Below, one piece after another: positions 1-34,699 of a stretch of DNA of 34,699 bases. Numbering within the stretch: the stretch's first letter is position 1; every line of letters begins with the position of its first letter. The notes under the pieces are model-generated. The model did not search any database. It had not been told where the DNA came from and saw only the letters and a program-made list of their open reading frames with translations. The stretch lies in contig JBHLKM010000026.1 in assembly GCA_048886685.1 (NCBI GenBank), forward strand, positions 1 through 34,699, given 5' to 3'. The position numbers and the translations under genes were made by a program. Source of the DNA: Candidatus Hodarchaeota archaeon. Lineage in GTDB: Archaea; Asgardarchaeota; Lokiarchaeia; Sigyniarchaeales; SOKP01.

Positions 1-777
1 ATAAAAGTCATATTAGAGTTTCCGAAAATAAATCTTAATACTGTTATTCGTAAAATAAATGGAATAAACTATAAATTTTATTTTAATTTTGCATCCAGAT
101 ATCGTGGGATGTATCTATCATTAAATTCCTTACCAATTGTAAACGTTTTATTAAAATATCTTAAAAGAGGAACTGTATTTATAGATGCAGGAGCCAATAT
201 CGGATATCTTTCTGCTATTGGTGCTGGTTTAGTTGGTAAAAAAGGACAAGTCCATAGTTTTGAACCTGTACCTCAATATTATAGAAAACTTCTTGAGTTT
301 AAAAATTTGAATAAAAATTATCAAATATATACCAACAATTTTGCTTTAGGAGAGTCTCTTGGAACATCTAATATAAGTTTAAGTAAAACAATAATTGGGT
401 GGAATACTATGATTTCCGGGCTATTAACTCCTAATCAAGTCAAGGAGACTGTTAAAGTAGAAGTGAAAAGACTTGACGATTATATTTTTAAAAAGAAAAT
501 ATCAAATATCTCGCTTATAAAAATCGATGTAGAAGGATATGAATACTTCTTATTAAAAGGTTTAACTGAATTTTTTGAAAGCTCTAAAGAGAGTTTACCA
601 CCTCTAATTATTGAAATAGCACCATCAGTATATCCATTAATTGATAAAACATTGGCAGATTTAGAAAACCTAATGATGCAATATAATTATTGTGCCTATA
701 GTCTTGATGAAAAATTCCAAATTGACGTAAAAAAGTTAAATAAGTCAAGAGACGTTCTTTTTAAACAATTTAATTAG
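1..777 (+). CDS. FkbM-family SAM-dependent methyltransferase (5'-truncated by window edge)
   Basis: Motifs FIDAGANIG (SAM binding), VHSFEP and LIKIDVEGYE. The frame is open from base 1 to the ATG at 109, so the true start is probably outside the window. Confidence 0.9.
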   Translation: MKVILEFPKINLNTVIRKINGINYKFYFNFASRYRGMYLSLNSLPIVNVLLKYLKRGTVFIDAGANIGYLSAIGAGLVGKKGQVHSFEPVPQYYRKLLEFKNLNKNYQIYTNNFALGESLGTSNISLSKTIIGWNTMISGLLTPNQVKETVKVEVKRLDDYIFKKKISNISLIKIDVEGYEYFLLKGLTEFFESSKESLPPLIIEIAPSVYPLIDKTLADLENLMMQYNYCAYSLDEKFQIDVKKLNKSRDVLFKQFN

Positions 778-791
778 AAGGTTAATTTACA

Positions 792-1970
792 TTATAATTT
801 TATAAACAACTTCTTGAACATATTTAATTCTCTTGAAAGTGAATAATTTCCTAAAGCATACTTTCTCGCTAAAACTTGTAATGTTCTTAATTCTTTAATC
901 TTATTATTCCAGAGTTCATAAATTTCAATTATTTTTTGATATAAGTTCTGAGGTGTAAGATCTTGAACAAAAAATGCAAATTTCTTTTCTTTTAAAATTT
1001 CTGAAGAACCATATGTTTTAGTGCATAAAATCAACAAACCTGCTGCTAAGCTCTCAATTATTACTCTACCAAATGGTTCTCTTCTAGAAGTGAAAAGAAA
1101 TACATCATTTCGTCTATAATACTTGTAAATCTGGTCATTACTAACATATCCATTATACTTAATTTTTTTAGGATAGTTTTTTTCTAAATTCAAAACCTCT
1201 GATTCTAATGGACCTGTACCACAAAACTCGAAGGAGATTTTCATCTGAACGCTATTTACTAGTAACAATTTTATTGCTTCTATTAAAACTCCCACTCCTT
1301 TGTGAATATCATCTAAATATCCAACATAAATAAGTTTTAATATATTCTCGTTTTTCTCTTCAATTTTAAAATCTAAATAATCTCCTAATTCTATTCCATG
1401 TGTGATATGAAAGACACGCTTAGAATCATAAAAGTTTTCTAAATATTTTTTAGCATGTTGAGAGATTGTATGGATATAAATACCTTTTTTAAAGATTTTA
1501 AAAAGTATTATTGATATTCTATTTTTCAAATTATAAATTGAGAATAATTTATCGCTATACAAAGGTTTTCTAAATCCAACAACCAATCTAGTCTTTCTTA
1601 TTAGTTTGACCAATAGAATCAGAATAAGTATGCTTTTTATATCATGTAGAGAAGTATAGGTAATTCTGGCAAGTTTCATTTCTTTATACAAAGTTCTAAT
1701 TGCTTTGAGCTTTGGGAAGCTAAAATTCTTATTAAAAAGTTGAAAATTTAAATAATTCAATCGAGAAATGCGATTTATACCGTTTAATTTCTTTAGAATC
1801 AGTTTTCTGTCTAAACGTTTATTACCAATAATCCTATTAGAATCTAGAAGAGTAACTAGAAATTGATCCTGTAAGCCATTGGCAAGTTCCATTGCCGAGA
1901 TTTCTCCACCTCTTCCATTTTCTAAGGCGAGGGGTGTGAAGATTAAAACGTTATTTCTTTTCATTGTCAA
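792..1970 (-). CDS. Glycosyltransferase family 4 (GT-B)
   Basis: N-terminal GRGGE loop and C-terminal SRREPFGRVIIE (E-X7-E) motif. Start is either TTG 1970 or ATG 1964. Confidence 0.9.
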   Translation of the reverse strand: MTMKRNNVLIFTPLALENGRGGEISAMELANGLQDQFLVTLLDSNRIIGNKRLDRKLILKKLNGINRISRLNYLNFQLFNKNFSFPKLKAIRTLYKEMKLARITYTSLHDIKSILILILLVKLIRKTRLVVGFRKPLYSDKLFSIYNLKNRISIILFKIFKKGIYIHTISQHAKKYLENFYDSKRVFHITHGIELGDYLDFKIEEKNENILKLIYVGYLDDIHKGVGVLIEAIKLLLVNSVQMKISFEFCGTGPLESEVLNLEKNYPKKIKYNGYVSNDQIYKYYRRNDVFLFTSRREPFGRVIIESLAAGLLILCTKTYGSSEILKEKKFAFFVQDLTPQNLYQKIIEIYELWNNKIKELRTLQVLARKYALGNYSLSRELNMFKKLFIKL

Positions 1971-2157
1971 TAATGAGGTGATCTACTACTAGAATTAAAA
2001 TTTGTGCTGATAGATTATGTAATTTGTAATATTTAATTAACATTTTCTCAAAAGATTAATTTTATCTTTCGAAAATAATTGAACGCTTTATTAAAAATTA
2101 CATAATTTCATAATAATTAAATTAAATATAAATAATTAATTATAGATAAAGTGCATC

Positions 2158-3309
2158 ATGGAAGACTTAATACCTATTGAAAATGTTATTAAAAAAAGTC
2201 CTCGAGTAAAAGAGCTTGAAAGTCAAGGATTTATCATAAATCCAGATAATCTTGACGAATATTTAGAGGAATTTAAAAAAAGAGAATCTGCACTACCTAA
2301 TGAATCTTATTGGAAAGAGAAACGAGTTTTAATAACTGGAATAAGCGGTTTTGCAGGAAGTCATCTAGCAGAGCAGTTATTGGATTTAGGATGTGAAATC
2401 CATGGAACTATACGGAGACATGCTGTTCCTATGCATGAGAATATTGAACATTTAAGAGGAAAAATATTTCTACATGAAGCAGATATAACCAGTGCGGAAA
2501 GAATTTTAGGGATTTTTGAAGAAGTACGCCCGCATGCCGTGTTTCATCTTGCAGCAGAATCTTTTGTACCAACATCTTTTAGAGAACCCGTTAGAGTAAG
2601 CTATAATAATGTAATAGGTACTATAAAAATATTTGAAGCAGCACGAAGATTTGATGATGATTTAGAAAGTCTACAAGTTGCTTGCAGTAGCGAACAATAT
2701 GGTTTAGTTGATCCCTCAGAAATTCCTGTTACTGAAGACCTAAAAAAAAATCCTTTTCGTCCAAGAAGCGTATACGGAATAACAAAAGTAGCCACAGAAC
2801 AGATTGCGTGGTTATATCATAATTCTTATAATGTCCCCTCCATAATAACGCGAGGATTTAATCACGAAGGCCCTCGAAGAGGGATACAATTTGCAACGAG
2901 TGTGATACATAGACAAATCGTGGAAATTTTAAATAAACAGAGAGAAAATATAATAATAGGAAATCCAAATGCAATTCGAGATTTTACACATGTAAAAGAC
3001 ACAGTTAACGCTTATATTCTTGTCAGCGAAAGAAAAAATTATGGAGAACCTTATAATGTTTGTTCTGGAAAGGGTATTTCGATAGCAGATTATGTCAAAT
3101 TAGCCAAAAAAATTTATAATCTTCCTGTTGATGTATTAGTAGATCCTACAAGGATGCGTCCCAGCGAAGTTCCTTTACTAATAGGTAGAAACGATAAAAT
3201 TATGAAAGATATAGGGTGGAGACCAGTAAGATCTATCATTGATATAATTGAAGGAGGAGTTACATATTTTCAAGAACATCCTGAACAATTAGGTATTGAA
3301 GCCCATTAA
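2158..3309 (+). CDS. gmd: GDP-mannose 4,6-dehydratase-like extended SDR
   Basis: Motifs LITGISGFAGSHL, HLAAESFV, SSEQYG, PRSVYGITK (YxxxK), FNHEGPRRG, RDF and RPSEV. A GDP-4-keto-6-deoxymannose reductase cannot be fully excluded. Confidence 0.8.
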   Translation: MEDLIPIENVIKKSPRVKELESQGFIINPDNLDEYLEEFKKRESALPNESYWKEKRVLITGISGFAGSHLAEQLLDLGCEIHGTIRRHAVPMHENIEHLRGKIFLHEADITSAERILGIFEEVRPHAVFHLAAESFVPTSFREPVRVSYNNVIGTIKIFEAARRFDDDLESLQVACSSEQYGLVDPSEIPVTEDLKKNPFRPRSVYGITKVATEQIAWLYHNSYNVPSIITRGFNHEGPRRGIQFATSVIHRQIVEILNKQRENIIIGNPNAIRDFTHVKDTVNAYILVSERKNYGEPYNVCSGKGISIADYVKLAKKIYNLPVDVLVDPTRMRPSEVPLLIGRNDKIMKDIGWRPVRSIIDIIEGGVTYFQEHPEQLGIEAH

Positions 3310-3407
3310 ATCATTAAATTGTGAATAATTAAATGATAAAAATTCTTAAGAAGTTAGCAAAAATTAAAATAAATGGGCTAATTGCCCGCAATATAAAAAA
3401 AATCTAG

Positions 3408-4124
3408 CTAAATGTTTAATTCTCTTTTTTGTAATTGTATTAATTCTGAAATGCCTTTTTCTCCTAAGTTAATAATTTCATTTAGTTTTTCTCTTGAAAA
3501 AGTGGCTCCTTCAGCTGTACCTTGGATTTCAATAATTTCAGAATCTTCATTCATTACTAAATTAAAATCCACATCAACTTTTGAATCTTCAATATAGTTT
3601 AAATCAAGTAAAACTTGATCATCCTTTATCCCTAATGAAATTGCAGCTATCACCTTATAATCTGGAAAATCATAAATTAATTGTTGATTATATAGATAAT
3701 TCAAAGCATCAAATACAGCGATAAAAGCTCCTGTTATTGAAGCACATCTAGTCCCGCCATCTGCCTGTATCACATCGCAATCAATTCTTATCGTTCTTTC
3801 ACCAAGTTTTTCATAGTTAAAAGCAGCACGCATACTACGTCCAATTAATCGTTGAATTTCCATAGATCTTCCTCTATTTGTATCTCTCTGATTTCTTACT
3901 TGAGTTGCCCTTGGTAACATTGAGTATTCAGCAGTAATCCAACCAGTTCCGGTGTCAATTAAAAATCTCGGTACTGAATCTATTATGGATGCAGTTACTA
4001 TAACCATCGTATTCCCTTGAGTTATTAATACTGAACCTTCTGGATACTTAAGGAAATTTCTTTTTATAGAAGTTTTTCTAATTTCATCAAATTTCCGTCC
4101 ATCAAACCTTATATTACCGACCAT
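3408..4124 (-). CDS. rph: Ribonuclease PH (bacterial type, phosphorolytic 3'-5' exoribonuclease)
   Basis: Motifs [56 protein letters not shown] and IEIQGTAE, which are diagnostic of bacterial RNase PH rather than archaeal Rrp41. Confidence 0.93.
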
Positions 4125-4255
4125 CGATAAAAACCCTAATTTTATCCGTCTAATAATCAGTAAAAGTTAAACTTCTTTTGTGAAAAGAGTATATAATAAT
4201 ATATTTCTCTAAGTAAAAAAGTTTCTAAAAATAGAAAATTTACTATATTATTGTC

Positions 4256-5356
4256 TTATACCATTGGATAAGATCCTAATATTTTAAACCAGATTACATT
4301 TTCATTCATTTTTTCAAAAATCTTTCTAATGTATTCCTCATTCTTATCACCTTCAAAATCCATCAGAAATATATACTCCCAACGTCCTCTCCTTCTTGGA
4401 CGAGATTCAATTTTTAATAAATTAATATTTGCGTCAGCAAAAATTTTCAAAACACGATATAAAGCTCCTGGAATATGTTTAGTGACAAAAACAAGTGATG
4501 TCTTGATTTTTCCTTCTTTATCATCGTTTTCTCTTTTGGAGATTATTAAAAACCTAGTAAAATTTAATGGGTTATCTTCAATATTAGAGCTTAGAACTTT
4601 CAAATCATAAAATTGGCTTGAAAATTCAGTTCCTATAGCAGCAAAAGATTCCTCATTTGATTCCTGAACTCTTCGAACAGCTTCTGCTGTTGAATTAACA
4701 CTAATCAGATTTGCTTTTGGCAGGTTGGTTTTGATCCAAATCCTAGTTTGAGCAAAGGCTTGAGGATGAGAAATTATTGTTTGAATTTTTGATATATCGG
4801 AGCTTTTCACAGAAATTAGATTTTGGATAATTCTTAACTCTATTTCCCCATATATAATAAGATTTTTCTCAATTAATAAATCCAGAGTTTCCCTGACTGT
4901 CCCTTGAAGGCTATTTTCAATAGGAATAACACCAAAATCTATTAAATCTTTTTCTACATTTTCGAATATTTCTAATGAACTACTGGCAGGTATAAATTCT
5001 GATCCTGATTTAGGAAAAAATTCTAAAGCCGCTTGATGGGTAAATGTTCCTTTTGGACCTAGGTACCCAATTTTAGTTATCTCACCTTGAATTAACTGAC
5101 TTGCGCTCATGATTTCTTTCCAGATAGCTTCTATGCTTGAATTTTTGTAAATAATAGACTTTCGTTTCAATCTATCAATAATCTCCTTCTCTCTTTGTGG
5201 TTGAAAAATCTTCATATTTAATTTGTTTTTTAGCTCTCCTATCTTTGTTACAATATTCCCACGATTGTTTAATAGTTCAACAATAGTATCATCAACTTCA
5301 TTGATTTCTTCTCTTAACTTTCTTAATTCTTCTTTCAGATTATTTTGATTTTCCAT
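4256..5356 (-). CDS. pheA: Bifunctional chorismate mutase / prephenate dehydratase (P-protein)
   Basis: N-terminal AroQ domain (LREEINEVD...RE), PDT motifs YLGPKGTF, PIENS, SHPQA and TRF, and a C-terminal ACT domain with ESRP. Confidence 0.93.
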   Translation of the reverse strand: MENQNNLKEELRKLREEINEVDDTIVELLNNRGNIVTKIGELKNKLNMKIFQPQREKEIIDRLKRKSIIYKNSSIEAIWKEIMSASQLIQGEITKIGYLGPKGTFTHQAALEFFPKSGSEFIPASSSLEIFENVEKDLIDFGVIPIENSLQGTVRETLDLLIEKNLIIYGEIELRIIQNLISVKSSDISKIQTIISHPQAFAQTRIWIKTNLPKANLISVNSTAEAVRRVQESNEESFAAIGTEFSSQFYDLKVLSSNIEDNPLNFTRFLIISKRENDDKEGKIKTSLVFVTKHIPGALYRVLKIFADANINLLKIESRPRRRGRWEYIFLMDFEGDKNEEYIRKIFEKMNENVIWFKILGSYPMV

Positions 5357-5386
5357 ATCAGAATCCTAATAATTATTAATTTAAAA

Positions 5387-7072
5387 TTATTTATTTTCAA
5401 AAAATTGCTCAATATTTAATTCAAAAGCCGAAACAGGGAACTCCAGCTTGAAATTCAATAGAACTTCTGGATGGATTTCACCAATTTCACCAATAATTAA
5501 ATTATTTAAATAAATTTCTCCATATCGACCATCAATATAACTAGAATTTTTACTTGACTTTATTTCATAATCACCATAGTATCCCAGTGAAGTCATTACA
5601 AAATCTAAAGTAGATCTTATTTCAGTATAATCTGCATCTTCATGATAAGAAACAGCAGATAAACGGATTTCTCTCTTAGCTCCCGTTTCCTCTTTATTCG
5701 ATAGCAATATAATATCTCCAACTTCGAATATTCTAATAGGTTTTTCTTCAGATCTATTTAATAACAACGTGTCCATTAATTTCGGAAGTATTCTTGTCCT
5801 TGTTGTATTGTATTCTTTAGAGACTGGATTAGCAATTTCAACGATTTTTCCGATATCAGATTCTTGTTTCATATAATTGAATTGTTTTTCTGAACTCGCA
5901 AGTATGAAATTTATAACTTCTAAATATCCCGCCCCAATCATAATCTTTCTTATCCTATTCGAATAATCTTGTATTGGATGATATTGTCCTAAACCCTTCT
6001 CATGAATAGTAAGAGGTAAATTAAAGTATCCATATCCAATAGCACATTCCTCAGTGAAGTCAATTGGATGCATAATATCCCCCCTATACGCAGGTACTGA
6101 AACATCTAAATGTCCCTGTTTCTTAGATTTGCTTGCATCCATTCTAACTTTTTTAAAACATTTTATCATTTCTATAGTTGATAAATTCAAACCAATTACA
6201 CTATTTATATAATCAATATTAACTTGCCATTTTGTAGGATCAAGATTAGGTGTGATAATTTCTTTTTCTCCAATATAATTTACTTTAACATTTTCTAGTT
6301 TTGCCCCCATATCCGATAGGGTTGTAGATAAAATATTTAAAGCTAAATTTATTGCTTTAAAATCAGTACCGGTCAAATCTAAGAATAAATTCTTTGTATC
6401 ATCCGTTACTGTTGTCAATTCTCCATTAATAATAGGTGGAAAGGACAATACTTCTTTATTACTGTCAAAAATAATTGGATATACTTCTTTACCCTCTAAA
6501 ATATGAGCATATTCGATACCCTTTTCATGTAATAATAATATCTCTTCTAAATTCATTGGATATCCATCACCATGTAAAGGTACAAAGCTTACTGAATCAG
6601 GAATCACCGCAGTGTATATATAAGGAGGCACAACTTTATCAAAATCATGAACTCCTATTGCCACTTTTTTCCTGTCTCTCCCAACTGCCCAATGTAAATG
6701 TTCTTGGATATTCATGAGAGTAGCAACCTCATCTTCATCTAAATCAATATCACGAATAACTCCACAGACTATAAATGGTCGAACTTTCTTTACGCTGGGA
6801 TCTACATTCAGAACTATGTTTCCTGAAATAATATCATAAGATGGAAGGCCTTCCTCGATTTCATAATATCCTTTAAGAGCTCTAGCAATACCTTCTGGGC
6901 TAGAAAAATCCGGTCTATTAGGATTATATTCCACTTTCAATTTTTGCTCCTCTTCATTAATGTCCTCCAAATCTAAACTGATCCATTGCAAATCATATTC
7001 TAATTCTTTTATATCCAGTTTTCTCCCAATTAATCTTTCTAATCTTTCAACTTTTAATTCTAATGTTGGCAA
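5387..7072 (-). CDS. pheT: Phenylalanine--tRNA ligase beta subunit (archaeal/eukaryotic type)
   Basis: Motifs NRPD, QEHLH...GRDRKKVAIGVHD, LSFPPIING, VPAYRGDIMHPIDFTEE and GEIHPEVL. Start moved to TTG 7072 (MPTLEL, the family-typical N-terminus) because the GTG at 7081 is part of the GAGGTGA SD. Confidence 0.95.
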   Translation of the reverse strand: MPTLELKVERLERLIGRKLDIKELEYDLQWISLDLEDINEEEQKLKVEYNPNRPDFSSPEGIARALKGYYEIEEGLPSYDIISGNIVLNVDPSVKKVRPFIVCGVIRDIDLDEDEVATLMNIQEHLHWAVGRDRKKVAIGVHDFDKVVPPYIYTAVIPDSVSFVPLHGDGYPMNLEEILLLHEKGIEYAHILEGKEVYPIIFDSNKEVLSFPPIINGELTTVTDDTKNLFLDLTGTDFKAINLALNILSTTLSDMGAKLENVKVNYIGEKEIITPNLDPTKWQVNIDYINSVIGLNLSTIEMIKCFKKVRMDASKSKKQGHLDVSVPAYRGDIMHPIDFTEECAIGYGYFNLPLTIHEKGLGQYHPIQDYSNRIRKIMIGAGYLEVINFILASSEKQFNYMKQESDIGKIVEIANPVSKEYNTTRTRILPKLMDTLLLNRSEEKPIRIFEVGDIILLSNKEETGAKREIRLSAVSYHEDADYTEIRSTLDFVMTSLGYYGDYEIKSSKNSSYIDGRYGEIYLNNLIIGEIGEIHPEVLLNFKLEFPVSAFELNIEQFFENK

Positions 7073-7082
7073 TTCTTTCACC

Positions 7083-8624
7083 TCACTTAAGATAAGATTG
7101 TTGTCTTAACCACTTGATTGGATTAATATAAAAATCTCGTATGTCTTCACGACCATAATAGGGCATTGCAATTCTTTCAAGACCCCCACCCCATGCTAAT
7201 ACACGAGTAGGTTCTTTAATTCCCCACGGATATGTAACTTCAGGTCGGAAAATTCCTGATCCCGCCATCTCTAGCCATTCGCCTAATTTTTCATAATATA
7301 CTGCAACTTCCATACTAGGCTCTGTATAAGGAAAAAATCCTGGTCTTGTTATGATCTTTCTGAAGCCTATTTTTCGATAAAACTCTGAAAGTAATCCAAT
7401 TAAATCACATAAAGTAACATTATCATCAATCACTATTCCTTCTATTTGAGTAAATTCAGCTAAATGTGATTTATCAACTTTCTCATTTCGAAATACTCTA
7501 TCAACACAAAATACTTTTACTGGTACTTTATCATTACTTCTATAAAATTGAGCCAACCTGCGCATTGTAGTTGAGGTTGTATGTGTTCTCAATACTAATT
7601 TTTTTGCCATGTTAATATCCCATTTATAACCCCATCCAATAGAACCTGAATCTCCACCATTTTCATGGGTTTCTTTTACAGCTAGAACTCTGTCTTTTTC
7701 TGGTAATTTTGCTATTTTTGGATTGTTAATGTAAAAAGTATCTTGCATTTCACGGGCGGGGTGATCTTGGGGCTGATATAAGGCATCGAAATTATAAAAA
7801 GCACTTTCAATAATAGGTCCTCTTATTTCAGTAAAACCCATCGATAAGAAAACTTCTCTTATTTCATTAATTAGGTTTATTAAAGGATGAATTTTTCCCG
7901 CTTTTAATAATGGACCAGGTTTGGTGATATCAAAAGGCTTAAAATCAAAATTCTTCCATGTTCCTGAACTTAACATCTCAGAAGTGATTTTACTTATTTG
8001 TTTTTGTTCTTTAATCTCAGAAAGAGGTTTTTTTCTTCCCTCTTCAGTTAAATATATAATCCTTTGAGTTTTACGAATTTTTTCAATCAATTTTCTTTTA
8101 TTTAAAATATCTGTAACCTTTAAGTCATCTTTTGATAATTTAGAATAATCAATTATAGGGCTTTCTTTAAATTTCTCTATGAATTTTTCTACATTCGTTT
8201 GAGGAAACTCCTCGCTAATTAGAAAAACTTTATTTTCTCCCGAAGCCTTGCTTTGACTAATCCACCTATTTTTCTTTAAATTTGAAATTCCAATATAAAA
8301 AATAGTCTTATCTAAATTTGATTGTTTAAACAGATCATCTAAGGTTATTTCTTTAATTTGATTTTCCAGCATTAATTTTAATAATTGACGTTCAGGTAAT
8401 CCATTCATTAAATATCTTCTACCTTCATTATTTAAAGAAATCTGATAAATTTCCTCTTCTTTAAATCCTCCTAAATTATGCTCAATCAAATCATTTACAG
8501 CTGACATTAGTACTATATAATCAATTCCCATTTCTTCAGCAATCTGAGCAGCTATTACATTAGATCGCTTTTTCTTCAGCAATCTTAAAATTTCTATCGT
8601 TTGTTTTTTAAGTTTAATTTTCAT
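7083..8624 (-). CDS. pheS: Phenylalanine--tRNA ligase alpha subunit (archaeal/eukaryotic long form)
   Basis: Motifs NFDALYQPQDHPAREMQDTF, LRTHTT, RVFRNE, EFTQIEG, FFPYTEPS, GSGIFRPE and GLERIAM, plus a long N-terminal extension with GLPERQL. Confidence 0.96.
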   Translation of the reverse strand: MKIKLKKQTIEILRLLKKKRSNVIAAQIAEEMGIDYIVLMSAVNDLIEHNLGGFKEEEIYQISLNNEGRRYLMNGLPERQLLKLMLENQIKEITLDDLFKQSNLDKTIFYIGISNLKKNRWISQSKASGENKVFLISEEFPQTNVEKFIEKFKESPIIDYSKLSKDDLKVTDILNKRKLIEKIRKTQRIIYLTEEGRKKPLSEIKEQKQISKITSEMLSSGTWKNFDFKPFDITKPGPLLKAGKIHPLINLINEIREVFLSMGFTEIRGPIIESAFYNFDALYQPQDHPAREMQDTFYINNPKIAKLPEKDRVLAVKETHENGGDSGSIGWGYKWDINMAKKLVLRTHTTSTTMRRLAQFYRSNDKVPVKVFCVDRVFRNEKVDKSHLAEFTQIEGIVIDDNVTLCDLIGLLSEFYRKIGFRKIITRPGFFPYTEPSMEVAVYYEKLGEWLEMAGSGIFRPEVTYPWGIKEPTRVLAWGGGLERIAMPYYGREDIRDFYINPIKWLRQQSYLK

Positions 8625-8678
8625 AACCTTCAGTCGTTACTCTTTATTCTTTCGTTATTATTTTTAAAATCTCAAATG

Positions 8679-8695
8679 TATATAAATCTTTCGTG
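8679..8695 (-). promoter_or_regulatory. Putative BRE-TATA promoter of pheS-pheT-pheA
   Basis: Minus strand reads CACGAAAGATTTATATA (purine-rich BRE followed by TTTATATA), about 55 nt upstream of the pheS ATG. Confidence 0.55.
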
Positions 8696-8802
8696 AATTA
8701 AATCGTTTAATTTTGCTCGATCTTGAACTAGAACAAACATATAACTTATTATATTTTTTAATAATTTAGCTTTAAGATTTAGTAAAATAAAACTCACCTG
8801 CA

Positions 8803-8844
8803 GCCAAGGAATCAGTATCTATATTGAATTTTTAATCCCTTGGC
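8803..8844 (-). other. GC-rich RNA stem-loop in the coaD-pheS intergenic region (cis-element, terminator or small ncRNA)
   Basis: Minus strand GCCAAGGGAUUA pairs with UGAUUCCUUGGC: 12 bp including 2 G-U pairs, 18-nt loop, in a very AT-rich background. Confidence 0.5.
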
Positions 8845-8986
8845 AGATTAAAGAAATTAACAAAAAATTGAGCTTGACTGAGATTTAAATTTATATAATT
8901 AGGATAGGTTAATGAATACATAAAATTCTCTCTTCAAGCTTTGATTATTTTAAAATAAATATATAAACAATTCCTAAAAAATTTTT

Positions 8987-9433
8987 TTATTGCAAATTCT
9001 CTCTTATAGATGTAGAACTAATTTTCTTTTTGTTTTTATCTTTAATTATTGGAATCACAATAAGAATGAGCGGTTTTAATCCCATTTCTTCTCTGTTATT
9101 ATTTAGCTTTAAAGCATTTTCATATGTTTCTTGACTTACTATTAATCCCTCATATTCAGGATCTTGAGCATATTTATTCATATCATCCCAATTTTTAATT
9201 TCAACAATGTTAATCCGATTAATATTTGCAAAAGTACTAATATATTCTTTTAAATTTGCTTCTCTTGTGTTATAATCTTCCAATTTTGAAGCAAACTGCT
9301 TGTTCTCTAATAATTTCTGAGTAGTTAATCCAATCTCGATAAATTCAGATATAGATAGAGCAATTTTTAATAAAAATTTATGACCCTCGTGAAGATGATC
9401 GAAAGTCCCCCCTAATCCAACTTTCTTAAGAAT
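8987..9433 (-). CDS. coaD: Phosphopantetheine adenylyltransferase (archaeal/eukaryotic-type PPAT), probable ATT start
   Basis: Extending the supplied 98-aa ORF upstream gives (M)LKKVGLGGTFDHLHEGHKFLL (GGTFDxxHxGH), plus IVSQET, N..R...GLKPL and KISSTSIR. There is an in-frame TAA at 9446-9448 and no ATG/GTG/TTG between it and the HxGH motif. ATT at 9433 follows the SD AAGGTGA. Confidence 0.88.
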   Translation of the reverse strand: MLKKVGLGGTFDHLHEGHKFLLKIALSISEFIEIGLTTQKLLENKQFASKLEDYNTREANLKEYISTFANINRINIVEIKNWDDMNKYAQDPEYEGLIVSQETYENALKLNNNREEMGLKPLILIVIPIIKDKNKKKISSTSIRENLQ

Positions 9434-9465
9434 TAGAGAATCACCTTATCCTTTTTGTTAAATCT

Positions 9466-9906
9466 TTATAATTTTTCCTTAGACTTCTGGATTTGTCTAG
9501 GCTCTTCTGGAGTTTTGCTAGATTCAGTGGGTTTTTTCAATCTAACAGAATAAATTTGTTTGATCTCCATCATATCATCGCATTTACTACATTTATCAAT
9601 TTTTTGAAAAACAAAATCTCCTTTCTCATAATTTCTAACTTTTGTGAGTCCACAAAGATTGCAAATCAATATAGTTAGCGTTTGTCTTATAGGTTCTGAT
9701 GGTCTTTTCTGCATTTGTATCAATGTTGCACCCAAACATATTAGCATAAAACCCATCGTCCACCCTGAAACCGCGTCAGGAAGAATCCCGGTATAAATAA
9801 AAAGTGCCCCTAAAATAATTAAAAATATAGCAAGCAAATTCTTTAGGATGCTTTTAAAAGTAATTCCTTTTTTTAATATTTCTTCGTCGTCTTCTTCTTC
9901 TATCAT
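9466..9906 (-). CDS. Uncharacterised two-TM membrane protein with C-terminal Zn-ribbon
   Basis: Two hydrophobic helices followed by CNLC...GDFVF...CSKC...IY and a charged tail. Confidence 0.75.
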   Translation of the reverse strand: MIEEEDDEEILKKGITFKSILKNLLAIFLIILGALFIYTGILPDAVSGWTMGFMLICLGATLIQMQKRPSEPIRQTLTILICNLCGLTKVRNYEKGDFVFQKIDKCSKCDDMMEIKQIYSVRLKKPTESSKTPEEPRQIQKSKEKL

Positions 9907-10026
9907 ATAAAATGTTCTTATATCTCTTTTTCTATGCTTTATAATCGAAAAGAATAAATAAATTTTGTTATTATAAAACCTTAATAGATAAAAGTATTCA
10001 ATTTTAAGATAAGGTATCTAACAAAA

Positions 10027-11169
10027 ATGTTTAGTATTTTTCAACTTGGTGCTGATGGTGCAGATCCGGTAAGTTTAATTATCCAGCTTTTATGGTTTAT
10101 TCTTATTTTTGTGAGCATTTTTTATGGACAGAAAATTCAAGGTTGGAAAGCTTCTAAAGAAATACAAGCAGGTTTAGAAAAGTTAAAAAAATGGAATGAT
10201 GAATGTAAGGAAATCTTAATGAGTAATTTTAAAGAATTTGCTGATAAAAAGAAAACTCAAAAAGATTTAATGCTTCAACTTGAAGATTTCATAACTTTTG
10301 TTACAATTCCTCCAGTTTCACTAGACCCATATGGTATTATACCAAAATTCGATCATGTTGTTGATGTTAGGGATTACCGATTTAAAGAAGAAGTTGAGTT
10401 ATTAGCACCTCAAGCTAGTAGTATTCAAAGATCTAATTTAGAAAATTTGTTGGAAGTTACAATGGCTATTGATTTGATATATAGGCTTATAAGACATTAT
10501 CTTATACTTGGTAAAAAATCGAAATCAATGATATTATTACTGCAAATCTCAATGCAATTAGGTTTAATTTTGAGTATGGCAAAAGCATATTATCATGCGG
10601 CAAAAGCTTTTTCAGAAGGCAGTCCCATTGGAGATGCTCTTGGCCCTTTAGTAACAGCTAGCTTCGTAAGGGATGTCTCGGATGAAGAAGTGGTAGCAAA
10701 AGAAATTGTTAGAGATACTATTGTACAAGAAGTGGATTTTGAAGATCGTAAGGTTTTTGTTGTACGAGCAAAAGGACCTGGTGGTACCGTAGGAAAACCA
10801 GGAAAAGCAATTAAGATGCTGATTGATGAGCATGGTGATGAGATTTCTCGAATTATAATGATTGATGCGGGATTAAAATTAACAGGAGATAAAACAGGTT
10901 CAATAGCTGTAGGCGTTGGAGCAGCCATTGGAGGAATTGGTATTGAAAAATATTTCATAGAAGAATCTTCTACAGGAAAATCAATTCCAATTGATGCTCT
11001 TATTTGTAAACAATCTTTAGAGGATGCGATTACTACGATGAAAAGACCCATAACCCAAAGTGTGCCAAAATTTATTGAAAAAATAAAGATGGCTCTAAGG
11101 AAAAGAACAGAAAAAGGTTCTAAAGTTATTATTGCAGGAATTGGAAACACAATTGGAATAGGTATTTAA
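10027..11169 (+). CDS. DUF1512-like membrane-anchored protein
   Basis: N-terminal TM helix and motifs PVSLDPYGII, PIGDALGPLV, RAKGPGGTVGKPG, IIMIDAGLKL, GVGAAIGGIG and the terminal GIGNTIGI. Family assignment is from recall of archaeal DUF1512. SD AAGGTA upstream. Confidence 0.8.
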   Translation: MFSIFQLGADGADPVSLIIQLLWFILIFVSIFYGQKIQGWKASKEIQAGLEKLKKWNDECKEILMSNFKEFADKKKTQKDLMLQLEDFITFVTIPPVSLDPYGIIPKFDHVVDVRDYRFKEEVELLAPQASSIQRSNLENLLEVTMAIDLIYRLIRHYLILGKKSKSMILLLQISMQLGLILSMAKAYYHAAKAFSEGSPIGDALGPLVTASFVRDVSDEEVVAKEIVRDTIVQEVDFEDRKVFVVRAKGPGGTVGKPGKAIKMLIDEHGDEISRIIMIDAGLKLTGDKTGSIAVGVGAAIGGIGIEKYFIEESSTGKSIPIDALICKQSLEDAITTMKRPITQSVPKFIEKIKMALRKRTEKGSKVIIAGIGNTIGIGI

Positions 11170-11376
11170 GCAGTCTACTTTTTATTTCGCTTTTTTTCTT
11201 ATTCCCTTACATTTTAAAAACTCAACTACTTAAATCTTAATAGATTTTTATAATCTCTTAAATAAGAAAATAGTAATTGTTTTATAATTGAGGGAATAAG
11301 ATTAATTAATTTATTTTTTAATAAAATGAACTTAATGTCTAAAATTAGTTATACTAAAATTTGAGGTGTAAAGAAA

Positions 11377-13248
11377 ATTTACGGATATATGGGTAAAATT
11401 ATAAGAGTTGATTTATCTAGTGGACAAATTACTGAAGAATTTCCTGATGAAAACACATTAAAAATGTATTTAGGCGGATCAGGCTTAGCTACAAAATACT
11501 TAATTGATGAAACACCAAAAGGAATTGATCCGTTAGGACCAGAAAATAAACTAATTTTTATGACTGGTCCATTAACAGGAACTCCATCACCTAGTACAGG
11601 AAGATATAGTGTAGTTGCAAAATCACCGCTTACAGGAGTCTGGGGGGAAGCGAATTCAGCGGGTTTTTGGGGTCGAGACCTAAAAAGATCTGGCTTTGAT
11701 GGGGTAATTTTTGAAGGAATTTCTCCCAAACCGGTATATCTTGTCACTGAAGATGGAAAAGCAGAACTCAGAGATGCATCACAGCTCTGGGGCAAAAATA
11801 CTTCAGAAACAACAAGGATTATAAGAGAAGAATTGGGTGAAAAATTCAATGTAGCTTGCATTGGTATCGGAGGAGAAAATTTAGTAAAATATGCTGCTGT
11901 TATGAATGACTGTGATAAACCCAATTACGGACGAGCTGCTGGAAGATGTGGAATGGGCACAGTTATGGGTTCTAAGAAAGTCAAAGCTATAGCATCTAAA
12001 GGTGATGCTAAGATTGAAGTTGCAAATCCAGAGGAATATAAGATAGAAGCTAAACAGAGGTATGATTGGGTAAACCAGAGTATGCTGAAAATGACCCTTG
12101 AAGTGTTTGGAACTGCCACAATGGTGGATTTAGTAAACATTAAGGGTGGCTTGCCTACAAATAATTGGCAGACCGGGGTATTTCCCGCTGCTGATAAAAT
12201 TAATGGTACGGCAATAAACGAAACAATTCTCACAGGACGCAAGCCATGTTTTGCTTGTCCAATAGCATGTGGACGATTGGCTGAAATTAAGGAGGGTAAG
12301 TATAAAAGTACAGGTGAGGGCCCTGAATATGAATCGATTGGAGCACTTGGGACGATGTGCGGAGTTGATAACTTGGAAGCAATTACCTTAGCACATTTTC
12401 TTTGTAATGAATATGGTCTTGATGTAATTTCTGCAGGTAATACGATTGGATTTGCAATGGAATGTTATGAGAAAGGTATTATAACCAACGAAGACACAGG
12501 TGGTTTAGAATTCAATTTCGGTAATGCTGATTTGGTAGTTGATATTATTTCTAAAATAGGTAAAAGAGAAGGAATTGGAGATCTACTTGCTGAAGGAACA
12601 AGGAAAATGGCAGAAAAATTGGGTAAGGATTCTCATAAATTCGCTATGCATGTTAAAGGCTTAGAACTTCCTGCTTATGATAGTCGAGCTGCTAAAATTA
12701 CAGGATTAGCTTATGCTACAGCAAATAGAGGTGGATGTCATATAACGGGTTATATTGAAGGACCAGCATTCTTATCAATGCCATTTATGATTGTAGAAGA
12801 TGCCACAGTTGGAGATGTTCTAACTGAAAATCCAGAAGATACTAAGGTTGTTAAAGATTTCGAAGATGCATTTGGTTTATTTGATGCTATTGGTGGTTGT
12901 AAATTTATGGGTATGGTTTTAACTTCAGAGGATTGGGCAGCACTTATTCAAAAATTATTAGGCTATGAATTTACCAAACAGGATTTTACAAAAATGGGTG
13001 AGAGGTTATATAATCTAGCCAGAGTTTATAATGTAAGAGAAGGAGTTACAAGAGCTGATGACACTCTTCCACCACGCATGTTAGAGGACCCTATGCCCGA
13101 GGGACCGGCTCAGGGAGAAACTGTAAATTTAGATCCTTTATTAGATGCATATTATGAATATCGTGGGTGGGATAAAGAGACGGGGAAACCTACTAAGGAG
13201 AAACTAAAAGAATTAGGGTTGGAATGGGCTATTAAAGAAATATATTAA
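11377..13248 (+). CDS. aor: Tungsten-containing aldehyde:ferredoxin oxidoreductase family protein (probable ATT start at 11377; first ATG at 11389)
   Basis: Motifs GPLTGT, KSPLTG, GRCGMGTVMGSKKVKAI, CFACPIACG (4Fe-4S), GPEYE, GLDVIS, RGGCH and YYEYRGWD. The family-typical N-terminus MYGYxGKI is obtained only from ATT 11377, 8 nt after the SD GAGGTG. Confidence 0.93.
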   Translation: MYGYMGKIIRVDLSSGQITEEFPDENTLKMYLGGSGLATKYLIDETPKGIDPLGPENKLIFMTGPLTGTPSPSTGRYSVVAKSPLTGVWGEANSAGFWGRDLKRSGFDGVIFEGISPKPVYLVTEDGKAELRDASQLWGKNTSETTRIIREELGEKFNVACIGIGGENLVKYAAVMNDCDKPNYGRAAGRCGMGTVMGSKKVKAIASKGDAKIEVANPEEYKIEAKQRYDWVNQSMLKMTLEVFGTATMVDLVNIKGGLPTNNWQTGVFPAADKINGTAINETILTGRKPCFACPIACGRLAEIKEGKYKSTGEGPEYESIGALGTMCGVDNLEAITLAHFLCNEYGLDVISAGNTIGFAMECYEKGIITNEDTGGLEFNFGNADLVVDIISKIGKREGIGDLLAEGTRKMAEKLGKDSHKFAMHVKGLELPAYDSRAAKITGLAYATANRGGCHITGYIEGPAFLSMPFMIVEDATVGDVLTENPEDTKVVKDFEDAFGLFDAIGGCKFMGMVLTSEDWAALIQKLLGYEFTKQDFTKMGERLYNLARVYNVREGVTRADDTLPPRMLEDPMPEGPAQGETVNLDPLLDAYYEYRGWDKETGKPTKEKLKELGLEWAIKEIY

Positions 13249-13287
13249 GTTATATTACCAAAATTCTATTAAAAAAAGGTGAAATTG

Positions 13288-15000
13288 ATGGGTGAAGAAA
13301 AGAAATTAACCTATGCCGATAAACCATGGCTAAAATCTTATGTTGTAGGTCCCTTTAAACTCAAGCATACTATGGAACCATATCCTAAGATAAATGTCTA
13401 CAAGTATCTTGAAGATAGCGCTAATACTTATCCAGATAATATTGCATGTGTTTATTTAGATGATGAAATTACTTATAAAGATTTAAAATTAAAAGTTGAT
13501 AAATTAGCAAACGCTTTTATTGATTTGGGTTTAAAAAAGGGAGATACCGTAGCGTCTGTCCTTCCCTCATGTCCTGAGTTCATCTTAATAGATTATGCTG
13601 CTATGAAAATGGGTGCAATACACGTACCATTAAGCATTTTGCATAAAACCGATGATTTAGTTCACGAATTTAAAGAAAGTAGTGCTAAAACGGTACTTTG
13701 TTCTTACAGGCGTCTTGAACGTATAAAAGAAACCAAAAATGAAGTCGAAATTGATACAGTTATATATACTCCAACAAGATTATTTCCTGATTATGAACTC
13801 CCTGAAATAAAAGAGATACAAGAAAAGGGATATTATTCTTTGGATTATTTATTAGAGAAATATGATCCACTCGAAAAAGCAATTGAAATAGATCCTATGG
13901 AAGATATAGCACTTTTACCATTTACTGGTGGAACAACTGGACTTCCAAAGGGGACAATGCTAACTCATTATAACATTACATCGAATATAATTCAATTAAT
14001 GCATTGGATGCTTGATCCCCTAAAAGTGGGAATTCTGGGAAAAGCAGCTATAGTAATTGGTGTTCCTATTTTTCATGCTTATGGACATTTCGTAATACAT
14101 TCATGTATTTCGATGGGATTAAAAATGTTATTAATGGATCCAAGAGATATGGTGAGGATTGTTGATGTTATAAAAAAGAATCGACCTTTTATGGTTACAG
14201 GTGTTCCTGCTCATTATATGAGGTTCCTTAATTTAGATATTCCTAAAGCACCAATATTTTACCTATCTGGAGCTGCACCAATGCCGCCTGATCTTGCTGA
14301 GCAATTTGAACAAAAAACTGGTGTTCCTATGGGTGAGGGGTATGGTGCGACAGAAACAGTAGCAGTTTCAACAGTAAATATTTCACCACTTTCAAAGGTT
14401 ACAGGTTTTATGGCTTCGAAAAAAGAAGGTATTGGTGTACCAGTACCAGATACGGAGGTAAAAATTGTTGATCCAGAAACAAGGGAGGAAATACCTTTTG
14501 GTGAGTCAGGTGAAATATGGATCCGTGGTCCCCAGGTAATGAAAGGTTATTGGCCAACCCCTGGTAATGGTTTAACTGAAGATGGATGGCTCCGTATGGG
14601 TGATATAGGCAGAATGGATGAAGATGGGTATTTTTATATTGAAGATCGCATCAAAGATATGATTAATGTATCAGGAAATAAGGTCTATTCAAGGGTAATT
14701 GATGATATTCTTCATGAACATCCTGCAGTAAGTGTAGCGGGTGTAATAGGAATACCTGATCCAGAAAGACCAGGCAGTGAAAGAGTTAAAGCGTTTATAA
14801 CCCTCAATAAGGAAAACGAAGGAAAAGTTAGTGAACAAGACATTATTGACTTTTTAAAAGATAAAGTTAAACCTTATGCTGTGCCTAAGTATGTAGAATT
14901 TAGAAAAGATCTGCCATTAACATTAGCAATGAAACTTTTTAAACGACAACTTAGAACTGAAGAAATTGCTAAAATGAAAGAAAGGGGAGAAATTAAATAG
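13288..15000 (+). CDS. Long-chain fatty acid--CoA ligase (AMP-forming, ANL superfamily)
   Basis: Motifs FTGGTTGLPKG (P-loop), EGYGATE, GEIWIRGPQVMKGYW, GDIG.MDEDG and DRIKDMI. Start placed at ATG 13288, 6 nt after the GGTG of the SD. Confidence 0.9.
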   Translation: MGEEKKLTYADKPWLKSYVVGPFKLKHTMEPYPKINVYKYLEDSANTYPDNIACVYLDDEITYKDLKLKVDKLANAFIDLGLKKGDTVASVLPSCPEFILIDYAAMKMGAIHVPLSILHKTDDLVHEFKESSAKTVLCSYRRLERIKETKNEVEIDTVIYTPTRLFPDYELPEIKEIQEKGYYSLDYLLEKYDPLEKAIEIDPMEDIALLPFTGGTTGLPKGTMLTHYNITSNIIQLMHWMLDPLKVGILGKAAIVIGVPIFHAYGHFVIHSCISMGLKMLLMDPRDMVRIVDVIKKNRPFMVTGVPAHYMRFLNLDIPKAPIFYLSGAAPMPPDLAEQFEQKTGVPMGEGYGATETVAVSTVNISPLSKVTGFMASKKEGIGVPVPDTEVKIVDPETREEIPFGESGEIWIRGPQVMKGYWPTPGNGLTEDGWLRMGDIGRMDEDGYFYIEDRIKDMINVSGNKVYSRVIDDILHEHPAVSVAGVIGIPDPERPGSERVKAFITLNKENEGKVSEQDIIDFLKDKVKPYAVPKYVEFRKDLPLTLAMKLFKRQLRTEEIAKMKERGEIK

Positions 15001-15010
15001 AAATTTTAAA

Positions 15011-15036
15011 TTTCTTTTCTTTATTTTTTTTTTTTT
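15011..15036 (+). terminator. Oligo-T terminator after aor-acyl-CoA ligase
   Basis: T-rich tract including a T13 run (15024-15036) just after the stop. Archaeal termination favours U-tracts. Confidence 0.5.
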
Positions 15037-15049
15037 GAGTAAAAACTAG

Positions 15050-15060
15050 AATATTTATAA
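15050..15060 (+). promoter_or_regulatory. Putative TATA box of SCP2 copy 1 (same element at 16516-16526 for copy 2)
   Basis: AATATTTATAA preceded by a purine-rich stretch and conserved in both repeat copies. Confidence 0.45.
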
Positions 15061-15139
15061 GACTTATTACTAAATACACTATACAAAGATATAAAATCTT
15101 TAAAAATAAAGCGAAATAAAATTATTGTAAGTGATAATA

Positions 15140-15562
15140 ATGCTATTTTTTACTCCAGAATGGGCAAAAGCCTATTGTAAAGCGCTTAATGAAAACGAAA
15201 ATTATAAGGATGCTGCTGGACCTAATGGGTTTCCACCTGATGGATGGGAAGGTGATTTTCTCTTTATCGTCGAGCCTGCAGGTAATTTAGATCATGAAAT
15301 TCGGATGTTCATAGGTCTTTATCATGGTACTTGTACAGGAGCAAGAGTACTAGCTGAGGGAGAAGAAGTGGAGACAGAATATGAATATGCCGGGCCTTAT
15401 GATGCATGGGTAGCGATTCTAAATAAAGAATTAGACCCTATTCGTGCATTACTTGCAGGAAAAATGAGATTAAAAGGAGATATGGCTAAAGTTTTAAAAG
15501 CCACCAGAGCGGCACAAGAACTTGTTGTGTCTGCAACGATGGTCGATACAGAATTCTATTAA
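15140..15562 (+). CDS. SCP2 (sterol carrier protein-2 fold) lipid-binding protein, copy 1
   Basis: Motifs F.TPEW..AY...LN, WEGDFLF, GPYDAW, ELDPIRALLAGKMRLKGDM. Start at ATG 15140 because the GTG at 15131 belongs to the SD-like AAGTGA. Confidence 0.85.
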   Translation: MLFFTPEWAKAYCKALNENENYKDAAGPNGFPPDGWEGDFLFIVEPAGNLDHEIRMFIGLYHGTCTGARVLAEGEEVETEYEYAGPYDAWVAILNKELDPIRALLAGKMRLKGDMAKVLKATRAAQELVVSATMVDTEFY

Positions 15563-15628
15563 AAAAATATATATTTTTACTATTTTTTTTCTTTTTAAAT
15601 CAATCCTAATTATTGTTTTAAGCCAAAG

Positions 15629-16434
15629 ATGGACATCAATACTAATTTATCGAATTAACCAAAAAACAAGTGTATTTTTTTGATTTGGATGGGACAGTTT
15701 ATCCAGGAAATAATCTTTTTGAAGGAGTTCTTGAATTACTTGAAGTATTAAGAAGAAATAAGAAAGACTTTTACTTTCTTTCAAATAATTCAAGTAAATC
15801 AACCGAAGATTACCTCAAAAAACTAAATAAATTTAACCTAAACATAACACGAAACAATCTTATTTTATCTCAACATCCTACAATAGAATATCTTAAAAAA
15901 AAAAACTTTAAAAAAATATTTTTATTAGGAACTCAATCTCTTAAGAATGAATTTAAGAAAGAGGGATTTGAATTAACTGAGGATGACCCTGAAATATTAG
16001 TTCTAGCATTTGATCAAGAATTAACTTATCAACGTTTAGTAAAGGCTGCTTATTTACTTCAGAACGAGGATTTTCCATATATTGCTACACATCTAGATAA
16101 TAGATGCCCTACAGAGAATGGATATATCCCTGATGTAGGAGGTATTGCAACACTTTTATACAAAACTACAGAAAGAATGCCAAAAGTTTTTGGGAAACCA
16201 AACAAAGAAATGCTTCTATTTAAGTCAAATCAGTTAGAAATATCACCTAAAGATGCTGTAATATTTGGAGATCGCCTTTATACAGATATTAAGATGGGAA
16301 AAAATGCAGGTATTACAGCCTATTGTGTATTATCAGGAGAAGCAACCTTAGATATGATAAAAGAAAGTGAAGATAAACCCGATTTCATAATAAATGGAAT
16401 TTGGGAGTTATTAGATAAATTTAAAAAAACTTAA
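15629..16434 (+). pseudogene. HAD-IIA (NagD-like) phosphatase copy 1, 5' frameshifted (or translated in shortened form from GTG 15670)
   Basis: Motifs FDLDGT, LSNNSS, GKP and GDRLYTDI. ATG 15629 (equivalent to the copy-2 ATG 17096) is out of frame and stops after 9 codons; the HAD frame has TAA at 15643-15645. Confidence 0.55.
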
Positions 16435-16605
16435 TCAACTTTTAATAATTCATCTTTTTTGCTTTTAGTAAGATTTTATTCCCTATCTAATTCATTTTTT
16501 TTTAGCAAAAACTAGAATATTTATAAGACTTATTACTAAATACAATATACAAATATATAACCTCTTTAAAAATAAAGCGAAATAAAATTATTTTAAGTGA
16601 TAATA

Positions 16606-17028
16606 ATGAAATTTGGAACTCCAGAATGGGCAAAAGCCTATTGTAAAGCGCTTAATGAAAACGAAAATTATAAGGATGCTGCTGGACCTAATGGGTTTCC
16701 ACCTGATGGATGGGAAGGGGATTTTCTCTTTATCGTCGAGCCTGCAGGTAATTTAGATCATGAAATTCGGATGTTCGTAGGTCTTTATCATGGTGATTGT
16801 ACAGGAGCAAGAGTACTAGCTGAGGGAGAAGAAGTGGAAACAGAATATGTGTATTCAGGTCCCTATGATGCATGGGTTCAAGTCTTAAAAAAGGAATTAG
16901 ATCCAATACGTGGCTTACTTGCAGGCAAGTTCAAACTACAAGGTGATATGGCTAAAGTTTTAAGGGCTACAAGAGCAGCACAAGAACTTGTCGTTTCCAC
17001 AACTACAATTGATACTGAATTTTATTAA
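16606..17028 (+). CDS. SCP2-fold lipid-binding protein, copy 2
   Basis: Paralog of 15140-15562, reading MKFGTPEW...ELDPIRGLLAGKFKLQGDM. Confidence 0.85.
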   Translation: MKFGTPEWAKAYCKALNENENYKDAAGPNGFPPDGWEGDFLFIVEPAGNLDHEIRMFVGLYHGDCTGARVLAEGEEVETEYVYSGPYDAWVQVLKKELDPIRGLLAGKFKLQGDMAKVLRATRAAQELVVSTTTIDTEFY

Positions 17029-17095
17029 ATTTGAAGAAACTTTATTTACTTTTTTTTCCTTTTTATTGTATCTAAACCATTTTTTGAAATGTAAG

Positions 17096-17905
17096 ATGCC
17101 CTTTAACGATAGGAATATTCTTAAACTAACAAAAAAACGTGTTTATTTCTTTGATTTAGATGGTACTATCTACTTAGGAAATAATTTGTTTAAAGGAGTT
17201 ACTGAATTAATTAAGGTATTGAGAAATAAGCAAATACATTTTTATTTTCTTTCAAATAATTCAAGTTTGTCAACATCAGATTATCTCAAAAAACTAAATA
17301 AATTTAATCTAAATATAACGAACGAAAATCTCATTTTATCTCAACATCCAACTGTAGATTATCTTAAAAAAAATAATTATAGAAAAATCTTTTTATTAGG
17401 TACAAAGTCACTTAAAGAAGAATTTGAATATGAAGGGTTTGAATTGACTGAACAAAATCCTCAAATAATTGTTCTCGCTTTTGATAAAGAATTTACTTAT
17501 GAACGGTTAGCAAAAGCAACTCAATTTCTTCTAAAAAAAGATTTTCCCTATGTTGCTACTCATCTTGATAATAGATGTCCAACTGAAAATGGTTACATTC
17601 CAGATGCGGGAGGTATTGCAGCTCTATTATTTAAAGCAGTAGAAAGGATGCCACGAGTTTTTGGGAAACCAAATAAAGAAATGCTTCTATTTAAACTAAA
17701 CCAATTAGGAATATCCCCCAGAGATGCAATTCTTTTCGGTGATCGTCTTTATACAGATATTAAAATGGGAAAAAATGCAGGTATTACAACCTGTTGTGTA
17801 TTATCAGGAGAAACAACCTTAGATATGATAAAAGAAAGTGAAGATAAACCCGATTTCATAATAAATGGAATTTGGGAGTTATTAGATGAATTTAAAAAAA
17901 CTTAA
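17096..17905 (+). CDS. HAD-IIA (NagD-like) phosphatase copy 2, intact (269 aa)
   Basis: Motif I FFDLDGT, motif II SNNSS, motif III GKP, motif IV GDRLYTD, then SGET. Start at ATG 17096. Confidence 0.9.
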   Translation: MPFNDRNILKLTKKRVYFFDLDGTIYLGNNLFKGVTELIKVLRNKQIHFYFLSNNSSLSTSDYLKKLNKFNLNITNENLILSQHPTVDYLKKNNYRKIFLLGTKSLKEEFEYEGFELTEQNPQIIVLAFDKEFTYERLAKATQFLLKKDFPYVATHLDNRCPTENGYIPDAGGIAALLFKAVERMPRVFGKPNKEMLLFKLNQLGISPRDAILFGDRLYTDIKMGKNAGITTCCVLSGETTLDMIKESEDKPDFIINGIWELLDEFKKT

Positions 17906-18062
17906 TCAACTTTTAATAATTAACCTTTTTTGCTTTTAGTAAGATTTTATTCCCTATCTAATTTCTATTACATGTAATTAAATATCAAAAAAATTAAAAA
18001 TATGAGTTTCTGTTTTTAATTTATTAAAACTTGATGAATATAGAGATTTTGGTAAATAAAAA

Positions 18063-20756
18063 ATGACAACTAGTGAAAAAAGTAAATTTGTTTATGATTT
18101 TACCGAAGGAAATCGAGATTTAAAGAATTTGCTTGGAGGAAAAGGAGCTAATCTCGCCGAAATGACAAAATTAGGTCTTAATATTCCACCTGGTTTTACG
18201 ATAACGACTGAAGCTTGTTTACTTTATTTTCAAGAGCCAAAGAAGGTGATGAAAGACTTAGAACCTAATGTTTTGAAGAATTTAAAATCACTAGAAGAAC
18301 GTACAGGAAAGAAATTCGGTGATATAAAAAATCCTTTGTTAGTAAGCGTACGAAGTGGCGCACCAATGTCCATGCCTGGTATGATGGATACTGTCTTAAA
18401 TCTAGGTTTAAATGATCAAAGCGTCTTAGGATTAGCCGAACAAACTGAAAATCCGCGTTTTGCTTATGATTCATACCGTAGATTTATTCAAATGTTCGGA
18501 GATGTTGTAATGGCAATTGGAGATGAGAAATTCGAAAGGATCTTAACAAAATATAAGAGAGCAATCGGAAGAAATGCTCAAGATACCGATCTAAAAGTTG
18601 GCGACTTACAAAAAGTAATAGCTGATTATAAGGCATTGTATGAGAAAGAAATGGGTTCAGCATTTCCTCAAGATCCACTTAAACAACTATTCCTCGCAAT
18701 AGAAGCAGTATTTAAATCTTGGAACAATAGAAGAGCCATAACCTATAGAAAAATCAACAATATTCCTAATTTTGGTACTGCTGTAAACATTCAAGCAATG
18801 GTATTTGGTAATAAAGGAGAGAACTCTGCTACAGGTGTTGCATTTACGAGAGATCCATCAACTGGAGAAAATACAAAGTTCGGTGAGTATTTAACAAATG
18901 CTCAAGGAGAGGATGTTGTAGCTGGTATTCGAACGCCAAAAAAATTAGAAGTCATGAAAGAAGAATTTCCAAAGATTTATGCTCAACTACTTGAAACAAT
19001 GGATAAATTGGAAAAACATTATAGAGATATGCAGGATATTGAATTTACTATCGAGGATGGAAAATTAAATATTTTACAAACCCGAAATGGGAAACGTACA
19101 CCATCCGCGGCTGTAAAGATTGCTGTTGATATGGTTAAAGAGGGTTTAATTTCAAAGGAAGAAGCTATCATGAGTATGGATCCTAAGAAAGTATCAAAAT
19201 TATTATTTAAAAGCATAGATGAGAATTCTATTGTTCATGTCTTAGCTCATGGAATTAATGCCTCTCCTGGTGCTGTTTCAGGAATAGCTATTTTTGATCC
19301 TGATACTGCAGAGGAACTAGCAAACCAAGGAGAGAAAGAAATCATACTTTGCCGGCCACAGACAAAACCTGAAGATGTTCACGGATTATATGCATCCAGT
19401 GGTGTTTTAACACAATTTGGTGGTAAAACATCCCATGCTGCCGTTGTTGCCAGAGGTATGGGTAAACCTGCAGTTGTAGGTGCTTCAGATATAGAAATTG
19501 ATGAAGAAAAAAAAGAATTCAGAGTTGCAGATATGGTTATACAAGAAGGCGATTACATAACCATAGATGGAACGACTGGAAAAATTATAGAAGGGAAAGT
19601 GCCATTAATTGAGCCTGAGATAAAAGGGGAATTTTTAGAATTATTACAGATAGCAGATGAAATCAAAACTCTTGGTGTTAGAGCTAATGCTGATACTCCT
19701 ATTGATGCTCAGAAAGCTTTGGAATTTGGAGCTGAAGGGATAGGACTCTGTCGTACCGAACACATGTTTATGGCACAAGATCGCTTGCCAACAGTTCAAA
19801 ATATGATAATAGCAAGGACCAAAGAAGAACGGCAAGATGCTCTAAATAAAATTTTACCTTGGCAAAAACAGGATTTTTATGAGATTTTCAAAATAATGGA
19901 AGGAAAACCGGTAACAATTAGATTGTTAGATCCACCTTTACATGAATTCCTACCCGAATTATCATTAGTTCAATTGGAAAGACAAGAACTCAGAATGACT
20001 AACGCTTTATCAAAATCCCTATTAAATGTCAGTCCCTTAGATGAAGAAATTACAAAAAAGGATAAAGTTATTAGCCTTATTAGATCTCTCTCTGAGGAGA
20101 ACCCCATGATGGGTTTAAGAGGGTGTAGATTAGGAATTGTATGGCCTGAAATCAATGAAATGCAAGTTAAAGCAATATTCCAGGCCGCTTGCGAATTAAA
20201 GTTACAAGGGATCAAAGTTATTCCTGAAGTTATGATTCCGCTTGTAGGAATGATATCGGAATTGCAATATGTAAAAGCACAATTAATGCAGGTTGCATTA
20301 GAAACTATTAAAGATTATAATGTGGAACTTGATTATAAATTTGGAACTATGATTGAGATACCAAGAGCCGCTTTGACTGCTGATGAAATCGCAATTGAAG
20401 CAGAATTTTTCTCATTCGGTACTAATGACTTAACTCAGATGACCTATGGTTTTTCTCGTGATGATGCAGAAGGTAAATTCCTCCCTGTATACCTAAATAA
20501 AGAGATTTTAGAAAGTAATCCATTTGAAATTTTAGATCAAGAGGGAGTGGGGAAATTAATGAAGATGGCAATAAACCTTGGCAAGAAAACTAGAGATGAT
20601 TTAAAAACGGGTATCTGTGGAGAACATGGTGGTGAACCAAGCTCCATTAAATTTTCTCATTCCATTGGTTTGGATTACGTGTCATGTTCTCCATTTAGAA
20701 TTCCAGTAGCTAGGATTGCTGCTGCCCAGGCAGTTATTGAAAACAACTATAAATGA
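18063..20756 (+). CDS. ppdK: Pyruvate, phosphate dikinase
   Basis: Motifs LLGGKGANLAEM, LLVSVRSGA..SMPGMMDTVLNLG, QGEDVVAGIRTP, GGKTSHAAVVARG (phospho-His), GLCRTEHMF, FSFGTNDLTQ and GICGEHGG. Confidence 0.97.
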   Translation: MTTSEKSKFVYDFTEGNRDLKNLLGGKGANLAEMTKLGLNIPPGFTITTEACLLYFQEPKKVMKDLEPNVLKNLKSLEERTGKKFGDIKNPLLVSVRSGAPMSMPGMMDTVLNLGLNDQSVLGLAEQTENPRFAYDSYRRFIQMFGDVVMAIGDEKFERILTKYKRAIGRNAQDTDLKVGDLQKVIADYKALYEKEMGSAFPQDPLKQLFLAIEAVFKSWNNRRAITYRKINNIPNFGTAVNIQAMVFGNKGENSATGVAFTRDPSTGENTKFGEYLTNAQGEDVVAGIRTPKKLEVMKEEFPKIYAQLLETMDKLEKHYRDMQDIEFTIEDGKLNILQTRNGKRTPSAAVKIAVDMVKEGLISKEEAIMSMDPKKVSKLLFKSIDENSIVHVLAHGINASPGAVSGIAIFDPDTAEELANQGEKEIILCRPQTKPEDVHGLYASSGVLTQFGGKTSHAAVVARGMGKPAVVGASDIEIDEEKKEFRVADMVIQEGDYITIDGTTGKIIEGKVPLIEPEIKGEFLELLQIADEIKTLGVRANADTPIDAQKALEFGAEGIGLCRTEHMFMAQDRLPTVQNMIIARTKEERQDALNKILPWQKQDFYEIFKIMEGKPVTIRLLDPPLHEFLPELSLVQLERQELRMTNALSKSLLNVSPLDEEITKKDKVISLIRSLSEENPMMGLRGCRLGIVWPEINEMQVKAIFQAACELKLQGIKVIPEVMIPLVGMISELQYVKAQLMQVALETIKDYNVELDYKFGTMIEIPRAALTADEIAIEAEFFSFGTNDLTQMTYGFSRDDAEGKFLPVYLNKEILESNPFEILDQEGVGKLMKMAINLGKKTRDDLKTGICGEHGGEPSSIKFSHSIGLDYVSCSPFRIPVARIAAAQAVIENNYK

Positions 20757-20893
20757 TACTTGTTTATTCCCTTTCTATTTAAAATAGTTATAGAAGAAAA
20801 CTATTGTACTAAAACGTTGTATACTGTAAAATTCGAAAAAGTTTTATCGAATTATTTATTTGCTTATTTATAAAACTATTAGGTAAAGACTAT

Positions 20894-21997
20894 ATGCCTT
20901 TAACTTTAGACGAAAAGATTTCTTTATTAAAGGAAGTTGGAGAGGAAATAATTGATTTAGACGAATTAAGGGATTTAATTCAATGGAAGACTGAACATAA
21001 TGAAGAAATCTATGCCTATGATGGATTTGAACCTTCTGGGACATTACATATAGGACAGGGGCTTCTGAGAGCTATTAATGTAAATAAAATAACAAAAGCA
21101 GGAGTAAAATTCAAATTTTTAGTTGCGGATTGGCATGCTGCAGCGAATTTAAAATTTGGTGGAGATTTAGATGTAATTAAAAAAGTAGGAGACTTTTTGA
21201 TAGAGACATGGAAAGTGTGCAATATGGATTTAACCAATGTTGAGTTTATTTATGCTTCTGACTTGGTTAAAGAACCACCATATTGGCAGTTAGTTTTGAA
21301 GATTGCTATTAATAGTTCTTTAAATCGTGTTAAAAGATGTACTCAAATAATGGGAAGAAGCGAATCAGAAAATCTCGCTGCCTCACAAATTCTTTATCCG
21401 TTAATGCAAGCAGCAGATATATTCTATCTTCCTGCAGATATATGTCAGTTAGGAATGGATCAAAGAAAAGTGAATATGCTAGCAAGAGAGGTTTCAAAGA
21501 AACTGAATAAACCAAAACCCGTTGCAATTCATCATCATATGTTAATGGGTTTATATAAACCCCCAGCAACGGATCTAAAAGGTGTAGATAGAACTATAGA
21601 GATTAAAATGTCAAAATCAGACCCAGATTCCGCTATTTTTATGTTAGATTCTCCAAATGATGTGAAACGTAAAATAAATAAGGCTTATTGTCCTCCAAAG
21701 CAAATCATTGAAAATCCTGTTTTAGAATATTGCAAATATATTATATTTGAACTTATCGATATCTTTGAAGTCAAGAGACCTGAAAAATATGGTGGTGATA
21801 TTGAATATTCCTCCTATGAGGAATTGGAAAAAGATTACCAGAAGGGAAAGTTGAATCCCCCCGATTTGAAACCAGCAGTCATAAAATATTTGAATCAATT
21901 TTTAGCACCTGTAATTGAACATTTTAAAAAAGATACAAATGCGCATAAATTATATGAATTTGCCCAAACAGAATATAAAAAATATAAAACTAACTAA
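20894..21997 (+). CDS. tyrS: Tyrosine--tRNA ligase (archaeal/eukaryotic type)
   Basis: Motifs YDGFEPSG.LHIGQ (HIGH-like), ADWHA, YPLMQAADI, GMDQRK, KMSKS and KINKAYCP. Confidence 0.95.
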   Translation: MPLTLDEKISLLKEVGEEIIDLDELRDLIQWKTEHNEEIYAYDGFEPSGTLHIGQGLLRAINVNKITKAGVKFKFLVADWHAAANLKFGGDLDVIKKVGDFLIETWKVCNMDLTNVEFIYASDLVKEPPYWQLVLKIAINSSLNRVKRCTQIMGRSESENLAASQILYPLMQAADIFYLPADICQLGMDQRKVNMLAREVSKKLNKPKPVAIHHHMLMGLYKPPATDLKGVDRTIEIKMSKSDPDSAIFMLDSPNDVKRKINKAYCPPKQIIENPVLEYCKYIIFELIDIFEVKRPEKYGGDIEYSSYEELEKDYQKGKLNPPDLKPAVIKYLNQFLAPVIEHFKKDTNAHKLYEFAQTEYKKYKTN

Positions 21998-22018
21998 AAA
22001 AAAATTAGGATTAGTGAA

Positions 22019-23485
22019 ATGTCAGACAATCATGTAATTGATATCTTTTTAAATCCGAAAACTGTGGCGGTAATAGGCGCTTCAAAAAACCAGTCCAAAG
22101 GAGGTTATCATATCATAGACAATCTATTAACCAACAATTATAAAGGAAGAATTTTTCCAGTTAATCCCAATTCAGATGGTGAAATTTTTGGTCTAAAATT
22201 CAAGAAATCTATATTAGAAATAGAAGATGAGATAGATTTAGCAATTTTTTATAGCCCTAATAATGTCATTCCAGATATCTTAAAAGATTGTATTAAGAAA
22301 AACGTTAAAGGAGCTCTTATTGAAACAGCTGGTTTTGAAGAGGTAGGCGGAAAGGGACTTGAATTAAGGGATAAAATCCTTGAAGTAACAGACAACTTTT
22401 CCAAGATCCGGGTTGTAGGTCCAAATTGTATGGGGCTCACAAAAATCGATGGAGATAGTGATAGTGAAGAAAGAGGCGGATTTTTTTCAGGTTTTGGTGT
22501 TTTTGATAAATATCGACGAGGAAACATTGCGATTATAACTCAATCGGGGATGTTAAACGGAGGATATCTAAGGAATTTAATGCGAAATTACCCCGATTTA
22601 GGAATTAGATATTCATGTTCAATTGGTAATAAGATGGATATAAGTGAAATAGAATTTCTGGATTACTGCCTTGATGATCCTACGGTAAATGTTATAGTCT
22701 TGTATCTTGAATCTTTTAAAGATCCTCGGAAATTTATAGAAATATGTAAAAAAACGAAAAAAATTCCTAACAAGACAATTATATTATTAAAAGGTGGAAC
22801 AACTCCTTTGGGTCAAAAAGCTTCTTTAAGTCATACCGGTTCGCTAGCAGAAAGTAATCAACTAATCAATGCTATAATTAAACAATCAAGTATTATTCAA
22901 GCAGAAAATTTGCATGATTTATTTCAGTTCGCCAGAACCTTTTCAATGATATATAAATCTGAGAAAAAATTACCTAAATATGGTAATGTATCTATGATGG
23001 CAGGATCTGGTGGCGCTGGAACCATTTCTGCTGATCTAATAATGAAATATGGATTAAACTTTCCGATCATGGAAAAAAAGACATATCAGGTTTTAAAAGA
23101 ACTATATCCTGAATGGATGCCCCCAAACCGATTTGCACTTCTTGATCTATGGCCAACATTCGAAAAGGCGATGATGAACAATATCAGTCAAAAAGAGGTA
23201 ATGTCAAAAATTTGGAAAGCAATGCTAGATGATCCTAATGTTGAAGGAGTTTTTAATATGATTTTTGTATCAAAGCAGTTCAGTGATAGGTATAATGTTG
23301 AAGAAATGGCACAATATAAAACAGACAAGATAGTGTTTATGTGGATGGTCGGTGATATTCACGGAGTTCAAGGTATGACAAAATTATTTAATAAAAATAA
23401 TATACCCGTCTTTCCGTCAATGGAAGAGATGATAAAGAATTTTTCAATATTAGTCCAAGAATCAAAAAATAAAAACAAGATATAA
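22019..23485 (+). CDS. ADP-forming acyl-CoA synthetase alpha subunit (acetate-CoA ligase family)
   Basis: Motifs PKTVAVIGAS, AGFEE, VGPNCMG, TQSG, GNKMD, LYLES and ASLSHTGSLA (phospho-His), SGGAG. No ATP-grasp (beta) domain. Confidence 0.87.
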   Translation: MSDNHVIDIFLNPKTVAVIGASKNQSKGGYHIIDNLLTNNYKGRIFPVNPNSDGEIFGLKFKKSILEIEDEIDLAIFYSPNNVIPDILKDCIKKNVKGALIETAGFEEVGGKGLELRDKILEVTDNFSKIRVVGPNCMGLTKIDGDSDSEERGGFFSGFGVFDKYRRGNIAIITQSGMLNGGYLRNLMRNYPDLGIRYSCSIGNKMDISEIEFLDYCLDDPTVNVIVLYLESFKDPRKFIEICKKTKKIPNKTIILLKGGTTPLGQKASLSHTGSLAESNQLINAIIKQSSIIQAENLHDLFQFARTFSMIYKSEKKLPKYGNVSMMAGSGGAGTISADLIMKYGLNFPIMEKKTYQVLKELYPEWMPPNRFALLDLWPTFEKAMMNNISQKEVMSKIWKAMLDDPNVEGVFNMIFVSKQFSDRYNVEEMAQYKTDKIVFMWMVGDIHGVQGMTKLFNKNNIPVFPSMEEMIKNFSILVQESKNKNKI

Positions 23486-23497
23486 AATAGATCTATT

Positions 23498-24121
23498 ATG
23501 GTTCGAATATTGTGTATAGGTGATTCGCATGTACCTAATCGGGCTAAGGAACTTCCTGAGAAAATATATAAAGAGTTAGATAACTTAACTCAAGAAGGGC
23601 TTTTTGATTTTACCTTCTTTACCGGAGATGTCATTAAATTCCCAAAATTATTAGACTATTTGACTCTAAAAACTAAAAATAATTTATTCATAGTTTTAGG
23701 AAATATGGATTACCATTATGGTAATCGAACTGCTCCTATATATCAGAAAATGGATTTTTTATTTGAGGATAATGAAAAGTTGATTATAGGTCTAACTCAT
23801 GGATCACAGATTAGTCCACGAGGTGATCATTCACAATTAGAGAATCTTGCTGTTGAGAGAAATTATAATATCTTAATATCAGGTCATACACATAAAGAAG
23901 AAGTCATTCTTACCAATAAAGGCTATTTATTGATAAACCCTGGAAGTGTTACTGGTGCATGGTCATTCATCTCTAGTGGATTATCTTCATTTATAGAGTT
24001 AAACATTTCTGAAAAAACAAAAGAAATTTTTGTTAAATTATTTAAACTTGATAAAGTCCAAAATCAAATTGATGAATCAACATTTTCTTATTATTTTAAA
24101 AATAGCAAAATTATTCGGTAG
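23498..24121 (+). CDS. Vps29-like / YfcE-MJ0936 family metallophosphoesterase
   Basis: Motifs GDSHVP.R...LP, TGD, GNMD, IGLTHG.QI.PRGD, ILISGHTH and INPGSVTGA. Confidence 0.88.
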   Translation: MVRILCIGDSHVPNRAKELPEKIYKELDNLTQEGLFDFTFFTGDVIKFPKLLDYLTLKTKNNLFIVLGNMDYHYGNRTAPIYQKMDFLFEDNEKLIIGLTHGSQISPRGDHSQLENLAVERNYNILISGHTHKEEVILTNKGYLLINPGSVTGAWSFISSGLSSFIELNISEKTKEIFVKLFKLDKVQNQIDESTFSYYFKNSKIIR

Positions 24122-24148
24122 ATAATGTTTGTAATGTAGGGAAAGAAA

Positions 24149-25126
24149 CTATTTAGTTATAGATTTTAATCTTCTTCTAAAGAATTGGAGGATCTTTTTT
24201 TTGATAATTTTAAGGTTATAGGTTCTATTTAGCAGAAAGTATGGTATGTAGTAGAAAAATTTTAGTAATTCTTGATTCTTAGTTGATAAGAATTTGGTTT
24301 TATTGAGCGATTTATCTTCAGAAATTTTTTTAGCTATTACATTAATAATCCAACGTTTTGTTTTGTTAGTCTTTTGAAATGTTGTGTCAAGATAGATAAC
24401 CTTCAAACCCGCTAATCTAACACAATTATATAAACTTTGTTCTGAGAAGAAATTAATATGCCTAAAAGGAGTATCTAAAGATTTCCATTCTCTCAAACAA
24501 CCAAGAGGAACTTGGATAGATATAATTCCATTTTCCTTTAAATTTTCGGTGAGATCTTTTATTAATTTTTTAGGATCAATAACATGTTCTAATACATGTA
24601 ACATAAATATAACATCAAATTTTATATCTTGTTTTAAATCATTTGAGTTTCTTCCGAGATATTTTATTTTCTTTGGGAGTCTATATTCTGTATAATCAAC
24701 TAAAAAACATTCAAAATGTTTAAGGAAAGGGAGTAGCATATATCCAGATGCCCCCCCATAATCCAAGATCTTTAATTTGTTTTCAGGGTTAAGATCTACA
24801 AATTTTTTTAAGAATTCATAATTGTATAGTGATCTAGTTAAATGTACTTTCATAGTAGTACTTTCATAATTGATTGGGACTTTTTCTTCACTCTTAAAGA
24901 TGATTTGGTATTCCTCTTCATTAAATCTTGGATTTAAAAAAATATATCCACATCTTCTGCAAAAAATTACAAAGAAGTCTTTTTTTCTTTTATCTCCCAA
25001 AAAATCTGTGAATAATATTTTCAATCGTCCTTTTTTCGATTCTTCTTTTGGTCTATAAAAAGTGAATTTCTTTCTAATCCTTAGATTCCTCGAATTACAT
25101 ATAGGACATTTATCGGTTAAATTCAT
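24149..25126 (-). CDS. Class I SAM-dependent methyltransferase with N-terminal Zn-ribbon
   Basis: Motifs CPIC...CRRCG..FLNPR, ILDYGGASG, FDVIFMLHVLEHV.DP, IQVP and HINFFS. Confidence 0.85.
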   Translation of the reverse strand: MNLTDKCPICNSRNLRIRKKFTFYRPKEESKKGRLKILFTDFLGDKRKKDFFVIFCRRCGYIFLNPRFNEEEYQIIFKSEEKVPINYESTTMKVHLTRSLYNYEFLKKFVDLNPENKLKILDYGGASGYMLLPFLKHFECFLVDYTEYRLPKKIKYLGRNSNDLKQDIKFDVIFMLHVLEHVIDPKKLIKDLTENLKENGIISIQVPLGCLREWKSLDTPFRHINFFSEQSLYNCVRLAGLKVIYLDTTFQKTNKTKRWIINVIAKKISEDKSLNKTKFLSTKNQELLKFFYYIPYFLLNRTYNLKIIKKKILQFFRRRLKSITK

Positions 25127-25169
25127 TGTAACTTAAGTGTAATAAACTTCAAATATTTTTTCATCGATC

Positions 25170-25577
25170 TCAATCTAAAACAAGAATTTTAGAGAGTTTC
25201 AATAATATTCCTATATTCCTCTTACCATTTGAGCTTTTCGAAAATCTTAATTTTCTTTGACCAAATCTATTCTTTTTCATCATCATATTGAGTACTGAAT
25301 TTTCCCCATTTGAAAAAAATAACAAATCTTCAGGACTAGCCATTAATTCCAAATCGAATTCGTCTAATCTTCCTCTATTTAAAGAGTAATTTCCTTCTTT
25401 TGCTAATAAGTTTAACCAAAAGTAGGAATTTTCCTCAACTTCAAGACCAATATTAATTTTACCATTAAAGTTATTAAGCAGTTTCTCATTTTTAACATTT
25501 TTTTGTTTATCATTTATTATGCTTTCAATCGTCTGCTGAAAAGTGATAAAAAGATTTTCTTTCTCTTCTTCTTTCAT
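25170..25577 (-). CDS. Hypothetical protein, probable divergent SCP2-like fold
   Basis: Size of 135 aa and pattern helix, beta strands, G.L..FDLEL.AS.EDL..F..G..S...M...KL, resembling SCP2 domains. SD AGGTA upstream. Confidence 0.55.
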   Translation of the reverse strand: MKEEEKENLFITFQQTIESIINDKQKNVKNEKLLNNFNGKINIGLEVEENSYFWLNLLAKEGNYSLNRGRLDEFDLELMASPEDLLFFSNGENSVLNMMMKKNRFGQRKLRFSKSSNGKRNIGILLKLSKILVLD

Positions 25578-25740
25578 TTTTCTTCTTACCTAATTTCCTA
25601 TTTGAATTATATATTATTAATAGTATTATCTATGATTTGAGTATTTATTAAATTTAATGAAATGGAAATATTTATAACCAATTAATGAATTTTTTATTAT
25701 GTTTAAATCCAAATTAAGAGTTTAAAGGTGAAAAGTATAA

Positions 25741-26940
25741 ATGTGGCACTTTTATAGTCCAAATATTATTTATGGAGAAGATTCCTTAAATTTTATAGAA
25801 AAAATAAAAGGAGAAAAATGTTTTATTGTATCTGATAAAAATCTTGAAGAAATAGGTCTATTAGAGATTCTAACAGATAAGCTTGTAAAATTTGCTAAAG
25901 ATTTTATAATATTTACTGATGTTATACCAGATCCTCATGAAGAAGATGTAATGAATGGTAAAAAAAAATGTAATCAATATGCTCCTGATTTAATTATAGC
26001 TTTAGGGGGGGGTTCTGTAATAGACTCTGCTAAAGCGATATGGGCAATGTATGAATATCCAGATTATACCCTTGATAATATAGATCCTTTTAACAATCAA
26101 CTATATGATTTCGCCAATAAAGCTAAATTTATTGCGATACCTACGACTTCTGGGACAGGTTCTGAGACAAACTGGGGAATTGTTATATCAAGATTTGAAG
26201 ACAATGTTTGGAGAAAAGCGTCGTTAAGCCATACATCTTTAGTCCCAACTTATGCAATTGTCGATCCTGTTTTTACTTTAGGAATGCCTCCAGAATTGAC
26301 AAAATTTACTGCGTTTGATGCTTTGGCCCATTCTATGGAAGCCTATATATCGATGTGGAGGAATGAGTTTTCGAATGCATTTGGATTAAAGGCGATTGAA
26401 TTGATATTCAAGTACTTACCTACCGCTTATAAGGATGGAAATAATAAAGAAGCAAGGGATTACATGCATCAAGCAGCAACTATGGCGGGATTGGCTTTTG
26501 GAAACTCACAATTGCATTTAGCCCATGCTATGGGTCATAGTTGGGCAGCAATCTTTCATACAACCCACGGACAAGCGGTGGGTCTTTTTCTTAGATATAT
26601 TGCTCATTTTTGCTTAAATGCTCCTGGAGAGACAAATGAATCGATCAAAATGTATTCCACTCTAGCAAAAAAGTTAGGGTGGGTTAATTGGGATGAGAAT
26701 GATAAAACAGCTGCTTTCAAAGTTCTTGAAAAAATAAAAGAATTGCAGGAAGAAGTTGGTTTTATTTGTAAACTTAAAGATTTAGGAACTTCAAAAGATG
26801 AGTTTGACAATAATGTAGATAAGCTAATAAGTCTATGTTTTCAAGATCCTAGCGGTGTTATGGCTCCAAGAATCCCAAATAAAGAGGAATTTGCTAAACT
26901 TTTTAAATATGCTTACGAGGGAAAAGAAATAGATTTCTAA
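25741..26940 (+). CDS. Iron-containing (group III) alcohol dehydrogenase
   Basis: Motifs IALGGGSVIDSAK, IPTTSGTGSE, DALAHSME, HAMGH and HG. SD AAGGTGA upstream. Confidence 0.92.
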   Translation: MWHFYSPNIIYGEDSLNFIEKIKGEKCFIVSDKNLEEIGLLEILTDKLVKFAKDFIIFTDVIPDPHEEDVMNGKKKCNQYAPDLIIALGGGSVIDSAKAIWAMYEYPDYTLDNIDPFNNQLYDFANKAKFIAIPTTSGTGSETNWGIVISRFEDNVWRKASLSHTSLVPTYAIVDPVFTLGMPPELTKFTAFDALAHSMEAYISMWRNEFSNAFGLKAIELIFKYLPTAYKDGNNKEARDYMHQAATMAGLAFGNSQLHLAHAMGHSWAAIFHTTHGQAVGLFLRYIAHFCLNAPGETNESIKMYSTLAKKLGWVNWDENDKTAAFKVLEKIKELQEEVGFICKLKDLGTSKDEFDNNVDKLISLCFQDPSGVMAPRIPNKEEFAKLFKYAYEGKEIDF

Positions 26941-27101
26941 TTTTAATTACCTTTACTTTCCCCTCTATTTTTTCTTTAATTTTTGATTTTTAATTCCATT
27001 AAATTATGTATATGATAAAAATAAATATAACGAGATGATATTATCTTTTTAAAGTATTCTTTGAATTAAATTCCCAAAAAATTAATAAAATGTAAAAATC
27101 A

Positions 27102-28835
27102 ATGAACATCAGTGAGAAAGAAAGAGAAGTCTTAGAGTTATTGGAGGTTCAAATTCAAGGATCAATACCAGAAATTTCAGAATTTGAGCGTTATAGACTT
27201 GGCTATCGTGTGCAAGATGGGCATATTGCAGGAATAAGCCTCTTCTCTTGTGGATTATCCGAAGTTCCAAAAATGGTTGGATCTTTAACTTTTCTTAAGG
27301 AAGTATATTTAAGAGGTAATATTTTAAATTCAATACCAGATGAATTATGTTCTCTCCCTCATCTCGAGATACTTGATTTAAGTGAAAATCGTCTCATTAC
27401 ATTGCCTGAGGTAATTAATCATCTTTTAACTCTTAAAGAATTTCATTTGGAATCAAATCATCTAGAAAATTTACCTAACGCTATTGGCGAGCTAAAATTT
27501 TTAGAACTATTAGATTTAAGTGAAAATGAACTAGTTGATCTTCCATCTTCTTTGGGAAGCCTAAATAGATTAAAAACCTTAGATTTAAGTAATAATAAAA
27601 TTTTGGCATTACCGGATTCAATAGGTAAACTCAATACACTAGAAATACTTTATTTAGGTAACAATAAACTAAAGAATCTCCCTGAATCAATCGGTTCATT
27701 ATCATCTCTTAAAAGACTAAATTTGAGAAATAACAATCTAGCGAAAATTCCTGAAACCATAGGGGGTTTGGATTCGTTAACTTCTTTATTCTTAAAAGGT
27801 AACAATCTAAAAAGCTTACCTAGTTCAATAGGAAAATTGCCTGGACTTAAGTATCTTGGTTTATCGTCTAATCAAATAAATTCTTTGCCTAATTCTATTG
27901 GTTCGCTTTCATCATTAGAAAATTTAAGTATTTCGTCAAATGAATTACCTGAGCTCCCAAATTCAATAGGATCCCTTAAAGCATTGTTAAGACTTGAAGT
28001 ATCTGACAATCGATTAAAAGCATTACCCTTCTCCATCGGAGGTCTTTCTTCTCTTAAAATATTGAGATGTGATCGTAATCAATTGACAACACTCCCTGAT
28101 ACCATTGGAGATTTGCCTTCAATTGAATCATTAAAACTTGATAATAATATTATAACAATTTTACCTGAGTCTATTGGTCAATTAAAGCAATTAAAAGAAT
28201 TGAGTATGTATAATAATAAACTAGATCATCTTCCACAGTCTATAGGTGAATTAACCTCATTAGAAATATTAGATTTAAGTAAAAATGAGCTGACAAGTCT
28301 CCCCGAATCAATAGGCGCTTTAGATTCATTAATAGAATTAGATGTATCTACAAATAAATTGACATGTCTCCCTCCATCAATTGGAGCACTCCCGTTGATA
28401 AAAAGCTTAATTTTAGGTTTTAATCGATTAGTTGATATCCCAAAATCTATAGGATTCCTTACTACATTAGAAATTTTAGACCTAGGAAAAAACCGTCTAA
28501 ACTTTATTCCTGAGACTTTAGGCTCCTTAACATCTCTTAAACATTTATATCTTTATTATAATGAGTTAAATAGCATCCCCGAATCAATTGGATCTCTACA
28601 CTCATTGAAATATTTATATTTAGGAAACAATAAATTAACAACTCTCCCAGAGTCTATCGGACGACTTAAATATTTAAAATATTTATTTCTACGAGCAAAT
28701 TTTTTAAATGAATTGCCTGAATCGGTAGAAACCTTACCATCTCTAAAATACTTGAATATTGAAAAAAACAATCTTAAAGGTTATCTTGATTTTTTACATA
28801 AATTAGAACTGAAAGGAATAAAAATTTTAAAATAA
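27102..28835 (+). CDS. Stand-alone leucine-rich repeat protein (22 x 23-aa LRRs)
   Basis: Residues 52-557 are 22 gap-free repeats of LxxLPxSIGxLxxLxxLxLxxNx, with a 51-aa N-cap and a 20-aa C-cap. Confidence 0.95.
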   Translation: MNISEKEREVLELLEVQIQGSIPEISEFERYRLGYRVQDGHIAGISLFSCGLSEVPKMVGSLTFLKEVYLRGNILNSIPDELCSLPHLEILDLSENRLITLPEVINHLLTLKEFHLESNHLENLPNAIGELKFLELLDLSENELVDLPSSLGSLNRLKTLDLSNNKILALPDSIGKLNTLEILYLGNNKLKNLPESIGSLSSLKRLNLRNNNLAKIPETIGGLDSLTSLFLKGNNLKSLPSSIGKLPGLKYLGLSSNQINSLPNSIGSLSSLENLSISSNELPELPNSIGSLKALLRLEVSDNRLKALPFSIGGLSSLKILRCDRNQLTTLPDTIGDLPSIESLKLDNNIITILPESIGQLKQLKELSMYNNKLDHLPQSIGELTSLEILDLSKNELTSLPESIGALDSLIELDVSTNKLTCLPPSIGALPLIKSLILGFNRLVDIPKSIGFLTTLEILDLGKNRLNFIPETLGSLTSLKHLYLYYNELNSIPESIGSLHSLKYLYLGNNKLTTLPESIGRLKYLKYLFLRANFLNELPESVETLPSLKYLNIEKNNLKGYLDFLHKLELKGIKILK

Positions 28836-28985
28836 GATAATCCAAAAAAAAATCAATCTTTCTTTTTATATCTTTAATTTTCTTTCAATCAATTTATATT
28901 CATAAAAATGAAATACATGAAAGAAATTGCTTAAATTATCAACTTTTAGCAAAGTATCAAAAAAATAATATAATTTAAATACTAA

Positions 28986-31019
28986 ATGCAGTTAGATAAA
29001 AATATGGATATTTCAAAAGCCATGAGAATAAAATTACCTGCTGAGCTACCACCATATCCAAATTTTGTTGATGGAATAAGAAGAGCACCATCAAGGGGTT
29101 ATCTACTTAATCTTGCACAGACAAAATTAGCTTTAAAAAATGCTCTCAGATATATACCTGTATCTCTACATGAAAAAGTGGCATCAGAGTTCTTAGAAGA
29201 ATTAATAACAAGGGGCAGAATCTATGGTTATAGATTTAGACCAGAAGGAAATATAAAAGCTAAACCTATCAACCAATATGCTGGAAATACACTTGAATGT
29301 AAAGCTTTGCAGGTTATGATTGATAACAATCTTGATTTTGATGTAGCTCTTTATCCATATGAGTTGACAACTTACGGTGAAACTGGACAAGTTTTTCAAA
29401 ATTGGATGCAATATAAATTAGTTAAAATGTATTTGGAACAAATGAAAGAAGATCAGACCTTAATTATTGCCTCTGGGCATCCAGTAGGGCTTTTTCCTAC
29501 ATCAATACATGCACCTAGAGTTATTTCAACTAACGGTTTAATGGTAGGTATGTTTGACAATCCTGAGGATTTCACAATAGCAGCTGCTATGGGTGTAGCT
29601 AATTATGGTCAAATGACTGCAGGGGGATGGATGTATATCGGCCCTCAAGGTATTGTTCATGGTACTTATATTACATTATTAAATGCAGGTAGGTTGTACT
29701 TAAATATACCCCAAAATGAAGATTTAAAAGGTATTTTATACATTTCATCTGGGCTTGGTGGAATGAGTGGAGCACAAGCAAAAGCTGTGGAAATCGCAGG
29801 TGGAATCGGTGTTATTGCTGAAGTAGATGAGTCAAGGATAAAAACAAGACATGATCAAGGTTGGGTATCTAAAATCTCTGATGATTTAGATGAAATTTTT
29901 GAATGGGTAAAAGATGCGAGAAAATCTGGTAGACCCCTCTCAATAGCATATCATGGAAATGTTGTTAATCTTTGGAAATATATAGTAGACAAAAATATTA
30001 TTGTAGAACTTGCATCTGACCAAACATCTTGCCATGCTGCTCATGAAGGAGGATATACTCCCTTTCAAATTAGTTTTAAAGAAGGAAGAGATTTAATCAA
30101 AAATGATATTGATAGATTTAAACAATTGGTTGATGAATCTTTAAAGGAACAATTTAGACTTATTAACATAATGACTAGAAGGGGTACATATTTTTGGGAT
30201 TATGGTAATTCTTTTCTGAAGGCAGTATATGATGCAGGAGCTAAAGAAATAGCAAAGAATCGAAATGATCCATCTGAAGGATTTATTTTCCCGTCTTATG
30301 TAGAAGATATAATGGGCCCGATATGTTTTGATTATGGTTATGGACCTTTTAGATGGGTTTGCCTTTCTGGAAAAGAAGAAGATCTGGACAAAACTGATCA
30401 AATTGCAATGAGCTCCATCAATCCAGAAAGAAGACCTCAAGATAGAGACAATTATATTTGGATTAGAGATGCAAAAAGAAATAATTTAGTTGTAGGTACA
30501 AAAGCTAGAATATTATATGCTGATGCTGAGGAGAGAATTGATATCGCATTAAAATTTAATGATTTAGTGAGAAAACGGAAAGTAGGGCCCATAATGCTTG
30601 GTAGGGATCACCATGATGTTTCTGGAACTGATTCACCGTTTAGAGAGACATCTAACATTAGAGACGGGAGCAACGTGATGGCAGAAATGGCTGTACACTG
30701 CTTCACTGGAAACGCAATCAGAGGTATGACTTACGTAGTTCTCTCAAATGGAGGTGGAGTGGGCATAGGAAAGTGTTTTAATGGTGGATTTGGATTGGTA
30801 TTAGATGGCTCTGAAAAAGTAGATAATGTAATAAAGAATTCTATTGAATGGGATGTTATAGGAGGAATCGCAAGAAGAAGTTGGGCTAGAAATCCTCATG
30901 CTTTTGAAACGGCGTATAATTGGAATATCAAGAATAAAGAAAAAGGACATATTACTCTTCCTTTCATGACAGAGGATAAGTTTATTGATAATATAGTAGA
31001 AAAATATATGAAAAAGTAA
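28986..31019 (+). CDS. hutU: Urocanate hydratase (long, ~680-aa form)
   Basis: Motifs GRIYGYRFRP, NNLDFDVALYPYEL.TYG, YGQMTAGGWMYIGPQGIVHGT, GLGGMSGAQ, SDQTSCH, GPFRWVCLSG, GRDHHD and NGGGVG.G. Confidence 0.96.
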   Translation: MQLDKNMDISKAMRIKLPAELPPYPNFVDGIRRAPSRGYLLNLAQTKLALKNALRYIPVSLHEKVASEFLEELITRGRIYGYRFRPEGNIKAKPINQYAGNTLECKALQVMIDNNLDFDVALYPYELTTYGETGQVFQNWMQYKLVKMYLEQMKEDQTLIIASGHPVGLFPTSIHAPRVISTNGLMVGMFDNPEDFTIAAAMGVANYGQMTAGGWMYIGPQGIVHGTYITLLNAGRLYLNIPQNEDLKGILYISSGLGGMSGAQAKAVEIAGGIGVIAEVDESRIKTRHDQGWVSKISDDLDEIFEWVKDARKSGRPLSIAYHGNVVNLWKYIVDKNIIVELASDQTSCHAAHEGGYTPFQISFKEGRDLIKNDIDRFKQLVDESLKEQFRLINIMTRRGTYFWDYGNSFLKAVYDAGAKEIAKNRNDPSEGFIFPSYVEDIMGPICFDYGYGPFRWVCLSGKEEDLDKTDQIAMSSINPERRPQDRDNYIWIRDAKRNNLVVGTKARILYADAEERIDIALKFNDLVRKRKVGPIMLGRDHHDVSGTDSPFRETSNIRDGSNVMAEMAVHCFTGNAIRGMTYVVLSNGGGVGIGKCFNGGFGLVLDGSEKVDNVIKNSIEWDVIGGIARRSWARNPHAFETAYNWNIKNKEKGHITLPFMTEDKFIDNIVEKYMKK

Positions 31020-31081
31020 CATAACAAAATGGGTAATTAAATTTTTGAAGAAAGATTATACAGAATTGAAGGAGAATCTGT

Positions 31082-32593
31082 ATGGAAAACAATTTTAAAT
31101 ATGGAATAGATAAGTTAACAGTAAACACAGCACTGAAAATAGTTAGAGATCAAATAAAAGGTGTTTTAACGGAGGAAACAAAGGAAAAAATAATAAAAAG
31201 CTTCAAAGCTGTTCAATCAATTGCGAAAGGAGATAAACTGGTATATAGTATTAATACAGGATTTGGTTCGCTGTGCACCACTAGAATTTCCTTAGAAGAA
31301 ACAGGAAAATTACAAGAGAATCTTCTAAAAAGCCATAGTGTGGGTGTAGGTTCTCCAATAGATACTGAGCTTTCTAAATTAATGTTAATTTTAAAAGTAC
31401 ATTCATTATCCAAAGGATATTCTGGAATTTCATTACAAATTGTTGATAGAATTTGTTGGCATATAGATAATAATTATATACCCCTTGTACCTGAACAAGG
31501 TTCGGTTGGTGCTTCAGGAGATTTAGCACCATTGGCACATATATTCCTCCCTCTGATGGGTTTAGGCTTCTTATCGAAAGATGGTGTAAATTATATTAAA
31601 TCTGGAGAAATATTAAAAAAACACAATCTCGAGCCGTTAAAATTACAGGCGAAAGAGGGATTAGCGTTAATCAATGGAACACAATTTATAGCAGCATATG
31701 CTATCAAAATTGTTGAGATGTTTTCAAGAGCTCTTGATCACGCAGATCTTATCGGGGCTTTAACTCTTGAAAGTTACCTAGGATCAGCTCAACCTTTTGC
31801 TAAAGAATTATTAGATCTACGACCTCACAAAGGAAGTTTAGAAGTAGCAAAAAAGATTAGGAAATACTTACAGAATTCTCAGTTTGTAGAATCCCATAAA
31901 GAATGTGGAAGAGTTCAAGATCCTTACTCTATAAGGTGCATTCCTCAAGTTCATGGTGCGTCTAGAGATGCGTTATATCATTTAATTGAGAAAATAGAAT
32001 GTGAGATGAATTCAGTTACAGATAATCCAATAATTTTAAATGAAAATGAAACGTATAGTGGTGGAAATTTCCATGGACAACCTATTGCTTTACCTTTAGA
32101 TTATGTCGGATTAGCTGCATCTGAAATTGGCAACATATCTGATCGTCGCATATTTTTAGTTTTAGAAGGGAAATGGGGATTACCGTCATATTTAATACAA
32201 GATGCGGGATTAAATTCTGGTTTTATGATGTTACAATATACTTCTGCTGCTTTAGCTAGTGAAAATAAAACCCTTTGTTTTCCCGCGAGTGCTGATAGTA
32301 TCCCTACGGGGGGAGGACAAGAAGATCACGTAAGTATGGGCCCAATAAGTGCAAGAAAAACTTTTAGAATTATAAAAAATCTCGAAAAGATCCTTGCAAT
32401 TGAACTTCTATGCGCAGCACAAGCATTTGATTTTAGAAGGCCCCTGAAATCTAGTAGAATTATTGAAGAGTGCCATAAGTACATTCGTGAAAAAATCCCC
32501 CATATTTATGAGGATACGATTTTATCTGAATATATTAACATCGCAATAGAAATTATAAAGAGTAATAAATTACTAGAAATTGCCCAAAAATAA
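31082..32593 (+). CDS. hutH: Histidine ammonia-lyase
   Basis: MIO-forming GSVGASGDLAPLAH, plus INTGFG, KEGLALINGT, VQDPYSIRC, GGNFHGQP and QEDHVSM. Confidence 0.96.
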   Translation: MENNFKYGIDKLTVNTALKIVRDQIKGVLTEETKEKIIKSFKAVQSIAKGDKLVYSINTGFGSLCTTRISLEETGKLQENLLKSHSVGVGSPIDTELSKLMLILKVHSLSKGYSGISLQIVDRICWHIDNNYIPLVPEQGSVGASGDLAPLAHIFLPLMGLGFLSKDGVNYIKSGEILKKHNLEPLKLQAKEGLALINGTQFIAAYAIKIVEMFSRALDHADLIGALTLESYLGSAQPFAKELLDLRPHKGSLEVAKKIRKYLQNSQFVESHKECGRVQDPYSIRCIPQVHGASRDALYHLIEKIECEMNSVTDNPIILNENETYSGGNFHGQPIALPLDYVGLAASEIGNISDRRIFLVLEGKWGLPSYLIQDAGLNSGFMMLQYTSAALASENKTLCFPASADSIPTGGGQEDHVSMGPISARKTFRIIKNLEKILAIELLCAAQAFDFRRPLKSSRIIEECHKYIREKIPHIYEDTILSEYINIAIEIIKSNKLLEIAQK

Positions 32594-32609
32594 TTAGAGT
32601 TGTACTGAT

Positions 32610-33914
32610 TTGTTTGTGGCATCAACTTATGGGAAAAAAGAAATGTTTTCTGAAACTGAACCAGATCTCGCGATTTTTAATGCTAATGAATTAATCACAA
32701 TGAATACTGCTTTTGGAGCCCCAAGAACTGGGGAAGATTTGTCAGAACTGTCAATTATTTCTAACGGTGCGATAGCAATTAAGGATGATAGGATTATATT
32801 TGTAGGAACAACTGATGAATTAATGTCAACGTTTTCTTTTGGAAAAATCACAAGAAAAATAGATGCTTCTAATAAATTGGTTACTCCTGGATTTGTCGAT
32901 CCCCACACACACATTATTTTTGATGGAACGAGAGAAAATGAATTATCTATGAAGCTAGATGGAAAATCATATCTCGAAATTCTCAAGGAAGGAGGGGGTA
33001 TATTAAAAACTGTTCGAGAAACAAGGAATGCTTCACTAGAGAAATTAGTAGAAAATGGTAAAAAAATATTAAATCGAATGATGTCTTATGGTACTACTAC
33101 TCTTGAAACTAAATCAGGTTATGGTTTAACTGTTGAGAGTGAAATAAAAATGTTGAAAGCTGTTAAACTATTAAATGAAGTACACCCTATAGATATAGTT
33201 CCAACATTTTTAGGAGCTCACGCAATACCGACAGAATATGAAAATAGAGCAGATGAGTACGTTGATCTCATAATTTCTGAAATGATTCCAAGTATTGTTA
33301 AAGAAAATCTTGCAGAATTTTGTGATGTTTTTTGTGAAGAAGGTATTTTTTCAATAAAACAGACAAAAAAGATATTAGAAACAGCAAAAAGATATGGATT
33401 AACTCCTCAACTTCATATCGATGAGATTGTAGATACCTATGGTGCGAAGTTAGCTGCAGATATAAATGCTATCCAAGCAGGACATTTGTTGAAATCAAAT
33501 GATGAGGGCTTAAGAGCAATGGCAGAAGCTCAAATTATTGCTACACTCTTACCTGGTACACCTTTTTGTTTAATGTTAAATGAATATGCACCAGCTAGAA
33601 AAATTATTGATTTAGGTATACCTATTGCTTTGGCAACTGATTTAAATCCTAATTGTTGGACAGAATCTATGCAAATGATTATCGCATTAGCTTGTTATAA
33701 TATGAAACTCTCACCTGCTGAAGCTTTAGCTGCTTCTACTATAAATGGTGCATGTGCTCTCCAAAGACAAGATGAGATTGGAAGTTTAGAAGTTGGTAAA
33801 AAAGCAGATTTAATTTTGTTCGATATTCCGAACCACAATTTTATTCCTTATCAATTTGGTGTAAATTTAGTTTCAAAGGTTATAAAAAATGGAAAGATAG
33901 TGGTTGAAAACTAG
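32610..33914 (+). CDS. hutI: Imidazolonepropionase
   Basis: Motifs PGFVDPHTH, GGGILKTV, KSGYGL, FLGAHA, DVFCE, HIDE and ATDLNP. Start is either TTG 32610 or ATG 32643. Confidence 0.95.
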   Translation: MFVASTYGKKEMFSETEPDLAIFNANELITMNTAFGAPRTGEDLSELSIISNGAIAIKDDRIIFVGTTDELMSTFSFGKITRKIDASNKLVTPGFVDPHTHIIFDGTRENELSMKLDGKSYLEILKEGGGILKTVRETRNASLEKLVENGKKILNRMMSYGTTTLETKSGYGLTVESEIKMLKAVKLLNEVHPIDIVPTFLGAHAIPTEYENRADEYVDLIISEMIPSIVKENLAEFCDVFCEEGIFSIKQTKKILETAKRYGLTPQLHIDEIVDTYGAKLAADINAIQAGHLLKSNDEGLRAMAEAQIIATLLPGTPFCLMLNEYAPARKIIDLGIPIALATDLNPNCWTESMQMIIALACYNMKLSPAEALAASTINGACALQRQDEIGSLEVGKKADLILFDIPNHNFIPYQFGVNLVSKVIKNGKIVVEN

Positions 33915-33931
33915 AAAAAAACTTAAAAAAT

Positions 33932-34699
33932 TTAAAAATCAAAATAATGTTCTAATAAATGCTTTTCTTCTAGTTTTTGAGGATTCTCGAGTTGTAAATA
34001 ATACTCTAATGAATTTAAAACAGCATCTAAAGGTAAAACTCCCACTAACTCTGTCCCAATAATCGATACACCATAACGAGCAGCTTCAATTCTCACAAGC
34101 TCCATTTGCCTATAAAGAGGTGTTTTTTTATAATTAATATTACTTATTCCTACTTGAACGTAGTTTCTTTTAGCGAGTTCAGTTCCCATTGCTTTAATAT
34201 TAACTAATCCACCGGATCGTAGGTGAATAGCTTTTGCAACATTTTTAGCAACTTTAATATCTTTAGTGCCTAGATTAATATTAAAGCTTATTAATGGAGG
34301 TCTAGCACCAGTTATCATAGCACCTGCTGTAGGATGAAGTTCAGATGGACCAAAATCAGGTTTTCGTTCTGGATCAACTTTAATAGCCTTTTTTAGACCC
34401 TCATATTCTCCTTTACGAATATTGTCAATATTTTTTCGTTCCAGGTTACGTGCAGATTCTTCATAAAGGTATACAGGAATACCCTGTTTTGCCATAATTT
34501 CAGCAAACTTGATAGATAATTCAATACATTCTTCTATAGTAACATTCTGTGCTGGAACAAAAGGAACAACATCTATTGCTCCAATCCGAGGATGCTGTCC
34601 CTGATGATTATTCATATCAATCAAATCAATTGCTTTTTTAGCAGCAGCTACATTAGCTGTTAAAACTGCATCAGGTGTGCCTACAAAAGTAATAACTGC
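33932..34699 (-). CDS. ftcD: Glutamate formimidoyltransferase (FTCD formiminotransferase domain), 5'-truncated by window edge
   Basis: Motifs IDM..H.G.HPRIGAIDVVPFVP, IPVYLYE, IRKGEYEGL, PDFGP and GAR..L..FNINL. The frame stays open to base 34699 (AVITFVGTPDAV...). It ends without a cyclodeaminase domain. Confidence 0.92.
   Translation of the reverse strand, partial: AVITFVGTPDAVLTANVAAAKKAIDLIDMNNHQGQHPRIGAIDVVPFVPAQNVTIEECIELSIKFAEIMAKQGIPVYLYEESARNLERKNIDNIRKGEYEGLKKAIKVDPERKPDFGPSELHPTAGAMITGARPPLISFNINLGTKDIKVAKNVAKAIHLRSGGLVNIKAMGTELAKRNYVQVGISNINYKKTPLYRQMELVRIEAARYGVSIIGTELVGVLPLDAVLNSLEYYLQLENPQKLEEKHLLEHYFDF

Follow-up and report, generated by a model that had tools for sequence, protein, structure and literature searches.

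The window, the whole stretch of 34,699 nt that was analysed, is the complete contig C26 of a draft metagenome-assembled genome (MAG) of 4.4 Mb in 47 contigs, from an Asgard archaeon of the Loki type, with an estimated contamination of 8.4%. On its minus strand an open reading frame spanning 8987-9445 encodes coaD, the archaeal phosphopantetheine adenylyltransferase (PPAT). An in-frame TAA (9446-9448) closes the frame upstream, and from this stop the codons read TAA GGT GAT TCT CTA ATT (9433-9431) CTT AAG AAA GTT GGA TTA, followed by GGG GGG ACT TTC GAT CAT CTT CAC GAG GGT CAT, exactly as the preliminary description of this DNA had given them. The latter series is translated as GGTFDHLHEGH (9380-9412), the (H/T)xGH motif of nucleotidyltransferases together with its glycine lead-in. 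As had been claimed, no ATG, GTG or TTG lies in the coaD frame between the upstream TAA and this motif; the first in-frame canonical start is a TTG at 9281-9283, 50 codons past the ATT, and a start there removes the catalytic motif. A run of 54 codons free of canonical starts is not rare in itself, with a chance of about 13% at the codon usage of this genome. What makes the gap significant is thus not its length but the position of the catalytic motif, ahead of any canonical start, and the conservation across genomes. The proposed initiation codon is the ATT at 9431-9433, four codons downstream of the TAA, and the coding sequence from this ATT to the stop codon (8987-8989) occupies 8987-9433 and counts 148 codons.

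The 3' end of the 16S rRNA (contig C33) reads ...GGATCACCTCCT, so that the Shine-Dalgarno (SD) consensus is its complement, GGAGGTGATCC. Six nucleotides 5' of the ATT lies AGGTGAT (9440-9446), a 7-mer of this consensus and the strongest SD in the window, which places the ATT 8 nt after GGTG, as had been stated. Canonical starts of the genome show an ATG peak at GGTG+5 to +10 and a TTG peak at 7; the coaD spacing falls within the former. The spacings quoted earlier for canonical starts of the window could be confirmed only in part: pheT (TTG 7072) and an acyl-CoA ligase (ATG 13288) lie at GGTG+6, ATG 25741 at GGTG+10 and ATG 20894 at AGGT+9, while ppdK (18063) has GGTA and ATG 25126 has no SD. 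On the same strand, a gene of 146 aa (9466-9906) ends 32 nt before the coaD ATT. It matches no Pfam family; hydrophobic stretches are predicted in its product, which also has a CxxC...CxxC-like segment at the C-terminus. A scan for sigma-70-type promoters and terminators, which is uninformative for an archaeon, gave no terminator-like site between this gene and coaD, and no significant RNA structure is present in the coaD leader (z=-1.1). The arrangement makes coaD a probable internal cistron led by its SD.

The protein read from the ATT belongs to the archaeal PPAT family (NF001985, 128.5 bits for a cut-off of 104; PF01467, 1.5e-14, with a score of 54.8 for a cut-off of 21), its alignment to the family profile beginning at residue 6, and it is the sole PPAT match of a profile search of the 4.4-Mb genome. 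A second intact coaD, which could have left the present copy free to decay, was therefore not found. The ATT-started product has 148 residues, the same length as the solved archaeal PPAT 3DO8 (148 aa), whose residue 2 pairs with residue 4 of CoaD counted from the ATT. Its GGTFDHLHEGH aligns to GGTFEPLHEGH of 3DO8, and the C-terminal ISSTSIRE is present and aligned in the ISSTxIR position. Like other archaeal PPATs (PRK00777/COG1019 type, 3DO8) in family, length, GGTF(D/E)xLHxGH and ISST(S/R)IR, this coaD differs from them in its start codon alone, coaD of outgroup Lokiarchaeal families beginning with ATG or GTG. An intact, single-copy and functional gene, with adenylyl transfer to 4'-phosphopantetheine as its predicted activity, is the best explanation of these features. 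The first residue of the protein would most likely be Met, and the predicted N-terminus is (M)LKKVGLGGTFDHLHE.

Forty related genomes were searched, 23 of the same genus and the others from three other families of the order. Seventeen of the same-genus genomes gave a coaD match, with orthologues 60-91% identical, and aligning their 5' ends showed ATT as the first codon in 17/17 and a canonical start in none, although such counts come from MAGs related to one another and are not independent events. The N-termini follow the pattern I-L-K/N-K/Q-V/I/L-G-L/M-GGTFD. In five of the 17 (L003, L008, L010, L011 and L015), TAA or TAG stands directly 5' of the ATT, which makes an upstream start impossible there. 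The SD spacing is GGTG+8 in 15 genomes and +7 in one, and L012 has a GAGGT-type motif in the same register. Among the 46 residue-invariant columns of the 17 genes only two keep a single codon, and ATT, ATA and ATC all occur in each of the two internal all-Ile columns. Set against this, an ATT kept 17 times out of 17 acts as a start signal and not as an isoleucine codon. Coupled with the five adjacent stops and the fixed SD spacing, it makes AUU initiation at 9433, as the preliminary description had proposed, the only reading that fits the 17 assemblies. In the other families coaD has ATG or GTG starts and different N-terminal tails, with the exception of one genome (G029, of genus g5 in another family), where coaD has no canonical start and ATA is the likeliest start codon; coaD of a further genome, G033, has GTG.

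Public gene calls might suggest that translation starts at another non-canonical codon just downstream of the ATT, for example at Val 9421 or at the Leu codon TTA 9415. Indeed, in a set of 121 close CoaD homologues taken from a large protein collection, the called start is the codon directly preceding GGTFD in 59 cases and that of 'MGL' in 21, and at the Leu/Met position three of the genus loci (L004, L015 and L017) carry ATG or TTG. However, the codon of the window is TTA, and relatives vary freely at these positions (GTT/GTA/ATC/ATT/CTT at the one, TTA/TTG/ATG/CTA at the other). No downstream codon stands at SD spacing, the ATT is the sole invariant codon, and a downstream start would cost the first beta-strand residues, which are matched by the family profile (from residue 6) and by 3DO8 (from residue 2). 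We therefore regard a downstream start as quite improbable.

The remaining public calls show how the ATT start is handled by annotation. About 15 of the 121 homologues are called from assorted upstream canonical codons, and 25 as 'MLKK/MLNK...'; all 25 of these come from NCBI, and among the 121 no 'MLKK...' call comes from a pipeline restricted to ATG/GTG/TTG. In CP070805.1 (GCA_020343655.1, a single contig of 2.27 Mb), the coaD orthologue is annotated by NCBI from ATT. In about 15 of the 121 a canonical codon stands in frame a few codons before ILKK, and a longer CoaD form may exist in some relatives. Public gene calls of this family are thus truncated or inconsistent unless made by PGAP. The expectation that gene callers would truncate such genes holds for callers limited to ATG/GTG/TTG, but not for the NCBI pipeline, which already accepts ATT.

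The wider claim was that this lineage initiates at AUU when a strong SD is given. Sites were collected throughout the genome at which an SD 5-mer precedes a long open frame with an in-frame stop at most 10 codons upstream. At sites without a nearby canonical start, the counts at spacings 4, 7 and 10 were 5, 18 and 4 for ATT, 7, 15 and 1 for ATA, and 1, 5 and 5 for ATC, while the control codons AAA, AAT, TAT, TTA and TTT gave no peak at spacing 7 (Fisher p=2e-4). Since this candidate list was selected for an SD, a dependence on strong SDs is partly built into it. A less circular series was obtained by taking all codons in the first 10 positions after a stop and binning them by their longest upstream SD match. 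The ratio of ATT and ATA to the five AT-only control codons was 0.38 for matches below four bases, 0.38 for 4-mers, 0.49 for 5-mers and 1.27 for matches of at least six bases. In this last bin, 33 ATT and ATA codons stood against 26 control codons, where about 10 would be expected (p=5.6e-6). ATT and ATA are thus enriched as first codons only behind strong SDs, as the claim had foreseen. The excess corresponds to about 40 genes, which sets a lower bound of about 1% for the genome. An estimate independent of the SD, obtained by aligning stop-to-stop ORFs of this genome (G000) with those from 400 kb of a same-genus genome (G005), puts starts at ATT, ATA or ATC (ATH) at 2-4%, a figure that is only rough because conserved 5' UTRs gave many false flags (54/270).

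The candidate list includes textbook N-termini with Ile in place of Met. An ATH codon stands at position 1 of the NCBIfam profile in uS10, NifU, SucC, GdhA, a MoeB/ThiF-like enzyme and digeranylgeranylglycerophospholipid reductase. A 400-kb sample of G005 contained 12 orphan ATH sites next to 28 canonical SD-led starts. In an outgroup (G031, a closed genome of another family with the same GC content), a 400-kb sample was too small to decide and was enlarged to 1.6 Mb. It showed no SD-dependent enrichment over the same four bins (0.33, 0.32, 0.32 and 0.43), with 6 ATT and ATA codons for 14 control codons at SD matches of at least six bases (p=0.38); the direct contrast between G000 and G031 in this bin is only marginally significant (p=0.04). 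G031 also carries a mazF/pemK-like toxin gene (L122-L141, near position 349290 of the 400-kb sample) with an apparent ATT start 7 nt after GGTGA. Isolated ATH starts thus probably exist outside the genus, and the comparison suggests a trait that is strongly developed in this genus or family and not strictly confined to it.

Several other genes carry near-cognate starts that are fixed within the genus. The gene for uS10 (contig C10, 166619-166924, minus strand; locus L031) begins with ATA, preceded by GGTGAG and 6 nt, and has ATA behind GGTGA(G) in 20/20 genus genomes. Two of its 74 residue-invariant columns are codon-invariant, and none of its 10 internal Ile columns. The protein is predicted to begin with (M)QKARIRL.... 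sucC has ATT behind AGGAGGG-type SDs in 8/8 genus genomes. In the window itself, on the plus strand, the gene for aldehyde:ferredoxin oxidoreductase (AOR; start region 11362-11391) has ATT 11377 located 8 nt after GAGGTG in 17/17 same-genus orthologues, with an in-frame TGA four codons upstream. The Y-G-Y codons between this ATT and ATG 11389, the start of the ORF listing, show synonymous changes only. The Pfam domain AFOR_N begins at residue 6 and fits either start. Taken together, these features indicate that AOR very probably starts at ATT 11377 and not at ATG 11389.

The initiation factor aIF1 (SUI1) belongs to the same set. Its gene (contig C33, 8644-8865, minus strand; locus L114:1474-1791) has an ATT that is invariant in 22/22 genus loci, with no canonical start before the zinc-ribbon CPxC; in G005 the 5' part of the gene (L096, contig C1, about 1385000) is a run of N. 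The 5' end reads TAA GAG AGT ATT AAA GAC GAC GAC ATT TGT CC. At the corresponding positions of uS10, sucC, aIF1 and AOR, the outgroup families have ATG, GTG or TTG (TTG, GTG or ATG for aIF1, mostly ATG or GTG for uS10), again with the exception of genus g5. In that genus of another family (L028, L077, L120, L164), uS10 has ATT in G029, and aIF1 has ATA in both G029 and G033. The g5 aIF1 leader contains an out-of-frame ATG and then AAAAAAC just upstream of the ATA.

These genes bear on the question of whether coaD simply has a regulatory AUU of its own, of the infC type, in a lineage with no wider change in start-codon choice. A codon fixed in 17 species and never replaced by ATG is what would be expected of a selected regulatory weak start. 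However, dozens of unrelated genes behave alike and are tied statistically to SD strength, the outgroup shows no such enrichment, and uS10, sucC, aIF1 and AOR contradict a change limited to coaD, which makes this explanation very improbable. Gene-specific tuning and a lineage-wide capacity are compatible with each other; it is only the version restricted to coaD that we reject.

An out-of-frame mini-ORF, GTG ATT CTC TAA (9433-9444), is present at the coaD start site, as had been described. It overlaps the ATT by one base (TAATT), a geometry that would suit termination-reinitiation, and initiation at its GTG 9444 (or coupling through the mini-ORF) with a subsequent frameshift or reinitiation into coaD could be imagined. 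Yet this GTG forms the core of the SD, and no further SD precedes it. Its position relative to the ATT is -11 in most species but -10 in L003, and L012 (GAGGTT) lacks it. The mini-ORF varies in length from 3 to about 21 codons, the loci have no slippery motif in common, and the leader gave no significant fold, as stated above. Since the frame of the GTG and the end of the mini-ORF both vary, programmed frameshifting and termination-reinitiation were rejected for coaD, and such recoding seems to us barely credible. The suggestion that the mini-ORF modulates initiation found no support either, and the comparison points to a by-product of the SD and not to a conserved control element. Finally, the draft and partly contaminated state of the MAG might invite the idea of an ATG misread as ATT in sequencing or assembly, or of a dying coaD pseudogene, but its probability is negligible, as 17 independently assembled genomes share this ATT (the 2.27-Mb single-contig NCBI record among them) and the open frame, above the family cut-off and in single copy, conserves its replacement sites while its synonymous sites are scrambled. 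The pseudogene reading was thus rejected, and the coaD comparison across relatives disposes of sequencing error, pseudogene decay and a downstream start alike.

We are therefore largely confident, from these comparisons, that ATT 9433 is the start of coaD, as one case of a genus-wide, SD-dependent use of AUU, AUA and AUC. The best explanation of the sequence data is that AUU, AUA and some AUC serve as start codons behind strong SDs in at least about 1% of the genes of the genus. Compared with the AUU claim made initially, ATA and ATC appear to be used too, and the putative starts are gene-specific, fixed in the genus and never ATG. The codon of each gene is fixed (as ATT or as ATA) amid scrambled synonymous sites, which argues for selected weak starts and against drift under relaxed fidelity. 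The pattern has the look of weak starts that were tuned, not of lax initiation, and suggests that these genes might be translated at a low or conditional rate.

How such codons might be read was approached through the initiation machinery. One initiator tRNA was found (contig C30, 10443-10546, plus strand). It has the features usual in archaea, namely A1:U72, three G-C pairs (GGG/CCC) in the anticodon stem and a CAU anticodon, and an intron of about 24 nt directly follows its anticodon loop. Acceptor- and anticodon-stem patterns revealed no second initiator-like tRNA with a GAU or UAU anticodon in a tRNA set that is incompletely seen, as ARAGORN and the Rfam tRNA model each recover 31-35 tRNAs in the genome, presumably because of introns. 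A second 'tRNA-Ile(GAU)' reported by ARAGORN on contig C15 looks like a mis-read intron-containing tRNA and was discarded. Given an ordinary initiator tRNA and no alternative to it among the tRNAs recovered, the simplest mechanism would be an SD-anchored AUU or AUA in the P site. The 30S subunit would be positioned by pairing of the SD, AGGTGAU, with the 16S 3' end, and the Met-tRNAi (CAU) would pair with AUU despite the third-position mismatch.

In Sulfolobus, aIF1 prevents the formation of 30S complexes on AUU in vitro (PMC4705826). Loss of aIF1 was considered as a cause of the near-cognate starts and rejected: PF01253 is found in 21/23 genus genomes, and over its full length the protein can be aligned with aIF1 of M. 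jannaschii, with a matching N-terminus and no obvious loop loss. Because aIF1 itself carries an AUU, a feedback similar to that of infC/IF3 or eIF1 is an attractive idea. The factor could limit its own level, and this level could govern the translation of coaD and of the other AUH genes. In such a loop, the AUU of aIF1 would determine the start-codon stringency of the cell, and an AUU/AUA regulon (coaD, uS10, sucC, AOR, gdhA, nifU and others) would rise as aIF1 falls. We hold this to be a tentative and rather unlikely proposal. If true, the loop would be an archaeal counterpart of infC/IF3 and eIF1 autoregulation that arose inside a single Lokiarchaeal family, among close prokaryotic relatives of the eukaryotes.

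The closest parallels come from bacteria, namely infC, pcnB and Deinococcus deserti. According to the passages of PMC4705826 that cite Butler et al. 1987, bacterial infC (IF3) has an AUU start with translational autocontrol, and pcnB has an AUU start as well. As in our genus, the AUU of infC is a conserved near-cognate codon behind an SD and is read with a normal initiator tRNA. coaD resembles starts of this type in lacking a canonical start, in having an SD at canonical spacing and in the excess conservation of its codon. Moreover, infC encodes IF3, and the analogous fidelity factor gene of the genus likewise begins with AUU in 22/22 genomes. In contrast to the bacterial case, the factor here is the archaeal aIF1, an eIF1 homologue unrelated to IF3, and whereas infC and pcnB are one or two regulators, the AUH set runs to dozens of genes, among them those of a ribosomal protein and of metabolic enzymes. 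Eukaryotic eIF1 is autoregulated via a poor initiation context (PMC4705826). It is, like the aIF1 described here, a proofreader with a weak start site of its own, but its weakness lies in the Kozak context of scanned mRNAs, whereas that of aIF1 would lie in the AUU codon of SD-led mRNAs. In Deinococcus deserti, non-canonical initiation codons were shown by N-terminal proteomics (PMC2830850). There too a noticeable set of genes uses starts that callers disallow, which forces re-annotation, but that case is bacterial and proven by peptides, whereas the AUU, AUA and AUC starts behind strong SDs are indicated here by comparison of genomes. A 2020 review of archaeal initiation names only AUG, GUG and UUG as start codons (PMC7531240), and full-text literature searches returned no report of AUU or AUA starts in Asgard or any other archaea.

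These observations have a practical consequence for genome annotation. Callers limited to ATG/GTG/TTG remove the catalytic motif of coaD, or give at least four different N-termini for the family, so that CoA synthesis, like other functions, can be mistaken for defective when pathways are reconstructed from such MAGs. For the biology of these archaea, AUU and AUA apparently fixed on core genes would mean that SD-led archaeal initiation can tolerate, and even select, third-position mismatches. The genus may thus offer a natural system to study how aIF1, the homologue of eIF1, controls the choice of start codons in the organisms most closely related to eukaryotes.

Follow-up and report, generated by a model that had tools for sequence, protein, structure and literature searches.

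AUU as the probable start codon of an aldehyde:ferredoxin oxidoreductase gene in a Lokiarchaeial genus with frequent ATT starts

Results

We find that the aldehyde:ferredoxin oxidoreductase gene (aor) of an Asgard archaeon very probably begins translation at ATT 11377, and not at ATG 11389, as judged from comparative sequence evidence. The explanation that we consider highly likely is that AUU 11377 is used through its Shine-Dalgarno (SD) site by the normal Met-tRNAi, that it originated from an ancestral ATG and has been retained by selection throughout the genus, and that it belongs to a lineage-wide habit of such starts. All positions refer to the window, that is, the whole stretch of DNA analyzed (34,699 nt; contig JBHLKM010000026.1). 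This contig belongs in its full length to a MAG of 4.42 Mb and 30.9% GC, for which contamination is estimated at 8.4%.

Layout of the aor start site

The elements of the start site and the gene itself are as follows.

11362..11364, + strand: in-frame TGA overlapping the SD site; a stop is found here also in orthologues
11363..11368, + strand: SD site GAGGTG; complements the 16S 3' end of a congener and is invariant in 26 distinct orthologous sequences
11369..11376, + strand: 8-nt spacer TAAAGAAA; constant in length and variable in sequence among orthologues
11377..11379, + strand: ATT, proposed initiation codon, to be read as Met by the initiator tRNA; conserved in 26/26 and aligned with Met1 of 1AOR and with outgroup ATG/TTG
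11380..11388, + strand: codons 2-4, TAC GGA TAT (Tyr-Gly-Tyr), predicted N-terminal residues; synonymous or Tyr-to-Phe changes only
11389..11391, + strand: ATG encoding Met5, which is conserved as an internal residue; chosen as start in public gene calls; 20 nt from the SD
11377..13248, + strand, stop codon within: predicted AOR coding sequence, 623 aa from ATT; supported by AFOR_N, AFOR_C and the 1AOR alignment

The frame upstream of aor is closed by the TGA at 11362-11364, which overlaps the SD, and the in-frame codons between this stop and the ATG (GGT GTA AAG AAA ATT TAC GGA TAT) include no ATG, GTG or TTG. Counted from the last G of GGTG, ATT lies 8 nt and ATG 11389 lies 20 nt downstream; the original prediction had described the same stop codon and the same two distances, all of which are confirmed in the sequence. 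Across DNA contigs from four sediment runs, two of them possibly the source of this DNA, 11363-11391 is invariant.

Inspection of the 16S anti-SD bore out the pairing. GAGGTG is a perfect 6-nt complement of CACCUC in the 16S 3' end GGATCACCTCC, a tail that was taken from a congeneric genome; the 16S of the MAG itself is unassembled, as it is in 4/5 congeners. The gap to ATT falls inside the range of canonical starts. SD use is sparse across this genome: GGTG stands 5-11 nt 5' of ATG at about 100 of 2038 unambiguous ATG starts, and at 20 nt in just one of the 2038. Since a 20-nt gap is thus at background level and an 8-nt gap is typical, the SD is expected to serve 11377 and not ATG 11389.

Riboswitch-like control at aor was considered and dropped, given that the leader matches nothing in Rfam at E up to 1, that the fold of 11340-11420 equals that of shuffled sequences (z 0.02), and that conservation 5' of the SD is poor. 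Nothing suggests gene-specific regulation at this locus. Downstream lies an acyl-CoA synthetase-like gene with a canonical SD-led start:

13276..13290, + strand: start of the AMP-binding (acyl-CoA synthetase-like) gene; SD AAGGTGA, 6 nt, ATG 13288

This start is 40 nt past aor, a distance at which the two genes are probably co-transcribed.

Identity of the encoded protein

On its profile matches, the ORF is an aldehyde:ferredoxin oxidoreductase of the AOR family, with AFOR_N at residues 6-209 (7e-78, 261 bits, cut-off 29.8) and AFOR_C at residues 231-615 (9e-142, 473 bits, cut-off 27). It aligns end to end with Pyrococcus furiosus AOR (query 1-615 versus chain 1-601 of 1AOR, E 2.6e-162), and the residue encoded by ATT stands opposite Met1 of 1AOR, MYGNWGRFIRVNLS. 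The N-terminus of 9MQX reads (M)FGYMGKVLRVNLS. The characteristic AOR N-terminal pattern had been predicted to appear once ATT is read as Met, and it does, with 1AOR matching from position 1. In the same alignment, the CxxCxxxC segment KPCFACPIACGR is aligned with KPCYACPIGCGR and the fourth Cys (GGCKF) with AGLCLF; we take CxxCxxxC and the distal Cys to be the ligands of the [4Fe-4S] cluster in 1AOR.

Conservation of the start codon within the genus

An orthologue was found in 17 other species-level genomes of the same genus at 78-94% amino acid identity, and all 17 carry GAGGTG, 8 nt, ATT, TAY, GGN, TAT and ATG in this order. With further loci from a scan of GTDB species genomes, the pooled set comprises 33 loci and 26 distinct sequences; these orthologues are kin, so that counts across them overstate independence. 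Among the 26 distinct sequences, GAGGTG, the 8-nt spacing and ATT show zero variation, while the spacer sequence and the DNA 5' of the SD are free to vary. At codon 2 there are 23 TAC, 2 TTC and 1 TAT, at codon 3 there are 21 GGT and 5 GGA, and at codon 4 all 26 have TAT. The elongator Ile at codon 8 is spelled ATT (16), ATA (7) or ATC (3), and the one at codon 18 also drifts among these three. AUU at position 1 is therefore retained among orthologues with neighbouring silent sites drifting. The column of ATG 11389 is likewise invariant.

The original prediction had looked to upstream conservation of Tyr-Gly-Tyr in orthologues as a check, and these residues are indeed kept, with synonymous or Tyr-to-Phe drift only. 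A fixed ATT followed by codons that change in this restricted manner is the pattern expected of translated codons behind a selected start and is unlike that of a decaying relic.

Outgroups, phylogeny and public gene calls

Outgroup orthologues, both archaeal and bacterial, have ATG or TTG exactly at the ATT column, so that the interchange of start codons at one column that had been anticipated was found. ATG occupies it in a Promethearchaeota MAG (81% identity), in Thor-labelled MAGs and in Dehalococcoidia, Desulfobacteria and other bacteria (55-66% identity); TTG occupies it in a Heimdall-labelled MAG. The N-terminus in these outgroups is M[YF]G[YF]MGK throughout. In orthologues with an unambiguous upstream ATG, the Met5 column holds an internal Met, or His/Ile, and one public protein (MYGYIGK) has Ile in place of Met5 and hence no internal ATG from which to start. 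The in-frame AUU thus lies at the Met1 column of its homologues, with no canonical start supplying the conserved N-terminus.

A maximum-likelihood tree placed 24 ATT sequences in one clade (support 100/96), and one additional congeneric ATT sequence fell with an ATG/ATA clade. The tree requires two changes, either one gain and one reversal or two gains. All AOR paralogues in this genome start with ATG or GTG, so an ATT start does not characterize the AOR family. In public gene calls the protein is shortened to 619 aa. Among the 120 closest database proteins, 73 begin with MGKI, the internal ATG having been chosen, 38 begin with M[YF]G[YF]MGK, and 2 begin with an ATG that occurs by chance within the spacer (M-K-(K)-I-Y-G-Y).

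A second ATT start 2 kb away

A companion ATT start with an identical 8-nt SD spacing had been reported together with that of aor, and the coaD-like gene on the opposite strand confirms it:

8987..9433, - strand: coaD-like phosphopantetheine adenylyltransferase, 148 aa from ATT 9433-9431; supported by congeners and the GGTFDHLHEGH motif
9441..9447, - strand: SD AAGGTGA of coaD; supported by the sequence and congeners

Here AAGGTG (9447-9442) is followed by 8 nt and ATT (9433-9431), and GGTG, 8 nt and ATT recur in 17/17 congeners with coaD; in 5 of the 17 a stop codon lies immediately 5' of the ATT. The nucleotide-binding motif GGTFDHLHEGH lies seven codons after ATT, far upstream of the first canonical start. 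In other families of the order, coaD starts with ATG.

Starts at ATT, ATA and ATC across the genome

We searched 3644 stop-to-stop ORFs in this genome, all of 100 or more codons and free of mutual overlap, for SD matches to AGGAGGTGATCC that span 6 nt or more and lie upstream of the first canonical start. A profile without the ORF-start filter was swamped by in-gene GGTGAT codons and uninformative, and SDs lacking a canonical partner were used instead. Of these SDs, 149 had a canonical start codon (ATG, GTG or TTG) in frame 5-10 nt downstream; the 131 without one are termed orphan SDs. Behind these, ATT occurred 36 times in frame versus 6 and 1 times in the other frames (binomial p 1.4e-13), ATA 19 versus 10 and 8 times, and ATC 9 versus 1 and 2 times. 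Counts of ATT, ATA and ATC (together ATH) were highest at a gap of 7-8 nt.

After subtraction of the out-of-frame background, about 50 ATH starts remain whose SD spans at least 6 nt, approximately a quarter of all such starts, and about 70 remain when SDs of 5 nt are admitted as well. The ATH share is thereby at least 1.4-1.9% of long ORFs. Roughly two thirds of the ATT starts in excess, versus 36% of canonical starts, are preceded by an SD of 6 nt or longer; weak start codons therefore seem to go together with strong SDs. Domain evidence agrees independently: in five genes, the Pfam match (ThiF, DUF4386, the geranylgeranyl-reductase/FAD profile GGR-FAD, the succinyl-CoA-synthetase-beta profile ATP-grasp_2, and Usp) starts from profile position 1-2 no more than five to ten residues after ATT, the nearest canonical start being 21-63 codons further on.

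As a control, the same script was applied to 1.2 Mb of one complete sister-family genome (G031) of equal GC. It detected 44 canonical SD-led starts there and no in-frame excess (ATT 3 versus 6 and 3; ATH 6 versus 8 and 7). An equal-sized part of the present genome gave ATH 22 versus 5 and 5 (Fisher p 0.006 versus the control). The test therefore does not generate its own result, and the ATH habit appears to be lineage-specific, as far as a single 1.2 Mb control goes.

The in-frame excess of ATT backs the original suggestion of relaxed start-codon selection. The two ATT starts of the window had been regarded as independent, a view that did not stand; they are instead two instances of one lineage-wide habit. 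On these genome-wide counts, what we observe is a lineage-wide relaxed use of start codons behind strong SDs and not a device special to two genes.

The initiation machinery

In this genome, as in every congener with a readable aIF1 start, ATT is also the first codon of the aIF1 (SUI1) gene, and these genes have no canonical start ahead of the zinc knuckle. In other families of the order, aIF1 mostly starts with TTG, GTG or ATG, with one probable ATA. Read from ATT, aIF1 has 106 aa, and its residues 5-103 align with residues 3-101 of M. jannaschii aIF1 (4MO0, 102 aa). No obvious fidelity-relaxing substitution was seen in it: sister families have the same basic loop (RKWGR-VT) and the same ASGGT loop. 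A defect of the aIF1 protein was accordingly rejected as the cause, the codon-monitoring loops being identical between the genus and its sister families. The idea that aIF1 would repay inspection thus held for its gene, with an ATT start of its own, and not for its loops.

The initiator tRNA is ordinary, with a CAU anticodon, A1:U72, GGG/CCC in the anticodon stem and one intron. Among ARAGORN calls, which are incomplete and noisy in this intron-rich genome, no initiator-like anticodon stem with another anticodon was found. A special initiator tRNA for AUU was set aside, only the normal tRNAi(CAU) having been found in a search that was not exhaustive.

In vitro, the aIF1 of S. solfataricus rejects AUU model mRNAs (PMC4705826). 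A regulation of AUU starts by aIF1 is something that we only infer, from the aIF1 gene's own ATT together with this published discrimination against AUU in vitro (PMC4705826).

Proposed explanation and alternatives

In the explanation that we favour, GAGGTG would pair with the 3' tail of 16S rRNA and thereby set the AUU 8 nt downstream into the P site, where the normal initiator Met-tRNA (CAU) would take it despite a mismatch at the third base of the codon. The resulting protein would have the N-terminus M-Y-G-Y-M-G-K, as in canonical AORs. The ATT would derive from an ancestral ATG, and selection would have retained it across this genus of the Promethearchaeia (Lokiarchaeia), in which ATT, and more rarely ATA and ATC, are predicted to serve as starts behind strong SDs in some 50-70 genes at the least, among them aIF1 and, 2 kb from aor, coaD. 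Because of the third-base mismatch, the yield from AUU would be expected to lie below that from AUG and to be sensitive to the level of aIF1; an aIF1 mRNA that starts at AUU would then close a feedback loop. A more far-reaching version, in which the level of the likewise AUU-started aIF1 tunes the AUH-start genes as one translational regulon, with stringency lowered specifically in this lineage, is tentative, and we regard it as rather unlikely. Observations that run against the favoured explanation are that ATG 11389 is invariant, so that some initiation might occur there, and that AUU is rejected by S. solfataricus aIF1 in vitro (PMC4705826).

The invariant ATG, only 12 nt downstream, is also what would speak for dual initiation, in which the SD-led AUU 11377 and AUG 11389 would yield isoforms differing by four residues, and some ribosomes could pass over a weak AUU and initiate at the AUG that follows. 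Met5, however, is equally conserved where column 1 is a canonical ATG, so selection on the protein alone explains its conservation, and an SD spacing of 20 nt is at background level in this genome; we therefore regard dual initiation as improbable. A start at ATG 11389 only, with ATT-TAC-GGA-TAT as an untranslated relic of an ancestral ATG start, has in its favour that this ATG is the sole canonical start and the one chosen by public gene callers, as reflected by MGKI in 73 of the 120 closest database proteins. Such a relic should decay like the spacer, yet ATT is kept in 26/26 sequences and codons 2-3 change only synonymously or conservatively at 78-94% amino acid identity, and the SD would stand 20 nt from its start codon, all of which makes this reading very improbable. 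Finally, an error of sequencing or assembly, or decay of the gene, could be suspected in a single MAG with 8.4% contamination. Cross-genome conservation refutes this: the same ATT is present in 33 loci of independently assembled genomes, just as the original prediction had held the two ATT starts unlikely both to be errors. Moreover, variants are absent from the contigs of four runs, and the 623-codon frame is intact with full-length Pfam and PDB matches, which leaves the probability of an artefact negligible.

Discussion

ATT, ATC and ATA are listed as starts in NCBI table 11, and infC and pcnB of E. coli are the textbook AUU-start genes. As read from its sequence, aor is thus a case of SD-led AUU initiation, an already known kind; what is unusual is the lineage-wide frequency of such starts. 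In the literature searched, we found no systematic account of ATT starts in archaea or in Asgard archaea, and one anecdote, the tubulin atubA.

Gene finders limited to ATG, GTG and TTG shorten or miss genes with ATH starts: under canonical-only calling, the nucleotide-binding motif of coaD would be lost and no start could be called for aIF1. ATH-aware re-annotation is therefore needed for Asgard proteomes that serve phylogeny, structure prediction or expression. The aor locus offers the cleanest comparative proof, combining ATG/ATT interchange at one column with an ATT fixed genus-wide. The habit is frequent behind strong SDs, seemingly lineage-specific and coincident with the ATT start of aIF1, and this makes start-codon fidelity in eIF1/eIF2-type initiation testable.

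Comparison with known systems

The protein compares closely with P. furiosus AOR (1AOR), whose N-terminus MYGxxG[KR]xIRV[ND]L it matches residue for residue from position 1. It differs in having ATT at the column of Met1, and tungsten and activity are here predicted from sequence.

As in E. coli infC and pcnB, an SD-led AUU would be the genuine, conserved start of an intact gene. In bacterial infC, which encodes IF3, the AUU start is used for autocontrol (PMC4705826), and the present lineage resembles this case in that its start-codon fidelity factor, here aIF1, is itself predicted to be AUU-started. In E. coli, however, infC is a rare exception with demonstrated feedback, whereas here dozens of ordinary metabolic genes in an archaeal genus appear to be involved, and the factor is not IF3 but aIF1, a homologue of eIF1, whose feedback is putative. 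Eukaryotic eIF1 (SUI1) is autoregulated via a poor start context (PMC4705826). Both fidelity factors would thus have an mRNA with a weak initiation signal, so that their synthesis should rise as fidelity drops. The eukaryotic signal is a weak Kozak context around AUG, while the signal here would be a near-cognate codon behind an SD, with a hypothetical link to fidelity.

The closest parallel among Asgard archaea is atubA, a tubulin of the Kariarchaeaceae described with a 'rare ATT start codon' (bioRxiv 10.64898/2026.02.15.705738; Sci Adv PMC13394414). In both cases, the deposited protein is N-terminally short, and the conserved N-terminus is recovered from an ATT further upstream that stands at a plausible distance from an RBS. 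The tubulin is a single anecdote from the Heimdallarchaeia, argued from structure prediction; aor, in contrast, comes from a Lokiarchaeial genus and brings conservation across 26 sequences, ATG/ATT interchange in outgroups and genome-wide statistics.

Probable ATT starts elsewhere in the genome

Besides the proposed ATT start of aor (the aldehyde:ferredoxin oxidoreductase gene, AOR), five genes of the source genome G000 have an ATT, probably their start, behind a strong Shine-Dalgarno (SD) site:

C5, 86893-87630, minus strand: ThiF-like gene
C23, 21267-22628, plus strand: geranylgeranyl-reductase/FAD gene
C11, 39187-40308, plus strand: succinyl-CoA-synthetase-beta-like gene
C18, 73947-74348, minus strand: Usp gene
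C40, 6890-7534, minus strand: DUF4386 gene

The SD-to-ATT gap in these genes is 6-9 nt, mostly 7-8 nt, and their Pfam domains all begin upstream of the first canonical start codon. The initiation factor gene itself also belongs here:

C33, ATT at 8934 (locus L133:1474-1791:-), minus strand: aIF1/SUI1 gene

No ATG, GTG or TTG is present upstream of its zinc knuckle in G000, and ATT is the aIF1 start in all congeners with a readable aIF1 start; in sister families the gene begins at TTG, GTG or ATG, apart from one probable ATA.

When introns were not searched for, ARAGORN reported only 14 tRNAs in the whole G000 genome; with introns allowed it made 35 noisy calls, including a tRNA-SeC(TCA) and a Pyl-like call. 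The genome is intron-rich, and tRNA detection there is clearly incomplete.

The aor start region and its relatives

In four orthologues (L003, L034, L035, L039), an in-frame ATG lies in the SD-ATT spacer, two codons upstream of ATT; its gap from GGTG is only 2 nt, and it is a chance occurrence. Gene callers do choose such a spacer ATG, yielding database proteins that start M-K-I-Y-G-Y (P0014) or M-K-K-I-Y-G-Y (P0060). A further orthologue (L046, start region at ~601; 74% identity) reads ATG-ATA-TAC-GGG-TAT-ATG. In the column of ATT it has ATA, and the codon just before is a canonical ATG; this may represent an ATT/ATA/ATC start 'rescued' by a new ATG.

The gene downstream of aor has a GTG as its listed start:

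13279-13290 of the window: start region of an AMP-binding enzyme gene, listed start GTG 13279

This GTG falls within the gene's own SD, AAGGTGA; the true start is probably ATG 13288, 6 nt past GGTG.

As a control we used 1.2 Mb of one complete sister-family genome with GC content equal to that of G000 (G031:C1:1-1200000; loci L190-L249), in which no in-frame ATT/ATA/ATC excess was found behind SD sites lacking a canonical start. Judging from this one stretch, the use of such starts therefore appears to be restricted to the family or genus from which the window comes.

The nearest non-Asgard relatives of the window AOR are bacterial (L053-L099; Dehalococcoidia, Desulfobacteria and Syntrophomonadaceae; 55-66% identity), and in the AOR tree the archaeal clade has a Chloroflexota sequence as its sister, which suggests inter-domain transfer of this AOR subfamily.
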